A stretch of 59,858 bases of DNA, the filler included, from Platydemus manokwari (taxonomy: Eukaryota): NCBI GenBank assembly GCA_037951405.1. It is 5 parts of 5 records of this genome, joined end to end, with 100 filler letters (N's around TTAATTAATTAA, not from the genome) between each part and the next. Parts side by side here need not be neighbours in the genome. Positions count along the whole stretch, not along the records: positions 50,398 to 59,858 come from JBBMOY011246430.1; 4 more parts are not named here. One strand, 5' to 3'. The notes under the pieces are model-generated. The model did not search any database. It had not been told where the DNA came from and saw only the letters and a program-made list of their open reading frames with translations. The translations under genes and the position numbers were made by a program. Shown here piece after piece: positions 1 through 59,858 of this stretch; within the stretch, counting starts at the first letter, position 1, and each line of letters opens with the position of its first letter.

Positions 1-311
1 TTTAAATAAAATAATATTAAATGGTTTTGAATAAATATTATTTTCACCTTTATCAGTTATATCAAACATTCAAATTAAAGTTTTCCATAATAATTTTCAT
101 TAAAAAATTCTGATTTTTTAAAACTTCAAATTTTTTTTTAAATAATTTAAAAATTATTATTATTTTAAATAAAATAATATTAAATGGTTTTGAATAAATA
201 TTATTTTCACCTTTATCAGTTATATCAAACATTAAAATTAAAGTTTTCCATAATAATTTTAATTAAAAATTTTTGATTTTTTTTAAAAATCATTATTATT
301 TTAAATAAAAT
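1..311. repeat. Tandem direct repeat, ~163-bp unit, ~1.9 copies
   Basis: tttaaataaaataatattaaatggttttgaataaatattattttcacc... starts at 1 and again at 164, near-identical. Confidence 0.9.
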
Positions 312-667
312 CCCGCACACTAATATAAAATTATTTGAGATTCTTTCTATCCAAATGCTATCTCAAAAATTAAAAACATTTTTTAAAAAAATTTTAAAAA
401 TCTAATCATTTGTTTCGACCGGTTTTGTAGAATAAGTTGCTAACAGTGGATCTTTTGCAATTAATGATATAACTATTAATGATATAACTTGTTCAATAAC
501 TAAGAAAATCAAATTAATCTTTCGAAAATACAAAACCCAATATAATTGAATGCATTTGATTAAGTGATGACGGGCGGTCATTTTAAAGGGTGACGAGTTT
601 AGGATTAGATATTAATGAATATCAAACATATAAATCTGACAAAAAAATAAGAAAAAAAAGCTGATAC

Positions 668-1865
668 CACAATAGGTTTGATGAATTCCTCAATGGTATA
701 TGTGGTCAAATATTCAATCGATAAAGCAATGGGCTTTAACAATGATAATAATAGAGATAAATTGAATGATAAATCCGGTGAATCAAGCTGATTAAACATC
801 TCCAATCGCCATTTCAAATTGTCGAAACCTTTGAAATGTCCAAAAATATTAATCAAATCCACATAAATCACTTTATTCCGCCGATTATCGCTACTTACTG
901 CGTATTTCTGGAAAAAAAACCAAAGTTTTGTTGAGATTAAACACGTAAAATGTTGTCAAACAATGCTTACATGTTCGGTTATTGCAGGCAAATCACTGTT
1001 TTCCTGATCACCGGAATTATCATCGTCTAATGACGAATGTTCGGTGAATTTTTGATTAATTTTAAATAAATCATCAAGCAATGCCACTCGGACATTGTTC
1101 GGTTGAATATAATTGTTCAGACAACACTGGTGATACCTTTTTGATGAGTTTTAAAACATAAATAAACCAAAAACAAGAACTTCGTACTTAACATCTGGAT
1201 TAAATACAATAGCTAAAATACCCAAAATATACAAATTATCATCAGTCATTTTCATGGCACAAAGCTGCATCATAATTATTGAGTTTCGATAAATGCTTTC
1301 CTGGAAAAATTTGAAATATTGTTCAATGTTTAATTTTAAAATATGGAAAGTTTCATCGTTATCTTAACTAATAATAACAATTTAAATAATCCGCATACCA
1401 AAATATCCATTTTCCACCCTAAAACTGCATCGTCTGTCATAATTTTTTCAAAAGAAACTAAAAATCCATTTTTATAAAGATCTTTAAACAGTTCAACTTC
1501 AACATCCTTTTCTAAAGTTATTTATGTATACAAATCAAAGGCTGCTGATTTTGCGAAATTATATTACTTTGATATGAATATTTAATGGCTGTCAATAACA
1601 TACATTCCAAATCATCTTTTGGTAAAACAGGTACAACCCATCTTGGTTTATTAACCATTTCAATAAATCTCCTCATGACATCCATTGAAAAATGCAAATC
1701 ATCTTCATTCTTTGTATTCAATATTTCACTATCATCAATTACTTGCGTAGTTGAACTATTTTCAATTATTTCATTTGAATTACTATCAATTGCGTCTTCT
1801 TCATTATTAAGTAATATCCCCGAAACCTGGTTTTTTGGTTTTTTTGCATCTGATATAACCGTCAT
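668..1865 (-). CDS. USP9X: USP9X/USP24/fat-facets-like ubiquitin-specific protease, N-terminal five exons (probably continues left of the window)
   Basis: Spliced exons ~1865-1568, 1511-1399, 1281-1188, 1137-971, 907-668 with GT-AG introns. They give NKPRWVVPVLPKDDLECMLLTAI, GFLVSFEKIMTDDAVLGWKMDIL, MQLCAMKM..LAIVFNP and YVDLINIFGHFKGF..LLKPIA. These are collinear with the USP9X N-terminus (NRPRWVVPVLPKGELE / ISFTKILTDEAVSGWK / LVDLLNKFG). Confidence 0.85.
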
Positions 1866-4353
1866 ACTAAAGTAAAATTTACTATACTTATTTAAAAAAA
1901 TTTAAGTTTAATTATAAATTATTTGTTGATAAATCTTAATTTATTTAACATAATATATAAAATCATAAATTTTCCAACATAAAAATATATTTAACGTAAT
2001 TTAAACAAATTTCCATTCCATTAGATAAAATATTATAACTAAAAAATCAAACTTAATAAGATTACACAAATTTTCATAAATACAATATTAATATTTATAA
2101 TATATAGATTTATGAATTCCTACGTTATTTTTTAAATATAAATAAATGAAATATATGATTTTGATATTGTGATGAAATGAAAATCAAATTTATTTAAGTA
2201 ATGATACTTCTTTGAAATAATTGACTAGATATTTTGAATGTATACAAATGCATTTGTTAATACCATTTGTAATTCAAGAATAAAATTCATCTGAAATTTT
2301 AATAGTCATTGGAATCATACAAAAATTAAAAATTGATAGTAATTATATTAATCTAAATAATAATAATATTAAAAATTATTTTTCATTTTTCATAATGTTG
2401 ATTCATTAACTACAGAAATTACAATAAATTAAGATACGATGTTTTAAGTTAGTTAGAGATTTTAATTTGAGCCGCATGAGCATTCTATGGACATGATGGT
2501 CTGACAAATTAAAATTTAAAATTTGAGCTTACGACGCATTTGAAATTAACTGTTCGTACTTTATTAATATATGCAATACCTCAACCATTACATATGTGGA
2601 AAACAATTCATCATAAAACCGTTAAATTTATGGCCAATAAATTTTAAAAGCAATAACAGGACAATTTCCTTTCAACATCGCATAATTTGTCTATATGTGT
2701 TATGTATTAAATTTAAGTTCTGTTTTAACTTTTCTATCATTAAATTTTAGATAATTCTTAATTCCTATATTGCATGCACTTATTAAACAGGCTTGATATT
2801 TTGTTGAACCGACTCATCCTAGGTGACAACATTTTATGCCCGATTAATTATACATAGTGGCAATGGATAGATTGCATAAACTAACAGTGAAAATCAAAAG
2901 TAAATTTGATGAGAGTAAAATAATTTGAGTGCTGAAATTAACCATTAAGTTTTTGCATGAAAAAAATATTCAAACTGACCTCCACAATTGATAAAAACTC
3001 AAAGATAACCAATTATAATGATAAAGTTGTTCCGAAAGACTTCTTAATGATACGCATAGATTCTTGATTGGTGGCTAACAAAAAGAGGACAAGGAAAATT
3101 CAAAGTTAGGAAGAAAGTATGAATCGGGCCAGATCAAAATAGAAGATCTAAATACAGTTATTAGAATAAGGTCAGAACATCTAGAGGAGTTTCAATTTCT
3201 AAATACTATCAAACCAAGACGGTTCGAATAGTTAAAGAGATGGTTTGAAGATTAATCAGGCGAATCACGTGTTTGCATATTTTAGTATTCAGTTGCTGAT
3301 AATGTTTCTGAAATTTACATTTATATTTATTATGACTCTTATTTATCTTTTGCTTTAGTATTTATTATAAATTATCTATTCGTTTTATTGATTATTTGTA
3401 GTCGATTTTTATGAATATTTTTATAAGGTTTATAATAAAGGGTAATAATTCTATGAATATAACATGATTAGACAATTGATGTTCAATGTTTAAGACCTAA
3501 TGATAGTAAATTGGTAAATGGTGTTTATCAAATTTTGAATAATTGGATAAATTTTAAACAAATTTTCTTGTTTGTAACAAATTTTGAACGGTCTATTAAT
3601 CATACCATTTAAATTGTAGCCTTATGTGAAATCTTTTTAATGTAAATCCACCAGAGTGAACATATATTTCATCACTTTGACAATCACATTTATCCAACCG
3701 TAAATAACAAGTCATTGACATTTCAATTTTTATTTATTTATTCTTAACATAATAATGATACATGATTTATATTTATTATGAAATAAATTTTAAAATTTGA
3801 TTAAATATTTTTTTTAATAATTGCAGAGTCTCTTTTTGTAGAACTTATTTATCTGACTCCAAAAGGAATTATTTTTTTAACTAAGCTATATTTTACACAA
3901 GTTATATTATATAAGATTCTATCACAAAAATAAAAAAGCGAGTGTAGTCCGTGCTACTGACTTTATTACCACGCAGTTTAAATTCTGTTAAAATGCAACA
4001 AAATATTACTCCTATTCGTGCTGACTATCACGAATCCTTTTTATAACACCTTTTACAAATACACTCTATACTATAATAGACGATATAAACTAAAGGTCGA
4101 GTCAGTAATTACCGATTTATTCTAATTTCGTGAGTCATTTATCATTTTCGAATTTGTAAATTAGCATTTGTTTAATTATTTAATTATATTATTTATTTTC
4201 ATTATTATTTGAGCTGTTATTTTATTTTCGTATTAACTTCATTGAAATACTAGGTTCATTTCACGTGTGTATTGAGAGGACGTGATATGCTATCTTTTCT
4301 TTCCGAATACTAATTGATGGTTCCTATTATCTTGTTGAGGATGCATTGCACTC

Positions 4354-4495
4354 AAACAACTCCTACTCGTCAATATTCAAACCCTCACGTCAATATTAAT
4401 TTTCAAAACCCTCAAATAAATAACAAACCAAACAACTCCTACTCGTAAATATTCAAACCCTCAAATCAGTATTAATATCTAAAACCCTCAAATCC
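4354..4495. repeat. Tandem duplication, ~77-bp unit
   Basis: aaacaactcctactcgt(c/a)aatattcaaaccctca... at ~4354 and ~4430. Confidence 0.8.
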
Positions 4496-5075
4496 TAGAG
4501 CCGTCAAATATGTAAACTCTTATCAAATCAATCCAATCAATAAGACCTTATAGAATCAATAAAACCAATAACATCTTCAAATTAAATACATTCAATTCCT
4601 CAGAGCGACATTTGATGACATCAAACAACTGAATAAACCTTGCAAATCCGAATCCAAAGTCAGCCGCAATACAAAAACCCAACAAATCCTCTACCAATAT
4701 CTTCGACGTCAATCCCAATCAATTGATTCTCCATATTAACAGTAAAAACAGTAACAGTTTATTTAGTGATTTGCTCCATTTTTATTTTGACGTTATACTA
4801 ATAATATTTGTTATTTTGACAATCGCTTATTTGAATTATGATATTACTAATAATTATCTTATGAATACTTTATCTTTTGAATTGTAAACTGGAAGGAAAG
4901 ATTGTTATGAACGACACAATGTTAAGAGTTAAGCAATGAATTACTAGGAAAAATAATAACTGGCAAAAGAGTATGGACAGTAGAATAATGTGTTACAAGG
5001 TTAACAAATAGGTACAGTAACCCATGTCAGATAACAAGAATAAATTCGACGATAAATAATAATAAGAAGAATGAC

Positions 5076-5145
5076 AATAATAATAATAATAATAATAATA
5101 GTAATAATAATAATAATAGTAATAATAACCACTGTAATAATAATG
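5076..5145. repeat. (AAT)n microsatellite, imperfect
   Basis: Visible directly; it generates the spurious poly-Ile ORF 5001..5225. Confidence 0.9.
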
Positions 5146-8023
5146 AAACTCATAAAATAGTTAAATTTTATTTGACCAAAAAGAACAGGTAACAAAGGAA
5201 TAAAAACAGTAACAAAAACATCCATTATATTTGGTTTTATCTGATTAAAGAATTAACATTTAAGAAAGAAATAAAAAAATATCTAAATAGAAAATAAATA
5301 TAGTAACAGCCATTACGAGGTACAAATATGAAGAATAAATTTATCAACAAAGAATAAAAATGGCACCAGTCATAGAAATGACACCATCGAAAATAATATA
5401 TAAACCGCACGAGAAATTGAACATGCACAGCACTTTTAAAACATATCGAGAGCACTCTGCGAGATTACGTTAAAGCAATCAGCAAAACTATAGGAATTCA
5501 TTCTACCTGCCGTTATTTTCCGTAAGCATATATTTATTATTTCTTTTTATTACACAATCATCACTCAATTCATTTTTATTAATTAATATAACTCTTAGTG
5601 TCGTCTCCTCTTAATCTCCCTCCGGTACTCGGTACTTTGATTATCAAGTAGTTATCTGCTTGCGTAGTTTGCAACGGATTTTGGCAAATTTGTTTAATTA
5701 TTTTCTCGTGTTAGCTTTGTTTTCGTCTACATAAATAAATTATTTAAATAATTTGAGATTTGTGTTATCATATTTAGTAACTAGGGCTTTTTAATATCGT
5801 TTAAAATTGCAGATTTCACTGGTGTCAACGAGATATTGCGAATCCTTGTTGCCACAGCTAATAGTATTACGGGTTATCATTTTTAATCTCTCATTTAGTT
5901 TATTTTTCCTATAACTTCGTCTCCATACGAGCTATTGAAGCCCTCAATAGACCAGCTAAAATCATTAAACCCACAGCTACACAACTTCATTAATAATCTC
6001 ATTAAATATTCATGACATTGAGAACCAATTTTTCTATGCATACAATAGATAGTCAGTATAATTATAATGCATATAGTAACATTTTTTCTATATAATTAGT
6101 GACTTTTGAAGTTGACCTTTTTTAAAGAACTCTTTGTAAAGGTTTGCTTTTATGTTTTACCACCTTTGCTTTTCCTTTTTTTGGATTAATGTTTTAGTTT
6201 AAAGATGGTAGATTGTATTTTAATTTTTATGTCTACTATTCAACTTAACTAGGAGTATAGTGCAGTTCATACTTCAATTAATTAAATTTAATTAAAATAT
6301 CATTAAATATCACTAATTAAAATATCTATTTGATGACCTTTGAAAGAAGAATAAATCAAGAAGAGCCAATCTACCTGATTAAGTTTTCCAATATTTGCTT
6401 TTTAATAAGTCTTTTTTGTGTATATAAATTCAGCTCAAAATTGAAACTGCGCACAAAGTTTTCACCCATCGGATAGCGATTGGGATCATTCACCCAGCAA
6501 CTAAAAATAGATTCTGACGACAAAAGTCAAATTTGGGATTTCTTCATCCAACTCAACCAGACGAAAGCGTATATCGTAATTTACCCACACACTTGATACA
6601 AGAAAATTGATTCAATTTGGGATTCCTTTACTTCATCCAAGTTATCGTATATGCATTATTCAAACTCTAGGATGCCAATGGTAAACTTTATTATTAGTAC
6701 ACCAATCATTCAGCTGCAAAGCTCAGTGAGATTCGTAGGCCTTAAATATTAAATTTGCAAAGCTGAGGGATTTGCAACCAATAAACTTTAACTTTCTTTC
6801 ATTTCTCGTCCGGAGTTTGGTGGCACTTAATTCCACAAGACGGTTTTTAAATCCTTTAGGGCACAACACGAGCATCTGTTAAAATCATTTGCATTACACA
6901 TTTGTTAATTTGTACTATAAGAAAGTATTATTATTATTGAATCATTGTTTATTTCCTCTATCGTTATTATATTATCTTAATTATAACACGCAACCTATTA
7001 TTCTCATTGGGATCAGATCATTGGTGGAATCGCCATTCTTCTGATTTTAGTCAATATCAAATTTAATTTACAGATCATTCAACGAAATTGATCTAGTTGA
7101 ATTATCCTAAAGACGTCACACCAAATGCTACTTAGCAACCGGCTAGTATGATTCCATCATGATAAAGATTATGTAATGATTATGTATAATAAAAATGTGA
7201 AACCAAAGTCATTTATATACTAATTGAAAGAGGTGAAACTTATTTAAAAATTTACTCATTTATCGATGAGCCTAAAACTATTTTTAACAGTCTCCGATCT
7301 TTTCAAAATTACTGCGATTCAAGTGAGTAAATTGATTCTACGAGCTCTTAAATCAATTGCAAATTAACAGTTATTAAATATCCTTGTTATTGATTAATTA
7401 ATAATTTTAATAAGCAATGAGTTGTTTCAGTCATTTACTTATGATATATCAAATTAAGCTCATTGATCTAACATTTTGGAAATTAAAGATATTTGATTGT
7501 TTCTGATAAAATTTATTGATTAAAATCACCAGCTGACACAATAGTCATACAATAAATAACAATTCATGCTTTTATCAAATTTTATGCGTAAGTCATTTAT
7601 TACTATTCAGTTAATTGGCTCATTAAATACCTATTATATTTAGATTATTTTATTATAAAACTTTGTGACGGCGATCGAAAAGTAATATAGTATAGTTTAA
7701 AAATTAAAATCTTAACTTTTAATACAATTAAATAAGTTATATATAATCCAATGAAATAGTAAATATTATATATGTAATGCTGATAAAACAATTTTATAAT
7801 AATAAAGGATTTGGCTCTACTTAATTTATTCTTTGAAATAAAATTTTGTAAGATTTTTATTCGATTGTTTAAAATGTCATAAAGTCACAAATTTGAACGA
7901 GGTAAATATCGTCATTTCCAATAAAATAATTCATTTAGCATTTATTTGCTTTGTGATTGTTAATTAGGGTTAATAATCTTTGTCTAAATTTAATTTGATG
8001 CGAAATTTCCATAAAACCTGGGC

Positions 8024-11000
8024 ATGACTGATGATGGTTTTCAAAGTAAGAAAATTATTGTTAAAACGGAACCAGAAGAAAGCTTAGCTTATGCATCTAA
8101 AACTATCACAAATGTTGATGTTTTATCCGTACATAAAGATTTATCTCTTAGTCCCCTAAACTACGATTTTGATAATGTTGATATTGAATCAATTAATATT
8201 GGTCTGTTTATATAATAATGTTGAGCTTATTTAAATATATTTATAGATGATATATTTAATGAAACTCAGTCACAAGACAATTGGTGTTCAGTTAAAGGTT
8301 TCAGTTTGGTCGAATAACTTAATTATTTTTTTATAGATGAGAACGAAGGAAATTCTAAATATAGAAACAATCTTGAAATTGATAATGTGACAGTTTTATC
8401 AGGTATATGTAATCCAGGTTATACCAACAGTCTTTCTTTGTGTAATTCCGATAAAGAAACATCTTTACCTCAATATTCTAAAGTGGACTTTGGCTTAGAA
8501 GAAAACAAATTATTTCTTATTACCGATATTTTAAATGAAGATAAAGTCTCTTTAAATTCCAAATTTCCCTCCAACAACAGTCCTGTCACTATTATAAATT
8601 CCCAACAAAAATTGGAATGTATTAAACCTCAACTTTCATTACTCTTAAATCAACATAATAACTATGTTGATAATTCGGTGATTTATAATCAAAGAAATTA
8701 TAAGACTGAATCATTATTTAGCATGTCTTGTAATAATTCTAATTTAAATGTTCAACAAATTTCTAATCAATATCCCATTTCAAAAACCAAGATTATTCTG
8801 CCTATAATTGGGCCTTCGTCAAAGAAAAAATGTATCCCAGCGAAAACTGGTAAAATAGTATCACAATTGTGTTTTATCTGTAATGACAATGCAACAGGAA
8901 AACACTATGGTATAATCTTTTGAATATATAATTTATATTTATATTTGGATTTATCGGTTTATTAATTTATGATAGGTAAACTTTTAGATATTTATCCAAT
9001 AATTTACTAAAAACGAGTTTATATTTGAAAATCTTGTTGGAGATCGAGAGAATTTAACATTTTTTTTGAATGACTAAAAGTACTAATGAATACAAATAAC
9101 ATAAAAACTTGTAATATTGGAAATTTATATTTGAATTACAGAATAAAAATATCAGAATATCACGTAATTAGATATTAATCCAATATTTATTAAATCACAT
9201 TTGCTTTTAACTAAGTAATTGTGGGATTATAATAATGTGGATGTTTTTTGGCACGATACTACCCTGTATCTACATTTTATTTTTCACTTTAATATAAATA
9301 TATTTTGGGTTTCGAACGAAGATTTATTAGCAGTAAAGTCAATTATTTTCAATAAAATTACAAGTTTCAATGTTATCAGTTCACTGGAATAAAAATATCA
9401 TTTGATTAAAATCATTATCTATAATTTCTTAAATAATTACTTAAAATTCATATAATAATATATTAAGTTCTAATGTTATAATGATCTACTGTTTTTCAGG
9501 AGTTATTTCGTGTGAAGGTTGTAAGGGTTTTTTTAAAAGAACCGTGAGAAACTCATTACCATACACGTGTAGAGATTTCAATAATTGTGCTGTTGATAAA
9601 AAATTTCGCAATCGCTGCCAAGCTTGTCGTTTTCAGAAATGTCTACAAGTAGGAATGAAACGCGAAGGTTTTAGCTATTCGTTGTTAGTTAAAATTATCC
9701 TAAAATTTGCTAAGCTGTTCAAATTGAAAGACCGGAAAAACGAATCCAAAAATCCATAACAGATACTAGTGAAACAGTCATTTCATCACCTTCATCGGTG
9801 CAGACTGATGAATCCCTGGAGAAGATTCATTACAATTTAATTAATCAAATAAATAGTGATTATATGATGGAAATTGAACTCAAATATAATCCTGATGTTG
9901 AAGAGAAAGGAATTCTCGAAGGGAATGTCATGAAAGTCATTTGTCAACACGTTAATGATCATTTATTTAGCATAGTCTCTTGGGCCAAATATTTACCTGG
10001 ATTTGCAATACTTAATCTTAATGATCAAACATTACTTATCAAAATGTGTAAGCCAATATTTTTATTTATTTATAATACTTAAATTCGTTAATGTATTGTT
10101 AATATTCAATATGATACAATCTATATTATGATAAATTAGAGATTCATGTAGCTGTTTGTTTGTAATTGCAATTTTTGATAGAATAACCTTTCGAATATTG
10201 TATTTTAAAATGTTTAATCCAAGGAGCAGAAACCCCAACAATTGACAATCACAAGAAGCTGTTTTGTGAACTGATTTGTAAAATTAAAACCGAGATGGGA
10301 GGATATCTTAATTATACGGCGAGCAAAAAATATATTGTATAGTTTACGTTTACAGTTTCTTTTTTGGTTTTAATTAAATTTCAACTTTAAATAAATAATT
10401 TATAAGGTCGAAATCGAATTATTAAATTATATACCTCGACTGCCCAGTTCTGGAATAACCAATATTATGTGTAGATGAATAATATCTCCATATTTATACG
10501 ATAAGCAGTGTTTCATTTTATCAATCTACTAGGCGCATTATTATAGATGCGCATCATAAAAAAGCTTATCGATAAAGATGCTAATGAATCATAATGATAT
10601 TCTTTCATTTGATTCTGGTAACATTAGTAATTCGTTACGTGAGAAAATTTTTCATTATTTCACAAAACCAATTTTGCATTAATTTTTGCGATTCTTAAAA
10701 ATCTTTTTTGAAAAATAACCCTTATTAATATCTTTTACGTTATACCAATTCAATAATCTTTAACTAAAGTATTTGGTGATTTAATTATTTCTATAACTCA
10801 CATTGAGTTGTTACCAGAAATTAGCACTTTTCGTTATGCACTAAAATAATATTTCAGTATTGTTATGATTTTCTTTTACATATTGAATACTTATATTAGT
10901 AAAAAGCAATTTTATTTTTAAAATTCTGCTCCAAAATCTTATAATAAATACAAGTTTTTAATACTTGGCCATAAAGTGACCCATTATTTCACATATCTTT

Positions 11001-11646
11001 TATGTAAAATGCAATAATAAATTATAATAAGTATTATTTTCAATTGAATTATACGTATATCCCTGTTTAAGGTTGGGGTGAAATTGTTGTTGCCAACTTT
11101 ACTCACAGATCCATAAAACTTAATGAAGATATGATATTATTGAGAAATGGAACAAAATTAGTTCGAGAAATCGCTCAATCATCTGGAATAGGACAATTGA
11201 TTGATCGTATTATTTGCGAAGTTTTGCATAGATTTAGAGACATGAAAATTGACAAATGCGAATTGTCATATATAAAGGCTATTATTCTTTTCAATCCCAG
11301 TAATTTGAATTGATTATTTTCCTATGTTTTATCTATTTTTGTGTCAGATTTAAAAAAATTGGAAAATAGTTCCTTTGTTCAAATGATTAGAGATAAATTA
11401 TATACATCACTGCAGAAATATTGTCAACAGAAATTTCCTTCGGAAAAATTTAGATTCAGCAAACTGTTGTTAAGATTACCATCTTTGCGATCCATTGCTC
11501 ACAATTGCCTGGATCATTTTCGATTTTATGATATTATTGATAAATGTAGAGCTGAAGTAGTAAATGAAGATGAAAATTTGGAAGATCCTATGTTTAGTTT
11601 TCTTGATGAAATGTTGGGTCATTCAGATATAATTATGGATCACTGA
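8024..11646 (+). CDS. RXR: Retinoid X receptor / ultraspiracle-like nuclear receptor (NR2B), 7 coding exons
   Basis: Exons 8024-8201, 8247-8297, 8337-8909, 9500-9667, 9715-10047, 11072-11299, 11348-11646, all phase-consistent [21 protein letters not shown]|[29 protein letters not shown]-box [62 protein letters not shown]-2 FLDEML. Confidence 0.93.
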
Positions 11647-12559
11647 CTTCATATTTATGATTTACTATTTTATGAGTCAGTTATTTAGTATTGTGTACCA
11701 TCTACCAGAATGAAATATAAACGTTTTAAAGGTAATTAATAATACTTTTTAATACTGTTTTGTTATCTCTATCACTATTTCGAAATAATTATAGCGATAG
11801 CATTGTTATTAATATAATTGTTTTTGTTCAACTATAATAATCGATGAAGAGTAAAGTTTGTTTATTATTGGTTGTACAATGTACTCATTAGGATAAACTA
11901 ATTAAAGATATGTTATAATTTTGCATTGTGTATTCTCACAAATATTTCCTTTCATATTATGGCAAATACTGGCGATGATGTTCCTGAATTGACATGTGCC
12001 ATATGACATACATGACCATAGGAATCATTAACTAATAACGTCTTTTTGAAGAGCATGATATTCATTTGAATCTTGTTAAAATTATGAACTGGTTTTTCGT
12101 TTTGTTGATAAAACTTTAGTCGACATATAATTTTGAACTATAGGAACTCATTACATTATAGGAAGTACCAAATTACGTTTGATTATTAAAGTATAGACTT
12201 ATACGCCTGTTTTTACTGTGGTAGCTGATGTGCACCAGAAATTATGTTTCTGGCGACTTATTGTAAAACTTAATAAAAATTCAGTGAATTTCTCTTTTTA
12301 TATTTTGGAGTCAGAAAAAACTTAATTAAACGGATCTGTTTAAATGATTATGATGATAAAACAAATATTTTAGTTATCGATAACTTGGATTTTATTTTAG
12401 ATGATTTTTAAAATATTTCAAGGTATTGGTTTGGCAAGATTTATAAAATTAAGATAACAATATTATAGATCATATGTGTTTGTGGTTATAAATAATTAGG
12501 ATCCTTTGTTATTGTTTAAAATAAACTTATCGATTTCTTATTTCCTGAATTATGATATT

Positions 12560-12850
12560 AATATTTTCAATCGACAGCGTCATAAACAAATTTCTAACAG
12601 AGTTATGTTTGAAAAACAATGACAAGATTGGCATCTCTACAAATCGATGAATCATGTGATTTGGCAGCAAAATGCTAGAGAATGAATAATTTTTATATAT
12701 ATCGAGGAGACAGGTGAATTCTGAATTCAGTTAGCCATCACAGTAACCTCATTTATTAAAATGTAAATCATCTACATTAGCTCCAGTTTAAACCATAGAT
12801 TTCTGGTGTTCGATATATCATCAATAAATGTATAAAAATATACCACGAAA
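12560..12850 (+). mobile_element. hAT (Buster/Charlie/ZBED5-like) transposase remnant, internally deleted
   Basis: 12628-12720 reads LASLQIDESCDLAAKC*RMNNFIYIEETGEF, resembling Buster-type F(A/S)LQLDESTD....QL..FVRY. Downstream IDFWCSIY resembles the dimerisation domain. Stops and frameshifts are present. Confidence 0.55.
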
Positions 12851-13080
12851 TCAATCAAAAATTAATAATCACAACTGGATGAAAAATTTGAAAATTATAT
12901 CAATCAATATTAATGACGATATGAGACGGATTTGTTGGGATTTAAAGGGGTGTAGGGGAAAAATAATTATAATTGATTTATAAAATACAGTAAAAAGGCT
13001 TTTAAAAAATATATTCGATTAATATTTTATTTGGCTAATAGAAAGTTAAAATATTTTATTATTTCCTTATCAATTTTTTA

Positions 13081-13084
<4 letters not shown>

Positions 13085-13137
<53 letters not shown>

Positions 13138-13160
13138 AATAATTATTATAATAATAATAA
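13085..13160. repeat. (AAT)n microsatellite
   Basis: Visible directly. Confidence 0.95.
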
Positions 13161-13245
13161 TTAATATAATTGATGAGTCTATATTTTGACATTATTTTAA
13201 AATAATCATAAATTAAACGAATGAATGATGAGAATAAATTGAAAG

Positions 13246-13345
13246 NNNNNNNNNNNNNNNNNNNNNNNNNNNNNNNNNNNNNNNNNNNNTTAATTAATTA
13301 ANNNNNNNNNNNNNNNNNNNNNNNNNNNNNNNNNNNNNNNNNNNN
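13246..13345. other. Artificial contig-join spacer (N44-TTAATTAATTAA-N44)
   Basis: Identical 100-nt structure occurs four times; the 12-mer gives stops in all six frames. Confidence 0.97.
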
Positions 13346-13349
13346 TATA

Positions 13350-13510
13350 GGCAGTGAATCACTCGCAGATATTGTCTGCGATTAAATTTAATGCCAGTGA
13401 ATTTATTCACTGGTGAGAGAAAGTCTTTCCGAATAAATTTATTAGGCAGAGAAAATATCTCTCGATCAAATCTAATCGAGTGATATATTCCATTCTGCTA
13501 CAGAATTTTC
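13350..13510. repeat. Array of abutting short inverted repeats (degenerate ~45-50-bp palindromic tandem units)
   Basis: tcgcaga..tctgcga, attaaatttaat, ccagtgaat-tt-attcactgg, gaaag-t-ctttc, aataaatttatt, agaga..tctct, ctcgat..atcgag, attctg..cagaat. Confidence 0.8.
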
Positions 13511-15205
13511 ATGCGCAGAAATAGATAACAATTTATTTGTCGCTGTTAATACGCGATATCTCATTATATATTGATATTTTATAAATTAATTAATTTTTTT
13601 AAGGGATTTCGGCGGGTTTTTAATTGGAGATTTTATTGGAAATATTATTTTACGTATATAAATAATGATTATTATAAATATCAATATTTTAAACAGGACT
13701 TTTCTCCAGAAAGTGAGGGTCATAAAAATACACACTGATAAAAATAAAACCTAATACAGTAAAAAATAATACACATTTTATACGTACTGTCATGCACACA
13801 TTTTTCAAAGTAAATCAATTGTTTTTAAGTAACTAGTTTGGCCAGAACCCCAACAAACGAATCATCAATAAAAGACCTGTAATATAATATTCATCGCATC
13901 TAACTTAATCAACACGTGTAATCGTTATTTTAATTGACAATATCTAGAATAATAATTAAGATAAAATCAAGACAATCAATATATACGCTAACAATACAAA
14001 TTGACTGCTAAACAATAATATTACAATAAATAATTACAAACAGTCATTATATAATGTGATTATAATTACTCAATTGTCTCGACTTGCATTCTAGTCCTCT
14101 ATTAGTCAATGCCTTAATGTCTAGGTAGCCTACCTGAAAAAGAAGTTAGTCGAAACAAAGAATTGTAGTAAGATTATATTAAAGATGGTAGTAAAAAGAC
14201 ATTCTTGATTACTGTGTAATTCATTTCACTGTACACTGAAATGTTCTAAAAAATATGATTTCACCAAATTTGATTCAATTGTAATACGGATATATATATA
14301 ATTGCTGATTTTCAAAGTTTTGGGTATTTAATTTCTGATTGAGTCTGGCTTTTCCCTAATGAGTTTGAACTTGATTATCATAGCTCGACTTTTAGATTGT
14401 CGTTTAGACCCTGTGAATAACATGATTATCAGTGACGCAATATGTTGTTACAAGTTATGTGTTCGGAGAAATAATGATAATGGTATGTGAATTACTGACA
14501 TTTGTTACGAAATAATAGGGAATAACAAAATTATAGTTTGAGATAAGGACATGAACTAAGTATCTGTCTGCTGTAACATAAGCCAGTTACCTAAGAATTA
14601 ATAGCTACGTGATATTTAAAAGCCCTTTTTCAGATAATAACTTTTACATTAATTAATTATTATGATTCATTGAACTATTCCAAAACAGACAACATTCTAG
14701 CTGCAATATATAGTATGCCGTTAAATAATTGAAAGCTTTAATAGGTTGATTGTTAGCTAGTTGATCCCGTTTTTCCTTTTTATAAAAACAGGGTAGATAT
14801 CTAGACTAATTCAAATTATTTGCAAATCATTTCTGATCATAAGATATTAACAACAAACTGGTTTTAGAAAATATATTTAAATATTTAAAGTACAAACTTA
14901 AATTTAAGCAAATCACTATGTTCAATAAATGAAATTTAGTAATATTAAATCACAATTTGTTTTATTTCTGAAATTAAATACATTTACGAATCTTGTTTAT
15001 TTATTTAATTGTGTTAATTATTAAATAATCAGTAATTTTATTATAAAAAATTATTTATTATATTCAGTCAGGTATTCATTTGAAATTTTAGTTTAAAATT
15101 TCAATTTTTAATGGTAATTAATTAACGTTTACTTTTTTCTTAATTATGTATATTTAAATCTAAAACATTTTGTGTTTAAATAATCCAAGGTTATATTTAT
15201 TGATT

Positions 15206-15969
15206 ATGGAAGAACAATTGTGCGAGTCTATCAAGGATAGCTTAGAACGAGATGGAGTGGTATTTTCCTTGCATGAAATTGAGGAAGCTTTGAATTTTTT
15301 AAATAATATGTCAAATTCGTTAATAATAGTTAATGTACCATCTGTAATTTTTGATAATTCTTTAATTAAAGTAAGCAATATTTAATATAAATAGTTAGTA
15401 AAAAATGTTAATTATTAATTTAGGAAAAATTTGAATCATTTTTTATGGAATGTGATAAAAAAACAAAGTTTTCCTATTTAAAAAGTTTCAGAAGAATTAG
15501 GGTGGATATGTCTTCTCCAGACACTGCTATTATTGCTCGTTTTCGTTTCAATAACATAATTAAAGAATGCGCTGATTCCGAAGATTGTCATTCAGTACTA
15601 GTAGAAGTATTGCAATTGGGAAAGGAATCAGAAGAATACTTAGAAACAATGCGATGCTTTTTTGCACAGGACTTAACTATCGAAACACCAGATTATTTAG
15701 AATTGCCCAAATTGGATAAACAATTTCTCATATCTCCTCCAGCTTCTCCACCTGTGGGATGGGAACCTAAACCCGAAGGAGAACCTATTATCAATTATGA
15801 TTTACTTGCTGCATTAGCATCTCTGAGTCCCGGAGAATCTCACGAATTACATCCACCTAGTCATAATTACCCAGGTATAGTCATTACTCCATGTCAAGAT
15901 GAGGATTCTTTTTTCACTAAACGTCCACACGGTAAAATCATCCAGACTCGTTGTCCGGAAAGAAATTAA
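15206..15969 (+). CDS. RCAN: Calcipressin / regulator of calcineurin (RCAN/DSCR1/sarah), 2 exons
   Basis: Exons 15206-15370 and 15424-15969 (53-nt phase-0 intron). RRM-like YLKSFRRIRV, LxxP (YLELP), signature KQFLISPPASPPVGWE, NYDLLAAL, HELH, PxIxIT (PGIVIT), C-terminal TxxP (QTRCP). Confidence 0.95.
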
Positions 15970-18249
15970 TCAGTTCTTTCATAATTAATTTAATTTATTA
16001 AATTTTGTTATTTAGCAAAAAATGTTTTGTTTGTTAATTCTCAACTTATATTAAATTCTTTGATCTGGGTTAACTTTGGTTTTTTTTAATAGATAGAAAA
16101 ATACTTTTTGCACTTCAACGAATTTGTTTTGTGCACAAATAACTTGAAGAAATGTGTTGTTAAATTACATGATAAGTGATAATAATTGTACAAACAATGT
16201 ATTGTAGGATGGTATATATATTATTTGTTATGATATGTTCAAGACGCAAATATGTTGACAGAATCTAATTTGACAATGAGCCGATTCCAAATTAATTAAT
16301 TTGTTAAATTTATATTATCAATTATAATTTAATATATTTTATATTGTTGTTTCGAATTATCTCCTATCTGTACAGATTTTCCAAAACATGTAATTCATTA
16401 AATAATAATTTTAATTTGATATCACAGAAATATTTTTCACAATTTACTGTCCTGCAGAAAGTAAAAAAAAATTCTCATTTGTTAAATATTCGTTATATTG
16501 CATCACAAACAAAAATATATTTTTCAAGGACATTTGTTAAATTTTGATGAAATGAATTTGTATATATTTAAAGTTGGTATAGTCTTGATACAAATTAATA
16601 TTGATTGTTTTTGTATCGATCTATTTAATTAATTATGTTTTATTATTATTTTGGTCTACGACATTATGAGTGCCATTTGTAATATTCTAATTTGGTTTCG
16701 AAAATATCACCACCTACATTTGAACTAAAATAGAAACCATTGAAGATCTACTACAAAACACGCATGTGTTTTGATTATTATGTGTGTATTTGATTTGCTT
16801 ACTACTCAGATTGTTGACCTAGTTTATATCCTAATGTATTAGTGAGACTTATTTTATAAAATTATCACACAAAATAGTGTGCTAAGAAAAATTATGCAAT
16901 TATAACTTATTAATAATGGGACTTAGCATGTTTTGTAGATTTATTGTCGCTCATTCCTTGACTTTGTGCTCTTAATTCATTGATAAATATTTATATGCGA
17001 TATTTATATAATATTATTTATAGTCATTTCCCCAATTTTCATCACCAGTATTTTAATTATATTTAAATTTTTCGATGACAAAATAAATTTTATCTCAAAC
17101 ATGATTTAAAAATGTATTCGAATAAATATCAATAAATTATAAAATGCGGATAACCTTTATTAATTCTGTTCTAAATTTATCCGATAAACTGTGTTGTTCT
17201 AATTAAATGTTACGTTTAAGAAGGCTTTATAAAATATATTTACCAATCTAGATGGGCTCAAATGTGAACTCGGGCTATTTTAATAAAAATTCTGCAGCAC
17301 GATCTAAATAACTATTTTCTGATTGAGTTGTTTAGAAATCTTGAAACGAATTATTTAATTCTGATAACATTGAATTAGAAATTCGATTAAAGTGAATTGA
17401 GTTTCTCCTACTATATTTGTTGTGATCATTTTTATCACATAATTATTTTTTGCATTCACCATTAAAATTCTGAAATGAAACTAGTCATTGGTTCATAAGT
17501 ATTACATTTAGTAGATACTTTATTATCTTGGAAATTCATATTGCGCTGTTAGTACTTGCTTTGTAATTATTTTCCTGATTTTATTATTATTAATTTCACA
17601 TTATTTACATTCCTCTCGTTTCATAATTTTAATGTTAAATATTTATTTCATTTCTAAACATTTAGCACTTAAATATAGCTTCATTTTAAGTTGATGTTTA
17701 TAATATAAACTTTTATAGCACTAGTATTGACTTAGAAGCAACACTCAAGCCCATTTTTGGCTCGTAATGTTATTTACAAAATAATTTTATTTAATGGGTT
17801 TGAACTCTTTAAATATCATAACTGGTTTTGCTTGCTGATGATATATATTGATTTTTGCATTAAATTTCACAATTTTAAAATTTTATTTTAGGACCCTACT
17901 TTTTAACATTAACCAAAAAAAGCTTATCAAGAGAAAGAGTTTATTATCCGAGAAACAAGCTAATCTTGATAGCAATTTAACTATTAGATAAATTTTCTAA
18001 GATACAAATATAATGCTTTCCTTAGCAAAGTAACAACACTATAACAATAACTTTGGAATTTAAATCTGATAAGATACTGAACTCATCTATTTTAAACAAA
18101 TCTAATAATAATTAATAATATTTGATGATCGTGTAACGAAAAAAATCTAGAAACCATGAGTGCTTTTATGATAAATTATAATACACAATGATTTACAATT
18201 CAATTTATCTATCACAAATTTGGTTTGATTTACCAAATAAAAAATCAAG

Positions 18250-18426
18250 AATAATCCAATTTGTATCGTTTGTTTAAATTCAGATATATATGGAAAAAAA
18301 GAAAAAATGGATTGTTATATACAAATAAATAGCCTTCAACAAAGATTTAATCCTTGTGAATATATTATATATAATATTCACATAAAATGCCTGAATTTAA
18401 CAGCGATACTAGAACACAATAATTAG
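18250..18426 (+). pseudogene. Degenerate PHD-finger-like coding remnant (possibly a transposon ORF tail)
   Basis: NNPICIVCLNSD...YIQ...PCEY...IHIKCLNL*; CxxC ... C ... HxxC spacing; upstream frame broken. Confidence 0.3.
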
Positions 18427-20637
18427 AAAAGATTTTACTTTGAAAAATAAAATTAATATATAAAATGGAGATGTTATATTTCCTCATATAACCCGTTAAA
18501 ATTCTTTAGCAGGAGGTAATCCATTTTTATATTTAGCAAAACCCTGGACATCAGACAGATCTATTAATTAATCATAAGCTTAGTATTATAGAAAACCCAA
18601 TATAATTATTTTATAATTTATTTACAGCTTTAAGCAGGACATTATTATTTTTATTATCAGATAAAAAGTATTTTAGTTAAGTGACATAAATTAGAATACA
18701 TAGATGAATATCGAAAAAATAACATTCTTAAAAATACTTCTCTAGCTTGCACAAATTCCAAACCATTAATTTGTTAATAAAAGCGCTCATTGGTAGAATT
18801 CAGTGCAGTGAATATATTGATTACAGACACTTGGTTTCAGTGATAAATATATTCCTGATTTAGGAAATAGTGTAGCCATGAGAAACATCTTTTATTTATA
18901 ATTTATAAAAATAATCTTCAAAAATCTATTACCATTTGTCCCACATCTCACAGTGTTCTTGGAAATAAATATATATTGAAGAAATAAACCTTCAAATTTG
19001 TTACAATAAAATTGATGACCATTTGGAATTTCTAGCTAATTATTGTATTAATGAAAGTCGTAATTTTGATTTAAAGGATATAACTGATGATTAAGACACA
19101 AAATACAAGACAAGAAAAATAATCTTGCAGTTATATGAACGGAATAATTTCGCTTAATATTTAAAATAAAATTCAAATGTGTTGAGAATATTTCTAAGTG
19201 TACCATTTCTAAAATCTGGTGACATATTATGAATTATTTCAATGTAGGAGTAATGGTAACAATACTATATTGCCATTGCATTCCTGAAGTCTTGAATTCA
19301 TAGATTTATTATTTTATGAATGAGCGAATTTCTGGACGAATGGATAAGAAAATAAGAACTTTAGGATGTGATAGCGAGTAGTAATATTACCCTTCGTGGA
19401 GGCATTAATAAATAAAGATGACTGTGCAACTATGATTTAGAATGTCATTGAGTCTAATCCGACACGTTATCCATCACTAACAACCTTCGAAAATAAAGAT
19501 TAGAATCAATACGAGTTTCTTATCTAACAACTTCACTGTTTTGTAGTAAATAAAATTACATTATTTTAAAAGAATCACGGAATTTGCGACTCGCAAGGAT
19601 ATGATTTTATTAATGGTGTCTTAATTACTGACATAAGCAATTTTTTCGTCTCGACGTAAAGGGCTTCAAATTAATTAATTTGAAAAATGATGCACAAAAC
19701 TCTAAAATACTAACGATATACACTCTTAGATATTAAACTCAATAAAAAATTTTGTTGAAAATGATACATACAAAATAATATATATCAGTGCAACTTGATA
19801 TTGAAAATAATCAACATATATTTGAAAATAATCAATTTAGTTCGTAATGATCAATTTATAGAACATTAAAACTAAAGAAGACATGTTTGTTAAAATTGAG
19901 AAATATATAATTTTATTAAATAAAAATATATTATGGTTGTGTACTTCTGGTTTGTGGGTAGAATTCATTAGCGTGTGTGATGTCGATACTACTGAAATTT
20001 TAATTTAATTAGAGTAAAAGTTGAATGACCTATACAGGTTAGTTCTCGCTATTAATGTGGCAGTATGTTGAATTATTTTACGATAAGAAAGTTATCACTA
20101 AATCAATACAATTGAATTGATTATGTTCTCAAACAATTTATTAAACAACAATTGCGAATAATCCAATTAATTCGAGAATTTTAACGAAAAGGAATGATAA
20201 CAAAACGATCTAGGTCCAATAAAGGCAACGTAGCCTCCGGATTATCAGCGTAAACACCGATTGTCAAATTGGTATTAAAGAAAGTAGGTTTATAATGGTG
20301 GAAAATTTTAAAAATTATAAAAAATAATTAAAACCAGAAGCAAACAGTAGTTATTTAAAGTGCACACAGTTGCTTGTCCTTGAATAAGTAATACCGGAAA
20401 TAATGAGAAAATTAGAAGAAATTTTAAACTGAATCTTCGTAATAATGACTCAGAATATTTACCTTTATCGTTGGTCATATTCTAAACTTTCTTAAAAACT
20501 GTTTTCCAAAAATGTGAACATAAATTTTAGCAATAATTTTATAATAAATTATTAAGATATTCGATATACATTAATTACATAAATCAAATTAAAGATATTT
20601 ACAAAATAATATTTGCTCTATCATTAATATTCTTTAA

Positions 20638-21345
20638 CCCTATCGCAACGGAACACTGCTATCTTATTTTGCCGTCTTTAGTAACGGATCATCTGAACTA
20701 TACTTCGTTACCAATGTTTACTTGCCATATAACATTGTACTGTTAGCTAAATTATGTATTTTACTTTTGCTTTGGTTAATGGCTGTGCTAGCTTTATTTT
20801 GAGTTCGTTGTTGAAATGAAACAATCATATAATTTTAATAATATTTATTTCAAATGATATTTTTAATAATCCTTTGTAGTATGAAATGTATTACAAAAAT
20901 TGATAGATAAGCAATCCAAAATTGCATTCTTTGCACGGTTAATGTGATTAACTTATCCTATCTTTTATTACAACAACGCATCTTAGTACTTTATTTTTTC
21001 CTTCGAATGTGTACAAAGTGACAAAGTGTCTTCCTTTGATTATGTTAAGTTAGAATTATCATTAGTATAGTTAAAAGTTGAATTACAAAGTATAAAAGCT
21101 AAAATATTTATTAATATTACGAACAAAAAGTGAAAATAAATGCACTTTTCTCTCTTCTAGGAATTTTTAGCTAAATAATTTTGTAGTGAGCTGATGCGCA
21201 TGAAAGAGAATAATGATTCATTTAATTAACGATCCTGTGTCTAACGATATAGTTGGCCTCAGCAAACGTAAAAGCAATAAATAACTACCGTACTTAGACA
21301 GCTGCTATGATGCACTTAATAGGTGCTTTATAAGTAGTAAAAGGG
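20638..21345 (+). mobile_element. Non-autonomous piggyBac-like element
   Basis: TTAA|CCCTATCGCAAC at the left and GTAGTAAAAGGG|TAAA at the right (imperfect TIR and TSD). Internal QNCILC...RMCTK*QSVFL* matches the piggyBac C-terminal Cys-rich domain, with TGA stops at two expected Cys positions. Confidence 0.45.
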
Positions 21346-22397
21346 TAAATGAGTTTTGTTCTTATAAACCAAATAAAACACAAGTAATTTTCTTTTTTAA
21401 ATATGAACACAAACAAATATACGCCTTCATAGACACAAACACATAAACCATTGAAAAACATCCATATTTAAAATATCCTCGATAAAAATATGCACAAACC
21501 AATACTAACAACAGCTGAACAATCCAATTAAAGGACTCGAAAATATAAAACACCAACGAAAACTAGGGTCGAATTACCAAAATGAATTTTTGTAAACACC
21601 TAACGTATCTCCTTAGCAAGTACACAAACGGATGACAATCGATTCAATGCCAGTATCATTTACCATTAACATTGTCATTTGATAATTTAATTAATAATAT
21701 GTGGAAATATAAGCAGTTATCAATGGTTGCTATTATATCCATAAAGCAATAAAATGAAATCAATTTATTTTGTTATAATTAAAAAAATTAATTTATTAAA
21801 ATTCTAATTATCAGTTATAAATTGATTATTATTTTCTGACATCTTCAACGAATGTATTTTAGTTTAATGACTTTCACCGAGGACATTTCCAAGCGAGGGA
21901 ATTAAAATAAAGTCAATACAATATTTAATATTTTCAATGCAGTAAAACACTTAAAGATGTAATTCTAATTGTTTTGATTTAACTGTACTTTTACAATGTT
22001 TTATCTTGAACATAATTTAAGATCTCTTCGAATAACGAACTTCAGTTAATCAAATAATTAAATATGAAATTTGTAATTCATCAAGCTTAGTGGAAATTCC
22101 TTATGCATACAGAGAAACGACTTTCTTTAATGAAATTTTGTAGTTTTCATTGAAATCAAAAATACTTCAAGACACAACATGTCTTACTAAATAAAAAAAA
22201 ATCTAAGTAATTCAATGTCTCAACTTGAAATGCGAATATCAAAATTTTGTGTGTTGTAAAGGAAAATATCTTCAGAAAGATTAGAAGATCCGCTGAAATT
22301 CCTAATTCCAGAAAAGTCAATTATTTAATGGAAATTTAATTTAAAAAAATTATAATCAGTTGTAGATAATATTACTAAATTTATAACATGTGTTTGG

Positions 22398-22467
22398 ATA
22401 TTGAGTTCAAAAGTTAGTAAACAATATTATAATATTGAGTTCAAAATATTAATAAACAATATTATAA
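22398..22467. repeat. Tandem duplication, ~34-bp unit
   Basis: atattgagttcaaaa..tta.taaacaatattata occurs twice. Confidence 0.8.
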
Positions 22468-23550
22468 ACTACAATAAAAATATTGATGTAAAAATATGAA
22501 AGATTTTAATAGGAAAATAAAATCTGATTGATAAAGTTATTTTAGAAAATCATCTTGACATGCATACAATATGGTGGCGCTTATTTTTTCAGTTGCAAAC
22601 ATGAAATATTATTTAATAATGACTAGAATAATAACATAACTAGTAATTATTAATGACATATTAACGGTTCTTATTCCGAATTTTCACCTTAAAAATTCAG
22701 GATATTTTTAGAAATTCTTTATAGTTCTAAATAATCACTTAAACCTTAAACCATTTTATATCTGAAATCAAAGTCTTAACTTAATAAAAATGATGCATTT
22801 AAACTTCTCCACAAAATAAAATTTTTTAAAGTTAAAAATATGAACGTAAAAGTATCAAATATATATATTTATAAATATAATTTTAATCATAAATTTCTAT
22901 AAAGAAAATAGAATATAGTTGGCGAAGATAATTGTATGAATTATTTCTATGATAATGAATCTTGTAGCGGCAATTGGAAGAAAATCGGAATTTATGAATT
23001 TAATTAATGTCTGAGTTGAAATTGAAGTTTTAGTTATGGATTATTGGTGTATGATCCGATTAATTAATGATAAATTTGATCTTGAGTTGGAAAATAATTT
23101 CATATTTCAATTAAATTCAAAGCTTCGTATTAGTTAACCGGAAAACAAACTAACAACTGCAGGTTGAAAACCGCATATTTTAACTATTATTAAATCGATA
23201 TAGAAATCTGTATTAGTTTGCTATTCAAAAATACTTTATCTAATATTATAATCATCAACAAGAAAACATTGACATCTGACAATCAATGCTCACAGTTGTC
23301 AAAAATCATTGAAAAATAACATCAAAGTCAACCGGCAAAGTTCACAGAAATCATCACCGATCGGAATAATAAAAAAATTAAACGATTTCTGTGAACTTTA
23401 TCATTGACAATGAATGCAAAATAAAAAAAATTCATTTATTAAAATCCCAAATCGATTTATAACAATAATAATAATAATAATACATGAATAAATGATACAG
23501 AAATGGTGAGATAGGAGATGAATGAATGAATGAACATCAAATGATAACAA

Positions 23551-25188
23551 TTATGCTGATAATAATTTATTGACAGCTCGATCAAGATTGCCATATTGAC
23601 TGAGAAGTACTAAATGAGAATAAATGTTATATAATCATTACCATGGATGATGTAATCACCTGATGTATTGAGATCATTATCAACAAATCCCATCTCACTC
23701 AATAATTCCTTTTGATTTTCAAATTTATCCGATATTTCTGAGCTTTTATCATCCACCGATTCCAATTTAATTCGATCATTAAGAACGCCCATTAATTCCA
23801 CCATGGATCCGCCATTGATTTTTTGACAATCATCGATTTTGGCAGCGATTTGATTGATATTTGTAGCAATATTTTCATCGATTTCAATCGGATTTGAACG
23901 CAAATAATTCATTATCTAAAAAACAATAACAAATCCAATCATGAATCAAATATCAAAACATCTTCGGGTTCTTTCGATTGATCTAACGCTTTCTTGAACA
24001 GATTCAATGATTCTGGCATCAATTGTTGAATGGTGTCGAGTGATGATTGATTGGATAAATGTGATCCATATGGACAGTTTTTGATCACCTACAATGGCAC
24101 ATTGGAGCATCATTTAAAAGGGTTTATCAATCGTACCAGATCGGATAAATGCTTGTTTTCAATCATTATATCCATCAATTTCGATGTTTGAGGACATTTC
24201 ATCAATGGTTCCAGCAATTTACTGTCAAACAAATCATCAGTCTGTGTTTTCTCAGGCTCTTCTTCAGCCGGTTTATCAGCTGTTTTTTCAAATAATTCCA
24301 TCATTCGACGATATCGTTTTGATTCAATGACACTTTTCAAATTGTCACTGTAATTGCTCATTATTCCATCCAGATCTTTTGAATTGCTCATTATATCTTG
24401 GATCCAAGCATATTGGGAAGAGTCGTTGAAAAATTTCACTATATTAGGATTATTCTACAAATTTATTTTACCAAATTAATAAATCAATTTAAATCTCAAT
24501 AAATTCCAATATTCCAAACATTTCATAAAATCTCACATTTAGTGCTTCATTAATAATCGGATTTGCTGAATACAATAGCGGTATAAGTGAAGGATTTTGA
24601 ATCAAGTTATCCACTTGTGGTTGTAAAACAAGTGATTCTATAACTTCTGGATTAGCACTAATTATTTCACTCATTTGATTTTGAACTTGATCCAAGCTTT
24701 TATCTATCACCATTAAACTATAACATTATCGAAAAGTAAAATATTAATGTAAACTTTTCCATGTTATATAGTCACAATAGTTACTATCTGAATTTGTGCA
24801 AAGCTTTTTGACCGACGATCCATGATTAAGAATTTCATTTAATTCATCGTTTTGTAATTCACGTTTTAAGGGTCTCTCATTTTTCTACACGAAAAGCTGA
24901 CAGAATACCAGGATAATTTTCATAAATTACTTTAACTGCATAAACTTTGCAATCTTCAATAAATTTTAATTCGCCAGCAGTTTTACTCGCATCACAAATT
25001 GTATTATTAAAAAGAAAATTGAACTCCACGTTGTTTGTTTTCAATTCAGAATTTAATATAGAAGTAAGCTAAAATAGAGATTAAATAAGTCTGAAAAATT
25101 AATAATTAACAGATTCGATGGGTTCATCTTCACCTAGCTCAATAATTAAAGTTCTTAATTCAGATAATAAAGTAACATATATTTTCAT
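23551..25188 (-). CDS. Ubiquilin/Dsk2-like shuttle protein (UBL - STI1-like repeats - UBA), divergent; 8 exons
   Basis: Exons 25188-25111, 25068-24931, 24884-24785, ~24703-24537 (acceptor uncertain), 24454-24137, 24088-23960, 23915-23660, 23609-23551. N-terminal ubiquitin-fold pattern (MKIYVTL...FNFLFNNTI...TAGELKFIEDCKVYAV), NP-rich STI1-like middle, UBA QKELLSEMGFVDNDLNTSVLLSQYGNLDRAVNKLL. Confidence 0.8.
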
Positions 25189-27257
25189 TTTAATAAAGAA
25201 TTTCAAAATTATTCTAATTTTAAATGACTTAAACAAATATTCTTGTCATAAATTAAAATAAAAATATAATCATTTTAAAATATATATAGGTACAATTAAG
25301 TTTTGGAAATATGTAATTAAATAATTAGAATTTAATTAATTATATTTAGAATGCATAATGGAAAATTTTCTTTAGTACATTTATTTCCATAAGATATAAT
25401 TTAATTCTGCTATATATTCTTAATAATTAACTAATTTCACTGTATTAATCATGAATGTATGAGTGCTTTCATAATTAAATAAATCTTTTTAACTTGTTAG
25501 GAGGTTTTACTTTGTTTCTTGAGCTTGCATAATAAAGCTGTCAATTTGGAATTCATTGAATTTCTAAAAATCCAGACCTTGTATTGGTATTATAATATTA
25601 AAAATCTCGGCTTAAGATACAATTTCGGAAATATTTATTAAAGCAGGCTTCAAACTTGTAGATCCCATTCCTTTAGTTACGATATCATTTATTATTTCTT
25701 CTTAATTATTCGTGAAATTCAGCACAGATTTAACCAACTTTTGAACCAATTTTTTTAGACTTGTTAACTTTTCGTGTTCCGAGCTTTGGATGTTTCTAAT
25801 ATCGTAATTGATATCTTGATCATGAATTTGTGTTTAAATAATTTTTTGAAGATTATTCAGTCATTTCTCGTGTTGGGTAATATTAAAATGAAGTGAATGT
25901 TGCAAATTATATTTATTGGACATAAACCTAATCAAATAGGTCTATCCCTGTAAATCAGTTGTTTTGTAATCATGTATTTTACCGAATTGAAATCTTTAAG
26001 TTATGTTGTCTTCGATTTTATGGTTGCCATTCATGTAAAGCTGTATAGGCATATATACGCCCAAAGTATTAAAACAAGGACCCAAAGGCGCCAAAATCGT
26101 AATCTGCTGTTAAATTTATCTTCACTTAATACTTGTGAATTGACAAAAATCTTCATTTTAACTATTAGACCTACATTTCTTTTCTCAAAATTCAGGGATT
26201 GTGAGCAAATAGCATTGTGAAAATAAAAATTTGAAGAAACGTTATTGGAAAAAGTAGAGTTTAACTATGCTGACTGACTAAGGTTGAATTATACAAGAGA
26301 AGTTCCTGATGCAAAATATGAAATAAAATTTAGTTTTGCTGGGTAGATCATAAATCAATGAAAAAGGTCACAAGAACCAAGGAAATAACCCTAAAAATGG
26401 TTGACACACACATATTCTATAAGCACATGTACCATCATCAAATCAGATTCCTTCTAATATTAATCCATATTTAGAAGCTAAGAATCGACAGGCACTCACC
26501 TGACGAGTTCAAAAATAGGTCGCAAAGATAATTCAAATTTATATGAAAGATAAAGTAAAACTGAGTAAACAAGTAAAATACAATGTAATAAATAAAAAAG
26601 TTAAATTCAATATGATATTAACCAAAACATAATTATATAGAATAAATTTAAAAGATATTTAAACAAAATGAAATTAAACTACAATTAATTAAAAACGTGA
26701 CATTAAAAAAATTAAATATTTAAAAGGTCAAATTAAAGATTAATAATTAAGGTTAACGAAATAGTGCAAATATGGAATTTGCAGATAATAATAATAATGT
26801 AGGAGACAGATTAGGACAATAAGACCTAGCCGTTAAGTTAGAGTTAACATATCTACAAATGTCAGGAATCTCAAATATATGTCAATTGCATAAGAGATAC
26901 GAGGAAAATTTTAAGCAAACATATCTACGAACAAGTTCAGTAAATGAAAAACGAAGATCCGTGACATCAAGCAGACACACTAGATAGGTCTGTAAATGTG
27001 GTTGATTTCCATGAGTAACTGCCAGTCTTTTTGGTCGGTGACTTGCGCATTTATCTAATCTTTGTGTGATTTTCAGTGACAAGTCATTTTAGTTACTTTC
27101 TAGTTCGTTTTTGACTTGTGGGTGATGATTCCATCTTGTGTGATTAACCATTGTGATTTGTAAAGAGGCTAACTTGTAGTTGTTGTAATTACTATTTTCA
27201 TATTTTTGGTAATATAGTTTTCAGGTATAATTGTTGATTAATACTCAAAAATTTTTG

Positions 27258-28330
27258 ATGAGCCAGACTTCTGAACAAAAGCAACAAATTCCAGCATGAG
27301 CGACGTACAAGACATTCCGAATCAAATACCAGCGAGCCTAATACACCAAATTCATATTCGAGACTTCGGATAAGATGCCCAGGTAGATTTCGCGAATTGC
27401 CAGAAATTTCCGCTCGAGCAATAAGTAAGCGATTCTGTCGAATTCTTAAATTTATGACAGATTACTTCATGTACGATTCCGCATATGGATGTGCAGAATG
27501 AACAATGATACAACGACTGTCACACTATCTGAAAAGAGCAGCCAGAGAGGCATATAATCAAATTGACCGTCAAAATATCGTAGAGTAAATGGCGATCAAA
27601 GACGGTCTTTCAGAAAACCTCATCAGCCTAGACGTAGGTAGAATTATTCGACAAAAAGTCTTCTCTCGAACTCAAAAAACAAACAAAATGGTCGCAGAAT
27701 TCGCATTTTACCTTTCAGAAAAATCTTTGGTCCTAAAGCAGATTGGCATCGCAAATCAGAAAAGTTGTCGAAGACAAATGTGTTCATAGCCACTATAACG
27801 CAGGCCTTAGTTTGACCGATTACGCCGACTATCGATGAATTGCCCTTCTATGTAAAAGCAACCACAAACTTTGCAATAGAAACCGAAAATCTTAAAATGG
27901 GCAAAATTTAGAGATCTCCTTCAGTTTCTTCTCTAACAAGCGATATCCCAAAATCTTCGAACAAAGGATCTACCAGGAGATTCTTAAATTCTCGACGATC
28001 CCCAGGCAACGTTTTCTCGAAAAGCTGTCATTACGCAAATAATTTCAAAAATCAAAGAGTTCTCAATAATTCTCAAGTAACCAAGTCTTCATTGAACTAT
28101 AGGCGAAACGAATAGTCATGTGGTAGGAGAAGTCATATTGCACAAAACAGTAGAACTATCTTAAAATATCCTCCCCGAAATACTGTAAACATTCAGGGAA
28201 AAGCAAAGTCCTACATATGTGGCAATTTTGGACATTTGGGGAGAGAATGCCCCTCAATACGAAACAAATTCCAGCAGCCGCTTCTCAGAACGAAAATTAA
28301 TTTTCTTAAAACAGAGTTAATACAACATTC
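27258..28330 (+). mobile_element. Decayed Ty3/Gypsy gag with two degenerate CCHC zinc knuckles
   Basis: (*S)CGRRSHIAQNSR at ~28119 and KSYICGNFGHLGRECP at ~28205. ORF 27589..27789 is a gag fragment. LTR-like sequence upstream (~26798) shares a ~37-bp motif with 44581-44617. Confidence 0.65.
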
Positions 28331-28562
28331 CCAGTCAATAAAGAGAAATGGGAAACAAAATTATCAGTAATGCTAGATATAGTAAATCGTTGGATCGATA
28401 GACTCGGAATAGATGAATCTCAAAACCTTATAATGCATATAAGTGAAATATTAAAATAATTTGATGACAATACAGCTGTATATATTGTTTTGAGGATTTC
28501 ACTTCACTATGTTTTAACATTGTCAAATTTCAAATTACAGTAAAGACCAGAATACGTTTCCT

Positions 28563-28662
28563 NNNNNNNNNNNNNNNNNNNNNNNNNNNNNNNNNNNNNN
28601 NNNNNNTTAATTAATTAANNNNNNNNNNNNNNNNNNNNNNNNNNNNNNNNNNNNNNNNNNNN
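28563..28662. other. Artificial contig-join spacer
   Basis: N44-TTAATTAATTAA-N44. Confidence 0.97.
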
Positions 28663-29339
28663 AATTTCATTAAATAAATATTTTAAAAAATGTTTTTGTT
28701 TTTAAAAAAAAGCCGGAATCATACTAATACACCTAATATCAATTTAAAATTCTGAATCCTTCAGTTTAATCATGGCAATCTGATGACAAGATATATTAAA
28801 ACTATATTAATAAATTAAAATAATTTAGGAAATTGAATACTTATCAAAAGTGGATGATTTCAATGAAGAATAATTTCGATAAAATAATGAGTTCCAGTTT
28901 TGTTTTAAGAAATAATCAGTCTCTTGTATTAAATTGTGAATTCTTTAATTGTATTGCAGTTTTGTTTGGAATAAATATTGGTGATATAGATAGATAGATA
29001 TAGTTATATATATAGTAATATATCAGCGTTAACTGATCTCCCTAAATAAATTTGTCAACAAAAATCGGGCTGAGTTCGTTCGCAAAATAGGAAATACTGG
29101 TCAAGTATACCTTTCTAATCTTACTATCACATTCGTATATACTACTACGGTACGAACAAACGTCACCGGCAATCACAAATACTTTTGCTTTCATCGTTTA
29201 CTCTATTATTTTGAATTACCGGAATTTGGAAACACTATAACGAATACCCTATAACAAATAATAATTTACTAAAATAATCTGTAATCACTTTCGTTGCAAT
29301 AATCCTCTGGAACTCGTTTTCTTCATAATGGATTTTCTT

Positions 29340-29650
29340 GATTTTCTACAGAAATTCCTCCTCAATAATTTTTTCTTCTTGTTCATTTAAGAAATCAGGC
29401 TATATTGTCTGATCACAAGATTCTACGAATGGCAATCTTAATCGGATTGCCTAAATAATTAGACTGGTTTACGTGCAGCGCTGTCAGTAAACCAATGAAT
29501 TTTTTGTATACCTAATTCCCATCAATTTTATTAAGTTTCTGTTTTTCTGTATCTAAATCGGTCCAATTACTTGCACCGATTCACAATCTCTTGAAAAGGT
29601 CAGAGTCCAATTTCCCACCAACTTTGTTAAGTCTGTACTTTGGTCTGATG
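29340..29650 (-). mobile_element. Gypsy integrase C-terminal (GPY/F) remnant; same family as 47820-48040
   Basis: VIGPI*I...GLLTALHVNQSNY on the minus strand; nucleotide similarity to 47821-48040 (shared aatcttaatcggattgcc, tctaaatcg). Confidence 0.5.
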
Positions 29651-30079
29651 GTCTATAACTGATGTCACTTTCATTATCAAACATCAGAACAATGACTTAT
29701 TTTAATAAAAAATTCTTTAATTTAGTCCTATATTATTTGATTTTATTTTTGTTAACTGGGCTGTTCAATATATTTACTTAATATTGTTATTATTTTTTAT
29801 TATTATATTTAGTATTATTTATTTATTTAACAAATTCAATATAATTATTATCTTTGTCATTAGATTTAATATTTTTCATTTTTTTAATTTATTTATTTAA
29901 AAAAATTACCTTATTTATTATTTTTTATTATCAGATTTAATACTATTTATTATTTATTTATCACTTCTTGTTTCTTATCGGATTTTTCTTGGTGTCTGGA
30001 CACCGTGAGAGAGATGCATAAACAAAATTCTTTTTTATTTTAAATTTGTTATCACATTACTAACAATTGTAGTTTTAAA

Positions 30080-30400
30080 AAACTAGAATGTTCCAAAAAT
30101 GTCAATTCGATGATGGTAAACATTATTACTTTCAGTCTTTTTCAAGTTATTAGTTATAATTTATTAAATTTATTATTCCACAAAGGATTCCAAGAAGGAT
30201 TTGTTGAAACGTAAAATTCAAATTTCCATTATTTTATATTGAAGTAAGGCGGCACTTAGTTCCCTTTGTCGATTTCTCAATGGTCATTTTCATTCAGGTC
30301 ACAACACTTCTTACTCTTAACTTTATAAATTACAGATTTGTTAATTTGGACTAAATTTCGTTTCAGTAATCCAGGAATTCTGTTGTTGTTTCAATGAATC
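30080..30400 (-). mobile_element. Possible MULE transposase C-terminal remnant
   Basis: NPLWNN...TNN...HHRI resembles MULE P..WN...RTNN..E..H; heavily decayed. Confidence 0.3.
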
Positions 30401-32229
30401 AATGTCAAAAATGCAATAATAATAATAATAACATGAAAAAAAAATTTATTATAAACGATAACACCGAAATTTTATCCACAAGGGAATGCTGTGAAGAGTC
30501 ATTTAAAACTGTCTCACTTTTGTTCGCTTACAGTTAACAATATACATGGTGCGAATACATAATTCTATCAATCAAGACGTGAGTAGCAAATTATTTGCAA
30601 ACAGATTATATTAAATAAATATTGAAATATTTTTATAGAAAATTTTTTTTGGATAATTATTAATTAGTCATTGAATGAAATTATTTCGGAAATAATTGTA
30701 AAATAAATCGTTCCTGTGGATTTTAAAGTTAATTTTGATAGTTAGGTTATTGAAAACAATATGAAAACAATTATCAATTACTGAAATCCCTGACATAGAC
30801 AATTAATGCCGGTTTAATGCTGATATAGAAAAAATATAGTTTTTAAAAATTTTTTTAATTATTTTGGGTATCTCTCATGCATGATGTTGTCAATAATATT
30901 TGATAAACGTTTAATCAAATCAATTCTAGATAAATTTTAACGAATAACTCAGAGTTAAATAGTGCTATGTGTGAAATAAGTCGAACACAAATGACCACTG
31001 TAACCTTTACAAGAAACCCTTTCTAAGTTTAAACTCAAATGAGCATGCTTTGTCAGACACACCAAGTAGAAATAAAGTACATTTCAAATATTCAAAATGA
31101 ATACACTAAAAACCATAAACTAACATACAATCCAAAGAACCAATAAAAAGATTTTCAAAATATAAAGCATAAATAATAATTCATGTATAACTATGTTTTG
31201 AAAATCCATCGAAGTGTCTCAAGAGATTTACATACTCTCGATATAAGTCAAGAAAACAGTGTTCTTCCACCAAGTGTCATTTAAATAAGCAGTTGTTAAC
31301 TGTCATTTCAAACGTTATATGATTTGTAAATAAATAGATATTAGTTATAAGAAATGCTTGATCACCTGAAATCAAATAAATTAAATAAATCAAACAGGAC
31401 ATCGATATGGAATAAAATATTTTCAAGTACATTATGTTACAACTATTTTTGGAATGCTCATATAAAATAGAGTTTTGGTTATTGTTAAATATATTTTTCT
31501 CTTGATAAAAAATACACACCCGTTTCAAGCCATAACTTGGATACAGGCACTTAAAAACCAAGAGCAAAATGGTGGTTTTATTATTTGCTTATCTATTACA
31601 AAATATAAACATTTACAAAACTTTGACAATGATCCTTAATTGCTCATGAAAGTAATAAAATATAATTACTTGGCTGCATCTTCATTAGCTTGTAGAATTT
31701 TTTACAATTGGATTCGCTGATTTCCGCAATCTTATTTCTAACAATTGAAATTCGCCAAAAATGGTTGTTGAATAAGCTATTTAATCGAATGTTTCCACAA
31801 TGAGTAAGAGTCTTTCTTCAAATATAATGAAATAATTCTTCAAATATATGATAAATTAACTAAATCAATATTTGGAGACAAATTTTTAACCTTTGTTCGT
31901 ATGAGTTATTGTTGCATTAGATTTATGGGTTTGTCGGATTGTATTGATATTTTGTCTTTGTTTATAGTTGTTTATTTGGTATGGCTTTATTTTTATTTTC
32001 ATTCTTTCTAGGTTGCTTTGCTTATTCTTTATTCATCGTTATGATTAGAGTTACGCTTTGTTAATGGGAAATAAGGCATTCGAACCAAGTTATAAAACAA
32101 AAACAAGACAATTATTGGTTTGCCGTGATAAATCACGACTCTTGGGATGGAACTTCTTATCACATTTCTCTTGGCTAAGTCCGGTAATTGATTAATTGAT
32201 TGCTCAGCTATCGTCTTCAGAGTCAAAGC

Positions 32230-32950
32230 CCAACTGTGAATAGTTTTCAGCCCTTGTTCTCTTTGATTTGATTTGGAGCAATATGCGTTTATTTTGTCAG
32301 TGTGGAACAGCCATTAGAAATGTGACGCATTGGTATTTAATTCTATGCATTTCATGGCTAGTTTGGTTTGCTGGCTAACTCCAATTTTCGTAAAATCCCA
32401 TCATTTGACTCCGGAAATGTGCCGAGCACACCCACGATCAAAGTGTGAAGTTCGACCGTGAATTTTGGCTTGTTCTTTTTGACCTATTTTTTGAGACTGT
32501 CATACCCGGCGAGGTTTTACTGATTTATCTCATCAATTAGCTTTGGCTCGTTCAGGGGGAATTTGGTGTCAATAAACATGATGGTAGATTTTCTGTCATT
32601 CACCATTTGTAAGTCGACTCGAAGGCTGAAGTTGGCAATTGACATTTCTGATTTATAAAGATTCTATAATCGGTATGATATTCCACACACTTTACTTCAA
32701 TCTCCATAACTTAATTGTGCCTAAAAGTTACAAACGAGTTAGATGGTTCAATCATTTTGAAAATCTGTGTCCGTGATTCCGTTGGGTACAGACATTTAAA
32801 GCACGCCATCCCGTCCATATATTTTTTGTTCAAAGTTGGTAAAGTATCAGTATTGTTGATGAATTCGAACTCTTCTATGGTTAAGTGGCCATGGAATACT
32901 GTCTTGCTCCACATAGGGCTAATCGTACCACATAAGATATTGTACCGTCA
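32230..32950 (-). mobile_element. 5'-truncated non-LTR retrotransposon with restriction-like endonuclease (R2/R4/NeSL/R5 group), pseudogenised
   Basis: CFKCLYPTESRTQIF...RHN (eroded CCHC + RHN). After a frameshift, LRVDLQMV...IMFIDTKFP...YDSLKK...VELHTLIVGVLGTFPESNDGILRKL matches the PD..D..K RLE with the VG.LG motif. Confidence 0.75.
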
Positions 32951-34319
32951 TTGTAGTAAGAACAAATCCAAATTTTTTTTATTATTGTATTTAATGATTT
33001 TAAATTTAGGTATTTTAATATCATTCAAGATGTTACGAATCGACCTTCATAGAATTACATTAACCAACTATTGATTTAAAATCCAGTTGTGCTGTATAAT
33101 GCTGTTATTGAATACGTTTTCATAATTTCCAATTCTAATACAATGAAAAATCACTTAACTGTAAACATAACAAATCAGTAAGGAAATACTTTGTCATCAT
33201 AACATCTATTCCAAAATTCTCAGTAAAACTACCTATCGCATGTTTATTAAATACAATTGTGTGCACGCTTGAGTAACACAGATTGGTTTTAAATAGATTG
33301 ATAAAATCATTGAATTATAGATACCATTTTAATGTTTAAATATGGTCTATGAAAGATAATATTTTAGATTTCAAATAGAATAATACAATGAGATAATTAA
33401 TCAATTTATAACTTCAATGTGAAATTTTAAAAGTATCTTCAATCATTATTACTAATTATATAACGTTCAAATGATAAAAAAAAATCAAAAAACGATAATT
33501 AAATATTTCTGTTATAGATTTAAAATTTTCCTTCATTCTTTCACTTAGTCTTAGAACAAACAATCATTACACAATTCACAACTGACAATTAACAGTTTGA
33601 AACTACCACATTCATGCTACATTGTATGTTAGATTGCAGTAATAATTGTTCGCTCAATGTTAATGGATATCTTCTATAATATTCCAAACTGAGATCATTT
33701 AACAATCACATATAAAGAACTAGTCATATAAAACATACGAGAGAGAATATTTACGTCAAAAATAACAAAACATTAAAAGTTATACACAACCCCCCCCCCA
33801 TATATATCAATCTTTCAACGCAAAATAAATAAGTTCAATTCAAATGAAAACATAAATTCGATATTTATTTCTAACATTTTTGATACAGTCGATGAGCTCA
33901 ATTGAAAATCACAAATAGAAAAAACGCCAACTCTTCATATTTATATGTATATTCACTGATTAAAGCTTGTTCTCATATATTGAATAACACAGTCCTGATG
34001 CTCAATGACTAAGGCAAGGTAGAAATGAATTAGAAAAAACAAATCAATACTCTAGGAATTGTTTTGGTGCCGATTTAACATTCTGGAGCAGTAAAAGATA
34101 TTTTGAGTATTTATTTTGCACCTAATTTTATATATATGAACATAGATCATCAAATATCGATTATAGACATGTTTTAATATTATTATTAGTAGCCAGTCAC
34201 TGACGGTTAGCTGTTTAACACATAGTTCTACTATTTTATTAATAATAATAATAATAATAATATCTGGACACAGCTGATGGTTATTATAGGGGACAAAAAC
34301 AGAGCCGAAAATCATCACG

Positions 34320-34736
34320 TATCTGTTGACTTTGGACTATTAGCTGACAGCGAGTTATCGAAAAACTTTCTCAAACTGGAAATTAATAAAACAATATTTA
34401 TCGATTTTACACAATGAATAAAAAAATCAATTACGCATTTGGAGTGACTTCAGAGAAATGATAACTTGATTCAATCAACCCATTTAAAAAATGATGAACC
34501 TCTAAAATAACAACAATAAAGAATTATCCAACAAATAGGTTTATATATCGATTTATACCTTTATAATCAGCTATAAATGTTGTATCCTCTCGATGAGTTT
34601 CGTGACACAAAGTTGGTTTAAAATTTTTCAAATGATCCTCAAGACTATCAGACATTGTTTGACCATATAGATCTTCTGATGGTCTGCCATCCCATTGGAA
34701 CAACCAATCGCAATGATCGATCAAAAGTTGAACAAT
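34320..34736 (-). CDS. Internal exons of an unidentified spliced gene; the first exon resembles the C-terminal end of a RhoGAP domain
   Basis: Three phase-consistent exons 34736-34559, 34501-34435, 34375-~34320 with 57- and 59-nt GT-AG introns. IVQLLIDHCDWLF resembles the RhoGAP terminal helix (e.g. IIQHADWFF). Upstream exons were not found. Confidence 0.45.
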
Positions 34737-35037
34737 CTATTAAAAACTTGAAAGTAAAATTGGTTCAAAATTATCAACCGATTTTTTATAATAAAATAAT
34801 CATGATCATTCTAAGAAAAATCATTATGTTTGTTGTACATCTATCCTATCCTTGACATAAATCAACATTGTAAAAGTTACAAATAATAGTATTATAATAA
34901 AAATAATCAATGTAATTGGTAATTATTGCATGTGTAATAAAATGTCAGAAAGCATCCTGCTGCTGAAAGTGATCATAAATAAATGTCATCATCGGACAAC
35001 TAATTTCCATCATATTTCTTCAACGTTTTCAAATCCA

Positions 35038-35051
35038 GTCACGTGACGTCA
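35038..35051. promoter_or_regulatory. Overlapping palindromic CLEAR/E-box (GTCACGTGAC) and CRE (TGACGTCA)
   Basis: Exact motif matches in AT-rich DNA; function not shown. Confidence 0.3.
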
Positions 35052-37450
35052 TCCCGACAAATATCTACTGTAATTATGATAATGATCGAAATCAATTGTG
35101 AATATCATTAGGTGTGTGTGTGCTCGTACACGTGTGTATCATCAATATCGATACAAATTGTGTACGTCAACAATATCATTGGCAATGAAATTTATAATTT
35201 CTTTAATGTATTATCATTGGTTAATGAGTAATAAAACAGATTGTGTAAATGTAAAGATGGAATAGACATACGTTTTATGATTGGGTATACATTTTTATTT
35301 TAAACAACTGACATCAATGGTATTATACGAGATATGTAGACATGGAACAAACACAATTCTATGATTCGATGATGTTGGAAGTATTTTGTTCTTAATTATA
35401 ATGCCAAACTTATAAAGCGTTTCTTATGAATTTCTTTCAGTCTTATTCCAATTGGTTGATATTCATATATACCTGTATGGGAAACATAAATAATGATTTT
35501 TAACAAAAATAATAACAAAAACATGAATAATTTATTATTAATTTATCGATTACAAAAAACGATTTCATGTGAGTTGGTTTTGGATAATAAGAAGTAAGGA
35601 TTATTTTAGGTTAAATGGTAAAGTGATCATGACAAAATTCCTGCCAGTCATCAAATTCCAATCAAAACTGTGATCATGCCATAATGATAATATAATATAA
35701 TATCGTTTAGTATCAATTTCATAGAATAATTTTATTTGATAACTTCAATATTATGAATTTATCGTTGATAAAATTATATTTTTCACGGTTTTTTATTTCA
35801 AATCAATAAAATTAATATTTTTGGAACCCATTGAATACCAATACAACCGTATCTGACAATATATATCGTACTACATAACACTAGAATTAAAATTGTGAAT
35901 TATTATTAATCAATAATTAAAATGTGAAAGAATAAATGGTTGATTTAGAATCAATTAATTGCGTATTTTGTCCTTAAATGATGAACATGAGATTTTCTTG
36001 ATAAATATCGAAATATCGATTGATTCGGGGAAATAAAATATTAGATATTTAACTTTTATTATAATATATAACCGGTAATTATAAATAAAATGCTATTTTT
36101 TTATTAATAATTGATGAAGCTTTCAATAATATTTTCAAATTTATTCTTCATTTCACAAATATAATCTTGTTTCCTACAAATAAGCAGCATTGATATTGCC
36201 TCCAAATATTTTCATTTGTATTCATCAAAACATATAAAAATGACCCAAAAATACAGTTCAATGAAACCTCTCGTAATATAAGTCACAAAACACATTTCAA
36301 ATGATAACATCATGATATAGAACATTACTAATAAACCTGTTTTGTGGATAAAGCATACAGATAAACGATAATAATAACCATATATGGAAGCTGTGAATTA
36401 ACTACATAAGTTAAAAATAATAGACAAAGATTCATGTATATGTCGAGTCCAAAAATAGGAAAAAAATCGATCATAAAATCTTATATTGACTCATTTTGTT
36501 TCAATGAACTATGAAGGTTAAATTTCATTAATAATCGTTTAATAATATATTCTCAGAAATTAAAAGAAAAATATTATTTACCAGAAAATGGATCGGTAAT
36601 TTGTCATTAAAATGATAAATTTTACAATGCAAAAAACAAAATCTATTGCCATCACTTAGAGAAGGTATTACACAAATCTACCGTTTAATTGTCACAAAAA
36701 CTGATATATGCAAAAGAAAGAAAGAAAATCTTCAAATGGTGACAGTTTACCGGATTAAACTTACATAATCGATACAATATTTTAAATACTGGATATTACA
36801 CCGGAAATTCAAGTTCTGTGAGAATAAAATATCTTCAATGTATTATGTAATTATCTTTAATGTTTACGACAATCATATATTGTTCAATTTTCTATTCTTA
36901 GGTATCAAGTTCAAAATATAGATCGGTGGTAAATATATCAGTTAATCGATCAATATTAATGTCTATACCAATTTGTACGAACTTTTACACTAATATAAAC
37001 CAATTGATAAATATCATAAAAAAATCCAATTTCATGTTTAACATGTTTTAAAATACAGAAATTTCGTTTTTTGAAGGATTTTTAAGAAATGCAGACAGAG
37101 AACATTGTCAAAAATCTCCTTGGTTGAAGAAAAAGACTTGAATATTAACAAAATAGATATTGTATGATTGAAAATTATGGTTTCCAAAAATCAGGTAAAT
37201 ATATTCTTTTTAACTCAGTGCTAAGCCACAACACTGGAATGATATTTCATTGGTGATATGCAGCAAATCAATGAATCGTAATTAGAAATCTCATCATTGC
37301 AGAAATTATTTTAATGTGATTTTGTAAATGTGGGGTTTTACAGATGTAGAAAAAATCTTTATTTTTCACTCATTTTACGAGGGTCGATTGATAAATAAGG
37401 TCTCCAAGGCCGTAGTTTTGTTTGTAGTGTATGAAAAAAGAAGTTGTAAC

Positions 37451-37550
37451 NNNNNNNNNNNNNNNNNNNNNNNNNNNNNNNNNNNNNNNNNNNNTTAATT
37501 AATTAANNNNNNNNNNNNNNNNNNNNNNNNNNNNNNNNNNNNNNNNNNNN
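37451..37550. other. Artificial contig-join spacer
   Basis: N44-TTAATTAATTAA-N44. Confidence 0.97.
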
Positions 37551-37551
37551 A

Positions 37552-37685
37552 TGTTTAAATGATTTGGTAAAACAAAAACTTTAAACAACTAAAAAACATG
37601 AATAACTTTTGACTCAGCCTAATAATTCTTATATCTTCTCAATATCTTTTCCAAATAGTTTCTTTAACATTTCCCCTCTTTTCTA
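37552..37685 (-). mobile_element. Short (~118-bp) 3' LTR with polypurine tract
   Basis: Minus strand: AGAAAAGAGGGGAAA (PPT) immediately followed by TGTTA...TAAACA (37669-37552). Confidence 0.45.
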
Positions 37686-38401
37686 TTCTTTCCAGTCATG
37701 CACATTAGTTTTGATTTATCATTTTATAACGCGACAAATTCTTTTTGCCATTTGATCGACGTGACAGGTGAATAATTAATAGAGTCCAATTATGCAAAAG
37801 TTCTTGTGCGATTATCTTGAAACCCGACATTACTTATTGTCGCCCGATATCCCAAATTATTAAAACCAAAAATAAAATGTAGGTGAAATAAACAAAATGA
37901 TATCATTGTTCTTGTTCCATATCGTTCAGTGGAGAAGAAATTCATAACTAATTCATAAATAAAAATAGAATACATATAAAAATACTAAATTGCATAGCCG
38001 AATAGGAGATTTTGTTTGTTTTCTAAAATCGTTTGAAATCACCCGATGACGTCACTAAGAAAATGACTACAGAATAAACGAGTGAATACAAATTCGGCGA
38101 TCAATAAGTATGTGACCTTATGTATTTGACTGTGAGTGAATCACACCCCCCATGAATTGTAATTATTTTAATCTATTATTTAATCTAATTAAAACAAAAT
38201 AATTGCCGACACAATAATTATTATTGAAATACAATACTTAGAAACCTGTTCAAAAATAAAAATAATTTGGAAATTTAATGTGTATGTTCTTTGTCACTCA
38301 TGGTAACATAATAGACAATAAATCCTTGATGTTAAATATTGAAAATGCCAAAATTATTATATTTTACCGGAGGCATGTACACATGAAGGATATATATAAA
38401 A

Positions 38402-38403
<2 letters not shown>

Positions 38404-38442
<39 letters not shown>
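38404..38442. repeat. (TTA)n microsatellite
   Basis: Visible directly; the source of poly-Leu in ORF 38278..38733. Confidence 0.95.
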
Positions 38443-38443
<1 letters not shown>

Positions 38444-41400
38444 CATTAATTTTAAGTGAAGTAAGATATAATATCCCATTAAGCTGTGATGATCAATCAA
38501 AATCGAGGCGGAACCTCGAATTTCAGCTGCTAACAAAATTAATTATTTTAACAATTTTATTTTCGAATGCTTCATTTGTTTTGAATATGTTACGAATGTT
38601 TACTAACGCTGAAAATCAAAAATTATCAATCGCTATATTACACGTTAAATCAAATCGTCCAATAATGATTACCCAAAATCGAACTCATAATATCAAAAAT
38701 CAATTCACAAAGGAATCGTCACATGAAAAATAGAATAGAAATAGAAACAACGACCATAAATAATTGGTCATTAGATTTATCGTGCAAGAGTAAGACAGAC
38801 CTACGTCTTTTCCACGATAATTCATATTAGGATGATGTCTAATTTAACGTATTAACACACCGTTATAATCTTTAGGAAATTAAAACGACAATCAATTTAA
38901 AAAATATAAAGATCTACAAAAACATATTTAATAAAATTGACAATTGTTCTGAAATTTTATTAGACAAGAAATACAAGCCACATTTAATAATCGGGAGAAA
39001 GTATTCGTAAGGCAGAATAAACTAATAGGCAAAATATACATTTGGTGGTTTACCACAGTTAATCACCGGATTATCGTTACTTTCATTAATCGCAGATCTT
39101 TGTTAAAACAGGAAGAAATGTTGGAACAGATGATTGTTCCAATCATAAAAGAACAACAATTATAAATATAAAAAATCTTATTTTAATATAGCGATATAGG
39201 ATTGGAAGTAAATTGAAAAACTATGAAGATTTTCTTGACATCTAATAGAATGTAGAGGATAAAACAAGTTTCCATTATTTTTCTTATGAATTTTGGTTGC
39301 ATTGAGTTGGGTTTTTAAATTGTGTTTTGTAGAGTCCACCGATGTTTAATTAAATCGTTAGTACATCCAACAAAATTAACAATTTCTTTAGGACAGAATT
39401 TTTTTACAACTATAAATCTTTCAATAGACAGTACTAACCAATATAGTTTATAATTTGCTCGCTGGATCAGAAACACCCACAATTTCTAGCGGTGTAACAT
39501 CAATGTATGATAATAAAACATATTAACAACATCTCATTTTAAAAAAGGTGGAATATTCTCATAAGAGTACGTCTTAAGAGTACCGAATCGATTATTATTT
39601 ATATTTTATTATTTCTGATTTGAAGATTTATAAATTGGAAGATGTACAAGGCTATGGCGTCTATATTTTGATTTAAGTTGGCCATTAATTTTTCTGTGTG
39701 CACAAGTTTTTCTACATATCTCTGTGCCTTAATTTACGATTTTTGTTTGCGTTGTTTTTGTTTGAGTTTGATTCTTTGACACACAACAGAGCTCAATTTC
39801 GAAACGGAGAATTGGAAAAATGGTCGGAAAAATGTGAAAAAGATATTTTCAAAAATTCTTCGATTCCCAAAATTGTTTATAATGGTTGGGGTTAGGTGAA
39901 TCCCACAAACATATTAAGCCTATTTCAAAATCAAAAATTCGTATGTTAGATGACTAATATTCTCTAAGTGTATTGGTTTATTTTTCTGTTAGGTCGACAT
40001 ACATGTCGATATCATATTATTTCCCAATAATAGATGTAATTAGGAAATAAAAGGAATCAACAGAAAATGGAATGTCGGAAGAATAGGGATATGGAGCAAA
40101 GATTGCTATTACAAAAATACCTACTGTCAAGCCGTAAAAAACAAATCGGCTGAATGAAGTGAACGTCGCCTGGAAAATTCAAAATCCTATACCAAAGCAA
40201 AAATTATTTCGAAACCAATATATAATTCAATCTCCAAACAATCATTGTTCATCCACCGCTTATCTTAAATATCTTTAATATACAGGAGAACATTTTATAA
40301 GGAATACCAGAAAGTAGTAATAAACCATCAAATTATGCCACAATATTTTAAACGCCAAAGTACATATCGCACTGGTTATCAACATTTGTGTGGGTGTCGA
40401 AACCCATACCACTTATTTTATTCTTAAAATGTCATGTGACTGCACTCGTAAATGAATGACGTCATTTCTAACATTAGTTTGCTTAGCCATTTCTGTGGAA
40501 CCTGAAGTAGCCTCTGAAAATCGATTATAAAAAATGATACAAGTTGTTGCACTCTGTATTAACCGAAAATAAACTTCTTGGAAACATTCTGGTTTTATGA
40601 AATGTCTATTTGAATCTCGTTTCGAAAATATTAAATAAAAATAACCACTTAAAAACTTATTTCATCTTATTCTGTATTGAAGCGCAACAAAAACATGGAA
40701 CCAGATTGTATTTCAATAACTGAAATTTAACTCTTCGTTTGCAATCATTGATAAATGGTTGTTTTCAAGGTCAGCACAATGATCGATAATTCATTATAAT
40801 AACAGAGTACAATGTAATCCAATTTCAAATCAACCACGTGACTTGATGTCGAGAAATGTGACAAAAACCGGTCAAAATTTCAGAGAATGATTTATATTAA
40901 TGTGACAGTTTTTATAATTGGATTGTTTCAGATTTGATGAGATTATATCGTCTCACCAATATTTAAAAATAACAAAAAAATCGAAAACTTTATGGATTCA
41001 AGATCTAGTATAAAAGATAATCAATTAAGTAACTTTATTTGTGGAGATGTCTTCAAAAAACCAACCCCATCGCTGGTGAACAAAATTTACAATTAAGTAT
41101 CCTTTATCAGTGTTTCTAAACCGTTTTTGTGGACACAGAATCCTTTATAAACACTCAGTTGGTCGCGGAACCCAACTCATTTTAATCTTAAACTTACATG
41201 ATAATAATATTCATTAAAAAGGTGAAAAATATTTAAATTGTTCTACATCGACATCTAACCACACACAAATGTACAACAATGTGGGGTTAGTCAATGAAGA
41301 TTTGTTGCTTGGTAGTAAAGAACATTATTGTGCAGAAAAAAACCTTTAAAGACGCAATCCCGATTTTGTACTTTTGTCTAACTGGAAACAGCTTGAACAC

Positions 41401-42249
41401 AAGTGGCTCGCATTCCCCTTTATTTATTTAGAATTAGACAATATCCGATTTTTTATGACATCGTTGATTATTATATAAGTAAAATTGGCACACGAAAATA
41501 TATGGGAATACCATCTTTAATTACGAATGAATGTTGAAATTCGACGGTTATTCAGAAAACTATGATTGTCAGTTTTTCGGAAATTACGAATAAACCGTTA
41601 TTTACCGATTGTGCAACATAACAGAATCATCGATAGACAATAGCGTGTATCATTTAACTGTTTCCTCTTGTTTCGAAATAGATTTCAAAAGTATGGATTG
41701 TGCACAGGTTAAGTACATTTATGAATGCACTGAAATTAACAAATAAAATGTCTATCATGCGTGAACAAGTAATTCATTATTTGATTGGCTAAAGTTGAGA
41801 AAATTGGTCCTAAAATAACATTTTAAGTATTTTATGTTTATAATTATAATCATTTATGTGATATTTCTTGTTCTTTTTTAATGATGTCAAAAATCTAGTG
41901 TATCTATCCATTTGTTTCTAATGTTAAAAGGTAGAGTAATCGATAATTATTAAAGTAAAAAGACAACTCGTTTCCATCAATGTTTTATTATCTTTCAAAA
42001 ATTACACCGTTTGTTTTTTCTAATATTTAAACAAATCTCATTTTTTATCTAACTATTAATAAATCGCGATTTAATCTAATTTGACCCGTTTTTCAAATAA
42101 TAATTTTTATAAGATTTTTAATAAGTAGTTTATTTAATTTTTTAATAAATTTAATTTAATTTTTTCAGATAATTCAAACAAAAATTCAATTTAATTTTAA
42201 AAATTATATAGTTTTCTCTGCAATACACTAAACAAATTATAACGTTTTA

Positions 42250-42870
42250 TTTTACAAGATCCATGATCTTAATTTTAACAAAATTTTCCTCTACCGAAAG
42301 GTTTGAAAGAGCAATCATTAGATTTATCGATTAAAACGGAATTGTGTCTTGTTTAAAAGTCTTTTATTGAAGTTATCAACAATTTGTAATATAAAAAGAG
42401 AAATTATCTATTTCATCAATTTATCAAATAAACCTTACTATCCTAGAAATTGTCAAAAATGAATTATTACCTTCAGTAATACAAACTTCAATGATAACAA
42501 ACAATGGCGTCATCAAAAAACATAATGAACAAATGATATTTAAAATCAATTGATGCACTTGGCTTTATGTCTAATAAATGGCATTGAACAATCAACGATA
42601 GTTTTATTTATATCAAGAATCTTGTATTTCAATTTCACACAGGCTGTTGCACAGGATCAAATTTATTTTTATTACGCTACAATTGGAGAAATAATATTTA
42701 AACATCAACACACACACATATTCCAAATGACAACGTGTGTTTAATAATATTTAGATTGTCTACAAATATTAGTTATCGTTTTCAATCAAATAAAACATTA
42801 AATTATTATTATGAATATTATTCAAGCTATTCTCATTTATTCCCAAAAATATTCAAAATTTTTCACTCAT
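42250..42870 (+). mobile_element. Decayed MULE/Mutator-like transposase
   Basis: Across frameshifts: KQWRHQ, IDALGFM...INDSFIYIK, YFYYATIG, RLSTN...LNYYY...SH..PKIF. This parallels MULE QA.WR / ALAF.P..I...F / YF..TWIG / RTTN..LN..HP.IF. Confidence 0.4.
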
Positions 42871-43199
42871 AGACACATCTAATTTCGATGCAGGCTCTCA
42901 ATATTTTCTACTCTGTGAGGATTTTCAAACAAAATAAAATTTGAATGATTATTTTAAATAGAAAATATATTGATGTTAAAAAATATAAATAATCGATTTA
43001 ATTTGTTTAAATATCCGTATCAAATACAGTTTTGTGGTTTGAAGTTCTTATATGTGTTTTCAATTCGAATTTTATGATTTAGTATCAGTTAACATGTTCG
43101 ATTCAAGTGCCAATCAATTTCAGTATTAATCATCACAAGAAGGGGTTGAACCGCCATATTCAATCAACTATAAATAATTCCAGAAATTTTATAACATAC

Positions 43200-43368
43200 T
43201 ATTATTATTATTATTGTTATTATTATAATTATTACTCTTATTATTATTACTATTATTATTGTTATAATTATTGTTATTATTAATATTATAATTGTTATTA
43301 TTATTGTTATTATTATTGTTATTATTATTAATATTATTATTGCTATTATTATTGTTAGTAATACTATT
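43200..43368. repeat. (ATT/GTT)n compound microsatellite
   Basis: Visible directly; the source of the poly-Asn ORF 43189..43383. Confidence 0.9.
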
Positions 43369-43374
43369 GTGAGT

Positions 43375-43787
43375 GTAGGCCACTACTGTTTTATAAAAAA
43401 CCCATCGAAAACGAACTGAAAAGACTCGACATTCAATTCTATTTTAAAAACAATTATTTAAATAATTAAAGAAAATTTAATTCCAAATTAAATTCATTAT
43501 AAATTTAAATTCAATTTAAAATCAAATTCAATACAACATTAAATTCAATGTAAAACTTAATTCAATATAAATCAAATTCTATACTATTTAAATTGAATTC
43601 AATTTGATATTCTCCCAGTGACCATTTAAAAGTTATAGGTTAAATATGATGTAAAATTTAATTTGATTTAAAATTTTTTGTATAAATCAAATTCATTGGT
43701 TTAAATAATTTTATTTAAATATAATTGGATGTCGTGACTTTTCAGTTCGTTTTCAATGAGTGATTTTTAAAAATAGTAGCGGCTTAC
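43375..43787. mobile_element. MITE/foldback element with long (~90-100 bp) terminal inverted repeats and internal ~16-bp aaattcaat repeats
   Basis: Left gtaggccactactgttttataaaaaacccatcgaaaacgaactgaaaagactcgacattcaatt approximately equals the reverse complement of the right end (aattggatgtcgtgacttttcagttcgttttcaatgagtgatttttaaaaatagtagcggcttac). Confidence 0.85.
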
Positions 43788-44399
43788 GATTATTATTATT
43801 ATTATTATTATTATTATTTTTTTTATTATTATTATTATTATTGAAAATATTATCATTATTATTATTCATATTATGATAATAGTTATTACTATTATTGATG
43901 AGCCTAAACATAAGCAAAATGAGATAAAACGATTAAAATGAAAGATAAAACAAATCCAATTAAGAGTAAAGAGTGAAATACAAATCTGATAATAGATAAT
44001 AACCAAAAAATAATGATAACTGCTCAGAATATAATTAAATTATTATCAAATAACATGTGGAATTTAAAATAAAATGGGATGGTAATCCATAAGGTTAAAT
44101 TAAATTATTTAGCTGAGTTAATTAATAAGTAGAAATAATAGCAATTTAAAGTGTGCAATAAAATTTTTCATCTACTTCCGGTAACTAAAAAAAACAACAG
44201 GGTGCACATAGAAGAGATGCACACGGTGAAAATAAATATATAAAGATAGAGTTAATTCCTTATTTTCGTCATTAAACGAGAAACCTCAAAAAGATAAAAT
44301 GCGATTTGTTAAAGTAGTTAGTCCTGCAATGAGAGTAAGAGCATTGTAAAAGGTAATTTTGTATTTACAGTGAGCTAATTAGTGACATTAACCAGGAAT

Positions 44400-44620
44400 A
44401 GATTCTGAGGTAACTTATTCAACAGAAGTATCGGCACTTGGTGTTTGCATCATCAAGGTAACTTTAATGGGACTTGTGTTCCCACAATGTTTGTATTTGG
44501 TGTAAATTGTAATAAAAATTATCTTAGACTGAATGACGTACTTGCTTTTATTGAGTGTGTACCAGGATTGAAGCAGGAATCAGATCAGAAAAATAAGACT
44601 GAGCCGTTAAGTTAGAGCAG
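44400..44620 (+). mobile_element. LTR-retrotransposon remnant (protease-like segment plus LTR motif shared with 26807-26843)
   Basis: VSALGVCIIKVTLMGLVFPQCLYLV*IVIKIILD resembles a retropepsin C-terminal half; cagatcagaaaaataagactgagccgttaagttagag resembles 26807-26843. Confidence 0.35.
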
Positions 44621-46429
44621 TTCAAAATTTAGCATTATTATTAATAATATTAATATAGCTAGAGCATAGACACTTCCAGGCATAGTATTTATTTAAAAAA
44701 CTACACTAATCCGCCAATCAATTATCTAAACAAATACAACGTGTTTCTTTATTTAATCACGTTACTTATATTATTAACATTATTATTACCATTATTATTA
44801 ATAATATAATAATAATAATTTTTATTTTTATGTTTCTGATTAGTTTTCTAATATTATTAATTTTTATTATTATTAATTTAGAGTTTTATTGTATTTTTAT
44901 TAATTTCATTGTTTTTACAATAATAATATATTTTGTTTTTGTTGGTATTATTATAATTTTTATTATTATTGTAATTATTATTATTATTTTATAGTAATTG
45001 AAATAATAATAATTATTTCGAATATTATTATGACATTTGCTGTCATTTTTAGTGTTATTAATAATATTATTGTTATTTTAAACACACTATTATCAACAAG
45101 TGTGCTTTATGTATTGATTTTATTATTAATTTCACTGTTATTAGGATTGTTAATAATACAATTTAATTTTAAATTTTAGTTTTATTATAGAAATTACAAT
45201 AAATAATAATAACACGATTATTAATGAAATGTATTTATAATATAAAATTATAATGATAAGTAAACAAAATAATCATAATATTAATTAAAATATTATAAAT
45301 AATAATAATAAATTATAAGTTATTCATATATTTTAATTAATAATTTCCTAAAAAACAAAATCCTCAAATAAAACCCACATAAACTCAAATAAAATCGATG
45401 AAGTGTGATAATTATTCCTGTTTTTACACGCCTATTATCATTCAAGAATTAATGGTCAACTCAAATCATATTATTTAAATGCAACAGGTTTTTGCTGATG
45501 AAAAAACTTTCGTTGAAAAACTTTCTAAATTTAGAAAAATATTAAATCACGTCCTTAAGATGAGATTAAACAAGCAGAAATAATGCGGAATAATTTTTAA
45601 TCACACTCACAACTCATAAGGCTAAATATGGAAATATGAATATCATCATAAAGAAATGGGAGGTGAAATTAAAATCGAAAATCTTTTAACAAATTCAGCT
45701 TATCTTTTAATCATTGAAAAAAAACCAACAAATCCGATAAAGAAGTGAACCAATCAAATGTTTGTAATATTAATTAATATTATAAAAATCAATATTAAAC
45801 TAAATTTACCTACATTTAAATTTTGTTTTATCAATCGTTCGTCATTTAATTTCAACAATTATTTAAATATCCACTCCAATAATTTTAACCACTTATTTAT
45901 TTTGTGAAATACCATTTCGAGATAAAATCGTGTATGTACGATGCGAGAATTATAAAATTTTTGAGAATAATTCCACATTAAAATTAAAATGATCGATATT
46001 ATTCATGTTAAACATTGAAAATAACTTGATTTGTTTAAATGTTGGTATAAAATAAGTTATTGTTGAAATTCTAAAAATTCAAACCAAGTAAAAAATTATA
46101 GAAAAATAAGGCTTAAGTTGAGAAAAAGCATTCTTCGGCCTGCTATCGTTATAATGAGTTTTAGCAATGAGATAATTTTATGACTTAATTTTATATATAA
46201 CTGTTATGTTTGATTTATTCTTATAATTCATTAAATATGTCATTTTTTAACATATCTACTAGTGACAAAACATAGTTTTAAAACCAAGCTCCCATTCTAA
46301 TCACAACACTTCTATCTGATTATTTGAGTTTTTAAATTTAAATTTTTATAATTATAAATCGAGCTAGTTAATTACAGACATGTTTAATAATATCATTGGT
46401 TATTTTTTTAAAATAATTGTAACAATTGA

Positions 46430-47035
46430 GAATATCTCCCAATTTGTTTCTAATGTTAAAAAAGGAGTACTCACTAATTTCCAATAAATTCCAATCTAAT
46501 TTTAGGTATTTTTTATGCAAGTGACTTACAAAAAGTATATTAGCAAAATGACATTCATAAGCAAATCAACGATGAACAATTTTTATTAAAATAAAACGAA
46601 GAATTTAAAATTATTTATTATGGCACAAAATTTGGAAGTTTTGAATAATACACACCGATAAATAAACAAATTGGCATATATATCGTCGTAGAAATTGATG
46701 AAACCTATTTTGGAAAGGCCAAATATAAAAACAAACGTCGAAGACACGGTATTTGAGATTTTGAAATACTGGAGAGAAAGAATCTAAGCGCATCGGCTTT
46801 TACAGTAATAAATACAATTTAAATAGAAATTTTATATTTAAAATGATACTTTTATTTAATTGTAAATTTGTGAAACCATGATCCATAATAATACATAAGG
46901 ATTGTAATGTTGTTTTTTCATTTTACATTTAAAATTGGATTTAAAGCAAAAATTGCACTAAATTATGATTAAAAATAAATTTCTATATTAAATTATACAC
47001 GAAAATGCATTACATTAAAATGGGGTCAAAGAACC
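46430..47035 (+). mobile_element. Merlin (IS1016/ISXO2-like) DNA transposon, pseudogenised transposase
   Basis: 46677-46815: IYIVVEIDETYFGKAKYKNKRRRHGI*DFEILER, then LLFNCKFVKP*SIIIHKDC. These match Merlin VEIDE(S/T).FGK.KY..GR...G.WVFG..ER and I.PGS.I.SD. Possible right TIR ...ggggtcaaagaacc at ~47035. Confidence 0.8.
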
Positions 47036-47599
47036 CTTTTTCTTAACTTAAGCCAAAGATTCAATTTATCCAAAACATTACTTCATAAAATATTTCAAAT
47101 ATACATTTAAAGACGTGCTTTTATCACGTTCCTATTAATATTCGGTTAATATATATGAAAATCCGATGATCACGAATAATGGCGTTTGCTATTAGTAGCT
47201 ACTTTTGGATAAAAATCCATTGTCATTTTTCCACAAACCACGTATCCTGTTCTTTGAACAATTATTTTTATCAATATATTCCGTGTCTGCTAGTCAAAAA
47301 TCAATATGTTTTTACACCGTTCATGTTGCATGATCGTATTCGCAGACTTTCTCATATGCTAGTAACCAGCTGTCAACCAGTAAAGAAATAATTATCCAAT
47401 ACATGTAACTATTTATTTTGAAATCACTCAAATTTTCTGACTGTAAAACATGTTTTACACAGAAATGAAACATACTATTCATAAGTAGTATGTATGCAAA
47501 TTAAGAGGTATATAAATAAAATAACACAAAAATCAATTTTGGTCTAGGAAAGCAAATACTTTTACGATAGTGTTATTTTTACAAGGGTTCGCCATCAAT

Positions 47600-49000
47600 A
47601 TTATCTTCGCCCTTCTACTATAAACGAAACAATTATACTTTTTCTTCTCTTATAACTGTCTTAATGACTTCTATTGATTGTGTTCAGCAATTCCTCTACG
47701 ATAATTTTCTTTTTATCTGGTTTTCATAATTTCTATTAAAGACTCGTTTATCTCTGTTGGTTCTTGTTTTCGTTCTGAAAGTCCTCAGTCAAATTACCTT
47801 GTCGCAGATCAATTAGCTTTTCCATTTTCTTCTTGTTCATGGCAGTAATCAGGGTTATTTGGCCAAATCACGAAATTCTACTAATGGTAATCTTAATCGG
47901 ATTGCCAATGTATTTATATTGATTTACTTGCATCACTGTGCAATAAACCAATCGGTTCTATTTTCAAACGTCAAATTTCTACCAATTTTACTAAATTGCT
48001 GTTATTCTGTCTCTAAATCGCATTACTTTCACTGTGCAGTAATAATCCATTGTCCAATTCTTTATCTTGTTTTTTTATCCAGAATAATCAATAGCTTTTA
48101 TTTTTTTCTTATCTCTCAAAACCTGATGATTTCTATATCTGTTGGTTTTGATTATTATTATTTCTAGAACTTGTCTCTAATTATTATAGTAGTTACTTAA
48201 ATAATTCCATTAAGAAACCACAAACTTCTTGCATTTGGGCTTTATATGGTTTTTCTTATTTAACATTTTAGCTATTGATTTTTGAACTAGGACTATCGTC
48301 GTCTTAATCAGTCTCTGTGAGTATTTGATCAAGGTCTCAGGTCATAGTGTAACCTTATTATTATTTTCTTTCTTCACCTCACGCTCAATATCTTATAAAG
48401 ACGATAAAATAGGCAACGATGTTCTATTAATTATTGTCAACAGTCTGATCAGTTCCTTAACGCCTCTAAATGTTATTTCTAATCCTATTTTTCTATTTCT
48501 ATTATTCTAATCAATAAGAAACAAATTCTTTGATTTTATAAAAGTCCTTTGCATCAAGATTGACACTGACAACTAAAATAACATCAATAAAATTGACAAT
48601 TTATTTTACCAATGCATTAAACTATTAATCCTATTGACGAATCTTACGAAATTTAAGAGTGAGTTGCTGTTTGTATGCTCTACGCTGTTGGGGAAAAACC
48701 TTTTACCGAAAGATATTTCAGACAAAAATAATATCATATCAATAAGCTGGTTACAATATTGGACCTTACGGGCTTAGTATCAATTATCTGCAAAACTCGT
48801 AAGGCATAAAACAAATAATAGTAGATGTTGATAGATTTACGCTTTTCAAAATAATAGAGTTCTTCCTAGTGGTTCCTCCAATAATGAGCATAGACCTTTC
48901 TCCTATTTACATGGTTTCTACTGTGTGTGGGTTAACCTCTCTTTTTATTTTTATTGGAACAAATTACTCTCGAAGTTCTCCAAGGATTTTCAAAAAAAAA
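47600..49000 (-). mobile_element. Decayed Ty3/Gypsy pol (RT and integrase C-terminal remnants)
   Basis: IVNFIDVILVVS (eroded YxDD-IL), GVKELIRLL, and VMQVNQYKY (GPY/F domain); homologous to 29340-29650. Confidence 0.5.
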
Positions 49001-49683
49001 CACTATTATTCTATTTCGAAGGCAAATATTATATTATTTTTTTTATTTTAATCGTCAACTTACTCCACAATATTTTCTTGTTAACAATACTTCTCTTTTT
49101 TATTTGCCAAGCGTCTTGTCAAAGGATTAAATTATTTTTACAAGACTGTTTAAAATAATACGACAAAAATATTTTGTGCAATACAAACAGTATTCCAATC
49201 TAACAGCCAATACTACCACTTAGCATAAATATTTTCGTGAGTAAGTAAATAAAAATTATAAGGTAAAATTATAATATTACGAATTTCCACAATGCAACGC
49301 AGACATACAGGTAAGTAAACATTGTATTATAAATAATACAAGGTTGTAATGATAATGGTTTGAAGTAAAAAATATAAATATACCACAATATAAAATGTTC
49401 ATGCAATAAATTACAGATATACATTTATCTAGATAAAATATTCGCTACCAAATATACATTTATGTATGTATTCATTGAAATCCCCAGCAAGCCTGCTAGT
49501 GCTGTACTCGGCTCAGGTGGTGCATGGGAGAGTAAAATAGTCGAGGTTAAACCCCTGCAAGCAACAATCCAATTTCCATCAACACAAATAACATCAAAAG
49601 AATTTCATATATTGAATAAGTAGAGTCAAAAAGAGACAGAGTTCAAGAGGGCGATAAAAACCCACATCATAAGTCGACAGTGG

Positions 49684-50284
49684 AAAACATAGGTAAAGTG
49701 GAACTGGAGCGTGGATTTAGAGACTTGAAATCAGTGAAAGATTCAGGTAAATATTCGTCATACTCCTTCAATTGGAATATTTATTCAATCTGCAAATCGA
49801 CCAATTCCAAAACGCTCAATAGCAATCTCGAAAAACAACGGCGAACATTTGTCATTCAATTTTTTACTATTTTGATTTTGACCTTCATTTTTATTTTGTT
49901 ATTATCTCATAAACGATGAATTATTTGTGAATGGCAATTGACTGTGCAAAAATATATATTACTATTATTCGTGTAGAATTAGATATAAATTTAAACAAGA
50001 TAAATATTTTAAGATAATCAGATAATTAAATTAAATTAAATAAGAAAGAATAAAAAAAAGATTAATTAATATTTTTAAACTTTGATAATTTATGTAGTGA
50101 AATTTATAATGTCACCAAGATTTAATAGATTTTTAAGGTCAAAGTAATAAAAATGATAAAAATTTGCGAGAGTGATGGAGAAATCAGACGTACAAAGTAC
50201 CGAGCTTCAGCAACTATATAAGCTGATGGATTTTCATCATAAATCACTCTCATAAATTGGAAAGGAGTAAATCGAATTGAATAC
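49684..50284 (-). CDS. Possible last two exons of an unidentified gene at the contig edge
   Basis: ag|..YSIRFTPFQFMRVIYDENPSAYIVAEARYF|gtacgt, then a candidate terminal exon ag|EYDEYLPESFTDFKSLNPRSSSTLPMFSTVDL*; no family recognised. Confidence 0.3.
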
Positions 50285-50297
50285 CTAGCTAATGAAT

Positions 50298-50397
50298 NNN
50301 NNNNNNNNNNNNNNNNNNNNNNNNNNNNNNNNNNNNNNNNNTTAATTAATTAANNNNNNNNNNNNNNNNNNNNNNNNNNNNNNNNNNNNNNNNNNNN
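50298..50397. other. Artificial contig-join spacer
   Basis: N44-TTAATTAATTAA-N44. Confidence 0.97.
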
Positions 50398-50966
50398 TTT
50401 TATTCTAAGTCATGAATTGTTATTTCAGTAAGTATCCCAAAAAATCAACCAGTTTTTTCAATAAGAAAATCTTATTATCATAATCCAATAAGCAATGTGA
50501 TATGTCAAAACATCATAGTCCATGAAATTTTATAAGTTAAAAATTATTAGATTATGTTTTGATATTTATCAACGAGATATTTTAAAAAATAATTTGGGAA
50601 ATTATGATTTATAATTTTATTTAAATCGAATACAAAGCTAAAATATTTTTATATAATGTAATATTACTGATAAATATATTAACATTAATTTCAAGATTTA
50701 CTTATTTATAATTCCTTTATCACGATTATTTTTCTACATTATTCAAAAATGGTCGATACTCATGTTTTACTATATTTCAAAAGTACAGTTAATAAATATG
50801 AAATTTTAAAAATTGCACCCATATAATTGAATTTGAAACATAATTTTATCGTTATTGCAGAGAATTTTTAATTTATTTTAAATTATAAAATCAAATATAA
50901 ACATTTAAAAATAAATAGACTTTGTAAAAATTGAATTTAGTTTGTTTTAAATTTACTAAAATATCA

Positions 50967-51858
50967 ATGTCTCAAATTAGTTTAGATTTTTATTGCTATA
51001 AATGCGATTCATATTTTATTCTTAGAGATATTAAAGTTAAACATTTTTGAGTATTTTTATTTGTAATCTTGTGTAATTAGGATCCTTCTTGTGAATTTTG
51101 TCACGATTCATTCGTTGTATCATCGAAAGAGTAGTTTTGACAATTAATATATATTTATTAAGTCTTCGTTAGACATGAAATATTAGAATTTGATGATAAT
51201 GAATACGACGAAATTGATGAAGATTATTATAAAGTTGGAAAATATCCTAGAAGTAGAAACGAAAGGTATATTGGAAAAGCAACTGCTTACAATGTATTTT
51301 CTAATATTTTAGAAAAAATAATTTTATTATAATTAGAACAATCTTACAAATCTTGGAAGTAAAGTATATTTAACACACAATTCTAACATGAACAGGTTAT
51401 TTCAAAGTCAAGGTAATTGAATTAAACTATTAAATTTCTCTATATCTGACGTATTTTAACAGCAGAAATTTCTAATAGTCCTTTTAAACCAATAACTAAT
51501 GAACAAATGGATAGTTTACCTACAGTAGAAATGTGTAGTAGTGGTGTTTCATGCTCAATTTGTTTTATGGAATTCTCAGAGAGCATCGATATAGTGAAAT
51601 CATTATATTGTGGTCATCAATTTCATAAGACATGCTTGAAGAGCTGGCTATGCCAAGTAACTACCACATGTTTGTTATTTTATAAATGTTTCTAAATTTT
51701 AGAAGCTAGAATGTCCTACTTGTCGTCATTTGGTTTCGTTTCAAACAAATACAAATAAAAGATCATTTTCAAGTATTGTTATTGATGGTACCAGATCGAA
51801 TTGCAACGAATCATCAGCATTTGTTACAAATTTTGGAATTGATGCAGAAGAGAAATAA
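50967..51858 (+). CDS. RNF126/RNF115(BCA2)-like E3 ligase: N-terminal zinc ribbon + C-terminal RING-H2
   Basis: Exon 1 50967-51035 FYCYKC; exon 2 51081-51130 CEFCHDSFV; RING-H2 MDSLPTV...CSICFMEF...LYCGHQFHKTCLKSWLCQ|KLECPTCR; stop at 51856-58. Boundaries of the middle micro-exons are uncertain. Confidence 0.85.
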
Positions 51859-53699
51859 TGTGTAAAATAAACGCTTATTCTACTAATTTAGTACTACTAA
51901 TAATTTTTCATTATATATTTCCTTATTAAAATTATTTCGATGTTCGTCTTAGCTATTACATCTATTATTTGAAATAATTTGTAAAAATATTTCTCGTCAC
52001 AAGCATCCTGAATCAATGTTATGTAGTTTCTTAATATATAATTAAATTTTGTCGATGTTTGTATTGCTCATGTTATGTTATGAAAAATTGGATTTCCTAA
52101 TCTGATAAAAATGTCATAATTGGTTGATGTTGCTCATATGAGTGCTTTGTTCCGCTTTATATAATAATTAAACCTTTAATGTATTTTACCATTATGGAAT
52201 TGTACACGTACAATTGGAATCGAATGGATAACAATATTATTTAGCCAATTATCAAATTAATATGGGCGAATTCGATAATATTTGGTGTGAGTTTTATAAG
52301 ATTTTTTTGATATGTTAATACCTTGAAAATTTAATGAAATGATATTTGGATTTTTCATGTTAAGAAAAATTGGATTTTCCAAAGGAGAGTCATGGATAAA
52401 ATCTTTAATAATTGCGACTCGTTTGAGATCCTTAATTCGATTACTTTATAATTATAGTTCTAATATTCAATTATAACTACATTACTCATCTCATTTTGAA
52501 ATATCCGATGATTTTAAATCTTATTTCAGAACAAGTAAACAAAATTCATCGTAATACAACGTCGATACGAGGAATTAATATATTATGTAACGTTTTACCG
52601 AAATTTATCTTCGTATTTATAGATGAGTATCATATCTTATGAATGTTATGACTGTTATATAGTAAATATAAAATAAATAAAAAATTAAAATCAATAAATT
52701 CTTTTTAAAAGAGACGGAAAACAATGACATTTCAATGACAGAATATTTAAACAATTCAGATGACATTGAAATGCCACACGCGATTTATATATTGGAAGCA
52801 GCCAGATTATTGGTCTTCATTTCGCCATTATCCGGATACAGCAATAAAATAAATGTTGCTGTTGAAAGTAAATCCACGTCAGTTTGTTATAAAAACGCGT
52901 ACAAGAAAAAAATAATATAGATGAATAAGATGTGTCGATACAAACTATCGTGAAAGCCAATGCGTATTTTAGTGTTTGTTGCCTGTTATTGGTATGCGCC
53001 AATTGATTATTGAATTCTAAAATAGATTGATATATAAGAAGAATCTGAGTGGCTACTGGCATGAACGCTTATGAAACCCGCGTGTATCAAAACTTGAAGT
53101 TATTTCCATGAATATTTTGGTTGCTTAGGTGACCTCCTTACTAATCTTCCATTTCCTTAAGATTTTGGGACAAAATCTTAAGTCCCGTTAGTTGTCCTGT
53201 TATTTATTGTTCCGTTTGGAGGGGTTCAAAGAAGTAATAAATACTAGGCTGTCTATATGTTTTCTGATACAACTAAATACTAATCATAATGATTCTGCCG
53301 TCAATAATAAGAAAAGTTATTTCAAATATATAATTAGTTAATGTATTAGTAATGTGATTAAATCATGGTTTTGATTATTTAAATTTTCATTGATGAGACT
53401 TGGCTCAAGACTATTGTTATAGTTTTATTTAATAAATGAAAAGAATCAAAATTTTGGTGTTATACGAATACGAATAAGACGGCAATTACTATAATACTAT
53501 TTATAATGAACATTGCTATTTTAGTTCCCAACACAATCTACACCTCTCAGATAGGTACGAAGTGTTCGTACTTTATTTTAACGATAATAATTAAAATATA
53601 AATATTCAAGGTGATCATGAACTATTCTGAAAAATATTATCAAAATAAATATTCAATAAAATAATTCGACTGAAAATAAGCTTTATCAAATAGAATAAA

Positions 53700-53880
53700 T
53701 AGGATCTCAAAGGCCCTTAGGATATATAATGTTACTAGTATTGACGTTCAGACCCTTCAATAAAAACATTCAAGTGTTCACAACCAAGTAGCTAGACACC
53801 CATATGATAATAAACGAAGATAGTCGATAATTACTAGGAACCTTAGAGATTTAGATAAACCACGCAGGTATCATGATAGC
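53700..53880 (+). mobile_element. Gypsy pol 3' end remnant (GPY/F region)
   Basis: LKGP*DI..., QV..HNQ-like segment, and terminal KPRRYHD. Confidence 0.3.
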
Positions 53881-55380
53881 TGTGGGTGTATAATAATATA
53901 TAATAAATTAACTCATAATTTGGGATGTAAAATTGTTTCGTTAAATAAATGCTTTTAAAAATTTGGTTTCGCCAATAAATCTTTCGGTGAATATTGTTTC
54001 GTCCAAAGTTTCTTCTTATAATAATGACAATAAAGCTTCTTACTAAATTCGATTTAACTTCGTAAATAGTTCAATAAATGGTCGTGTGAGGTAAAGTGAG
54101 AGCCGACTGAATTCATATGCGCTAATATAGAGATTTTATAGGTCCCATGAGTCATTTCTATTTCGTTGCTATTTTAGCAACTCTTAAGATGTCATGTTTA
54201 AATTAACAACATTATGAGGACCTTAAATAAATAAATTGAACTATACTATTTTTTGTAATGGCGTGGTTACTAAAAAGAGATTTTAAAATAAATATATTTA
54301 ACGATCTTGAGACTGTTTAAATAAAAATAATTTTTTGGGGTAAAACTAATTTATTGTTTAATTTATTTGTCTAAATTTTTATAGATAAGTCTTTATCGAT
54401 TTATGATTAAGTGATAACTGGTTCACATTAAAGCAATTTTACAAATCATTGAGCATAATAATTCCAATGTTTATTAGGAAATATTTATAAAGTTGATAAA
54501 GAAAACAATCAAAATAAAAAAATAATAATTTTTAATAAATTCATCAGTGAACAATACATAATATTTAATTATGATAAGCTGACAAATGAAATATAAAATA
54601 GTAATAATAATAATAATAGTAACGAGGATGATAATAATTATAATAATAATGATAATAAGTAGTAACAATGAATGAATTTATTATTAATCACTATTATATT
54701 AGTGAAAATTCTTCATCAATTTCGCTTAACAATTTAAATAATTAAATTAAAATTCATTAAAATTGCAGTTCCATAACTAAATTCCTAAAATCGGTGACTG
54801 TATATTCCAATCAATATTAATATTACTGATGCCAAAATCCTCAATTATATATTTAATAAAACTATCTACATTATTCAACTGTATATTATTAAAAAAATTA
54901 AATATGTGCAAAAATAAATGAATTTCATTTAAAATAAATTCATCAACAAACCATGTCCAAGTTAATAATTATTTTATTATACAAAATATAAAATAAGGAA
55001 AAACACTTTTTGAAAACAATAATAACATTAATTCAACAAGTAACAAATAATTACAAACATAAAACCAATATAAAAACACCAATAAACCAATAATTTTATC
55101 TGCTTTGATATCGTCATTGAGTGTTGTACTCACAATTTATTTCGATTACTAAATAATCCTGGTGGTTCACTAATATCGTCGTCATCATGTTGCAATTCTT
55201 TCAAGGTTTTCGGTTGAACATTTTATATAATTGAATTTGTCACATTTGACAATTTCGATTTGATATTGTTAGTTTTTCATAATTAATTACTATGAAATGT
55301 TAACTGATGAATTCATTACAAATTATGATTATGATTATTATGATTATTATTAATATTATATTTATTATTATTATTATTAA

Positions 55381-57376
55381 AGTTAGACAAAAATTAGTTT
55401 TGTTTTAGTATTGAAAGTAACTCGTGTGATTTTTAAGTAAATAAATTTTAATAGAAGCAACTGATGTTTTTACTGGCGACCATGTTAGACTAGAGCCAAA
55501 ATAGAAAAGAGGCAGAAAATTTTTTGCCAATTTGTCACAAAACCCAGGAGTTATTGTAAAGTGGTTTCAAACAAACTAAAGATTTCACCACATTTAATCA
55601 AATAGAACTACTATTTGCACGTGACATGCTGTTGAGAGATAGCGCCAAACAACCATGGCAAGAATTCAGCAATTTCAAAGAAGCTATTTCAAGTGAAGAA
55701 ATTGAGAAATGGTTTTTGGAAACTTTCTCACATGCTAAAACAGTGTACAGCAAAGTTCTGGATTTAGCAGCAATGCAAAAAGACCAAATGAAAAATACCG
55801 CAGTTTTTAATTTCGGGTAAAGAAGCTAGTTTCGGAAGAATTTGACAAGAAAAACACATTTGAAGAAATTTCAAGACTATTTATTCTGAAAGGTCTAAAT
55901 AGCAAGAAGTTGAAAAAGTCTTTTATTCTTGATTCTGCAATGCCCGACTATAAAAGAAGAGAACTGGCTATAAATTTGGAGAAGTTAACTCCGACAAAGC
56001 CTATAAAAGCCATTAAGAAAACATATGCTCAGTCGGTATTTCAAAGTGACCTAAGAAAAACCTTTCAAAAGGAGACTTCGTTCAAAATTTAAAGTCCCAT
56101 AGTGCAGGAAAGAGATTTTGTTGTAAAGGAGTATCATCATGCACCAGTTAATCCCATGAAATCTGCAAACAATACAAGGCCAATAAGATCAATAAAGGCT
56201 ATTGCGTCTAAATTTTAAGAGGAAAACATACACTACGTGGAGATTAATTAAAACCAGTAGCTTGTTTTTGCTCTGTTGAGCTTGTACGCCGGAAGTTTAA
56301 ATGTCCACTGTGAAATAGATGTTTAATATGTGGAAAAGAAGAGCTAGAAAGCCTAGTTACAATACTTTGAGGAAAATACTATGCATATATGACGAGGACG
56401 GTAAAGCCGATATTCAAACCGAAAGTGAAACAAGTGAATGTGTAAGCTTATTCTTCAATGAGGAGAAAAAATATGGAATTAACCTGGAAGGTTAAAATCT
56501 ATACCGAATACCCTTTAATTTATAACATGGTTTTCAATCTTATACGAATTCAATTTCGAATTTCAATATCTTAAGGGATCATATCATGAAAATGCGAATG
56601 TATTCTCAATGACAGGCAAAGCATTTGTCCACATTGCCCAACTCAGCATCAGATGCTAAAGAAGGTAAAACAAAAAGTCGGTTTATTAATGTTGTCGAGC
56701 ATTCAATTGCAAATAATGACGAACTGAAGACTATTTAACAAAAAGATACTGTCGTTGGTTCATTAAAGAAAGAAGTTACCTCCCCATACCAACATCAGGC
56801 AAATGGCTTAGCCGAAAGAACTCTCAGAGACAAGGTGGTAACAACGATGGCATCAGAGAAACACGCTTGGGATAAATGAATACCTTGAATAGAATTCATC
56901 ATCAATGCAACATATCAAAGTTTAATTCAACATTCTCCTTTTCAAATATTGTTTGGACGAAGAATTAATATGCATTGGTTACAACTAAATGAACCACTCC
57001 ACCATGACCATATCATCAAAAACCGGAAAACCAGCTTAAATCAGTAGCTACAAACCTAAGGAAATTCGATGCTAAAAAAGAGGTTGTAAAATTTTCGAGG
57101 TTGAAAAAACGTTTTAGTGAAGAAAGAACCTCACAATATAAAGAAAAAGGGATCGTTATGAAGGTCATTACAGAATTTGAAACATTTTAATCCCACGTGA
57201 AGCGCTTTTTAATTTCCAGGGACAGACAAAACCTCAAAGAATTGAGTGGTTAAAAAGGATCTCAAAAACCATGGGAGAGGGAAGTTAGATAAAAATTAGT
57301 TTTGTTTAATTATTGATAGAATCACATGTGATTTTCAAATAAATAAATATTAATGGAAGAAAAATATGTTTTTGCT
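55381..57376 (+). mobile_element. Structurally complete but internally deleted Gypsy-type LTR retrotransposon (2.0 kb)
   Basis: 94-bp LTRs at 55381-55474 and 57283-57376 (AGTTAG...ACT/GCT), 5-bp TSD ATTAA on both sides, PBS TGGCGACCATG at 55474, PPT GGGAGAGGGA at 57273-57282. Gag fragments (ORFs 55626, 55910). Integrase TSPYQHQANGLAER...WDK*IP*IEFIINATYQSLIQHSPFQILFGR. Confidence 0.9.
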
Positions 57377-57512
57377 ATTAATATTATCATATTGATTTTG
57401 ATTTATTTTATAAAATGTATTGATATTTCTCAATAAAATTAAAAATAAAAAATTCAAAATTTAAAGAAAATTTTCAAAGGTGAGTTTTAGTGTTATCAAT
57501 AGGGATTTTCAT

Positions 57513-58245
57513 AATTTCAGAGTTTTTCCTCGTCGAGATTTGTAAAATTTCATGAATTTTTCATTGATTTTCTATAATAAAAACAAACTTTTGGGGTGAC
57601 CATTTTTCGACATAATTTGTGCCATTTAACGTTTACTTAGTGAGATTTAAAGTACTTTCTTTGAGATGATAGACGTTTCTTCAAATTTCATGGATTTTCC
57701 GAAATTTAAATACCATTATCAAAAACGAGTATTTATCCGTTAGCTATAGGATAATGAAAAATTTCAGATTTTTTCCTCATTGAATTTTGTAAAATTTTAT
57801 TAATTTTTCATTGATTTTCAAAAATATACATAAATATTTGAGTGACCACGTTTCGATCTTATATTAGCCATTTAACGTTTATACAGCGAGATTTTCGAGT
57901 TTCATCTTTGAAATGATCAACTTTTCATCAAATTGTTCAGTTGAGTTTTTTCGATAATTATAAGAATTTCGAGAATTTAATCTTTTGCTCTTTTTTAGAT
58001 TTGTAAAATTTCATTTGTTTTTCGTAGATTTTCTGTAATATAGACAAATATTTCATGACCATTTTTCCACCTTATTTTGGGCATTTATTTAGAGAGATTT
58101 TCGGGTTTTTTCTTTATGACGATAAACTTGTTAAAGTTGACTTTTTTCGTTAATTTTTAGAATTTTGAAGATTCGATCTTTTTCACTACTTTAGATATGT
58201 CAAATCTCATTAGTCTTTCATTGAGTTTCTAAGGTATAGACAAAA
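57513..58245. repeat. Degenerate tandem repeat, ~200-250-bp unit, ~4 copies
   Basis: Recurring tttgtaaaatttcat...ttttcattgattttc...tgacca.tttt...gccatttaacgttt...gagattt at ~57538, 57786, 57999, 58195. Confidence 0.75.
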
Positions 58246-58277
58246 AAGTATGCCAATTCATCGACGTTAATTTGGAT

Positions 58278-58302
58278 ATATAACATATATAACATATATA
58301 AC

Positions 58303-58356
<54 letters not shown>
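58278..58356. repeat. (ATATAACAT)n + (AAT)n simple repeats
   Basis: Visible directly. Confidence 0.9.
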
Positions 58357-58357
<1 letters not shown>

Positions 58358-58409
58358 TTTATTTATAGTTACAAAAGTCGTTTTAAAAACGCCAAGTATT
58401 TATATAATT

Positions 58410-58937
58410 CTAAAATTTTGTTTTAATCAACCCATTACAATTAAATCTTCCCAACATCTTTTCTTCTTTTAAATCTATCAATCTATAAGTTATGGGTTTG
58501 GTTTTACAAACCTCTTTAATAATAGAGATTTCCTTTGAATATTTTGTGGTATATCCTTTTTCGAACTTGTATTTATATTTGAAAATTCTCACTTTATCTA
58601 GAACTTTAAATTTTGGTTGAGCATTTAAATTATTATTAAAATTATTCCATTCTCCAATTTTTTCTTTAATTATTTCTGGATTTTTACTAGGTTCAGCAGG
58701 GGTAACTCCAATATTTGAATGAATTTTATTATTATATTTAAAAACAAAATTTTGCAATAAATTATTATCCCATTTATAACTTCCAGCCGCTGTAAAATGT
58801 TTCTACATAATATTTTTCAAAGTTCTAATAAAAATTTCTGCAAAAACAGCTTTACCTTCATTTTCTATATGAAATAAAATGATTTTATTTTCATCACAAA
58901 ATTTTTTAAAAAATTTACCTCTAATTCCAGATTCGAG
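58410..58937 (-). pseudogene. Maverick/Polinton (adintovirus-type) c-integrase, C-terminal half, one in-frame stop
   Basis: LESGIRGKFFKKFCDENKIILFHIENEGKAVFAEIFIRTLKNIM*KHFTA...YNNKIHSNIGVTP...PKFKVLDKVRI...FEKGYTTKYSKE...PITYRLIDLKEEKMLGRF, the characteristic Polinton integrase core and C-terminal signature. Confidence 0.9.
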
Positions 58938-59381
58938 CCCATTTTTGACCCGTATAATTATGTACAGGATTACTTTTGTTTAATGGATTCATCCTTTTAA
59001 AATGAAATTCCCCCAGATGACAACCAGTACTAAATTTATTTCAAAACCAATTATTTGTAATTGCTTCTTATATATCACCTCCCGCTACTATCTTATTTGG
59101 ATCACCTCCAATAAATTTAAAACCTCTTAATTTCTTACTTTTCGAACTGGTACTAAAAGTCGAACTTTGTTCAAGTTCGGCGAACGAAGTTCTTTCCCTT
59201 CCTTTGGCATATTCATACTATTAGTACCACTCGTATTTTTCATACTCATACCATTCGTACTATTTATATTCGTATTATTCGCACTCTTACCATTCATATG
59301 AGATTTGACTTTTTCATGTTTTGATTTATTAGATTTATAAGTTTTCTTATCACAAATCTGACAAAAATAATTTGTACACAT
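58938..59381 (-). pseudogene. Polinton-like ORF: C2H2-type zinc finger followed (after a frameshift) by a truncated PLA2X/parvovirus-VP1u-like N-terminus
   Basis: YFCQICDKKTYKSNKSKHEKVKSH, then GGDI*EAI...GEFHF...VHNYTGQK, resembling GGDIQK..E.H..Y.YxGPGT. Cut at the junction with the integrase. Confidence 0.55.
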
Positions 59382-59444
59382 TTTTAAAATCTAAAAATAA
59401 TCCCCCAAAAATGGGGACAAATAGTTTAAAATTTATTGAGGAAA

Positions 59445-59735
59445 ATGGAAAACGGTTATTTAAAAAAAGTAGAAAATTCTGGAGAATCTATAATATGTTA
59501 TGGTGAAACATTTATGCTTACTTATTGTAAACACTATTTGCTTGAAGAATGTAATAAAAAAAATAGATACGATAAATGTCCTTATTGTATACAAAATATA
59601 CATGAAATGATCATTCTATTGAATTGCATAAATATAAAAATTTCTGAATATATCATTAGAGAATTCCAAGATGAAGTAAATTGGAAAGTTATTTCAGAAC
59701 ATCAAGATTTATCGGAAGATTTTATAAGAGAATGA
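59445..59735 (+). pseudogene. Viral-type RING finger (eroded) fused to a tryptophan-repeat unit
   Basis: ESIICY...LTYCKHYLLEEC...KCPYC (RING with two ligands mutated), then ISEYIIREFQDEVNWKVISEHQDLSEDFIRE, matching the LSE.FIREF.D.VNW..IS..Q tryptophan repeat. Confidence 0.7.
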
Positions 59736-59858
59736 TTCAGTAATAAATGAATTTATTGTTGTAAATAAACCAACACCTGCACCACAATATAAAGCAATTG
59801 TTGGTAAAATTCCAAAACCTGAAAGAACTGGTAAAATGGTAGATATTATAGTTAAAGC
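59727..59858 (+). pseudogene. Partial intronless ORF with a KPxPAP motif, probably part of the same viral element
   Basis: ..VINEFIVVNKPTPAPQYKAIVGKIPKPERTGKMVDIIVK, open to the window end. Confidence 0.35.

Follow-up and report, generated by a model that had tools for sequence, protein, structure and literature searches.

The right end of a 59,858-nucleotide window (filler included) from the Platydemus manokwari assembly GCA_037951405.1, in which positions 50,398 to 59,858 come from JBBMOY011246430.1, raises the question of what kind of element left a crowded set of eroded open reading frames at 58410–59858. The original prediction was a deleted copy of a Polinton-like virus with an unusual accessory gene set. 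We found that this stretch is a dead, twice-deleted endogenous Maverick/Polinton copy from a multi-copy family. Our preferred reading, to which we assign a probability of about two in three, is that in this dead copy of a multi-copy Maverick the zinc finger, PLA2 and integrase likely belonged to a single gene, and that a group I intron likely interrupted this gene at the Gly-Pro of the PLA2 calcium loop. The accessory set turned out to be less unusual than proposed, as one of its members is an antisense shadow and two others, the zinc finger and the PLA2, likely belong to the integrase gene as domains. What is novel about the relic is likely the probable PLA2-integrase fusion combined with the probable intron.

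Similarity searching, profile matching and tree placement all assign the minus-strand region 58410–58934 to the second half of an rve integrase core and its C-terminal domain. Searching with the minus frame at 58413–58979 (X at the stop) matched 19 of 128 candidate proteins, and 12 of those 19 have an rve domain, with a best match of 66% identity (E = 1.8e-64). A profile of the fusion proteins described below matched 58416–58934 at E = 8e-55. The region contains a single in-frame stop at 58803–58805, and its frame terminates at 58410–58412, where P0006, P0093 and other relatives end too. The Maverick-type integrase C-terminus proposed for the minus strand was therefore upheld by the rve matches, the profile and the tree. 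The window integrase has no C-terminal chromodomain, and the only one among 13 full-length fusions belongs to P0094.

We placed the integrase in an unrooted tree of 65 rows, made up of 26 proteins plus 39 of another 52 loci, after exclusion of those loci whose matches were short. The window integrase grouped with the fused protein P0093 and the N-truncated P0006 at support 100/98. It also falls in a 26-row clade (97/92) that includes 13 of the 14 rows labelled fused. Within the 17-row group immediately around it, 11 rows are full fusions and P0008 starts with a PLA2 tail. Solved retroelement integrases matched the family profile only at E of about 2e-8, over the core, and the tree was built without Ginger or Gypsy rows. 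A sub-clade comprising P0006, P0011, P0093 and the window (58900–58934) shares an altered motif after the second catalytic Asp. Separately, 28 loci with Maverick-type or related integrases (L026–L053) were found in records titled as bacterial genomes or MAGs, and many of them probably reflect eukaryotic or viral contigs that were binned wrongly.

In run X1, 2800 contigs aligned to 58380–59858 (1479 bases). Because 1094 of these were less than 90% alike, the copy belongs to a diverged multi-copy family. Parts of the stretch were present in four runs, X1 to X4, with shares in X2 to X4 that were small and uninformative about habitat; summed contig depths were not treated as copy numbers. The window's right end, 59858, falls inside the element. 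Neither pPolB, A32 ATPase, DJR major capsid, minor capsid nor adenain is found in the window, whose edge cuts the element. A metagenome scan for relatives returned 13 loci. L001, L009 and the IMG/VR contig L014 are the closest loci with flanks, and capsid genes adjoin the integrase in each. L001 has a DJR capsid gene (Pfam, E = 5e-28) and an A32 ATPase gene downstream of its fused gene, and L014 carries pPolB, ATPase and DJR capsid genes (Pfam) on one near-complete contig. Minor capsid and protease ORFs of the relative loci were assigned by eye only. Scanning IMG/VR with the window integrase, with alignment A1 or with P0114 or P0093 yielded no relative, and a scan using the second exon of L014 returned only L014 itself. 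The idea of a deleted Polinton-like copy with relatives held, given its multi-copy state in X1 and relatives that adjoin DJR capsid and A32 ATPase genes, joined in L014 by pPolB. The working element was most likely a virion-forming Polinton.

Two deletions account for the present shape of the copy. Junction 1 (58933/58934) is located by contig departures, profile start and residue count. Contigs depart from the window sequence on the integrase side in all four runs and on the PLA2 side in three of four, and the fusion-protein profile match begins exactly at 58934. Relative to P0093, the nearest full-length relative, about 218 codons are missing here, corresponding to most of the PLA2 and the first half of the integrase. 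Junction 2 (59731) is marked by loose contig ends in three of four runs (six contigs in X1, plus X2 and X4) and by the point where similarity to P0114 stops. This deletion took the 3' ends of two convergent genes. With three in-frame stops and a frame change, the copy at 58410–59858 is dead. The packing in the earlier description of tightly packed, eroded ORFs is partly a product of the deletions at 58933/58934 and 59731.

Reading leftward on the minus strand, the gene pieces begin with a C2H2-like zinc finger at 59298–59381, identified by similarity to the L001 ORF and by profile. It starts at ATG 59381 with a profile E of 1e-4, as anticipated for this strand, and matches the N-terminus of the fused L001 ORF with 47% identity over 38 residues (E = 2e-7). 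It is likely the first domain of the fused gene. A low-complexity linker that changes frame in this copy (59083–59297, minus strand) extends from the zinc finger to the PLA2; this linker varies in length, with other X1 copies having shorter versions of several lengths. Next comes a putative parvovirus-type PLA2 start (58948–59082, minus strand), delimited by family alignment from a Gly-Gly-Asp-Ile site to the calcium-loop Gly and interrupted by two stops at 59068–59070 and 59041–59043. Statistical support for this start is weak: its alignment score was reached by 1 of 500 shuffles for P0093, 0 of 500 for P0091 and 79–180 of 500 for three other relatives. A PLA2 sub-profile run against 5970 tiles missed the eroded copy in the window. 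The window and P0093 share an insert ahead of the calcium loop.

The architecture of relatives suggests how these pieces belong together. In L001, a single 441-codon ORF combines the zinc finger, PLA2 (E = 3e-12) and rve (E = 6e-13), and PLA2 is also fused to the integrase in L003 and L014. We searched for further fusions with the first 160 residues of the L001 ORF among 160 candidate proteins, restricted to lengths of 242–772 residues. PF08398 and PF00665 occurred together in 15 of the 16 matches including the query, or 14 of the 15 others; since the length limit excludes free PLA2 genes, this proportion shows that fusions exist rather than how frequent they are. The PLA2 His-Asp and the integrase D, D, E were kept in all 13 full-length fusions. 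More distant elements, such as L010, L011, L015 and L027, have PLA2 separate from the integrase. The best match of the fused protein in a fold search was the MELD virus integrase. We found no description of a PLA2-integrase fusion in the literature, which consisted mostly of open papers, and supplementary genome maps could show fused genes.

The junction 1 deletion removed the PLA2-integrase join, so the fusion cannot be read directly in the window copy. We infer it for this host from domain order, strand and kinship, and the window's zinc finger, PLA2 start and integrase are likely parts of one broken gene. The original prediction had the order of zinc finger, PLA2X-like start and integrase and their minus strand right, but treated as separate genes what was likely a single one. 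The PLA2X label did not survive, as the PLA2 of the relatives precedes rve rather than a pX-like tail, in a part of the gene that is missing from the window. The integrase lacks the adintovirus chromodomain. In L001, an Adeno_PX-like match (E = 9e-4, below cut-off) sits in another ORF and not after the PLA2.

Gly-Gly pairs flank the PLA2 in this family. Gly-Gly-Asp-Leu/Ile lies ahead of the PLA2 in 13 of 16 proteins and Gly-Gly occurs at the PLA2-integrase join in 14 of 16, with only three Gly-Gly pairs elsewhere, over 3854 residues. Of the two sites, the first (Gly-Gly-Asp-Ile) survives in the window. The predicted structure of the fused protein has low-confidence linkers at residues 29–39 and 151–183, coinciding with both Gly-Gly places. 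Adenovirus-type proteases cut after Gly-Gly.

Divergently oriented from the zinc finger is an accessory gene on the plus strand. Exactly 63 bp (59382–59444) separate the two ATGs, matching the divergent spacer described earlier, and a diverged copy bridges it (59311–59561). The accessory ORF (59445–59735, plus strand) encodes an eroded RING finger and one unit of a Trp-containing repeat before being truncated at junction 2. Pfam RING models matched at E = 0.0035–0.09, all below cut-off, and the repeat was found in 55 of 108 candidate proteins and matched phrog_3532 at E = 6e-9. The RING and Trp-repeat ORF is real, with its RING below Pfam cut-offs. At least one more diverged copy links the RING ORF to the start of the zinc finger.

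Beyond junction 2, the minus strand at 59731–59858 encodes the middle (residues 84–127) of a 193-residue protein, P0114, according to phmmer (E = 8e-16, 93% identity over 44 residues). P0114 was the only match in 1.84 billion representatives. It has a long hydrophobic stretch and may resemble adintovirus GasderminX. No Pfam model matched P0114, its predicted fold (pLDDT 46) had no fold match at E of 0.001 or better, and it showed no similarity to the hydrophobic ORF of L014 (E = 2.2). We rejected the overlapping plus-strand KPxPAP ORF as a gene. Its 43 residues include a single Met, at position 37, neither Pfam nor PHROG matched it, and it is the antisense shadow of the P0114-like frame.

The case for an intron rests on where the PLA2 frame ends. 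In the window it ends at the calcium-loop Gly at 58948, followed by 14 bases (58934–58947, minus strand) and then junction 1. Judging by its P1-like stem and the L014 boundary match, this stump is likely what remains of a group I intron at its 5' end. Folded together with the five bases that close the exon, it gives a P1-like stem of 6 bp in which a U·G pair falls at the predicted splice site (58948/58947). The stem folds at -5.9 kcal/mol, a value equalled by 1 of 200 shuffles at 27 nt, and z-scores in longer folds were not significant (-0.7 and -1.4). In a test framed after the stem was seen, such stems arose in 103 of 19824 random 14-mers (about 0.5%) and 66 of 20000 shuffles. Other copies match the stump bases up to 58933 and then diverge from the window.

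In L014, the fused PLA2-integrase gene is broken by a 302-base intron (3280–3581) after the same five-residue motif that ends the window's PLA2. This intron matches the whole RF00028 model at 52 bits (gathering 50; E = 3e-12), has a terminal G, and leaves the exons in frame. L014 also forms a P1-like stem with U·G at the last exon base. Across the exon-intron boundary, 18 of 20 bases are identical between the window and L014, compared with 15 of 20 for the next best window 20-mer; since 15 of the 20 boundary bases are coding, protein conservation accounts for part of this match. The intron-free loci L001 and L003 have GGNCC at this codon pair, and L014 (10671 bases) contains no GGNCC sites against 6.4 expected. 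A GIY-YIG gene lies directly upstream of the split PLA2-integrase gene in L014 (2804–3581). In L001, an HNH-like ORF (1470–2075; assigned by eye, no Pfam match) is located between the intron-free fused gene and the capsid gene.

L014 is the sole intron-bearing locus in the set and, according to the tree, is not the closest relative of the window integrase; the nearest full-length relative, P0093, is intron-free. Rfam found no group I intron over 55000–59858 and no intron over ten other loci. A gathering-mode scan of 11 loci gave no matches, though the L014 intron later scored 52 bits. The catalytic core P3–P9 and the terminal G are present in L014 and absent from the window copy past junction 1, and the stump itself is consequently not assigned to group I introns. 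The core of the putative intron would have been lost with the junction 1 deletion. From these sequence comparisons, the family in this host likely carried the intron, with splicing as a prediction. Instead of separate, intronless ORFs as first proposed, the three minus-strand pieces are probably one gene that was probably once intron-bearing. We found no description of a group I intron in animal Polinton/Maverick elements in the literature, which consisted of mostly open papers without their supplements.

Could the same relic have arisen without an intron? A dead Maverick with a fused PLA2-integrase gene might show 14 bases of decayed coding sequence or deletion filler at this place, with the stem formed by chance. 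Those bases are free of stops and can be read as open codons, Rfam is blank over 55000–59858, and the nearest full-length relatives are continuous ORFs. However, coding similarity ends at the exact codon of the L014 intron, L014 has matching first intron bases and a matching U·G stem, and other copies carry the same bases to 58933 before diverging. The low frequency of the stem in random 14-mers and shuffles also speaks against chance, and we regard an intron-free origin as unlikely.

Still less probable is an ordinary Alpha-type adintovirus whose separate zinc-finger, PLA2X and integrase genes were juxtaposed by deletion. A deletion has indeed brought the PLA2 start up against the integrase, and a free PLA2 is the published norm in the accessible text of PMC8502044 and PMC5803895, as well as the arrangement in L010 and L011. 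Yet the rows around the window integrase are mostly full fusions (11 of 17) with P0008 opening on a PLA2 tail, the window integrase lacks a chromodomain, and the pX-like domain of L001 is on a different ORF. We consider it very improbable that the element was a capsid-less transposon, either Ginger-like or a reduced Maverick, that had the fused gene and made no particles in this host. The window lacks capsid, ATPase, protease and polymerase genes, as such a transposon would, but capsid genes adjoin the integrase in L001, L009 and L014, and a fold search matched the fused protein best to a viral integrase. We therefore retain the multi-copy Maverick with a probable three-domain gene and a probable intron as the preferred reading.

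If so, a working copy can be pictured as follows. The intron would self-splice from the message, and the adenovirus-type protease of the element is predicted to cleave the three-domain protein at both Gly-Gly sites bracketing the PLA2. The freed PLA2 would then aid the exit of the particle from the endosome, and the co-packaged integrase would insert the genome on arrival. Because the intron is upstream of both enzymes, its imprecise loss would cost the element both. A nuclease that cuts the intron-free GGNCC site may spread the intron by homing.

A broader claim, toward which we lean slightly, is that the nucleus of this animal contains a large Polinton family and that a self-splicing group I intron interrupts its essential PLA2-integrase polyprotein gene at a conserved GGNCC. 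As an unrelated viral contig has an intron at that site too, such introns would home among animal Polintons across host lineages, and would have to splice in animal nuclei for virus entry and integration. To our knowledge, nuclear group I introns are found only in microbial eukaryotes. If the claim is true, an animal nucleus must splice a group I ribozyme from a protein-coding message. The fused gene suggests a way in which a Polinton could bring its integrase along in the particle, bound to an enzyme associated with the capsid and then released by the viral protease, similar to the delivery of retroviral Pol. Particle infection by animal Mavericks would become testable via one protein and one RNA. 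The window copy is itself dead, and its worth is that it points to the multi-copy family and documents the intron site in a further host.

The surroundings of the element include other repeats and host genes. A decayed retroelement-like stretch (55380–57376) has a 95-base direct repeat (82%) at both ends and an integrase-like motif near 56739–57044 that was recognized by eye and has no Pfam match. Four diverged repeat copies spaced 196–247 bases apart occupy 57478–58244, and 9-base and ATA microsatellites extend up to 58357, just left of the element. Elsewhere in the window, host genes include a nuclear receptor with a C4 zinc finger (8318–11643), a zinc finger family confined to animals and so a mark of an animal host, and a calcipressin gene (15424–15966) with its Pfam match within a single 181-codon frame.

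How does this element compare with known systems? The naming of the group is fluid: the accessible part of bioRxiv 10.64898/2026.06.19.733378 treats Mavericks, Polintons and adintoviruses as synonymous and describes phospholipase as common in group 2. Narrower usage appears in the available text of PMC8502044, where PLA2X is defined as a PLA2 with a pX-like tail, and in that of PMC11071296, where adintovirus integrases have a distinctive C-terminal chromodomain. The strict definition (Starrett 2021, Buck 2024) also names a PolB bearing an N-terminal OTU domain and a recognisable Hexon, and the window contains neither gene. We do not class the stretch as an adintovirus in the strict sense. Neither the fusion nor the intron is shown in the accessible portions of PMC3671162, 10.1101/2023.08.22.554363 and PMC11296320.

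The Alpha (Mayetiola-class) adintoviruses, or group 2 Maverick-Polintons of the Polintoviricetes, are alike in having a Maverick-type rve integrase, a parvovirus-type PLA2 and an animal host, as far as the available text of PMC8502044 describes them. They have DJR capsid, A32 ATPase and pPolB genes in common with the window's relatives. In contrast to their free PLA2X with a pX tail, the PLA2 here stands in front of the integrase, the chromodomain is absent from the window and from 12 of 13 full-length fusions, and a group I intron is likely. The insect Sf Maverick CAP/INT similarly has a PLA2 with catalytic and calcium residues and an rve integrase, but the accessible text of PMC5803895 lists these as two separate ORFs and gives its integrase a chromodomain, unlike the window family.

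For the intron, the accessible part of PMC12220804 describes Polinton-like viruses from a few protist groups that carry group I introns. Those of Rhodomonas lacustris, Paulinella micropora and Desmodesmus armatus are RF00028 introns of the self-splicing type, about 300 bases long and located in a protein gene of an integrating DNA virus, similar in size to the 302 bases of L014. According to the same text, the Rhodomonas intron is in a short gene before the capsid gene, whereas here it would be in the PLA2-integrase gene of an element with an animal host. L014 itself differs from the window in being a near-complete element with a whole intron and a GIY-YIG gene upstream, and its integrase is not the sister of the window's. 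Nevertheless, the two have in common the fused gene (probable in the window), the insertion codon, the P1 layout and 18 of 20 boundary bases.

What the first reader, a model, noticed from the sequence alone, without database searches (positions are those of the whole stretch)
59445..59735. RING E3 fused to an entomopoxvirus/phage-type tryptophan repeat inside a Polinton-like element
Seen: a degenerate RING (single-base changes TGT>TCT and CAT>CTT would account for the two lost ligands of a RING-H2) followed by about 1.3 units of LSE.FIREF.D.VNW..IS..Q. Known: this repeat defines the tryptophan-repeat family of entomopoxviruses and some phages. Inference: repeat (substrate binding) + RING could be a virus-encoded ubiquitin ligase aimed at host defence proteins, moved between large DNA viruses and Polintons. 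I am not aware of this architecture being a standard Polinton gene.
Basis: partly seen in the sequence, partly recalled or inferred. Interest (0 to 1): 0.7.

Follow-up and report, generated by a model that had tools for sequence, protein, structure and literature searches.

The report
Broken RING–tryptophan-repeat gene in a Maverick
A dead, cut-off copy of a gene that joins a RING finger to viral tryptophan repeats sits in a decayed virus-like transposon (likely a Maverick/Polinton) of an animal; intact relatives are predicted to be ubiquitin ligases, a pairing that insect poxviruses likely already have, but which I did not find described for Mavericks.

Summary
The 96-codon ORF at 59445-59735 has a degenerate RING-H2 (6 of 8 ligands) and 1.3 units of the 23-residue tryptophan repeat. 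The fusion is unlikely to be a deletion artefact: a natural protein, P0172, has an intact RING-H2 plus four repeats and is collinear with the ORF (40% identity), and differing copies in run X1 cover the linker. This copy is dead. It ends in mid-repeat at a junction, and the neighbouring integrase gene lacks about 227 codons. That integrase is of the Maverick zinc-finger/PLA2/rve type. The pairing is not new: a repeats-plus-RING model aligns over its whole length to entomopoxvirus MSV027 and MSV205, where the RING appears to lie behind the repeats. What looks new is the carrier. Besides this locus, 2 of 206 fetched repeat proteins carry Maverick gene fragments (P0172, packaging ATPase; a spider protein, likely minor capsid). 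No searched paper holds both 'polinton' and 'tryptophan repeat'. Ligase activity, targets and direction of transfer are untested. New variant of a known kind; interest 0.4.

The parts
59445..59735 (+). RING + tryptophan-repeat ORF, 96 aa, truncated pseudogene copy
   Evidence: collinear with P0172 aa 25-125, 40/101 identical, E 7e-16 pairwise
59487..59588 (+). Degenerate RING-H2-like domain (aa 15-48): 6 of 8 ligand positions kept, central helix about 4 residues short and without Trp
59589..59639 (+). Linker, 17 aa (23 aa in P0172, where it holds a half repeat)
   Evidence: covered in run X1 by 12-13 contigs that differ from the window at 59608 and 59622
59640..59708 (+). Tryptophan repeat, full 23-aa unit (Trp at 59682)
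59709..59732 (+). First 8 residues of a second unit, cut off
   Evidence: 17 of 24 bases equal to the start of unit 1; profile hit E 0.0036
59731..59735 (.). Junction, likely a deletion breakpoint; the stop codon lies in the sequence to its right
   Evidence: other letters before 59731 in X1 (6 contigs), X2 (1), X4 (1); X1 depth rises from 1,678 to 15,126 and 72,345
59733..59858 (-). Hydrophobic reading frame, 42 aa, open at the window's end; high-copy part of the element; family not established
   Evidence: weak pairwise hit to a Maverick membrane gene (E 0.009), none to another, profile score reached by 87 of 500 shuffles
59382..59444 (.). 63 bases between the two head-to-head start codons; a shared promoter region is inferred only
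   Evidence: sequence
59127..59381 (-). Zinc-finger start of the broken ZnF-PLA2-integrase gene
   Evidence: matches the N-terminus of that ORF in L025, L019, L018 (tblastn E 1e-6 to 1e-3)
58948..59091 (-). Next piece of the same gene (start of the PLA2-like region)
   Evidence: P0208 aa 4-48, 60% identical
58410..58934 (-). C-terminal half of the Maverick-type rve integrase, with an internal stop; P0208 aa 49-275 are missing at 58934-58948
   Evidence: 57% identical to P0208 aa 276-449; P0207-P0210 carry rve above cut-off; loose ends at 58933/58934 in all 4 runs

Best explanation
This is a dead, truncated copy of an accessory gene, RING finger first and 23-residue tryptophan repeats behind, in a decayed element that is likely a Maverick/Polinton; its intact relatives are predicted to be single-chain ubiquitin ligases. 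Shown: the two domains, the lesions, an intact collinear natural protein (P0172), other differing copies of the region in run X1, and the head-to-head position beside a Maverick-type integrase gene. Inferred mechanism for the intact form: the RING-H2 binds two zinc ions and recruits a host E2-ubiquitin conjugate (established RING chemistry); the repeats stack into a helical solenoid (predicted) whose four variable positions after each Trp would grip a target protein; the target would be ubiquitinated. The target is unknown: a host restriction factor is the simplest guess, a protein of a co-infecting large DNA virus is the alternative. The repeat gene is likely exchanged between large DNA viruses and Mavericks; the direction is not known.
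For: Fusion is real: P0172 aligns to aa 6-96 without a change of order, passes Pfam zf-RING_2 (29.1 bits, cut-off 27.3) and has 4 repeat units. In X1, 13 and 12 contigs cover the linker with other letters, depth does not fall to zero between RING and repeat, and three joints go back within the repeat, one of them by exactly 69 bases. Dead copy: junction at 59731, integrase deletion of about 227 codons; 203 of 206 fetched repeat proteins have 3 or more units. Maverick: integrase 52-64% identical to rve proteins, whose relatives lie with pPolB, A32-type ATPase and double jelly-roll capsid in L012; same ZnF-PLA2-integrase layout in L025. Recurrence: the tail of P0172 matches Maverick packaging ATPases (profile E 1.4e-7, next of 206 proteins 0.009); spider protein P0091 (Caerostris extrusa GIY32772.1) joins a fragment of the likely minor capsid gene to the repeats (E 7e-11). 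Ligase logic: RING behind the repeats in P0080, whole-length matches to MSV027 and MSV205, F-box in AMV254 (PMC7728225, passage). Solenoid: repeats pLDDT above 90; variable positions 16, 17, 20, 21 of the unit.
Against: No activity or binding data. Only 1 of 206 fetched proteins has the RING-first order, and only 150 of 1508 representative hits were listed. 0 of 81 Maverick-integrase loci (288 kb, mostly short) held a RING or repeat by pattern; one weak tblastn hit (L070, E 4e-4) lacks the Trp. 0 of 67 distinct repeat ORFs in 33 viral loci held a RING, so most repeat proteins carry no RING. The DNA context of P0172 (1198-base contig) could not be seen; its Maverick origin rests on a 36-residue match. 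P0091 is a gene model and may join neighbouring pieces. Whether other copies in this genome keep all 8 ligands is not shown: 241 difference rows were not printed. X1 may be the window's own source. The RING of the P0172 model has low confidence (about 44, thin alignment). Core Maverick genes and terminal repeats of this copy were not seen.
Confidence: 0.7

Rival explanations
1. The gene belongs to the element, but its RING is degenerate in all copies of this subfamily, so it would act as a binder or decoy, not as a ligase.
For: Three separate RING lesions in one copy; most repeat proteins have no RING (2 of 206; 0 of 67); the printed rows show no variant at the ligand positions, but most rows were not printed.
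Against: The same copy is broken elsewhere (integrase deletion and stop, junction at 59731), so general decay explains the lesions. P0172 keeps all 8 ligands and the Trp.
Confidence: 0.13
2. RING and repeats came from two separate genes and were joined by a deletion in this copy or its close ancestor.
For: This copy has at least two other likely deletion joints within 1 kb; the linker is 6 aa shorter than in P0172; two X1 contigs skip parts of the linker (59563-59661, 59607-59680).
Against: P0172 has the same order and nearly the same spacing in one ORF; 12-13 differing contigs cover the linker; one X1 contig (depth 94) appears to carry integrase side, a 21-base RING piece and the repeat in that order (short piece, weak).
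Confidence: 0.09
3. The gene is not Maverick cargo but a piece of a large DNA virus (entomopox- or giant-virus-like) inserted into a dead Maverick and copied with it.
For: The repeat family is typical of large DNA viruses; endogenous tryptophan-repeat fragments are reported in ants (PMC6540820, passage); X1 depth over 59086-59722 (95-1,678) is far below that of most flanking bins (up to 131,076); runs X2-X4 show no cover of the RING part (no proof of absence).
Against: Start codons lie head-to-head, 63 bases apart, as in compact viral genomes; Maverick fragments are joined to repeats in two unrelated proteins; lower depth also fits a minority subfamily, since the integrase's own N-terminal part falls in the same trough.
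Confidence: 0.08

Closest known systems
Tryptophan repeat gene family of entomopoxviruses: MSV027 (Q9YW65), MSV205 (Q9YVN7), MSV029 of Melanoplus sanguinipes EPV
   Same: Same 23-aa repeat and fold (E 1.3e-12, 43% identity for MSV027 against the P0172 model). A query of repeats plus RING aligns over 122 and 136 columns to MSV027 and MSV205, against about 55-68 for most repeat-only hits and about 41-59 for RING-only hits, so they very likely carry a RING too. This agrees with my recollection of Afonso et al. 1999, which was not held.
   Different: There the RING appears to follow the repeats; here and in P0172 it comes first. Carrier is a large poxvirus, not a Maverick. This copy has only 1.3 units and a broken RING.
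AMV254 of Amsacta moorei EPV
   Same: Tryptophan repeats joined to a ubiquitin-ligase module (PMC7728225, passage).
   Different: F-box adaptor for an SCF complex instead of a RING; not tested here.
Tryptophan-repeat proteins of Bacillus phage G (gp558-563) and of giant viruses
   Same: Same repeat; called 'of unknown function' (PMC12484599, passage).
   Different: No RING seen in 67 distinct repeat ORFs from 33 viral loci.
Maverick/Polinton elements (adintoviruses) with PLA2 and rve integrase
   Same: Integrase type and ZnF-PLA2-integrase layout; PLA2-like genes are described for them (PMC8502044 section 3.2).
   Different: Accessory genes listed in that section (PLA2X, GasderminX, Cupiennin, Oncoid, Bcl2, IAP) include no tryptophan repeat or RING; 'tryptophan' has 0 occurrences in its text and in the one supplement file held.

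Membership tests
Tryptophan repeat gene family | 23-residue unit with fixed Leu/Phe/Trp/Ile scaffold | tested here: met
   Spacing of 23 in 576 cases, next class 46 in 74; profile hit E 3.2e-9; unit 65-78% identical to best hits
Tryptophan repeat gene family | Tandem array of several units | tested here: not met
   This copy has 1.3 units; 203 of 206 homologues have 3 or more. Joints in X1 fit further units in other copies
Tryptophan repeat gene family | Fold match to named members | tested here: met
   Tested on homologue P0172, not on the window ORF: MSV027, MSV205, MSV029, AMV029, phage G gp558-563
RING-H2 E3 ligase | Eight zinc ligands C3H2C3 | tested here: not met
   6 of 8 in this copy; 8 of 8 in P0172
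RING-H2 E3 ligase | Pfam RING score above cut-off | tested here: not met
   17.9 bits against 27.9; P0172 passes
RING-H2 E3 ligase | Central helix with the E2-contacting Trp (feature recalled) | tested here: not met
   About 4 residues short and no Trp here; Trp59 present in P0172
RING-H2 E3 ligase | E2-dependent ubiquitin transfer | not testable with these tools
   No assay
Maverick/Polinton | Retroviral-type (rve) integrase of the Maverick kind | tested here: met
   relatives lie with pPolB, ATPase and capsid
Maverick/Polinton | pPolB, packaging ATPase, capsid and protease genes in the same element | not testable with these tools
   Window ends at 59858; no genome held
Maverick/Polinton | Terminal inverted repeats and target-site duplication | tested here: inconclusive
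   Only one end is in the window; no convincing inverted repeat
Maverick/Polinton | Many diverged copies in the host | tested here: met
   2786 contig pieces of X1 laid, most under 95% alike; summed depth is no copy number

The most novel reading that the evidence does not exclude
Animal Mavericks repeatedly carry tryptophan-repeat genes, some as complete RING-first ubiquitin ligases with a variable binding face. This would be a small, retargetable effector shared with entomopoxviruses and giant viruses, used against host defences or against a helper virus, and not yet listed among Maverick genes.
Probability: 0.4. Interest if true: 0.62.

Novelty: new variant of a known kind. Interest (0 to 1): 0.4.

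Why it matters
The tryptophan repeat is widespread in large DNA viruses, has no solved structure among the matches and is described as of unknown function. Finding it with a RING in front, a RING behind or an F-box points to a target-binding role for ubiquitin ligases in eukaryotic viruses. Its presence in Mavericks of unrelated hosts would add an effector class to these endogenous viruses and a marker of gene flow with large DNA viruses. Small natural proteins such as P0172 make the idea testable. This particular copy is a fossil with no function of its own.

Tried and rejected
No genome is held for the window. The ESM Atlas gave no answer. Word-based homologue searches found only repeat proteins: 0 of 56 with a RING and 6 short ones. 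The integrase piece alone found no viral contig. No RNA holder was listed, which says nothing on expression; small-share runs X2-X4 were laid and cover mainly the flanks. The idea that the N-terminus of Argiope protein P0065 is a Maverick capsid piece is inconclusive: no pairwise match, profile E 0.11; it shares a short non-repeat stretch with P0091. The F-box look of P0186 and of an ORF in L006 got no F-box hit in Pfam. The family of the ORF at 59733-59858 was not established. PDB: sequence hits only for the RING, no Foldseek match at E 0.001, best VIA Z 5.1 to generic helical repeats. NCBIfam gave nothing for the ORF. Literature: 0 papers with 'tryptophan repeat' + 'polinton'; 0 with 'C3H2C3' + 'entomopoxvirus'; 0 for the five-term Maverick/ubiquitin search; 8 with 'tryptophan repeat' + 'RING finger', none on viral repeats by title and abstract start; some searches gave the papers read. 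Afonso 1999 and Theze 2013 were not held, and most subscription papers and Repbase are outside the library. No tree was built: 31 residues of repeat cannot give a direction of transfer. No complex was predicted: no candidate partner. My notebook gives the ZnF start as 59375 and 69 bases between starts; the sequence shows 59381 and 63.

Full report
Observation. The ORF runs from ATG 59445 to the stop at 59733-59735 and gives 96 residues. Its first half has six Cys/His at RING-H2 ligand positions; positions 1 and 5 are other residues. Pfam RING models hit at E 0.003-0.005, below cut-off. The second half is one full 23-residue tryptophan repeat and 8 residues of a second. PHROG 3532 hits at E 5e-10, and a profile of 505 units from homologues finds only this place in the window. 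The host is an AT-rich animal: an intron-split nuclear receptor gene and calcipressin lie in the window.

Is the fusion real? Word-based searches returned only repeat proteins (0 of 56 with a RING; 6 short ones). The search of 1.84 billion representatives gave 1508 hits at E 0.001, of which 150 were listed. Of all 206 proteins fetched, 2 have a RING. P0172 has an intact RING-H2 in front of four repeats and is collinear with residues 6-96 (40 of 101 identical). The N-terminal half alone beats all 5000 shuffles (75 against at most 57), though any RING would score in that test. P0080 has the RING behind eight units. In run X1, which holds a contig identical to 59209-59518, 13 and 12 contigs cover the linker with other letters than the window, and three joints go back within the repeat; one fits the 69-base period exactly, one would fit it if 21 unknown letters lie between, and one is 2 bases off. 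Two contigs skip parts of the linker. X1 may be the window's own source, and most rows of that output were not printed.

This copy is dead. The ORF ends in mid-unit at 59731, where contigs of three runs join other sequence and X1 depth rises about ninefold and then further. So the stop codon likely comes from a deletion joint. 203 of 206 homologues have three or more units. The RING also lacks about 4 residues of its central helix, with the Trp that P0172 has. The neighbouring gene has lost the equivalent of P0208 residues 49-275 and has a stop.

The element. The minus-strand gene at 59381-58410 matches rve integrases at 52-64%. Relatives lie in L012 with pPolB, A32-type ATPase and a double jelly-roll capsid. 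L025, L018 and L019 have the same zinc-finger start and layout. The RING gene starts 63 bases from that start, head to head. The element is therefore likely a Maverick/Polinton, but its core genes and far end are outside the window and no genome is held. X1 depth over 59086-59722 is 95-1,678, against 10,000-131,000 over most of the integrase, so the cassette marks a minority subfamily (inference; the tool warns that depth is no copy number). The frame at 59733-59858 is high-copy, but its family test failed (87 of 500 shuffles reach its score).

Recurrence in Mavericks. Profiles built from the 81 Maverick-integrase loci were run on the 206 repeat proteins. The ATPase profile hits the tail of P0172 (E 1.4e-7, next 0.009; pairwise E 2e-7). 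The profile of the gene that precedes the capsid gene in L012 (minor capsid by recalled label) hits the spider protein P0091 (E 7e-11; named). Integrase, polymerase, protease and major capsid profiles gave nothing clear. Against this, none of the 81 loci themselves (288 kb, mostly short) holds a RING or repeat. The gene is thus occasional cargo, not a standard gene.

Mechanism. The P0172 model shows two short helices per unit at pLDDT above 90; its RING is poorly modelled. Positions 16, 17, 20 and 21 of the unit vary most among 575 units (part of the fixed scaffold was imposed by my pattern). With helical spacing they would lie on one face; earlier scan note e1-9996849 says the same and is no independent support. 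I infer a single-chain ligase in the intact form: RING for the E2, solenoid for the target. Nothing here shows activity or a target. Polinton-like viruses that ride with entomopoxviruses and swap genes with them are described (PMC11296320, passages), which offers a route and a second kind of target.

What is known. The P0172 model matches the entomopoxvirus tryptophan repeat family, phage G gp558-563 and giant-virus proteins, and nothing clear in the PDB. To test my recollection that some MsEPV members carry a RING, I folded the last repeats plus RING of P0080 (118 aa). MSV027 and MSV205 were the only 2 matches at E 0.001 among at least 500 counted, aligned over 122 and 136 columns at 36% and 30% identity, while most repeat-only and RING-only targets aligned over about half (ranges are not printed and rmsd is high, about 13, as for hinged domains). 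The primary paper was not held, so that point rests on this test and on recall. AMV254 is a repeat protein with an F-box (PMC7728225, passage). For Mavericks I found no mention: one search gave 0 papers; 'tryptophan' has 0 occurrences in PMC8502044 (passages, section 3.2 whole, one supplement file of about 4.0 million characters that may be cut), PMC5803895 (passages), PMC11296320 (passages and one supplement file) and bioRxiv 10.64898/2026.10.13.758929 (passages, supplements not seen). Gene maps held as pictures, Repbase and most subscription papers were not seen. PMC6540820, PMC6669658, PMC3901692, PMC5561611 and PMC12484599 were seen as passages only.

Verdict. Real feature, real fusion, dead copy. 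It works, in its intact relatives, most likely like a viral RING ligase with a repeat target-binding arm. This copy fails the membership tests for a RING-H2 ligase and for a repeat array. The domain pairing is very likely known from entomopoxviruses; the RING-first order and the Maverick carrier are the new parts. New variant of a known kind, interest 0.4.

Noticed in passing
P0091 (Caerostris extrusa GIY32772.1) and P0065 (Argiope bruennichi KAF8766573.1): Two spider gene models hold tryptophan repeats; P0091 starts with a fragment of the likely Maverick minor capsid gene (E 7e-11), and both share a short non-repeat stretch.
   Followed up: partly
P0172 aa 194-229: The tail after the repeats is a piece of a Maverick-type packaging ATPase, so this protein may itself be a junction product of a decayed element.
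   Followed up: partly
window 58410-59381 (-); L025:148-1470, L018, L019: Zinc finger, PLA2-like domain and integrase lie in one ORF in this Maverick group (PLA2 label by recalled motif, not by a profile hit).
   Followed up: partly
window 58400-59085 and 59723-59858: Very high summed depth in run X1 (up to 131,076, against 13.6 for a contig identical to the window): the element family is very abundant in this host.
   Followed up: no
L005:3804-6069, L006:1716-5834: A 168-kb viral contig has tandem tryptophan-repeat genes that share a conserved N-terminal peptide of about 30 residues, possibly an adaptor tag.
   Followed up: no
P0134, P0155, P0190, P0136: The repeat is also joined to a dual-specificity phosphatase, a RuvC-like domain, DUF7666 and DUF3846 (83 repeat proteins scanned).
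   Followed up: no
window 51450-51695 (+): A separate, intact RING-H2 frame (zf-RING_2 36 bits), probably a host gene exon; not compared with the finding.
   Followed up: no
window 8318-11646 (+), 15424-15969 (+): Host genes: an intron-split nuclear receptor and calcipressin, which mark the host as an animal.
   Followed up: partly
window about 57500-58275: A degenerate tandem repeat of about 200-250 bases left of the element.
   Followed up: no
window 13246-13345, 28563-28662, 37451-37550, 50298-50397: Four pairs of 44-base N runs, 12 bases apart: scaffold gaps or masked joins.
   Followed up: no
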